NCBI GenBank assembly: GCA_046714535.1
Contig: JBKKAT010000853.1
Coordinates: 1-27,681 of the forward strand
DNA length: 27,681 nucleotides
Source: Acidobacteriota bacterium
GTDB lineage: Bacteria; Acidobacteriota; HRBIN11; JAKEFK01
Direction: 5' to 3'
In this document: positions 1-27,681 of the stretch, one piece after another
Layout of the letters: every line of letters begins with the position of its first letter
Position numbering within the stretch: position 1 is the first letter of the stretch
Translations under genes and position numbers: made by a program
Notes under the pieces: model-generated
What the model was told of the DNA's origin: nothing
Databases searched by the model: none
The model's input: only the letters and a program-made list of their open reading frames with translations

Positions 1-861
1 TTCGCTTTCCAGCAAGTCTTCATTGAATGCCGCGCAGTTGATCGATACCAGCGGTTTGGCAGCGCGAGCTCCGTTGTAATGGATATACTTCGCAACGAGC
101 TCTTTGCCCGTTCCGCTTTCTCCTTGAATGAGAACGGTTGCGGCGGTAGGAACAACTTTTTCAAGAATTTTGAAAACCTGTTGCATCGGCGCGGATTTTC
201 CAACAAGATTTTCTAACCCGTAGTGCTTTCCTAATTCGCGCTGTGTGTCCTGTAGCAAGACCTCCATCCCTGCCAGTTTTCCGGATTGCAATTCGACCTT
301 TTGTTGCAACTGACGATTCAGGGAATCGATCTTCTTGTTTTTTTCATCCAATTCTTCAAAGAGCCGCGCGTTCTCAATGGAGATTGCCACATGGTTTGCA
401 AGGCCTTGCATGAATTGAAGTTCATCCTCACGAAGCAACGGAGCAGGGGCAGGGGAAGAGGAATCAATATATAACACTCCCAACAGAGTTGGGTCTCTTT
501 GCTGTGATTGCCAGAGCGGAAGACAAAGGACCGATTGCAGATTCATTGCCCGGACACTGGGAGTCTCGGAAAAATCCTTATTGACCGGAAGCACGGGAAT
601 GTAAACGGATTCTTTTGTTTCCACCACTTTGCGTACGATGCTGGTGGATCCTTTGAAATGATCCGGTTCCAGGTTCTGTTTGTTGCGATCTCGCGCAGAC
701 TTAATGACAAAACCAGACTCATCGCTCTGTAACATCAAAAACCCTCGTTCTGCTTTCGTGATTTCCAGGATGATGTCCAGAAGCGTAGGCATCAGATGAT
801 CCAGATTGCGCTGCGAATTCAATAGAGCCTGAACGTGGGCATGGTTCAGATCAAACGGCAT
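1..861 (-). CDS. GAF-domain sigma-54-dependent transcriptional activator (NtrC/Fis family), 3' end cut off by the window edge
   Basis: Hand translation from ATG at 861 (GGAG upstream) gives MPFDLNHAHVQALL..., a GAF-like segment (ERGFLML...SVLCLPLW...LLGVLYIDS...ANHVAISIENARLF), a coiled coil, then VLIQGESGTGKELVAKYIHY...PLVSINCAAFNEDLLESE (Walker A and start of the sigma-54 AAA+ domain). It is missing from the ORF track because no stop lies in the window. Confidence 0.93.
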   Translation of the reverse strand, partial: MPFDLNHAHVQALLNSQRNLDHLMPTLLDIILEITKAERGFLMLQSDESGFVIKSARDRNKQNLEPDHFKGSTSIVRKVVETKESVYIPVLPVNKDFSETPSVRAMNLQSVLCLPLWQSQQRDPTLLGVLYIDSSSPAPAPLLREDELQFMQGLANHVAISIENARLFEELDEKNKKIDSLNRQLQQKVELQSGKLAGMEVLLQDTQRELGKHYGLENLVGKSAPMQQVFKILEKVVPTAATVLIQGESGTGKELVAKYIHYNGARAAKPLVSINCAAFNEDLLESE

Positions 862-909
862 GCTCCATTATTGCACCATCAGGCGAAATCATAGAAGGGA
901 AGGTTTTGT

Positions 910-926
910 CTGGCATTGGCTTTGCT
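910..926 (+). promoter_or_regulatory. Putative sigma-54 (-24/-12) promoter
   Basis: CTGGCATTGGCTTTGCT matches TGGCA-N6-TTGCW with exact GG-N10-GC spacing (GG 912-913, GC 924-925). It faces away from the sigma-54 activator gene. Predicted +1 is about 937. Confidence 0.55.
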
Positions 927-938
927 CTTTGCGTTGCC

Positions 939-2900
939 ATGAATACAAAGCCAGTTGCCAGTCAAACATTCATTCGATCACGACATGCAGGATCCGCACA
1001 CCGGCATGCGATTCTTGCAACCTTTCTCCTTTTTTTACTTGCAGAATTAGCTGCTGCTGAAGACGTATGGCAAGCGGTCGGACCAGCAGGCGGATCGATT
1101 TCACAAATAATACCTGACCGCGGGCATCCCGGTGTCTGGTATCTTCTCGAATCAAGCGCTGCGGGACTCTACCGTTCCACCGACAACGGAGAAACCTGGA
1201 AATTCACGAAAATCAGGAATGTCCACAACATCCTGGTCCATCCTGCAAGCTCCGAAGTTTTTGTTACGGTTCCCGGCAATAACTGGAACTACTATGCCCT
1301 GCTTTCAAGCACCGATCTCGGTCATACATTCGAAATGCGCTCGCCGGATGCTCCATTCAGGATCTTTGGTCACCCTTCGAATCCAAAAGTTCTATGGGGT
1401 TCGGGAGTGAGTAACTTGTATGACCTTAGTGTCAGCTACGATGGTGGGGAGAACTGGCAGCAATTTCATAATCTGCCTTTCAGGCTTGACAAAGAGTACG
1501 ATCTCGGGGGCTACTCGGGTTATCCCACCTACTATGAACTTCAGTCGGTCCTGGTTTCGCCCCTGGACCCGGAAACCGTTTACATTTCGACTGCTGCGGT
1601 ATTCGACCAGGGATGTGGAGGCGAGTCTATAAGCCTTCATCTAACTTCGAAGAACTCGGGAAGATCGTGGTCCGGCACCGAAGATTATGGAAGCCACATT
1701 TATGATCCGGCATTTCCGGATCGCGCTTTTTTTATCAGCTACGATGAAACCCGGATACTCAGAGAAAGCGGATGGCAACGTTTGAATCGCCTTTCCTTTA
1801 ATGATCTCATCAGCGTTCCAGGCAAACCGAATCTCCTGTATGGGATCAGAAACGGAAAACAATGGATGAGTCGTGACGGAGGAGTGAACTGGTCTTACGT
1901 AACGCTCGGCCCCGGTGGAAAATCGCTCGTGCTGAAGGCGCGCAGTACTCCGGAAGGTTCACTCATCGCAGGAACCGTAGCAGGAATTTACATTGTAGAT
2001 GACAATCAACGCTGGCATCAGGCAAAAAAAGACATCCGCGAGCCCAGCACGATTCGGGATGTGGCCACCGCACCCCGCTCATCCACAGTCTACGCAGTAG
2101 TTGGAAACTATTTCCTTTTTCGTTCACAAAATTCCGGGAAAACATGGAGAAACATCACCGATAACCTGCCGCTTTCCCCAAACTTCATTTATTTGCAAGT
2201 AAACCCGGGCAACCAAAAACACGTATTCGCAACGGTCAATAACAGGATGCTTGTTAGCTTAGACGCCGGAGAAACATGGACGTACGTGCCGGAAAAAGCG
2301 ATTCGCGTATTTTTTAGCCAGGATTCTACACTTTACTTCTCCAGAAATCGTTACAGCCACCTTTTTAAAAGTCTCGATGGCGGAATCACATTGCAGGAGC
2401 TGAAGGCCGAGTACGGATCAAAGCGAACTTCCATCCTTGATCTGGCGGTAGATCGTTTTAACGGAACATTCTATGTTGCTACGGAGCATGGCCTCTACCG
2501 TTCAAACGATCAAGGGACCACGGCGCATCAAATAGCAATAGATCTACTTCCGGATTGCCCCAGATGCCTGGGTTTCAGTCAGATCGTTCCCCTTACCACG
2601 CGGGGCCAGTACCTGGCAGCGACAGAGATCGGACTTGTTAAAACGATCAACGAGGGAATTACGTGGCAGAAACTTTCACAAACAACCGGAAGGATCTATC
2701 CGGTGGATGACTTCGGTCGCCATGTGTTCATGCTATCCGGACGATTGTTGGAAAGTAGGGATGGTGGCCGAAATTTTGAGGACATTACCAGATCGATTGA
2801 TCCGAACCTGGGCCGCTATTCATACGTTCAAGCGATCACCGATCCAGGATTCCGTCCCGTTTACGCTGTAACCGATCTGGGCATGTATCGACTCGATTGA
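939..2900 (+). CDS. Secreted BNR/Asp-box repeat beta-propeller protein (WD40/YVTN-like)
   Basis: Signal-peptide-like segment (ILATFLLFLLAELAAA) and about 11 Asp-box motifs (RSTDNGETW, VSYDGGENW, MSRDGGVNW, RSQNSGKTW, VSLDAGETW, ESRDGGRNF and others). ATG 939 is preferred over TTG 906, which overlaps the sigma-54 motif; the start is uncertain. Confidence 0.85.
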   Translation: MNTKPVASQTFIRSRHAGSAHRHAILATFLLFLLAELAAAEDVWQAVGPAGGSISQIIPDRGHPGVWYLLESSAAGLYRSTDNGETWKFTKIRNVHNILVHPASSEVFVTVPGNNWNYYALLSSTDLGHTFEMRSPDAPFRIFGHPSNPKVLWGSGVSNLYDLSVSYDGGENWQQFHNLPFRLDKEYDLGGYSGYPTYYELQSVLVSPLDPETVYISTAAVFDQGCGGESISLHLTSKNSGRSWSGTEDYGSHIYDPAFPDRAFFISYDETRILRESGWQRLNRLSFNDLISVPGKPNLLYGIRNGKQWMSRDGGVNWSYVTLGPGGKSLVLKARSTPEGSLIAGTVAGIYIVDDNQRWHQAKKDIREPSTIRDVATAPRSSTVYAVVGNYFLFRSQNSGKTWRNITDNLPLSPNFIYLQVNPGNQKHVFATVNNRMLVSLDAGETWTYVPEKAIRVFFSQDSTLYFSRNRYSHLFKSLDGGITLQELKAEYGSKRTSILDLAVDRFNGTFYVATEHGLYRSNDQGTTAHQIAIDLLPDCPRCLGFSQIVPLTTRGQYLAATEIGLVKTINEGITWQKLSQTTGRIYPVDDFGRHVFMLSGRLLESRDGGRNFEDITRSIDPNLGRYSYVQAITDPGFRPVYAVTDLGMYRLD

Positions 2901-2913
2901 CAGGAGAATGGAA

Positions 2914-4971
2914 ATGAAACTTGTACCTGCTTTCACAATTTGCGTATTTCTTGTTTGTTGGAACCTTGCTGCCGATTGTCTCCTGCGCGGAGTCGAGAGC
3001 CTCGAAACAGGAAGCGAGAAAGCCGACATTGCGGTGGCAGATTTTAATCAGGACGGTTTTCCGGATGTTGCCATTGCGGGCGCAGAAGCCCGCGTTGTTC
3101 GAATGTTTTTGAATCAGGGAGACGGAAGCTTTACAGTCTCCAGCGAAAGAAGGCTGAAGAACGATCCATTGCGAATCAGAGCCGCAGATTTTAACGGAGA
3201 CACAATTTCCGATCTGGCAGTTGCGGATTCCCGTGGCATCGTAATCCTGTTCAACAATGGGAGCGGCAGGTTGACGATCGATGGGCGAATTAGAATCCGG
3301 TCACCACTGGCTTTTACTGCCGTAGATTTCAATTCCGATTCAGTTGCGGACCTGGCAGTTCTAACCTCGAACGGTGAAGGCGGCAGACTATCTATATTTC
3401 TAAATGCTCATGGCACATTTACAAAAGCTCAAACGATTGGCATAAAGTCACCACTGGACTTAATCTCAGCACGTTTGGGTGAAGGTCGTTTTAACGATCT
3501 GATTGTCTCAACAGACAGCGGCTCGCTCCTTATTTACAAGGGCTCCGGCACAGGCGCGTTTACGCACTCGTCCGCAGTCGCCGTTGCGCCGGGCGCCGCT
3601 CAGATCAATGCGGCCCTGATTAACGGAGACGATCTTACGGATCTGGTTGTTGCCGGGCGAGACGGTAAAGTGACTGTGCTGCTCGATCAAGGTGGAAATT
3701 CATTCAAGAGAATTGATCTGTCTACGGGATCGGAAATTCGCGGAATCTCGCCGGCCGATTTCAATGACGATGGCCGCATCGACTTGCTGCTGATCAAGAA
3801 AAATTCGCGTGCCGCGCTGTACAACGGGAACGGCAAAGGCTCATTTTCCTACGCGCGCAGTTTTGCGCATGGATTATTCAGCGGTCCGGCTGTTACGGCC
3901 GATGTTAATCATGACAACAAAAGCGACCTGATAGCCGCCGAACCTGGTTCAGCAGGAGTCTATCTGGGAAACGGCAAAAACAATTTCTACATCGGCGCCA
4001 AAAAGATTTCCAAACATGGGGGGAATCTCTTTGCGGGCGATTTCGATGGAGATCACAATGCTGATCTCGTGATCTCGAGAGATGATGGCTCCTTCTTGCT
4101 CAGGGGAAATGGGAATGGCTCCTTTCTTACTCCCGAACCAGCCAATCTGCCTTTGATAGGATTTGCGGCCATTGCAGATCTGAATAAAGATGGCAGAGAC
4201 GATATCGCAGGCTTCAAACAGCGAGACTTCAAGGTATGGCTGAATCGTACAGATGGCGATTTTTTGGAAACCCACATCAGGAGAATGGAGATTGATCCGC
4301 CTGTTCAAGCTCTGGATCTCAACCGGGACGGCTCACTGGATCTGGCTGTCATGGAACCCAACCGGTTAGTGATATTTCTAAATGACGGAACCGGTGGATT
4401 TCAAGATACGAACCTGACGGACTTCATCGCTAGCCAGGGAAGCATGGCTGACTTCAATGGTGACGGAATCGCCGATCTTGCCACAACTCACAGCATCGCC
4501 CACCCAACATACCTGGAAAACCAGCTTACGATTTTTCTTGGGACACCCGACCTGAAGTTTAACGAGCATCTCGTTCTAAAGTTTGTGGGATGTCCGGGTG
4601 CTATTTCATCCGGCGATATCAACGGCGATGCGAAAGCAGACCTCATAGTCGGATCATCCTGTGATGGAAAGCTAACGTTATTCACCGGTGACGGCGCCGG
4701 CGGTTTCTCCCAGTCACACGCGCTTGCGGGAAGCGGTTCCTATGATCCGTTGGTGGCCGATTTAAATGGCGACGGGATGAGTGAGATTATTTCCATCGCA
4801 AGATACCCCGCGAAAGTATCGATTTCTCTTGGACCACAATTCAGCGAGTACAAACTGTTTGGACCGCATTACTGGAATCGTCTTGTTGTTGCTGATTTCA
4901 ACAATGACGGTTATGCGGATGTTGTGGCCTCCGCTCTTGATTCGACTTCATTTTTCGAGAATTGCAAATGA
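2914..4971 (+). CDS. Secreted FG-GAP/VCBS repeat protein
   Basis: Signal peptide and about 12 D(F/L)NxDGxxD(L/V) calcium-blade repeats (ADFNQDGFPDVA, ADFNDDGRIDLL, GDFDGDHNADLV, GDINGDAKADLI and others). AGGAG at 2902-2906 suits ATG 2914 better than 2908. Confidence 0.9.
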   Translation: MKLVPAFTICVFLVCWNLAADCLLRGVESLETGSEKADIAVADFNQDGFPDVAIAGAEARVVRMFLNQGDGSFTVSSERRLKNDPLRIRAADFNGDTISDLAVADSRGIVILFNNGSGRLTIDGRIRIRSPLAFTAVDFNSDSVADLAVLTSNGEGGRLSIFLNAHGTFTKAQTIGIKSPLDLISARLGEGRFNDLIVSTDSGSLLIYKGSGTGAFTHSSAVAVAPGAAQINAALINGDDLTDLVVAGRDGKVTVLLDQGGNSFKRIDLSTGSEIRGISPADFNDDGRIDLLLIKKNSRAALYNGNGKGSFSYARSFAHGLFSGPAVTADVNHDNKSDLIAAEPGSAGVYLGNGKNNFYIGAKKISKHGGNLFAGDFDGDHNADLVISRDDGSFLLRGNGNGSFLTPEPANLPLIGFAAIADLNKDGRDDIAGFKQRDFKVWLNRTDGDFLETHIRRMEIDPPVQALDLNRDGSLDLAVMEPNRLVIFLNDGTGGFQDTNLTDFIASQGSMADFNGDGIADLATTHSIAHPTYLENQLTIFLGTPDLKFNEHLVLKFVGCPGAISSGDINGDAKADLIVGSSCDGKLTLFTGDGAGGFSQSHALAGSGSYDPLVADLNGDGMSEIISIARYPAKVSISLGPQFSEYKLFGPHYWNRLVVADFNNDGYADVVASALDSTSFFENCK

Positions 4972-6551
4972 GACGTAGGATCCGTTTGCTTTTCAGTTGT
5001 CTCATTTTCCTTTTCAACGAGAATGCCCAATCGACTCCTTGCGCGCAGCTTCCAGCAGCGGGAAGTCCCTCGCGTTTGTATAAAGACGGAAGCAGACTGT
5101 GCTGGAATGGAGCGCCGATAAGGATGATCGGCTATGGCACAATCGATCTGGCTACAAGAGACGGATTTGATGCTGCCCGGTTCCTGAACACAATCCGTTT
5201 TGTCGATAAAGGCGATCGGAAAAAAAATCACGGAGTGAATCTCACCAGAATCTGGGCCACAGGAAACGCAAATTCTCACGATTGCTACCATACTCCGAAC
5301 ACACAGGATCCGGACCAACCGCCGATGACGATGCCATTTCAATTTCTGCCGGGAGAGAGTTGTCAGGCCAATCACGTTCGCCCGAAATACGATATGTGCA
5401 TCGGTGATGTGGCTTGTCCTGGTGCTGCCGGCCTCAATCCCGGTTACGTTGCGCGCTTACAACACATCCTTTCGGAAGCGCGAAACAACGGAATTATTGT
5501 GGAGCTTGTGCTGTTTGATGCATATTTCCTTGGTAGAGGTCGTGACGGCAACGCATTGTATGCCAGAAATCCCTGGAATCCGCTGCATAACAACATGGGC
5601 AAGAATCAGTTTCGCCGTTCTGCCGGCAGCGCCACGCTTGCAGCATGCGACAATCTTTATCGCTCCACCGATGAGTCCGATATGGCTGACGATGCGTTTC
5701 CGGAATTCTACGACATCTGTAAAGACACCAGCACAACGGCAAAGTGCGACAAAACCCTCAATTGTCTGGGGCTCATTCAAAAGGCGTATGTGATTTCGAT
5801 GGTGGATCTGGTAAGAAATAATGGGTCTGACAATGTTTTCTTTGAAATCATGAACCGCGCGACGTTTGATAAGCGTGACTCAGCGAAAGAAGGTTTTGAT
5901 CGAACAAAATTCATCAGGTGGAATGACGTTGTAGGTTACTGGATCAAATGCTCCGGCGACAATGATTGCAGCAACACCCCTGGAGATTATCTTGTGTTGG
6001 GTGAAGTAGGGCTCGCACTATACAGTGATCTTGCCTGTTCCGATCGACGCGAATGTCCGAACAACCCCACCGATGTATTCGCAGCGCCCAACATAGATAT
6101 GATCAATATTCAGGGGTATACATGGGATAACATTCCGGATGCGCGGGGACCTTGCGCCACTGCGACCACCGCGCTTTCGAAATTCGAAAAGCCTGTAATC
6201 ATTGACACCGATTCCGCATACAAAAGAGTCAACAAGTGCCGGCTGGCCGAATGGGCATCGCAAATCAAAGCCTGCGGCAATCCGGGTGAAGTGCATCTGA
6301 ACCATCTGGATGGAATGACGTTCGATTATCCTTCGCCGAAGACCTGTAGTTTTAAAGGCAAAGGCTCGTCACGCCTGTATGAAGATTTCGATGAAAAGTA
6401 CCTGGATTGTTTTTCTCTCGACACGATTGCATTCGGCGATCCGACTTTTTTATCGGATGTTGTCACAACAGCCGCTCCGCAATCCTGTCCTCATTCTGTA
6501 GGTTCGGATGGAAGTCCCAAATGGTGCGCCGCCAGATGTAATCAGGAATAA
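4968..6551 (+). CDS. Secreted Cys-rich protein with a probable clan GH-A (GH5-like) TIM-barrel fold and an altered catalytic motif
   Basis: ATGA overlap with the upstream stop and a signal peptide. GH5-like segments: GVNLTRIW, LNPGYVARLQHILSEARNNGIIVELVLFD, NVFFEIMNR, KPVIIDTD. 22 Cys follow the signal peptide. Confidence 0.6.
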   Translation: MRRRIRLLFSCLIFLFNENAQSTPCAQLPAAGSPSRLYKDGSRLCWNGAPIRMIGYGTIDLATRDGFDAARFLNTIRFVDKGDRKKNHGVNLTRIWATGNANSHDCYHTPNTQDPDQPPMTMPFQFLPGESCQANHVRPKYDMCIGDVACPGAAGLNPGYVARLQHILSEARNNGIIVELVLFDAYFLGRGRDGNALYARNPWNPLHNNMGKNQFRRSAGSATLAACDNLYRSTDESDMADDAFPEFYDICKDTSTTAKCDKTLNCLGLIQKAYVISMVDLVRNNGSDNVFFEIMNRATFDKRDSAKEGFDRTKFIRWNDVVGYWIKCSGDNDCSNTPGDYLVLGEVGLALYSDLACSDRRECPNNPTDVFAAPNIDMINIQGYTWDNIPDARGPCATATTALSKFEKPVIIDTDSAYKRVNKCRLAEWASQIKACGNPGEVHLNHLDGMTFDYPSPKTCSFKGKGSSRLYEDFDEKYLDCFSLDTIAFGDPTFLSDVVTTAAPQSCPHSVGSDGSPKWCAARCNQE

Positions 6552-6577
6552 TCGCCTACAGCTCGAGGTCAGCCTTA
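6552..6577. repeat. 26-bp direct repeat, left copy (flanks the TA module)
   Basis: TCGCCTACAGCTCGAGGTCAGCCTTA, 23/26 identical to 7308-7333. Confidence 0.8.
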
Positions 6578-6605
6578 GCCTCCAGGCGAACCTCGAAACA
6601 TGGAA

Positions 6606-6634
6606 TTGCCAGATTTTGGGATGGTTGCTATACT
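6606..6634 (+). promoter_or_regulatory. Sigma-70 promoter of the TA operon
   Basis: TTGCCA-17 bp-TATACT with an extended -10 TG. GATATAcGATATA (6636-6648) follows and may be the RHH operator. Confidence 0.7.
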
Positions 6635-6658
6635 TGATATACGATATAACAACAACTC

Positions 6659-6916
6659 ATGAAACAATTAATTGTCCGAATCGATGAAGAGACGAGAATG
6701 AAGATGACGCGGCTTGCGCGGAGCGAAGGGAAGACTTCTGCCGACGTATTGCGGGATCTAATCCATGGGTATATCCGGGACCGTGATATTTCTGGCTACA
6801 TAGATGATCTGTGGGAACGATCCGGGAAGAAACTGAGAGCGCGCCGTATCGGACAGGCCGGAATGCAGCGCTTGATCCGGCAAGTCCGAAGCGACAAAAA
6901 TGCGAGTCGTGATTGA
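6659..6916 (+). CDS. Ribbon-helix-helix (CopG-like) antitoxin
   Basis: MKQLIVRIDEETRMKMTRLARSEGKTSADVLRDLI fits the RHH pattern; the gene overlaps the downstream PIN gene. Confidence 0.85.
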   Translation: MKQLIVRIDEETRMKMTRLARSEGKTSADVLRDLIHGYIRDRDISGYIDDLWERSGKKLRARRIGQAGMQRLIRQVRSDKNASRD

Positions 6917-7304
6917 TACGAACGTATTCTTTTCTTCCTTTTATGGGGGCAACCCGCGTAAGATCATTGATCTCTGGAAAGAAGGCCGGATCACTCTTTG
7001 CGTTTCAGCGCCGGTTCTGGAGGAATACCTCGAAATTCTGGATCGCGCATTTACTGGAGAGCCGGAGCGTGATGAGCTGGCCGGACTGTTGGAAGGAGGC
7101 TTCCATTCGGTATTTACTGCAAAAGCAGCGAGGATCAATATCGCAAATCTGGATCCGGATAATATAAAGTTTATCGAATGCGCTGTTTCCCTCTCTGCGA
7201 AGTGGATCGTGACCGGCGATCGGGAGCTTCAGGACCTTAAGAAGTACGGTCGTATTCTTATCGGGAGTCCAAAGCAGTTCTTACAGGCATTTCTGGAGTT
7301 GTAA
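6900..7304 (+). CDS. PIN-domain toxin (PIN_3/VapC-like) of a type II TA system
   Basis: MRVVIDTNV...LEEY...DPDNIKFIECAV...IVTGDREL...SPKQFL. Confidence 0.9.
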   Translation: MRVVIDTNVFFSSFYGGNPRKIIDLWKEGRITLCVSAPVLEEYLEILDRAFTGEPERDELAGLLEGGFHSVFTAKAARINIANLDPDNIKFIECAVSLSAKWIVTGDRELQDLKKYGRILIGSPKQFLQAFLEL

Positions 7305-7307
7305 AAC

Positions 7308-7333
7308 TCGCCTACAACTCGAGCTCAGACTTA
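7308..7333. repeat. 26-bp direct repeat, right copy; overlaps the last codons of 7312..8040
   Basis: TCGCCTACAACTCGAGCTCAGACTTA. Confidence 0.8.
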
Positions 7334-8040
7334 CTGCGGCATCCGAAAACGGAACAGCGATCCGTTTCGTTCCAGCAATCCCAATGATGAATGGTCCGGC
7401 ATTCACGGCACGAAACTGACTTTTCCGTTTCTATAATTGGATTTCTGCAGTACGGACATACAGCGTCCCCTTTTTCAGTAGACTCCTTGCGATCTTGATA
7501 GTTCAAAAGAAAGCGGAGAAACGTTATGGATGCTCCCAGCGTTTTAGGCCACTCTTTTAAATCCTCAAGACTTTGGAACGTTTTTGTTCCGCCAACACTG
7601 GTCGATGAAATTTTCAGCGAATCATAGAATTGGAGTCTCTGAATCAGTGCAGGAAGCTCCTTTTGCGCGATCAATCGTTTTGTGATCTCACCAGAGGACT
7701 GAATGATCGTCATGGTCTGTCCGGTAAGAGAACGTTGAATCTTGAATTTAAAAGGCAGTTCAACGAAAAAGAAAATCTGAAATTGATAGCGGAGCGTTTC
7801 CTTCTTCAATTGGATTTGGAACGTGAACAAACGGGAATGACAGGTCCATGTATGATTGTGATAAAAATCCTTGAAGTGATTTCGATCCGGATAGCCCTTC
7901 AGGCTTGTGTCTATGAAATGAAATAGTTTTTCGAAAACCGGATCGATTTCGTCTGGTTTTGTCTGAGGCTCAATAGAACTAGCTAAGTAGACGAATAAGG
8001 AAAGTATGGCTGCAATCAGAATGATAAAAAGCAATACCAT
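7312..8040 (-). CDS. N-terminally membrane-anchored protein with a C-terminal prokaryotic RING-like (Prok-RING_1-type) zinc finger
   Basis: N-terminal hydrophobic helix; C-terminal CPYC-x12-CREC-x4-H-x2-C-x6-C-x4-C. Confidence 0.75.
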   Translation of the reverse strand: MVLLFIILIAAILSLFVYLASSIEPQTKPDEIDPVFEKLFHFIDTSLKGYPDRNHFKDFYHNHTWTCHSRLFTFQIQLKKETLRYQFQIFFFVELPFKFKIQRSLTGQTMTIIQSSGEITKRLIAQKELPALIQRLQFYDSLKISSTSVGGTKTFQSLEDLKEWPKTLGASITFLRFLLNYQDRKESTEKGDAVCPYCRNPIIETEKSVSCRECRTIHHWDCWNETDRCSVFGCRSKSELEL

Positions 8041-8061
8041 GGATTTTCTAATCGTCGCTGG

Positions 8062-8085
8062 GCGGGCGAGGCGCCCGCACCTCCA
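8062..8085. repeat. REP-like GC-rich palindrome
   Basis: Intergenic GCGGGCG-AGG-CGCCCGC followed by ACCTCCA; related copies at 25641 and 25668. Confidence 0.65.
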
Positions 8086-8088
8086 CGA

Positions 8089-9294
8089 TTATCTGGTTAC
8101 TTCCAGGGCAATTGTTGTTGTTCGTTTCAGCGTACCGATTTTTCCGCGAACCGTGATCCGGTAGTCCCCCGGCGCCATATCGCTTTCCGCAGTCAGTGTC
8201 AGCGTTACCGATTTGCCGGTGGAACTGAGCTCGAAGTCTCCTGAAATTCCTTCCGGCGGGTCATTAATCCGAAATTTGATCGGATCGGAAAGATTGATGC
8301 GCGCAATTCGTAACTGGATGTGGATCGAATTACCGCGCTCCACAGTTGTCTGATATTGAGTTGGATAAATTGTGAAGTTCGGTAAAGTAGTTGAATCGGA
8401 GCGTTTCCGGTCTTGAATCACGGACTTTATTTTTTTCAACACGTAGACCGATGTCAGGTTTCGTTGATTGAACCCGTAACGTAAACCTTCGGTCGTGAAT
8501 ATTGCCGGCTCGCCCAGATTGAAAACGTTCGGATGAATTCCTTTCGCATCCATTCCCTGATGAATGATGGCCGGTCCACGAAGCGAAAGCCAGTAGTTCC
8601 AGAGTGGAACCTGAAGCATCGTGGCAACTTCCTGAATGATGTTATTGTATGTGGCGACTCTACGTCCCATGATCGGATTGTCCAATCGCGGTGGAATGGT
8701 GCTTAAAACCGGCACAACACCGCTCAGCATCGTCTCCTGCACCACGAGGCTAAGGTTCGCGCGGAATTTTTCCGGATCATCCTCTTCCAGATCGTTTGTG
8801 CCAAGCATGATCAAAGCAATGCTCGGTTTGAGCAAACGGAATTCACAGCGCAGCGGGTTATCATCCGGAGGTGGACATGCCGAAAGCGGGTTCGGAAATT
8901 TCGTTAGCGGTTCCGCCGCGGTCCAGCCGTTCTGTGCAGGCAGACTGTCTCGGGAAAATGAATTTGCTCTGCCACACCACACGGTCGTATAAGAGGGCGG
9001 AAATGCTGTGCCACGAAAAAACTGGATCGTCGAAGCCAACGACTGATGATTCGCCAGGACTTCCGCGCTGCATCCGATATCTTTTTGAAAATATTTGCTT
9101 CTGGTGATGCTGTCGCCGACTTTAGCAAAAACGGTAGGACGATTTCCAGCCGCGACACCGGTTTTGTAAACGTTTCGGAGTTGAAATTTCATCGTTTTGT
9201 CGATCGAAGGAACCACCGGCGGTTGCTGTGCAAGCGCGAATTGCGGCAACCCAAAAAGAATCAGAAAAATTGAGATGCAAAAATGTGGTTTCAT
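8089..9294 (-). CDS. Secreted SGNH/GDSL hydrolase with a C-terminal Ig-like beta domain
   Basis: Signal peptide; block I VGDSIT, block III MLGTND, block V DAKGIHPN; beta-rich C-terminus (PGDYRITVRG). Confidence 0.85.
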   Translation of the reverse strand: MKPHFCISIFLILFGLPQFALAQQPPVVPSIDKTMKFQLRNVYKTGVAAGNRPTVFAKVGDSITRSKYFQKDIGCSAEVLANHQSLASTIQFFRGTAFPPSYTTVWCGRANSFSRDSLPAQNGWTAAEPLTKFPNPLSACPPPDDNPLRCEFRLLKPSIALIMLGTNDLEEDDPEKFRANLSLVVQETMLSGVVPVLSTIPPRLDNPIMGRRVATYNNIIQEVATMLQVPLWNYWLSLRGPAIIHQGMDAKGIHPNVFNLGEPAIFTTEGLRYGFNQRNLTSVYVLKKIKSVIQDRKRSDSTTLPNFTIYPTQYQTTVERGNSIHIQLRIARINLSDPIKFRINDPPEGISGDFELSSTGKSVTLTLTAESDMAPGDYRITVRGKIGTLKRTTTIALEVTR

Positions 9295-9306
9295 AATAAT
9301 CAGAAG

Positions 9307-9315
9307 ATTCTAGCA
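9307..9315 (-). promoter_or_regulatory. Extended -10 promoter for the SGNH gene
   Basis: TGCTAGAAT on the minus strand, 12 bp upstream of the ATG. Confidence 0.5.
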
Positions 9316-9318
9316 TGG

Positions 9319-9345
9319 TTGACCATCAGATATGGATGCTATAAT
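9319..9345 (+). promoter_or_regulatory. Sigma-70 promoter for sulfatase-like gene 1
   Basis: TTGACC ... TGCTATAAT (perfect extended -10; the 15-bp spacer is short). Confidence 0.55.
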
Positions 9346-9357
9346 CACTGACTTGCC

Positions 9358-11532
9358 ATGAGCCAGATCTCGTACCTCTTTCGCTGTTTACTTCCATTCC
9401 TGTTGATATTTTTGCTGCTGGCTTGTAAGGAGCAACCGGAGCCCAAAAAAACAGAGGAAACCAAACCTTCTTATGTGCGGATAGACCGGCTTCTTCAAGA
9501 AAAATCCACAAAGCTGCAGGGTGGTCTTCCGATCCATTTCACCAATCCCGAGGATTCTAAAAAATTGGGATGGGAGAGCAATAGTAATTTTTTACGCGCC
9601 GTGCGTAAACGGACGATCCTTGAGATACCGGAACCTCCGCTGAAGGATACCAATACATTCTTAATGTTTCGCGCCCGTTTGCCGGCGAATGTGCCGTCGC
9701 AAACGGTCACCATCCACAGCGGAAAAAGACAGTTCTTTTTCATGGACTTAACGAACGGATGGAAGGAGTACCAGGCGGCGCTTCCACCGGGCGCAAAGAA
9801 GATCCGTTTTGTTTTTGAGGGGAAGAATAAGACCGGTTCCTTCGGAGATTTTACTGATTTTCAGTTGCAATTCTACGGCCATACCTCATTCAAAGTGGGA
9901 AATGAAGTGAGATCCTCCATCATTCTTCCCGCGAACACGTCCCTTTCTTTTCTGTTGACTGTCCCAACGGGAAATCCCTTTCTCTCACTAGGTGTTGCCG
10001 TGCAGGGGGACAATCAGGAAATACCACTTTCCGTCATGCTAAAGGAAGACTCTCTCACCAAGACACAAGAACTGCCTGCCTCTTCAAAAGAGTGGCGGGA
10101 CCATCAAATCGACTTGAGCGCGTTCGCAGGAAAGCAAGTGCATTTGGAACTCAAATCCACCGGAAAAGCTCGATCGTCGCGTCCTGACACATGGTTTGCG
10201 GCATGGAGCAATCCGGAAATTGTTGATCTTTCTGCGAAGAGAGAAGGTCCAAACATTATCCTGTTTTCCATCGATGCTATACGCTGGGACCATTTGTCGC
10301 ACTACGGCTACTCCATAAAGACGAGCCCGAATCTGGATATGCTGGCGCAAAGATCTACCGTATTCAAGAACGCCTATTGCACTTCTCCCAGCACGTTGCC
10401 GTCTCACGCGTCCCTGATGACAGGACTTTATGTGGGGCAACATCATGTGGGTAGAAAAACGAGAGGGATCCGGCGCCTCGAACGGATTCCTGAAAGATTT
10501 CTCACCCTTGCGGAACTTGCTTCGCAAAAGAACTACCGCACCGCCGCCATAACGGATGATGGCTACGTTTCCAGTTTCTACGGTTTTCAACAGGGATTTC
10601 AGCAATACTTTGATAACAATGATGTAGAAAAAAATGAGATCGTACAAACGATCGATGACGGGATCCTCTGGCTCAAGAAAAATCAATCGAGACCATTCTT
10701 CCTTTTTTTACACAGCTATGAAGTCCATGAACCTTTTACGCCACCGCTGAGCGCTTTTCAGCATCTTTTTCCGAATCACAAATTGAAAGGGGGCAAAAGC
10801 CCGGAAATTCATAATGAGTGGCTGAAAGATGTCATGACCGGAAAAAAGGTTCCCACTGCTGAGGAAAAGGAGCTCGTCCGAAAAGCTTTTGACGCCGAAA
10901 TTTATTTCTTCGATCAACAGTTTGGACGTCTGCTAAAGGAGCTGCAAAATCTTCGTCTGAATCAAAACACCATTCTCATCATATTCTCGGATCATGGGCA
11001 ACAGTTCTTTGAAAGAGGAAATAGTTTCGGGCACGCAAGCTCGCTTCTTCCCGAAGAAATCCGGATTCCCCTGATCTTGTATCTCCCCGGCAAAGCCCCT
11101 CAAGAAAGAAAAGAGATTGTGTCGCTGGTGGATGTTTATCCAACTGTCGCGTCTTTGATTGGCGTAAAGAACCCTCCACAGGTGGATGGGCTGAACTTAA
11201 TGCAGGCTTCAAATAAACAACTTCAGAATCGATCCATCTATTACGAAATCAATTTCGGTGAGAAAGTGCTCTGGGGGATGCAAAATCACGAATACAAACT
11301 GCTCGTGGATTCATCGACCGGTCTCGAATACCTTTTTGATCTTCGCAAAGACCCCGAAGAGGCGAAGAATCTGATTGGTCTTTCACCCCGCGCATTGAAA
11401 CCTATGAAGGAACTGCTTTCTGCTTACATCGCGAAATCAATCGCCGAACCGAAATTTCGGGATAAGGAACCGGACGTGGAGGAGGCGAAGGAATTGAATG
11501 AACGATTGCGGGCGCTTGGGTATCTGAACTGA
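9358..11532 (+). CDS. Sulfatase-like lipoprotein of the alkaline phosphatase superfamily, Thr-nucleophile type (paralog 1)
   Basis: Lipobox LLLAC; PNIILFSIDAIRWD; STLPSHASLMTG; HSYEVHEPF; FSDHG; C-terminal LRALGYLN. Confidence 0.88.
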   Translation: MSQISYLFRCLLPFLLIFLLLACKEQPEPKKTEETKPSYVRIDRLLQEKSTKLQGGLPIHFTNPEDSKKLGWESNSNFLRAVRKRTILEIPEPPLKDTNTFLMFRARLPANVPSQTVTIHSGKRQFFFMDLTNGWKEYQAALPPGAKKIRFVFEGKNKTGSFGDFTDFQLQFYGHTSFKVGNEVRSSIILPANTSLSFLLTVPTGNPFLSLGVAVQGDNQEIPLSVMLKEDSLTKTQELPASSKEWRDHQIDLSAFAGKQVHLELKSTGKARSSRPDTWFAAWSNPEIVDLSAKREGPNIILFSIDAIRWDHLSHYGYSIKTSPNLDMLAQRSTVFKNAYCTSPSTLPSHASLMTGLYVGQHHVGRKTRGIRRLERIPERFLTLAELASQKNYRTAAITDDGYVSSFYGFQQGFQQYFDNNDVEKNEIVQTIDDGILWLKKNQSRPFFLFLHSYEVHEPFTPPLSAFQHLFPNHKLKGGKSPEIHNEWLKDVMTGKKVPTAEEKELVRKAFDAEIYFFDQQFGRLLKELQNLRLNQNTILIIFSDHGQQFFERGNSFGHASSLLPEEIRIPLILYLPGKAPQERKEIVSLVDVYPTVASLIGVKNPPQVDGLNLMQASNKQLQNRSIYYEINFGEKVLWGMQNHEYKLLVDSSTGLEYLFDLRKDPEEAKNLIGLSPRALKPMKELLSAYIAKSIAEPKFRDKEPDVEEAKELNERLRALGYLN

Positions 11533-11539
11533 TTCATCA

Positions 11540-11570
11540 CAGAGTCACGAAGATGAGCTTCGTGACTCTG
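11540..11570. terminator. Perfect 13-bp hairpin between convergent genes (possible bidirectional terminator or repeat remnant)
   Basis: CAGAGTCACGAAG-ATGAG-CTTCGTGACTCTG; no clear U-tract on either strand. Confidence 0.55.
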
Positions 11571-11585
11571 CCGGATTAATTCTTT

Positions 11586-13064
11586 CTACCCGGGGCAGTG
11601 GTTCTGCGAACAAGGTTTCCAGTAGAGGAAAACTCTTGTGCCGATTGCAGGCGGCCAATTCAGCGGACAGGCATTGAAAATTTCAAAGACGTTGTTCCCG
11701 ACGTCCTTCATTCCCTGGATAATTCCAAAGAACTCATCCCGTCCGGAAGTACCGGCCTTTCTCATGTCGCCGCAGTTGTAGAAGGAGTTTGCGCAGGTGG
11801 ACCCGGCTGGAAGTTGCACAATGGCCCATTGGCCGCGGACTCCAATTACGTTTCCGAAGATAAAGCCTCCTCTCGGCGCCGGATTTGTACAAGTGCCGGT
11901 GCCGCCACCGCCACCCCCGCCGCCACCACTTGTTACAGAAAGACTCTTTTGAGCAGTATCTTCCAGATCATCGTTGTCCTTGACCTTCAGCTTAACGGCA
12001 AAATTTCCAGTCCGGCCGAATACATGAGAGACCGTTCTGCCGTCTGCCGTCTTTCCGTCTCCGAAGTTCCAATCATAGGACCTGATGTTCCCATCCGAGT
12101 CACTGCTGGAGGACGCGCTGAATTGAAAATTCGTACTTGCGTCGCCACTCGATGGGGACACAGTAAAAGCTGCATTCGGATTTTTTCCACGGATTTTTAT
12201 TTCTTTTTGAATGGACGATCGCAATCCACTGTTATCTCTCACATTGAGTTCGACTGCAAAGAGATCCACTCTTGCAAATTTGTGCTTCACAGTCTTTCCG
12301 TGCGCTCTCGACCCATCTTTGAAGTCCCATTCATAATCCGTGATTCGTCCATCTTTGTCGTCACTACCGGAAGCATCAAACTGAAAAATTGTGTTGATCG
12401 GCCCGTTATGCGGTGAAAAAGTAAAACGCGCAACGGGGTACACAATATTCTCTATTTGTACATCTCTTTCGTTTGTACCCTTTCCCTGGTTGTTATCAGT
12501 GACAGTCAGCTTGACTTTGAAGTTGCCGGCCGCGTTATATACGTGCGTGGCTTGCTTGCCGCTTGCTGTGTGGCTATCACCAAAATCCCAACTATAGCCG
12601 GTGATGCTGCCATCCGGATCCCGGGAGGCTGAAGCGTCAAACGTGAAACGCGTGTCCTTGGATCCTTGCGACGGACTCATAGTAAAGGACGCAACGGGAG
12701 AACGATTATCACTGATGCTCAACAAATCCGAGTTCGTTGCGACTCCTGCTGGAGTGGCCACTCGAATCAGTCGTTTGCCGGAAGGCGCATCCGCATTTAC
12801 AGAAAAAACAACTTCCAGATCGTTGGGATTAACAATCCGGGTTCCATGGATTTTAATACCGGAATCCAAATCGACGGCTACAATTCCAGAGAAATTACTC
12901 CCCAAAACATGGCCTGTTACGTTTTGTTCACCGCGACTCACCTGAGCCGGCGACATTCCGGTTACGGTTGGTTTGTTTTCGCCTGACGTCAAATCGCTTG
13001 TGTTACATGCGTTGAAGGCGAGCAGGCAGGTGATGGCTAAAATAAAGAGAAGACACCCTCTCAT
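11586..13064 (-). CDS. Lipoprotein: IPT/TIG-like domain, 3 PKD domains, poly-Gly linker, 6-Cys C-terminal domain (paralog 1)
   Basis: Lipobox FNAC; three FDAS.S.D.DG.I..Y.W.FxDG PKD repeats; GGGGGGGGG linker; AGGAGG-type RBS upstream. Confidence 0.9.
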   Translation of the reverse strand: MRGCLLFILAITCLLAFNACNTSDLTSGENKPTVTGMSPAQVSRGEQNVTGHVLGSNFSGIVAVDLDSGIKIHGTRIVNPNDLEVVFSVNADAPSGKRLIRVATPAGVATNSDLLSISDNRSPVASFTMSPSQGSKDTRFTFDASASRDPDGSITGYSWDFGDSHTASGKQATHVYNAAGNFKVKLTVTDNNQGKGTNERDVQIENIVYPVARFTFSPHNGPINTIFQFDASGSDDKDGRITDYEWDFKDGSRAHGKTVKHKFARVDLFAVELNVRDNSGLRSSIQKEIKIRGKNPNAAFTVSPSSGDASTNFQFSASSSSDSDGNIRSYDWNFGDGKTADGRTVSHVFGRTGNFAVKLKVKDNDDLEDTAQKSLSVTSGGGGGGGGGTGTCTNPAPRGGFIFGNVIGVRGQWAIVQLPAGSTCANSFYNCGDMRKAGTSGRDEFFGIIQGMKDVGNNVFEIFNACPLNWPPAIGTRVFLYWKPCSQNHCPG

Positions 13065-13247
13065 TCTCCAGTCCTCCTAGAAAGAGCTTTTGGCTCCTTA
13101 GTTGCCTGCTATTCTACTGCAATTCCAGAACCTGCGTCAATACTATTGTTGTAGTATGACTTCCTAGATATTGTGTTCCAATTTTGGACAATACCAGCAA
13201 TTGTAATCTTTGGTTGTGAATCTTTTTATGGTTTAATCCAGAACCTA

Positions 13248-13282
13248 ATAAAATGAAAAATTAAAAATAAAAAATGAAAAAT
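13248..13282 (+). repeat. Left inverted repeat made of a heptamer tandem array
   Basis: From 13250: AAAATGA AAAATTA AAAATAA AAAATGA AAAAT(AG). Confidence 0.92.
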
Positions 13283-13310
13283 AGGCGGCTAAGGCACCCC
13301 GGTAGGTTTT

Positions 13311-13683
13311 ATGGATAGGAAAGAGAGAAAAGAGAGTTTAAGTTCCGGATTTACCGGTACGTTCTTCGCTTGATCCGGTTTCTAACGAAGCTCTCTAACG
13401 ATCCAGTTGTGTATGAAATAAAGAGACAACTGATTAAAAGTGGAACGTCGATGGGGGCCAATTACTTCGAAGCACAGGGAGCGAGTTCGAGAAATGATTT
13501 TAGAAACTTTTTCAGCTATGCACTCAAATCGTCCAACGAGAGGAAGTTTTGGCTTGCCCTTCTACGCGATAGTGGGTTGGTTTCTGCGGAACTGGCTGAA
13601 GAAAACGAATATCTCCTGGTTGAAACGAAAGAGATAGCAAATATTTTTGCTTCCAGCATCATCACTATGAAAAGAAAAAGTAA
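13311..13683 (+). pseudogene. Four-helix-bundle protein (23S rRNA IVP/Avd-like fold) with apparent single-base frameshifts at both ends, or fused to the downstream gene
   Basis: Core RQLIKSGTSMGANYFEAQGASSRNDF...ALKSSNERKFWLALL...ETKEIANIF is typical of the family. ATG 13311 and TAA 13681-13683 each lie one base out of frame with the core, next to A4 and A5 runs. Confidence 0.7.
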
Positions 13684-13717
13684 AAATGAAAAAGAAAAAA
13701 TGAAAAATGAAAAATAC
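13683..13717 (+). repeat. Internal heptamer array, same orientation as the left repeat
   Basis: AAAATGA AAAAGAA AAAATGA AAAATGA AAAATAC. Confidence 0.9.
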
Positions 13718-13760
13718 GGGCTCGGAGCTTACTTCATCTGCATGACTGTCTCATCCGCCC

Positions 13761-13795
13761 ATTTTTCATTTTTTATTTTTAATTTTTCATTTTAT
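13761..13795 (-). repeat. Right inverted repeat
   Basis: ATTTTTCATTTTTTATTTTTAATTTTTCATTTTAT. Confidence 0.92.
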
Positions 13796-14215
13796 ATGTC
13801 AGTAGCGATCTTTCTCGGCATCACATTTCTATTTTTCGCGATCCGTTCGCGCCCAATCCTTTTTCATTTGCTTTGCGCCGGACTGCTGGTTGGTTTTGTT
13901 TGGTGGACAGGCCGGACACTGATGGCCGGCTCGATCGGGGAATGGATCATTGCAACGGTTGGCCTGATCCTTTATTGGTTTGGTCTTACGATTGTGCGAA
14001 TCATGCTAACGCGCAGCGTAAGTCTTCACATGCTGGCGAACTATGCATTGGGGAGGGAAACGAAGACCGCCAGTCAAGGAATCGCGGACCGACTCCAGGA
14101 TGCCAGACAATTTGGTCTGGTATCCTCAACACAGGATGGATACAAGCTTACGGCGTTCGGATCTTTCATCGCCGGCATCGTGGCTTTTTGCTACTGGATT
14201 CTGAGAATCAAATAA
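13796..14215 (+). CDS. Small membrane protein (about 3 TM) with a winged-helix-like C-terminal segment, paralog A
   Basis: MSVAIFLG...; hydrophobic N-terminal half, then RSVSLHML...IADRLQDARQFGLVSSTQDGYKLTAFG. It is in frame with the four-helix core. Confidence 0.7.
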   Translation: MSVAIFLGITFLFFAIRSRPILFHLLCAGLLVGFVWWTGRTLMAGSIGEWIIATVGLILYWFGLTIVRIMLTRSVSLHMLANYALGRETKTASQGIADRLQDARQFGLVSSTQDGYKLTAFGSFIAGIVAFCYWILRIK

Positions 14216-14658
14216 TGGATGTCCTTATTATTGTTGTTGCCGGATTTTTGATTGCTGTTTGCCTGAGCGAAGTTGCACTGAAGGGTACCAAACTTCAAAC
14301 GGGTCTCACGAAGGTTGTGCTGGTCCATATTGCAGTAGCAGGCTCGCTGCTGGTTTATTTTTTTGCAACGGGACGAATGGTGTGGGACGCGCTTCTGATT
14401 TTCTGGGCAGGAGCATTTTTGACATGGTTTGGCGTCCGGAGTCATATGGAAAGCTCGATCCTTTTGCGAATGCTATATCTATTGCGTAGAGGACTCGTCT
14501 CTGAGAGCCGGTTACTGCAAGAATATGAATCCCACTATGGAGAAGCTCAACGCCTGGAAGAGTTATTCCGTGGAGGTCTTCTGGAGCAAACACCGGATGG
14601 AATCGTGGTTACATCTAAGGGCAAATTTATTCTTCGCGTTGTTTCCTTTTTAAAATGA
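14215..14658 (+). CDS. Small membrane protein (about 3 TM) with a winged-helix-like C-terminal segment, paralog B
   Basis: TAATG overlap with the previous stop; MDVLIIVV...SSILLRML...QRLEELFRGGLLEQTPDGIVVTSKG. Confidence 0.75.
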   Translation: MDVLIIVVAGFLIAVCLSEVALKGTKLQTGLTKVVLVHIAVAGSLLVYFFATGRMVWDALLIFWAGAFLTWFGVRSHMESSILLRMLYLLRRGLVSESRLLQEYESHYGEAQRLEELFRGGLLEQTPDGIVVTSKGKFILRVVSFLK

Positions 14659-16688
14659 AAATCTCCTGGATTGGCGCGTCTTTACTCTTTCTTGTCCTGG
14701 TCATTCTCACCGGCTTTCATGGCACCTGGCTCCAGGCATTCCTGTCTCTCGGGCTGATCATTTTTCTGTGTCTGACGGCTCTTCCTATTTCGAGAATCCT
14801 TTTCCCGGATCAAGTAGAGGCCATGATTCTTACCTTTCCTGTAGGATATGTGCTTCACGCGTTCTTACTCTCCTTTGCGGGACTCTTTTTCGGTATTGAT
14901 CGACTTACGATCATCATTTATATAGCAATCGTTATCTTGCTGATGGTTTTCTGGAAATTCAGGATCAGTGGCAAAACGGATCAGGCAACTGTCTCTACAT
15001 CCTGGAAACGAGAAGACTGGATGCTGATGTTTCTCTGGCTCTTCTTGACCGTTGCAATCGTTGCTCTTCCTTTTGCAAGAGTGGGGGAAGAGGCCGGCGG
15101 AGGATACACTTATCGAGCTTATTTCAACGCGGATTTTTTCCGGAACATGGCTGTTTCCGGATCGCTCTCCCATGCCGGTATTCCGCCGGATAATCCGTAC
15201 CTGGGAGGTCACAAATTACATTATTACTGGTTCTTTCACCTGATTCCTGCCTACTGGAATGAATTGTTTCCGTCATACCGGTCCGATTTTGTAATGGTTC
15301 AATTTTCGCTCGTTGCGATGCTGATCTTTACTGCAGCGCTTTTTGTGGTTCTTCGACGTTTCGTGCAGCACCGAAAGAGCGCTTTGTTTCTGTTGCCGGT
15401 ATTTGCGGTTGGGGGAAGCTACGAAGGCCTGTATGTCCTTCAATGGTTGAGAAACAGGCAGCAACCCTGGACCGAGTTTGTGAATCTGAACATCGATGGC
15501 ATTTTGCGATGGCATTGGAAGGCTCCCCAAATTGATACGCTGTATCGTGCGCTTCTCTACGCGCCCCAACATTTAATCGCGTTGGCCATTTTTCTCATGG
15601 CTTTATTGATCTGGAACTCGGAACGGTCGGGTCAGGAACCTTTAAAAGGAGGAAACCGCAAGGTTATTTTTTACTTCCTGATTTTTGCGTCTCTGGGATT
15701 TTCCGCATTCATCGGAGCAACTTTGATTCTGGGAGCCGCTTGCATTCTTTTGTTTCAAACCTTCCGCGATCCTGGAAAGAAATGGAGAGAGGTCTTGTTT
15801 AGCGGGCTTTTTGGAATTTCGTTTCTGGCCCTTTACCTCTTTTGCTTTCAGATGTTTCAGCCTGGTTCACAACAGATTGAGTTTGGTCCGGACAAAACGA
15901 TCCTGGCACATTTCCCACAATATTTTCTATTGAACTGGGGAGCCCTCCTTGTGATTGGGCTTGCGGGAGTATTTTACAGGTCGCCGTTGTTACCCAACCG
16001 GATACTTCTATTCTTTTTGCTTTTTTGTTTTCTGTTAATTGTTTTCGTCAGGATTCTGTTGGCCGGTTTATCGGATATCAGTCTCAAGGTTGGGCATTTT
16101 TCACACGTGGTGTTATTGCTGCTTGCGGCTGGTGCTCTGGACAGGTTTCTCGGGGCACATCCACAAAAATCGAAATGGCTCGCGGCGTTAATCACTCTTC
16201 TGGTCCTGCCGGCCATGGTTACATGGGGCATGGATGCCTGGAATTCTTCTGATATACGAAATCGTAGATTCACGACACACATCAAGAAGGAAGAGGCGGA
16301 GGTTTGTCGCTGGATGCGAAGCAATCTTCCCGAAAAGACCGTGGTTCTGAATTACTCTCCCCGATATGAGGATTTCATGCAGGACATCATTCCTCCATTT
16401 GCAGAGCGTTCCGTTTTCCTGGGAAACCGGATTTTTTCCCGCATCTTTCAGGTAGAAGAAAAGAGCGTGCAAAATCGTTCGAAGGTTGTCTCAACCTTTT
16501 TGCGTCTTTCTTCACCAAAGGAATCATGGACGCTTGCCCGTAAGGCCGGGATCCAATATGTATTCGTCAGCGACATTCAGACGGCCCGGATGCCTGAGCT
16601 CCTGTTGAAATTGAGTTCCCCTTATTTTTCGCTGTTGATGCAAGACGGAGAAACGGCTCTTTTCCGGGTCAACGAGAATCCACAGTAG
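14655..16688 (+). CDS. Polytopic membrane protein, probable GT-C-type glycosyltransferase
   Basis: About 12-14 hydrophobic helices; loop YFNADFF...DNPY...LHYYWFFH; C-terminal EEAEVCRWMRSN...FAERSVFLG...GIQYVFV domain typical of GT-C-like proteins. Confidence 0.6.
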   Translation: MKISWIGASLLFLVLVILTGFHGTWLQAFLSLGLIIFLCLTALPISRILFPDQVEAMILTFPVGYVLHAFLLSFAGLFFGIDRLTIIIYIAIVILLMVFWKFRISGKTDQATVSTSWKREDWMLMFLWLFLTVAIVALPFARVGEEAGGGYTYRAYFNADFFRNMAVSGSLSHAGIPPDNPYLGGHKLHYYWFFHLIPAYWNELFPSYRSDFVMVQFSLVAMLIFTAALFVVLRRFVQHRKSALFLLPVFAVGGSYEGLYVLQWLRNRQQPWTEFVNLNIDGILRWHWKAPQIDTLYRALLYAPQHLIALAIFLMALLIWNSERSGQEPLKGGNRKVIFYFLIFASLGFSAFIGATLILGAACILLFQTFRDPGKKWREVLFSGLFGISFLALYLFCFQMFQPGSQQIEFGPDKTILAHFPQYFLLNWGALLVIGLAGVFYRSPLLPNRILLFFLLFCFLLIVFVRILLAGLSDISLKVGHFSHVVLLLLAAGALDRFLGAHPQKSKWLAALITLLVLPAMVTWGMDAWNSSDIRNRRFTTHIKKEEAEVCRWMRSNLPEKTVVLNYSPRYEDFMQDIIPPFAERSVFLGNRIFSRIFQVEEKSVQNRSKVVSTFLRLSSPKESWTLARKAGIQYVFVSDIQTARMPELLLKLSSPYFSLLMQDGETALFRVNENPQ

Positions 16689-18510
16689 AGAATACATAAG
16701 CGCCAAAATATTCAAAACGCAGTTCTTTTCCTTTTGGATATTGCATTTTTAGCGCGTTGAGAAGCTTTTCATCGGATGCCCTGGTGAAAGGGGCGTTGTA
16801 GGACTTCCGGATATTCATCCGGATTGTGCGCATATCCATCCCGTAAATCTGATGCCACCATTTATAGAATTTCTTTCCTTCGTCGTCTCTCAACCACCAG
16901 GGATTGACTTCCTGAGGTTGCAAAAGAACAACGATCAATTTGTCTTTGGATGCGATTTTGCGAAGGTTCGTCGCGGGTGTGATGAGTTTATAAAATGACT
17001 TCGAATACGTTAGATATTCGTTTGTGGAATGGAAGAAGAATTTCGGAGTGATATAGACTTCACAGCGATTTCCCAGCTGGTTCGTGAGCCGCGCCACATT
17101 TGCCTGATCACGATCCATTCCCCATAACGCTGCGACTTTTGATGGAAGTGTATCCAAAATTACTGGATACCGTACCATCGCATCCAGGATCCCGGTGAGC
17201 AGGGCGCCGGAAAGAACGAGGGGAAGAAATAATCTTGCGATAACAGGAGCGTAACCGTTCAGAATCTGTCCTGCGCTATAGATTCCGAAGCTTGTGAACA
17301 AAATGGCAACGGGCAGAGAGCCAAAAACCCGGGGTACATTGGGGGCTCCCACGCTTAAGACTCCGGGCAGAAGCGTGAATAAGAAATAAAGGAGCAGAAA
17401 TCGTCCATAAGGTTTTCCCAAATTCAGGAGAACCATCAAAACTCCTAGAAGAAAAAAGGCGGTCACAAAGGGAGAAAGCATCGGCTCTTCTTTCACGTTA
17501 TGGCGCGCAATCGAATCTCCCTTGTAGGTAAACAGACCGAGGGTTTTGGCCGTTGATTCCAAAATGAGTTTTGCCGGGCTTTGTTCTTCGTTTCCTTTTT
17601 GTCTCCATACCATGGTGCGTTTCATCCGGTCCGTCAGGCTTTCTTTGTTCTCCATAGAAAACTTCGCAAACGGTGCGGCCACAGCCAGACAAACGATGAT
17701 TCCCGCAAGAATCGGCTTGAGATGCCTGGATAAGTTTGCGCGGATTGTTCTTTCCGCAAGAAACGCAAGCAAAACAAAAGGGAAAATTCTATAGGCGATA
17801 TACGTATAAAGCCCTAATCCTCCGATCACTCCTGCTGCGATCAGGAATCCCGTCCTTTTTCGATCCGAGCTCAAACCACGCGCCACAAAATATAACGATG
17901 CGAGTTCAAAGAAGGGATACAAACCCGCGCGAACCCCGTAACGGCTGTGAATGATGTGCCATTTGGAAACAGCAAGCAAAAAAGTTGAAATCAGCGCAAG
18001 CTGGTTGTTGAAAATGGTTTTAACAAACAGATAAAAAAAGAGGAGAGATAGAGAACCGGCAATCGCCGTGACGATGCGGACGGAAACACTGGAGTAATCG
18101 AATAAACTCTGCGCTGCCGCAACCAGATAAGCGACCAGCGCCTCGCGTCCTCCATTCCAATCGAGAAAGATGGGACGTTCCCCCAGTTCTCGAATGCCGA
18201 TTGCGTCGAGCCCTTTGTACGCCTCGTCATACGTCATGCCGTCAAAGAGCGTTCCGAGTTTCCAGAACCGCAGGAAACATCCCAGCAGGATAATCCCGGC
18301 AACAATCCATGAGTTCCATCGGTAGGAAGGCTTTTGCGAAAGGAAATTTTCCCAGACCGCGACTCCCTGCGGATTCCTTCTAAAATAATAGAGGAAATAG
18401 GCAACACAGAGAACGAAGATGCCAAGGCAGACCGGGTGTAAGGGATTTTTCAGATGGCTTTTTAAGAATGCTTCTGCGGCAATAAAGAAGAGCAGTACGA
18501 TTGCCGGCAA
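16669..18510 (-). CDS. ArnT/PMT-family (GT-C) glycosyltransferase
   Basis: FLRFWKLG...TYDEAY first-loop acidic motif; RIVTAIAGSLS; WHIIHSRYG. TTG start 8 bp after the PKD gene stop. Confidence 0.85.
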   Translation of the reverse strand: MPAIVLLFFIAAEAFLKSHLKNPLHPVCLGIFVLCVAYFLYYFRRNPQGVAVWENFLSQKPSYRWNSWIVAGIILLGCFLRFWKLGTLFDGMTYDEAYKGLDAIGIRELGERPIFLDWNGGREALVAYLVAAAQSLFDYSSVSVRIVTAIAGSLSLLFFYLFVKTIFNNQLALISTFLLAVSKWHIIHSRYGVRAGLYPFFELASLYFVARGLSSDRKRTGFLIAAGVIGGLGLYTYIAYRIFPFVLLAFLAERTIRANLSRHLKPILAGIIVCLAVAAPFAKFSMENKESLTDRMKRTMVWRQKGNEEQSPAKLILESTAKTLGLFTYKGDSIARHNVKEEPMLSPFVTAFFLLGVLMVLLNLGKPYGRFLLLYFLFTLLPGVLSVGAPNVPRVFGSLPVAILFTSFGIYSAGQILNGYAPVIARLFLPLVLSGALLTGILDAMVRYPVILDTLPSKVAALWGMDRDQANVARLTNQLGNRCEVYITPKFFFHSTNEYLTYSKSFYKLITPATNLRKIASKDKLIVVLLQPQEVNPWWLRDDEGKKFYKWWHQIYGMDMRTIRMNIRKSYNAPFTRASDEKLLNALKMQYPKGKELRFEYFGAYVFSTVDSR

Positions 18511-18517
18511 GATTTTC

Positions 18518-19732
18518 TTACGGGCAGAAGTTCTTTGAACAGCTCTTGTGAATCAGGAAGACCTGTTCCCCTACGGGCGGAGGCCAGCGAAACGGACAAT
18601 TGTTATGAACGCTGAATTGGCCATTGCCGAGGTAGGTCATCTGCGTAACGATCCCGTAGAAATTTTCCGGACTGGCCTTTCTCATGTCTCCGCATCTGTA
18701 GAAAGAGTTGGCGCAAGTGGCATCGGAGGGAAATTGTACAATTGCGTCAAAACCATTAACTCCCACGACCGTTCCAAAAATGAGTCCTCTGTTCGGAGCT
18801 GCGCTGGTGCAGGTGCCGACGTTACCGCCACCGCCGCCGCCACCGCCGCTTCCAACACTGACCTGCTTCGAAAACAAATGCCTTTCTCCGGAATTATCGG
18901 TTACAGTCAGCCGAACTCCGAATGCTCCTGTGCTCTTGAACTTGTGTTGCACGAGTTCGCCGGATGCGGAGCTGCCATCTGCGAAATCCCAGAAATAATG
19001 CACGATCCGGCCATCTTTATCACGACTCCCTGAGGCATCAAAACTGAAACTGGTATCAATACTTCCGCTCGATGGATTTACGGTGAAACTCGCTTCAGGA
19101 ATTTTACTGGCAGCAACTTCGATCTCCCGCCAGAAATTCGCGGTTGTGTTTTTATTATCAGTGACCGATAAAGTGACTCTGAAATTTCCGCCTTTGTTGA
19201 AACTGTGCGTGACGACCTTACCGCTATCTTGTTTTCCATCGCCGAATTTCCAGTTGTACTGAACAATGCCTCCATCATCGTTGGATCGGGAGGCGTCAAA
19301 CCGGAATGGATCATCCTTGATACCGGTGAAAGGTACAATGATAAACAGCGCTTCAGGTACTCGATTGTCCCCCACGGAAAAAAGTGTAGGAGCATTTGTA
19401 GCGCCGGTGTTTGTTGCTACGATAACTGTTCGCGGTCCGTGCACAGCATCTCGACTCACGCTGAAGAAGATGTATATTTCCGTGTCGGAGAGACGCTGAA
19501 ATTGTTCCACCTCTACCCCCTCTCCCAGGCTCACGGACATTAATCCTTGAAAGTTTCTTCCGATGATTCTACCTTCCACACCAATCGTTCCGGGATTGAC
19601 AACTGTGGGATTCATGCCGGCGATGGAAGGACCGGGACCGTTGATATTGCCGCTGTCTGTCCCGCTATCCCGTTTGCATGCGGCCACAAAAGCAACGACT
19701 ACGAATAAGATGATGGGAAAAGTCCGCCTCAT
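18518..19732 (-). CDS. Lipoprotein: IPT/TIG-like domain, 2 PKD domains, poly-Gly linker, 6-Cys C-terminal domain (paralog 2)
   Basis: Lipobox FVAAC; two PKD repeats; C-terminal domain aligns with paralogs 1 and 3. Confidence 0.9.
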   Translation of the reverse strand: MRRTFPIILFVVVAFVAACKRDSGTDSGNINGPGPSIAGMNPTVVNPGTIGVEGRIIGRNFQGLMSVSLGEGVEVEQFQRLSDTEIYIFFSVSRDAVHGPRTVIVATNTGATNAPTLFSVGDNRVPEALFIIVPFTGIKDDPFRFDASRSNDDGGIVQYNWKFGDGKQDSGKVVTHSFNKGGNFRVTLSVTDNKNTTANFWREIEVAASKIPEASFTVNPSSGSIDTSFSFDASGSRDKDGRIVHYFWDFADGSSASGELVQHKFKSTGAFGVRLTVTDNSGERHLFSKQVSVGSGGGGGGGGNVGTCTSAAPNRGLIFGTVVGVNGFDAIVQFPSDATCANSFYRCGDMRKASPENFYGIVTQMTYLGNGQFSVHNNCPFRWPPPVGEQVFLIHKSCSKNFCP

Positions 19733-19765
19733 AACCGTGGGTCTCCAGACCGCCTTAGGCAGAAA

Positions 19766-19774
19766 AGTATAACA
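19766..19774 (-). promoter_or_regulatory. Extended -10 promoter for PKD paralog 2
   Basis: TGTTATACT on the minus strand. Confidence 0.5.
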
Positions 19775-19805
19775 TAGCTTCCGTTGAATTCAACTCCGCA
19801 CGGTC

Positions 19806-20003
19806 CTGAAACGCCGGCTTTGGCGTTCCCATGAATAAAAGTTCTTGATTCAGTACTATGCGTATAATACGTCCGTCTTTGCTTTGAAACCCGCATGAGT
19901 AACGGGTCGTAGTCCCGCGCGCTACGAGCCGGACCCATGCAATGGGTTCAACTTTTCTCTGGCCTATTGAATCATGCTCATGCTATAATCGCCACGTTTC
20001 CAG
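19806..20003. ncRNA. Candidate structured ncRNA (rod-like, possibly 6S-like); strand unknown
   Basis: Nested complementary segments found by eye across about 200 nt, with a large internal bubble. Not matched to any family. Confidence 0.35.
19981..19989 (+). promoter_or_regulatory. Extended -10 promoter for PKD paralog 3
   Basis: TGCTATAAT, with an AAGGGAG RBS before ATG 20039. Confidence 0.55.
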
Positions 20004-20038
20004 ATTGGGTAAAAAAGTTTTAACAAGGGAGTAAGAAA

Positions 20039-21226
20039 ATGAAGACTGTTTTCCGAGTGTGTTTTGTCCTATCACTCGCGCTAGTCATGGGTTGCGGAGA
20101 TGATGATCCAACTGCCTCCATCAGAGGTATGAGTCCTAACCAGGTGAGCATCGGACAGCAAAACGCTATAGGTACAATTAACGGTACAAGTTTAAGGCCT
20201 ACGGCGGTTTCGCTTGGTGATGGTATTGAGGTAACCGGTTTTACCGCCAAAAGCTCAAGTGAAGTTGAAGTACGTTTCAATGTGAGCGGTGGCGCTGCTG
20301 CCGGACCAAGAAACATCACGATGACCACCACAGGCGGGGCCCTCACCGGCAACTCGGCGCTGAACGTATTGAGTAACAAAGTGCCTCTTGCGAAATTCTC
20401 TATCAGTCCGACAGCAGGATCACTGGCAACTGTTTTCGAGTTTGATGGCGGAGATTCTGTCGATCAATTGCAGAGTGCCGCACTTTCATACAACTGGAAG
20501 TTTGGTGATGGCGCTACTGCAACCGGCAGAAAAGTAAACCATAAATACACTGCGCTCGGTAACTTTAATGTGGAGCTGCAGGTAGCAGATGATCAGGGTG
20601 GATCTGCTTCAGCCTCAAAAGCGGTTGAGGTTTTAAAGAACAGTCCTCCCATCGTCGATTTCACGGTGAGACCAGGTTTAAAAGGAAATACCATAACGCC
20701 GTTTAAGTTCGATGCAAGCAAAACCAGAGATCCGGACGGTAGAGTTGCGGATTACATCTGGGATTTCGGGGATAAAAAGAAAAAGGGCGTTGAGGTTGAG
20801 CATATCTTTGAGAAGAAGGGTACATACACCGTTGAACTCAGGGCGATTGACAACAAAGGGAATGACGCTACCCTCACCAAAGAGCTGGAAGTCGAAAAGG
20901 CAACTCAGGTGAACTGCCTTGGTAGAGGCGGAAATCATCCCCAAATTCTTCGCGGCACGGTTATCGCAGTGGAGCCGGGCAACTGGGCCATCGTTGATTT
21001 CGGCCCAGGCCGAACTTGCGGAAATACTTTCCACAAATGCGATGATTTCCGAAAATTTGGTGTCGAGGGACTCAGAGAGTTCTTCGGCATTGTGGACAGG
21101 ATGTTTGATCGTGGCCATGGCGTTTTCGCAGTCCATAATGCATGTCCGTTATTCTGGCCTCCAGCGATTGGTGAGAAAGTCTTTCTTTACTATAAGACTT
21201 GCAGTCAGAATCACTGTCCAGGATAG
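20039..21226 (+). CDS. Lipoprotein: IPT/TIG-like domain, 2 PKD domains, 6-Cys C-terminal domain (paralog 3)
   Basis: Lipobox LVMGC; two PKD repeats; no poly-Gly linker. Confidence 0.9.
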   Translation: MKTVFRVCFVLSLALVMGCGDDDPTASIRGMSPNQVSIGQQNAIGTINGTSLRPTAVSLGDGIEVTGFTAKSSSEVEVRFNVSGGAAAGPRNITMTTTGGALTGNSALNVLSNKVPLAKFSISPTAGSLATVFEFDGGDSVDQLQSAALSYNWKFGDGATATGRKVNHKYTALGNFNVELQVADDQGGSASASKAVEVLKNSPPIVDFTVRPGLKGNTITPFKFDASKTRDPDGRVADYIWDFGDKKKKGVEVEHIFEKKGTYTVELRAIDNKGNDATLTKELEVEKATQVNCLGRGGNHPQILRGTVIAVEPGNWAIVDFGPGRTCGNTFHKCDDFRKFGVEGLREFFGIVDRMFDRGHGVFAVHNACPLFWPPAIGEKVFLYYKTCSQNHCPG

Positions 21227-21243
21227 ATAGCACTTTAAAAGAT

Positions 21244-21286
21244 CGGCCCTTTAGCCTCCTGTGGCTAGAGGGCCGTTTTCTGTTTT
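21244..21286 (+). terminator. Rho-independent terminator
   Basis: CGGCCCTTTAGCC-TCCTGT-GGCTAGAGGGCCG (13-bp stem, one G-U pair) followed by TTTTCTGTTTT. Confidence 0.8.
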
Positions 21287-21331
21287 CAACCAAACCCAGT
21301 ACAAACTGTTTTTAACAAAAGCTAACTAAGA

Positions 21332-21367
21332 AAACAAAGACTAAAAAATCCTTCGTTGTCTTTGTTT
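21332..21367. repeat. 10-bp inverted repeat downstream of sulfatase-like gene 2
   Basis: AAACAAAGAC-N16-GTCTTTGTTT. Confidence 0.45.
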
Positions 21368-21387
21368 GCTTCTGTTTTAAAAATCTT

Positions 21388-23538
21388 TCAGTTGATGTAT
21401 CCGAGTGCCTTCAATTGTTCTTTCAGCTCGTTCGTTTCCTGCTTTTGCTGTTTGGTTTTTGCCCAACCGGTTGGAGATGTCGATTTTTGCACATAAGAAG
21501 CGAGCAGTTGTTTCATTTGTTTTAACGAACGGGATTCTGTTTTGCCGAGGTCGTTCCGTTCTTCCGGATCTTTTCTTAAATCGTAGAACGATTCGGTACC
21601 CTTCTGTTTGTCCAGAACGAGCTTGAACTCATGCGTTTGCGCGCCCCAGCGCGCTTCTTTGCCGTATGTCACTTCATAAAAAATGGGACGGTTAAAACGT
21701 TGTTTACTGTTGGCCGGTTCCAGCAAATTAATTCCATCCCCGCGTGCGGCCGGTTTGATTCCCATCAGATTTGCTACAGTCGGATAGATATCAACCAGGG
21801 ACACCAGATCCTTTCGTTGCTCCGGTTTTTTCCCGGGAATATGCAGAATTAAGGGGACTCTGATTTCTTCGGGCGCTAACGTTTTTCCATGCCCAAAAGA
21901 ATTTTCTCGATCGAAGAATTGTTCTCCATGATCTGCGAAGATCAGGATCACCGTGTTCTGATCCAGTTTTAAGCGTTTCAGTTCATTCAGCAAAGTCGCG
22001 AAATTTTGATCAAAGAAATAGACTTCTGCGTCGTAGCATTGCCGGATAAATTCTTTCTGGCTCTCTTTCGGCACGATATCTCCTTTCACGATCCGATGAA
22101 GCAAGTCCATCGTAATAACCGGTTGTTGATCCAACGCAGGTTTGGGAAACAATTTGCGAAACACTTCCGGTGGAGGATTGAATGGCTCGTGCACTTCATA
22201 CGAATGCAAGAAAAGGAAAAAGGGGCGTTGTGAATTCTTATTCAGCCATGTAACCGCATTTGCGATGGTTGCCACATCCTTTCTTGCCATATGAATATTT
22301 TCGGAATATTGATGAAAGCCGCGATCAAATCCGAAGAACTTTGAAACAAATCCACCATCCGTAATTCCTGCGGTGAAATATTTTGCCTGTTGGGCCATTT
22401 CAGCGATTGTGGTGAGTTGCGGTGGAATCTGTTTGACTCTGACAATTTCATCAACCGGTCGCGAAACCTGGTGGTGACCCACATAAAGACCTGTCATCAC
22501 CGATGTGTGGGAGGGAAGAGTGCTCGGAAAGGTGCAATACGCGTTGTCAAAAACGATCGATTTTTTCGCAAACTCCACCAGATTGGGAGAAGTGCGATTG
22601 GAAAAACGGTCAGCGCGCATAGTGTCAATGGAAAGGAGAATGATATTCGGTTTATCGCTTTTTGCTTTCAGATCGTAGAGTTCCGGTGAGCTCCATGTTA
22701 CGTAACGGTCCTGCGCTGCAGAAGATTGGCTTTCGAGTTCGAGGGTGACCTCCTTGCCGGCCCAGTCGCCCAGAGGGATCGTTTCATCCTGCCACCGCAA
22801 ATTCTCGAACGAAAACTTCACGGTTTTTCGGATCAAGTCTTTGGATTTTCTTCCCGACCGGATGCGAACGGTATACGTGATCTCTGAGACTTCTTCTTCA
22901 TCCACCGGAACACCGATACCAAAGAAGAGCGCGGGATTGCCGGAGGGAAGCCGCAGATGAAATTTTACGTTTGAGTTGGAGCTTACTGAAAAACCGGTTC
23001 GAACCTCTTTTCCCAGATCTGTCCGGGCGCTGTGGTAAAGCGGAAGTTGAAAGAACTGAAATTCCGCATACGGGGATGCTTCTTCTCCTCCGAAAAGAAA
23101 TTGCAGCTGCTTGACGGTACGCTTTTTCAAATCCTTTGATTGGAAATGCAGTGTGTATTCCTTCCAGTCTTTGGTTAGCTTGTACGTCGCCAGCTCCTGT
23201 CCCTGAACGTTTATCGCGAAGTCGCGCGGCGATTGGGATCGCGCGACGAATTTCATTCGAAAGTCGCGAGTTTTCCAGAGCCATTCGGGAAGAAGAAACG
23301 TTGTCCGTCGTTCCAGTGCGACGATCTGTTTCGGCTCGACTTTCCATCCATTTCCGCTGTGCTGTTGAAAATCATCCGGATTTACCCGGAAATGTGAATT
23401 AATTTCAGTCTTCGGATTCATGAACAATTCTTCCAAACGAATCAGAGACGGGGCCCGGGGCGTATTCTCACGATTTTTGCACGCGGTGAAGAGCAGTAAG
23501 AGGATGGAGAAATAGATTACGGTCTGTCTTGCCGGCAT
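21388..23538 (-). CDS. Sulfatase-like lipoprotein of the alkaline phosphatase superfamily, Thr-nucleophile type (paralog 2)
   Basis: Start MPARQ (23538) gives a lipoprotein signal ending LFTAC; SIDTMRAD; STLPSHTSVMTG; HSYEVHEPF; FADHG; LKALGYIN. Confidence 0.88.
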   Translation of the reverse strand: MPARQTVIYFSILLLLFTACKNRENTPRAPSLIRLEELFMNPKTEINSHFRVNPDDFQQHSGNGWKVEPKQIVALERRTTFLLPEWLWKTRDFRMKFVARSQSPRDFAINVQGQELATYKLTKDWKEYTLHFQSKDLKKRTVKQLQFLFGGEEASPYAEFQFFQLPLYHSARTDLGKEVRTGFSVSSNSNVKFHLRLPSGNPALFFGIGVPVDEEEVSEITYTVRIRSGRKSKDLIRKTVKFSFENLRWQDETIPLGDWAGKEVTLELESQSSAAQDRYVTWSSPELYDLKAKSDKPNIILLSIDTMRADRFSNRTSPNLVEFAKKSIVFDNAYCTFPSTLPSHTSVMTGLYVGHHQVSRPVDEIVRVKQIPPQLTTIAEMAQQAKYFTAGITDGGFVSKFFGFDRGFHQYSENIHMARKDVATIANAVTWLNKNSQRPFFLFLHSYEVHEPFNPPPEVFRKLFPKPALDQQPVITMDLLHRIVKGDIVPKESQKEFIRQCYDAEVYFFDQNFATLLNELKRLKLDQNTVILIFADHGEQFFDRENSFGHGKTLAPEEIRVPLILHIPGKKPEQRKDLVSLVDIYPTVANLMGIKPAARGDGINLLEPANSKQRFNRPIFYEVTYGKEARWGAQTHEFKLVLDKQKGTESFYDLRKDPEERNDLGKTESRSLKQMKQLLASYVQKSTSPTGWAKTKQQKQETNELKEQLKALGYIN

Positions 23539-23570
23539 TACAGAATTCCTAAAGAGAAGCAAATTCAGAA

Positions 23571-25628
23571 TTACTCCTTTGTGCCGGCTTCCGGAAGGGC
23601 TTTCTCTGCTGCTCGAAGTAACGCATCGGGACCGACCGGGGCGCCGGTTGCTTCTTTCATCCACAAATCCGGAGCGATGCGGCCTATTTTGCTGATCCGT
23701 TCAAATTCCGGACCGATCTTTCCCGTCTGATTCATTTTCTCTCCGATCTGGAAAGCGATCATACGACCAATTGGATAATCGGGAAGATACAGTAATCTTT
23801 GAATCATGTGCGAGTAGATGCCGAGCAGAACGACATCCTTTGTTTTGAAAACGGGCGCGTAATATCGATTCCAGATGTCTTTCGAAATTTGTATGGTTGC
23901 ATCGCGCAATTGATCGGGGGTTGCTTTGGGATTGTCATACATCCAGCGCCAAACCTCCATATCGACAAGCGCCACTCCCGCTATTTCGTAGGCATTCCAG
24001 AAATCATTCAAGGCCTGCAGGGCAAGCCCGGAGGAGTCCGGTTTGGTCAGGCCGAGTAATTCCAGATCCCGCGCCTGGAAAACAAAAGCCAGCGCTTCCG
24101 TGAAGGCGGTATTCGGAACTCCTCTCAGCAAATAGTAATCGATGTCGTACAGTGAAAAGGTTTGCTCCACATTATGACCAAGTTCGTGGATCGCAATGTT
24201 ATAACCCTTGTAATTCATTCCGGTCTTCTCCACGCGCGTGCGCAAATGCGATTTGTCACCGCGCCGCTCGGCTCCCCAGGCGTGACCGGATCCCCGCGCC
24301 GGATCTACTACAATTTTAGAAGCAACGTGTTCGGCCCGGTCTTTTTCGAACCCCAGTTTTTGAAGAATATTGGGAATGTCTGCTTCGAAGGCTTTGGGAT
24401 TCGGATACTTTTTCGCCACCATTTCATCCAGCTCTTTTTCGGAGTATTGCTCTTTTGCTTTGAACCCCGCGTACCAGATATCAAAGGGTTCGAGTTTGCG
24501 TTTGAGCCGCGCCTCAACCGCAGCGGCAATTTTGGGAACCAGTGGTGATGAAACGATTTGAATCAGCATTTCGCGCATTCGTTTTTCCGGAATCTCGCGC
24601 TCCTCATTGAATTTGCGGTCGATCAAGGTTGGGGCGGTCGGCGAAAAAGGATCTTCTTTCCGGTTGGCTAAAAAATTATTCAGTAATTTTTCGTAACGGC
24701 GATTTTTTTCCGGTTCATCCGAAATCTTCAAATCGCCAGGCGCCGCTGAATCAGAATCCTGAACAGCGGCTTTTTTCACTTCGTTTGTATAAGGGTTCCA
24801 ATCCACATGCGGATTGTTGACTACACTCCGCGGAATCGTCTGATCCACAATTCTTTCCATCACTTTCTGGATCATTCGTTGTTTCTCCAGGCCTTGCGGG
24901 TCCGCATAATTTGATTTCAGTTCATCCCGCAAATTCCAGTGAGAGAGCAATCTCAGTTTAGGCGGGAACAAACGGTTCCCTTTCGGATCAAGCAAATGAT
25001 GCATCCAGATGTTGTATTCAGAAATATACAGGTCAGAGTGGGCCGACGCTTTTCCGATCTCTGCATTTACTTCGGCGGGAACTCTCCGCGAAAAAGTCTG
25101 CGCGAGTCTGGCTTCTGCCCATTGACGCCTGGACCACTTTTCGCCCTTTAATCTCTGGTCGAGTGTGGTCAGGGGGAAATTGAGAAGCGTGACAAACGCA
25201 AGCTTGTTTGCGAAGAAGTCATCATTCACATGAGCGTTCGGATCATACGCGCCCAGAATTTCATCGATGGGCAATATCGGTCCGATCTCCAGGTCCGATT
25301 GCTCGCGAAAAGAAACACTGATTTCATGGTGATGTCCAAATAACGCTTCGAACGCAGATTCAAGACGCTTGAACGTTTCGTCCAAAGTTTTCTGGTCGGC
25401 AATGAAATCATTTCGCACGAACTCTTCGAAAGCGGCGGCATCCCCATCGGAATCCCGCCAGTATTCCGAAGCCTGACGCACACCTTTTTGAATCCGGTCG
25501 CGTGAAGACTCTCCGTGTTTTTTGATCAGCTCTTGTTCCATTTTAGCCACCGAAGATTTCAGGTTTATGGTTTCAGCGAAAGCGAAGGAGGTCACTAAAA
25601 GTGCAACTGTAATAAAAATTTTAAGCAT
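23571..25628 (-). CDS. Secreted putative gluzincin metallopeptidase (M2/M3/M32-like)
   Basis: Signal peptide from MLKIF (25628); HELGH followed by AFTEALA, with the Glu 30 residues after the first His. Confidence 0.65.
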   Translation of the reverse strand: MLKIFITVALLVTSFAFAETINLKSSVAKMEQELIKKHGESSRDRIQKGVRQASEYWRDSDGDAAAFEEFVRNDFIADQKTLDETFKRLESAFEALFGHHHEISVSFREQSDLEIGPILPIDEILGAYDPNAHVNDDFFANKLAFVTLLNFPLTTLDQRLKGEKWSRRQWAEARLAQTFSRRVPAEVNAEIGKASAHSDLYISEYNIWMHHLLDPKGNRLFPPKLRLLSHWNLRDELKSNYADPQGLEKQRMIQKVMERIVDQTIPRSVVNNPHVDWNPYTNEVKKAAVQDSDSAAPGDLKISDEPEKNRRYEKLLNNFLANRKEDPFSPTAPTLIDRKFNEEREIPEKRMREMLIQIVSSPLVPKIAAAVEARLKRKLEPFDIWYAGFKAKEQYSEKELDEMVAKKYPNPKAFEADIPNILQKLGFEKDRAEHVASKIVVDPARGSGHAWGAERRGDKSHLRTRVEKTGMNYKGYNIAIHELGHNVEQTFSLYDIDYYLLRGVPNTAFTEALAFVFQARDLELLGLTKPDSSGLALQALNDFWNAYEIAGVALVDMEVWRWMYDNPKATPDQLRDATIQISKDIWNRYYAPVFKTKDVVLLGIYSHMIQRLLYLPDYPIGRMIAFQIGEKMNQTGKIGPEFERISKIGRIAPDLWMKEATGAPVGPDALLRAAEKALPEAGTKE

Positions 25629-25640
25629 AAAACAATCCAT

Positions 25641-25690
25641 GCGGACGAAACGTCCGCGGTCCATCATGCAGGCAAGACGCCTGCGGTTCA
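25641..25690. repeat. Tandem pair of REP-like palindromes
   Basis: GCGGACG-AAA-CGTCCGC-GGTCCA and GCAGGCA-AGA-CGCCTGC-GGTTCA. Confidence 0.7.
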
Positions 25691-26668
25691 TTACAAACCC
25701 AGTTTTTGCAGTTTTTTGTTGAGTGTATTGCGGTGTAAGCCAAGTATCTCGGCAGCTTTGTTCTTATTTCCTTTTGATTTTTTCAGGGTATATTGAAACA
25801 ACGATTGCTCCAGGTGAGGCAAAAGCAATCTGTAAAGATTGCCTGCTGCTGTAGATGTGGAATTCTGCACATAAGATGTCAATTTCGAGTTGAGAAACAG
25901 CGCAAGTTTTTCAAAAGCTTTGCCGTCTCCTGCTGTCCGGCTTTCAAAACTGGGCAGATGTTCTGCTCTGATATAGCTTCCCCGGCAGTTCGAGAGCGCA
26001 AATTCCATCGTTTTTTTCAGCTCATCCAGATTTTCAGGCCAGTCGTGAGCGATGAGCAATTCCGTGGCCTCGGGTGAAAGTTCTTTGCGGGAAACTTTTC
26101 GTTCGGTTGCCAGTTTTTCCAAAAAATGATGAGCGTAAATAGGAATATCTTCTTTGTGATCCCTTAATGGTGGCACATACAACGGTAAGAAGTTCCAGTC
26201 ATAGTAAAGATCGAGGGGTATTTTCCCCTCTTCCAGCTCTTGCCGGAAATCCTGATCTGTAGACACAATGAAACGAAAATGATGATCCCGGTCCCTGTTG
26301 GTATGGGAACACTTGTATCTTTTCGCTTTGTGAATGGTGAGCAACTGCTGATGCGCAAACAGCGAAAGAGAGGTCCAATGAGGAATGTAAAAAGTGGAAT
26401 CGAAGGGATGATTCTCATCGATTCCCAGCAATTCCTCCTGTGTGGAATCCCGCACTTCATTTCCGGGAATGATATAAAAAGGGGAAGCACTGCGGTGACT
26501 GTAATAGTGCAGTGCGCGGGCTACCGTCTTTTTACCGGAGCCTCTTTCTCCGATGATCAAGACTCCACAATCGATATTACAAAGCCGGCCGATCATTTTA
26601 TAGACCTGATGCATGATGTCGGTTTTGCCCAACAAAAGCAGCTTATCGATGGTCAGTTCAGCCGGCAT
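25691..26668 (-). CDS. Degenerate sigma-54-activator-like AAA+ protein with a Fis-type HTH and no sensory domain
   Basis: GVLIIGERGSGK, RFIVSTDQD, PPLRDHKEDI, HDWPENLDEL; C-terminal GNKNKAAEILGLHRNTLNKKL. Confidence 0.85.
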   Translation of the reverse strand: MPAELTIDKLLLLGKTDIMHQVYKMIGRLCNIDCGVLIIGERGSGKKTVARALHYYSHRSASPFYIIPGNEVRDSTQEELLGIDENHPFDSTFYIPHWTSLSLFAHQQLLTIHKAKRYKCSHTNRDRDHHFRFIVSTDQDFRQELEEGKIPLDLYYDWNFLPLYVPPLRDHKEDIPIYAHHFLEKLATERKVSRKELSPEATELLIAHDWPENLDELKKTMEFALSNCRGSYIRAEHLPSFESRTAGDGKAFEKLALFLNSKLTSYVQNSTSTAAGNLYRLLLPHLEQSLFQYTLKKSKGNKNKAAEILGLHRNTLNKKLQKLGL

Positions 26669-26671
26669 GTA

Positions 26672-27610
26672 TCAGTTTTCAGCGGGTTTATTGATGACCA
26701 CGAAGCTTTGTTTACGCAGGTCTTCCATGAATGCTTTCTGATATTTTTCGGCTCGTTCCTGCAGCAGGATGTTATAGATTTGGGAGCGTGCTTCCTCAAG
26801 GGGAATTGCCTTGGGTTCCGTACGGTCTTCCACCAGAAAGATGGCCCATCCGGAAGGCACTTCCAGCAAATCGGTGTAAGAACCGACGGCCGTTGCATCC
26901 AGAATCTTTACCACTTTGGGATCCAGCTCAGAAGCAGTCACGATTGAGCTTTCATCAACTTTCATATGAGGAAAATTTTCTGCGGTCAGCTCCATCTTGT
27001 TTTTCAAAACGTTCAGTAGCGAGCGTGCTTCTGCGTTCAGAACTCCTTTTTCAACTTCTTCGCCTGTGATCGTGTACCTTTTGATCTTGATCACCGGTGG
27101 CGTCATCAATTCGGATTTATGTTCTTCATAGTGATTCTTGATTTCATCTTCGGTGATATTCACTTTGCCCTGAACATAATTCCACAAAATGCGCTGTTGA
27201 ATAATCCGCCTGCGAAAATCTTCACGCAACTGAGCTACGGAAGAACCTTCCTTTTGCAAAGCGGCTTCCAGACCTGCATCGTCCGGGATGTTGTTCTCTT
27301 CTCTCAAACGCTGGACGGCAGCTTTGATTTCCTCTTCCACGTTCAAATCCAGCTCGCGCGCCTTCTGCTCCAGGAGCTTCTGGTTGATGAGAAAATCAAG
27401 CAGTTCCTTTCTTGATTTGGCGAATTGAGTTTCCAGTTCCTGCCCCTGGAACTGCTTGCTCATGGTTTCGTACAAACGCCCCTCTTCTCTTTGGTAATCG
27501 CTCCGGGTAATGATTTCATTTCCAACACGGGCGACAATTTCCTCCACAACGGCCGCAGCGGCAAGCTGAACGGCCACCAGAATAAATAAGAATGAAAACA
27601 GTTTGCTCAT
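26672..27610 (-). CDS. SurA-like periplasmic chaperone (SurA N-domain plus degenerate parvulin domain)
   Basis: Signal peptide from MSKLF; VVEEIVARVGNEIITRSD; ITEDEIKNHYEEH...; LEEARSQI...DLRKQSFV. Confidence 0.85.
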   Translation of the reverse strand: MSKLFSFLFILVAVQLAAAAVVEEIVARVGNEIITRSDYQREEGRLYETMSKQFQGQELETQFAKSRKELLDFLINQKLLEQKARELDLNVEEEIKAAVQRLREENNIPDDAGLEAALQKEGSSVAQLREDFRRRIIQQRILWNYVQGKVNITEDEIKNHYEEHKSELMTPPVIKIKRYTITGEEVEKGVLNAEARSLLNVLKNKMELTAENFPHMKVDESSIVTASELDPKVVKILDATAVGSYTDLLEVPSGWAIFLVEDRTEPKAIPLEEARSQIYNILLQERAEKYQKAFMEDLRKQSFVVINKPAEN

Positions 27611-27636
27611 GAAAAAATCTCCAAAGGGATTTTTGG

Positions 27637-27645
27637 ATTCTAGCA
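27637..27645 (-). promoter_or_regulatory. Possible extended -10 promoter upstream of the SurA-like gene
   Basis: TGCTAGAAT on the minus strand, the same 9-mer as at 9307-9315. Confidence 0.4.
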
Positions 27646-27681
27646 CGATGCCAGTTCGTTCAGCAATCGATGCAGAGTCTC
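27640..27681 (-). CDS. Possible 3' end of an upstream gene (ETLHRLLNELASC*), product unknown
   Basis: Only 13 codons and a TAG are visible. Confidence 0.3.
   Translation of the reverse strand, partial: ETLHRLLNELASC

Follow-up and report, generated by a model that had tools for sequence, protein, structure and literature searches.

An IVP-family gene enclosed by inverted heptamer arrays between protein-coding genes of an uncultured soil acidobacterium

The stretch of DNA that we analyzed (the window, 27,681 nucleotides) comes from an uncultured soil acidobacterium. Among the DnaE matches of this host, those at 77-80% identity are labeled Acidobacteria/Acidobacteriota, and one at 95% carries just the label "bacterium". 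It contains a 548-bp cassette (13248-13795) in which a gene of the IVP family occupies the loop of a long hairpin built from heptamer arrays. The IVP family was first found within intervening sequences of 23S rRNA. The cassette is intergenic and flanked by protein-coding genes. No rRNA match was found within 12900-14000, which places the cassette outside a 23S rRNA gene, and none of the Rfam families searched matched at the locus. Two convergent tandem arrays form the arms, and the terminal complementary stem encloses the open reading frame. Directly downstream lies the first gene of an operon (13796-14215, plus strand), which codes for a membrane protein of 139 aa that matched no family in Pfam or NCBIfam.

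The arms are exact copies of each other in inverted orientation. As read from the sequence, the outer part of the left arm (13248-13282) is the perfect 35-nt reverse complement of the right arm (13761-13795). On the plus strand, the left arm reads as the heptamers AAAATGA, AAAATTA, AAAATAA, AAAATGA and AAAATAG (general form AAAATNA), and the right arm reads as five TNATTTT units. The preliminary description had reported perfect 35-bp inverted repeats made of heptamers, and both the exact arms and the five units in each are borne out. A repeat search extended the whole inverted repeat to 49 nt at 92% complementarity (13248-13296 with 13747-13795), with the inner 14 nt of the left arm (GGCGG...) pairing imperfectly with 13747-13760. 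The exact mirroring extends to all five variable unit positions, which marks the arms as copies of one another, a closer match than a shared unit alone would produce. We also considered that the arms arose when a break was healed by adding repeats at both DNA ends. This origin was discarded, since arms added independently would lack the mirrored variable positions. The right arm had been placed next to the start codon of the membrane gene, one base away. The adjacency holds and the spacing needs correction, as the ATG (13796-13798) follows the last base of the arm directly. The membrane gene has no room for a Shine-Dalgarno sequence and is in frame with the IVP gene.

A third array, absent from the preliminary description, lies within the cassette at 13670-13716 on the plus strand. 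It consists of A-rich heptamers in the orientation of the left arm, of which it is a direct repeat (34 nt, 91%). It can also pair with the right arm over 33 nt at 91% with a 45-nt loop, and RNA folding gave this hairpin an energy of -38.8 kcal/mol. The loop segment (13717-13760, plus strand, 44 nt) is richer in G+C, and its 3' part (13747-13760, CCGCC) supplies the pairing partner of the inner left arm. The third array also codes for the K/E-rich tail of a read-through IVP frame. It was found in none of 60 homologue loci tested and is peculiar to the cassette at 13248-13795, which indicates that it represents a local state and no feature of the family.

The enclosed gene (13311-13687, plus strand, start ATG at 13311) codes for a four-helix-bundle protein. 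Profile searches matched it to PF05635 (55.8 bits, cut-off 33.8), with the Pfam domain at 13355-13636, and to TIGR02436 (65.4 bits, cut-off 24). These were its sole family matches. The earlier claim that an IVP-family gene is the only cargo therefore stands, and we found no transposase or other mobility enzyme with the cassette. A profile of the IVP clade matched PDB chain 2rld_A (E 6e-18), which belongs to an uncharacterized protein with five chains in the entry. The family motif is GxxRxxxSxxxNxxE (PMC3936711). The S-x3-N-x2-E core is kept here, with S44, N48 and E51 invariant in the homologue alignment. The R position is K in the cassette protein and R or K in its clade, and the G is not kept.

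The reading frame of the IVP gene is irregular at both ends. In the alignment, homologous proteins are 124-130 aa long, begin M..K..LKQEFK.RIY and finish TMKGKKK. In the assembled allele, ATG 13311 is out of frame with the IVP domain, and the break lies near 13324. The end expected from homologues falls at about 13685. There is no stop codon at that position, and the frame stays open to 14215, crossing the third array, the loop and the right arm before continuing in frame into the membrane gene. The source soil run, which contains 92% of the stretch's words and whose contigs we used to compare alleles, holds a second allele with one extra G behind 13324. The extra G brings ATG 13311 into frame and yields a normal N-terminus (MDRKEEKREFKFRIY...). 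The open frame of this allele is 301 aa long and comprises the IVP domain, a 36-residue linker encoded by the arrays and the 139-aa membrane protein. Over 13296-13354, the assembled form has a depth of 3.6 and the +G form a depth of 3.4 in the run contigs. The region 13325-13759 is covered by one source-run contig identical to the assembled sequence, which places the third array and the lack of a stop codon in the DNA itself. Neither the polymorphic frameshift nor the lack of a stop codon in the IVP frame had been noted in the preliminary description.

We compared the locus with that of a congener, G001 (GT-C protein 71% identical, assembly 73% complete). Gene order is kept between the two genomes: a sulfatase gene, a PKD gene on the minus strand, two small membrane genes and the GT-C gene. 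The spacer from the PKD start to the membrane gene measures 245 bp in G001 and 731 bp here. Alignment identified a shared block of 110 bp (13136-13245), which is the common upstream region of the divergent PKD gene and the membrane operon, and the insertion starts directly after it. At this point G001 has approximately 60 nt that include a ribosome-binding site (GAAGG) and an ATG. The G001 spacer contains no gene, no heptamers and no arms. Alignment of orthologous loci had been proposed as a way to find an empty site, and this spacer provides one. The N-terminus of the membrane protein is about 6 codons shorter than that of its likely G001 orthologue. Given this later start, it appears that the inserted DNA took the place of the leader and the initial codons. 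The alignment indicates that the cassette is an insertion relative to its syntenic congener.

The boundaries of the insertion bear on further claims of the preliminary description. It had placed the element between a promoter and a start codon. The insertion itself is supported by the G001 spacer, but the immediate upstream promoter is not: a scan found no plus-strand consensus promoter upstream of the left arm at its threshold. A promoter-like site is present on the minus strand at 13140-13111. A TA target duplication had also been considered. The flanks are CTA on the left and ATG on the right, so that such a duplication can be drawn only by moving the element boundary. We found no target duplication, and the empty site of G001 is too diverged to place the junction. 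Excision or inversion junctions, suggested as a further check, were not seen in the assembler contigs of four public runs, nor were empty, deletion or inversion alleles; such contigs can document that a form is present but not that it is lacking. The other runs held just the PKD gene end of a related strain.

The gene-plus-arms layout recurs in distant bacteria. Proteins 60-74% identical to the cassette protein come from bins labeled WOR-3, Patescibacteria, Latescibacterota, Aminicenantia, Omnitrophota, Planctomycetes and others. In four homologue contigs that we inspected, the gene has co-directional neighbors, and the operons in which it sits are unrelated; it separates, for example, the genes for the ferredoxin and alpha subunits of a 2-oxoacid oxidoreductase in one case and those for a sugar transferase and a glycosyltransferase in another. 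All four contigs showed some inverted match between the flanks, and three of the four had long A-rich/T-rich heptamer arms of 35-47 nt. We then scored arms as the best inverted match between the 130 nt on each side of a gene, with a threshold of at least 15 (shuffled sequences scored approximately 8). This threshold was reached at 56 of 67 homologue loci in reference genomes and at just 4 of 139 neighboring open reading frames of the same loci, one of which is IVP-sized (125 aa). The preliminary description had named family members without arms as evidence against its reading, and the 56 loci answer that point in its favor. Both neighbors are co-directional with the IVP gene at 41 of the 56 loci and both are opposite at none. 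The gaps beside the homologue genes are about 52 and 59 nt, roughly one arm length.

The arm sequence changes along with the protein. Close homologues carry AAAAATA/AAATATC units, more distant ones AAAGTTA and those beyond AATTTTA. Protein identity correlates with the sharing of 6-mers between flanks (Spearman 0.47, reached in 0 of 999 permutations), compared with 0.19 for composition alone. We found no phage or viral carriers of the cassette clade in a phage genome collection searched by DNA or in IMG/VR searched by protein pattern. Judged by sequence, the layout of gene plus arms is a general one that recurs across phyla.

The arm type of the cassette is also found without the gene. The host assembly comprises 939 contigs and is 83% complete, and the cassette arm matches approximately 20 other contigs of this genome. 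Arms of the A/T type occur elsewhere as about 16 gene-less hairpins and 7 single arrays (about 23 loci in total). A search for arm copies with and without the gene had been suggested; it returned these gene-less copies, and the other IVP genes of the genome carry different arms. Each A/T hairpin consists of an A-rich heptamer array, a G+C-richer loop of 17-30 nt and a mirrored T-rich array. The hairpins occupy nearly the whole gap between a stop codon and the following start codon; at C919, for example, 7 and 0 nt are left over, and at C272 3 and 2 nt. No sequence is common to the loops of different hairpins, or to these loops and the cassette. The A/T loci have the type of repeat unit in common, but not the arm sequence, its length or the loop.

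Heptamer hairpins, mostly gene-less, form a population spread over the whole genome, and the preliminary description had not recognized the cassette arms as part of it. Period 7 is the commonest class of tandem array, with 243 arrays of at least 3 copies compared with 55 of period 6. The 243 arrays fall into approximately 10 unit families. We detected 66 inverted array pairs, 62 of them with loops shorter than 60 nt and mostly of 10-30 nt. The genes on either side of these 62 short-loop hairpins are co-directional in 24 cases, divergent in 8 and convergent in 2, and the median distance is 2 nt to a stop codon and 12.5 nt to a start. We considered whether the hairpins are terminators and rejected this, given that only 2 of 62 are found between convergent genes and that the stems are made of A/U pairs.

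Gene-less hairpins differ between close relatives. Three A/T hairpins are absent from the orthologous spacers of one relative, G002, in which the N-termini of the flanking proteins are 87-97% identical. In G002, the spacer at C741 consists of 12 nt, and those at C131 and C919 carry short palindromes rich in G+C. In another relative, G003, the C131 spacer contains a hairpin with AAATATC arms that are nearly the same as the arms of G003's own IVP gene of the cassette clade. The A/T array pattern occurs about 30 times in the host genome, 8 times in G004 and 0-2 times in the other relatives, or as plain poly-A runs (G003). These comparisons of orthologous spacers indicate that gene-less hairpins are gained and lost between close relatives, in the space between stop and start codons.

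A family search of the host genome found IVP matches on five other contigs. Four of these genes have inverted heptamer arms, each with its own unit: GTGCTGA on C675, TAGTGAC on C523, AGAGTTA/AAGGTTA on C243 (where the gene is broken by stop codons) and CATGCTC on C857. The match on C202 covers profile positions 18-105 only and is accompanied only by a downstream hairpin of longer repeats. The unit of the cassette and the units of the four paralogues account for five of the seven most abundant array families in the genome. In five relatives of the same bacterial family, most IVP genes likewise have inverted arms of their own unit, most of them with a period of 6-8 nt. The rule of one unit per clade gave a mixed result. 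It holds for the cassette clade and G003 and fails for G004, which has A/T arrays and in which the queries used found no IVP gene of the cassette clade, and for two pairs of IVP proteins, about 71% and 63% identical, whose units differ. A strict dependence of arrays on IVP genes was rejected, as G001 has 33 heptamer arrays per Mb and no IVP match in its 73%-complete assembly.

We folded the RNA of 13236-13810. The minimum-energy structure closes the stem between left and right arms around the gene (-151.8 kcal/mol, z = -3.3). The duplex of left and right arms has an energy of -50.0 kcal/mol, compared with -35.8 kcal/mol for the internal array and the right arm. In either stem the U-rich tract is buried as far as the AUG. 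Each of the six relatives has an RNase III gene.

We consider it probable that the cassette is an element resembling the rRNA intervening sequences but located outside rRNA, transcribed within a host mRNA, with a stem that is cut by RNase III and a cargo in decay. The cassette would have no promoter of its own and would be transcribed as part of the host message. The co-orientation of homologues with their neighbors and the lack of room for a promoter argue for transcription with the host operon. In the RNA, the arms would pair into a stem of 35-49 bp with the host AUG at its foot, and the local stem between the internal array and the right arm would form first during transcription. RNase III would cut the stem, by analogy with the 23S rRNA element of the IVP family. 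This cleavage would part the IVP message from that of the host and make the U-rich leader and start of the downstream gene accessible. The IVP gene would be dispensable cargo and the hairpin the persistent part. Decay of the cargo is suggested by the frameshift allele, the lost stop codon, and the broken and N-terminally incomplete IVP matches elsewhere in the genome. Recombination between the left and internal direct arrays would delete the gene and leave a gene-less hairpin abutting the ATG. We infer that the cassette may be mobile as a unit, that RNase III may process it and that its protein may have a role.

Several observations count against this explanation. A search of the host's own 83%-complete assembly with PF14622 and PF00636 did not find RNase III. 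The scan for a plus-strand promoter upstream of the left arm was negative. No target duplication and no mobility enzyme came to light, and the assembler contigs showed no excision or deletion allele. G001 and G004 have arrays for which no matching IVP gene was found. Finally, the loops of the gene-less hairpins are unlike the cassette, so their descent from it by deletion is unsupported.

An alternative is that the host makes the hairpins. Slippage would build the arrays, some process would keep the arms complementary, and the hairpins would serve the processing, stability or translation of mRNA. The IVP gene would then be a passenger that had inserted into, or been taken up by, the loop of one hairpin, and would not travel with the arms. 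Gene-less hairpins outnumber gene-bearing ones by more than 10:1, their loops are mutually unrelated, arrays are present in G001, where no IVP gene was found, and the C131 spacer holds different hairpin types in different relatives, all as this alternative would have it. It is also favored by two pairs of related IVP proteins that have unrelated arm units, namely C857 and G002:C213 (about 71% identical) and G006:C4:1391314 and G002:C213 (about 63% identical). Homologues in WOR-3, Patescibacteria, Latescibacterota, Aminicenantia and others, however, all carry similar A-rich heptamer arms in unrelated neighborhoods at 60-74% protein identity. The correlation between protein identity and shared flank 6-mers, which exceeds that from composition, and the gene-less hairpin of G003 that shares arm sequence with an IVP gene of the cassette clade in the same genome also speak against a host origin. 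We regard this alternative as unlikely.

A further proposal is that IVP pentamers and heptamer hairpins make up a two-part system. Each IVP clade would recognize its own 7-nt unit, as DNA or RNA, and would assist in the spread, maintenance or processing of hairpins built from that unit. Within such a system, the gene-bearing cassette would be autonomous and the gene-less hairpins its derivatives, arising for example by deletion between direct arrays, and the 23S rRNA intervening sequences would be just one landing site. The model for this proposal, which we hold to be doubtful, is the pairing of RAYT genes with REP sequences and REPINs. These systems reportedly combine dispersed intergenic hairpins with a single-copy gene flanked by inverted copies. 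Several REP families and several cognate RAYT genes can coexist in one genome. RAYTs are homologues of HUH Y1 transposases, and REPs are conserved sequences, not tandem arrays. The analogy in manner of working fits five of the seven main unit families in our genome. Unlike a RAYT, the IVP is a small helical bundle with no match to HUH Y1 transposases, and we know of no catalytic motif in it. The link between gene and repeat family is also loose here, in contrast to REPIN/RAYT systems. If the two-part proposal were true, it would explain why, among long simple repeats, heptamers are the ones that many bacterial genomes contain in excess.

A classical DNA transposon or MITE, with terminal inverted repeats, a transposase encoded elsewhere and a TA duplication, would account for the perfect terminal inverted repeats, for presence and absence between relatives and for the arm type at about 23 other loci of the genome. 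We find it improbable. No direct repeat flanks the cassette, the A/T copies share the unit and not the arm sequence, length or loop, and each IVP gene in the genome has different arms. The arms are repetitive arrays with variable numbers of units, unlike the ends that transposases bind, and the insertions are biased in orientation and fall exactly between stop and start codons.

The two mutually exclusive stems raise the idea of an RNA switch, in which the right arm would pair with either the left arm or the internal array and thereby control translation of the membrane gene. The two duplex energies, the expectation that the local stem would form first in transcription and the position of the AUG next to both stems fit such a switch. 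Yet both stems bury the right arm up to the AUG, which would give equal access to the start codon. The third array is confined to this locus in our comparison of 60 homologue loci, and no Rfam family matches. A switch is therefore highly improbable. We give almost no credence to an assembly artifact, in which low-complexity repeats in a fragmented metagenome bin would have led to a chimeric or wrongly oriented join. In its favor, the assembly is split into 939 contigs, and in the source run the k-mer contigs end at each of the two arms. Against it, independent source-run contigs cover 12900-13246, 13284-13759 and 13796-14300 and differ just by one substitution at 12957 and the 1-nt indel allele, the imperfect inner parts of the arms make the two junctions distinguishable, and orientation and layout match dozens of independent homologue assemblies.

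The results add five observations. The cassette and the G001 spacer form a pair of filled and empty sites; the arm units of the host's IVP genes match the main families of hairpins that lack a gene; hairpins of the latter kind turn over between close relatives; the frameshift is polymorphic; and the left and internal arrays form a direct repeat. The system also offers three handles for experiments: a defined RNA stem at whose base lies a start codon, a 125-aa protein that can be purified, and several hairpin families in one genome, five of which also occur around an IVP gene. If the link between gene and hairpin is causal, these elements would constitute a widespread selfish or regulatory class that moves without a recognizable recombinase.

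We compared the cassette with other settings in which IVP-like proteins occur. Avd, the accessory protein of DGRs, is said to be a pentameric bundle that binds reverse transcriptase and nucleic acid. The fold family and the pentameric bundle are common to Avd and the IVP. Unlike Avd, the IVP gene has no adjacent reverse transcriptase and no template/variable repeat on the cassette contig, and the only RVT_1 match in the genome is on C455. IVP genes have also been reported at CRISPR loci. A PF05635 gene is wedged in a short gap between cmr3 and cmr2 and is co-directional with them (Zhang, Doak & Ye 2013, PMC3936711). Homologues of the cassette gene are placed similarly, in narrow gaps of unrelated operons whose genes run in the same direction. 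The passage that describes the cmr placement treats the gene as a function of the cas locus that co-occurs with nuclease genes and makes no mention of repeats or arms (PMC3936711). A figure legend in a CRISPR-discovery study lists the family among the domains of CRISPR-linked proteins (PMC10910872). Our literature search returned no link between PF05635 genes outside rRNA and flanking inverted heptamer arrays. We conclude that the cassette belongs to a recurrent class that is undescribed as far as this search went.

Heptamer arrays themselves have been described in other bacteria. Excerpts of two genome studies report GGGAATC arrays in Xanthomonas, arranged as inverted intergenic pairs between co-oriented genes (Rehm et al. 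2015, PMC4692102), and families of heptanucleotide repeats in Geobacter metallireducens (PMC2700814). As far as these excerpts describe them, the arrays resemble those studied here in being convergent pairs with a 7-nt unit, intergenic, mostly between co-oriented genes, near gene ends and variable between close relatives. They differ in that an IVP gene sits between the arms here and in homologues, whereas the excerpts give no link to a gene family (PMC4692102, PMC2700814). The AAAATNA units are A/T-rich and, unlike the G-rich units of Xanthomonas, cannot form G-quadruplexes.

The closest parallels are with the 23S rRNA intervening sequences of Leptospira and Coxiella. Among elements studied by experiment, the nearest is the S23p intervening sequence in the 23S rRNA of Coxiella burnetii, which has a 28-bp stem, GACAGAT heptamers, RNase III cleavage in the stem and a decaying open reading frame (Warrier et al. 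2016, PMC4990558). As in those elements, the cassette encloses a protein of the same family in its loop, with a reading frame that is prone to decay. Both have a long terminal stem (28 bp in Coxiella, 35-49 bp here), both have tandem heptamers at the 5' side, and the intervening sequences lie inside a host transcript. The cassette differs in lying between the upstream region of a protein-coding gene and its start codon instead of in rRNA. Its arms, moreover, consist wholly of heptamer arrays, it contains a third array, and its genome holds many gene-less hairpins. The same gene family is found here in the same type of hairpin within ordinary mRNA contexts. Two puzzles, the inserts with a small conserved open reading frame in some 23S rRNA genes and the over-represented, often inverted intergenic heptamer repeats, may be one.

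We compared intercistronic spacers of relatives with those of the window's genome that carry A/T hairpins, the gene-less inverted arrays of A-rich and T-rich heptamers found between stop and start codons. The spacers compared lie upstream of the orthologue from contig C919 (L205 in the relative G002 and L206 in the congener G001) and upstream of dnaE (L200 in G002 and L201 in the relative G006). At these sites the relatives have short G+C-rich palindromes; in G001, for example, a 20-nt unit (tgcaggc...gcctgcga) is present in two copies. The compared spacers seem always to hold some hairpin, the kind of which changes. Another relative has an inverted homopolymer pair at G003:C7:52144-52251, which consists of a run of about 45 A and, some 30 nt further on, one of about 30 T.

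Most start codons behind A/T hairpins in the window's genome lie 0-7 nt past the T-rich arm, and the distance is 28 nt at contig C17. The small membrane gene of the window (13796-14215) lacks a Shine-Dalgarno sequence, and its protein starts about 6 codons later than the likely G001 start (L033:6499-6935).

The orientation of IVP genes (PF05635/TIGR02436) relative to their neighbours was scored in L044-L123, 60 loci with both flanks. Both neighbours were antisense to the IVP gene in 0 of 56 cases, and co-directional arrangements numbered 41. This bias is strong and could be explained by selection for expression or by an RNA-level insertion process.

In the window's genome, the IVP gene at C243:3380-3695 (L011/L014) contains in-frame TAG and TAA stops and looks like a decaying copy; long AGAGTTA/AAGGTTA inverted arrays still bracket it. 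The IVP match at C202:2151-2414 (L010) of the same genome, in a 173-aa open frame, begins at profile position 18. Behind it comes a Q/E/K-rich tail, for which 9-nt-like repeats code. Downstream of that tail, a hairpin of GAGCC/GGCTC-type repeats stands in place of heptamer arms. On its minus strand, G006 carries an IVP gene broken by two TGA stops (C4:1945714-1946004, within L037), about 4.5 kb upstream of its homologue of the window's GT-C gene.

The inner left arm of the window's cassette, GGCGGCTAAGGCACCC (13283-13299, minus strand), forms a small G+C hairpin. Read on that strand, the hairpin precedes the T-run of the left arm, and the two together make up a terminator-like site for antisense transcripts.
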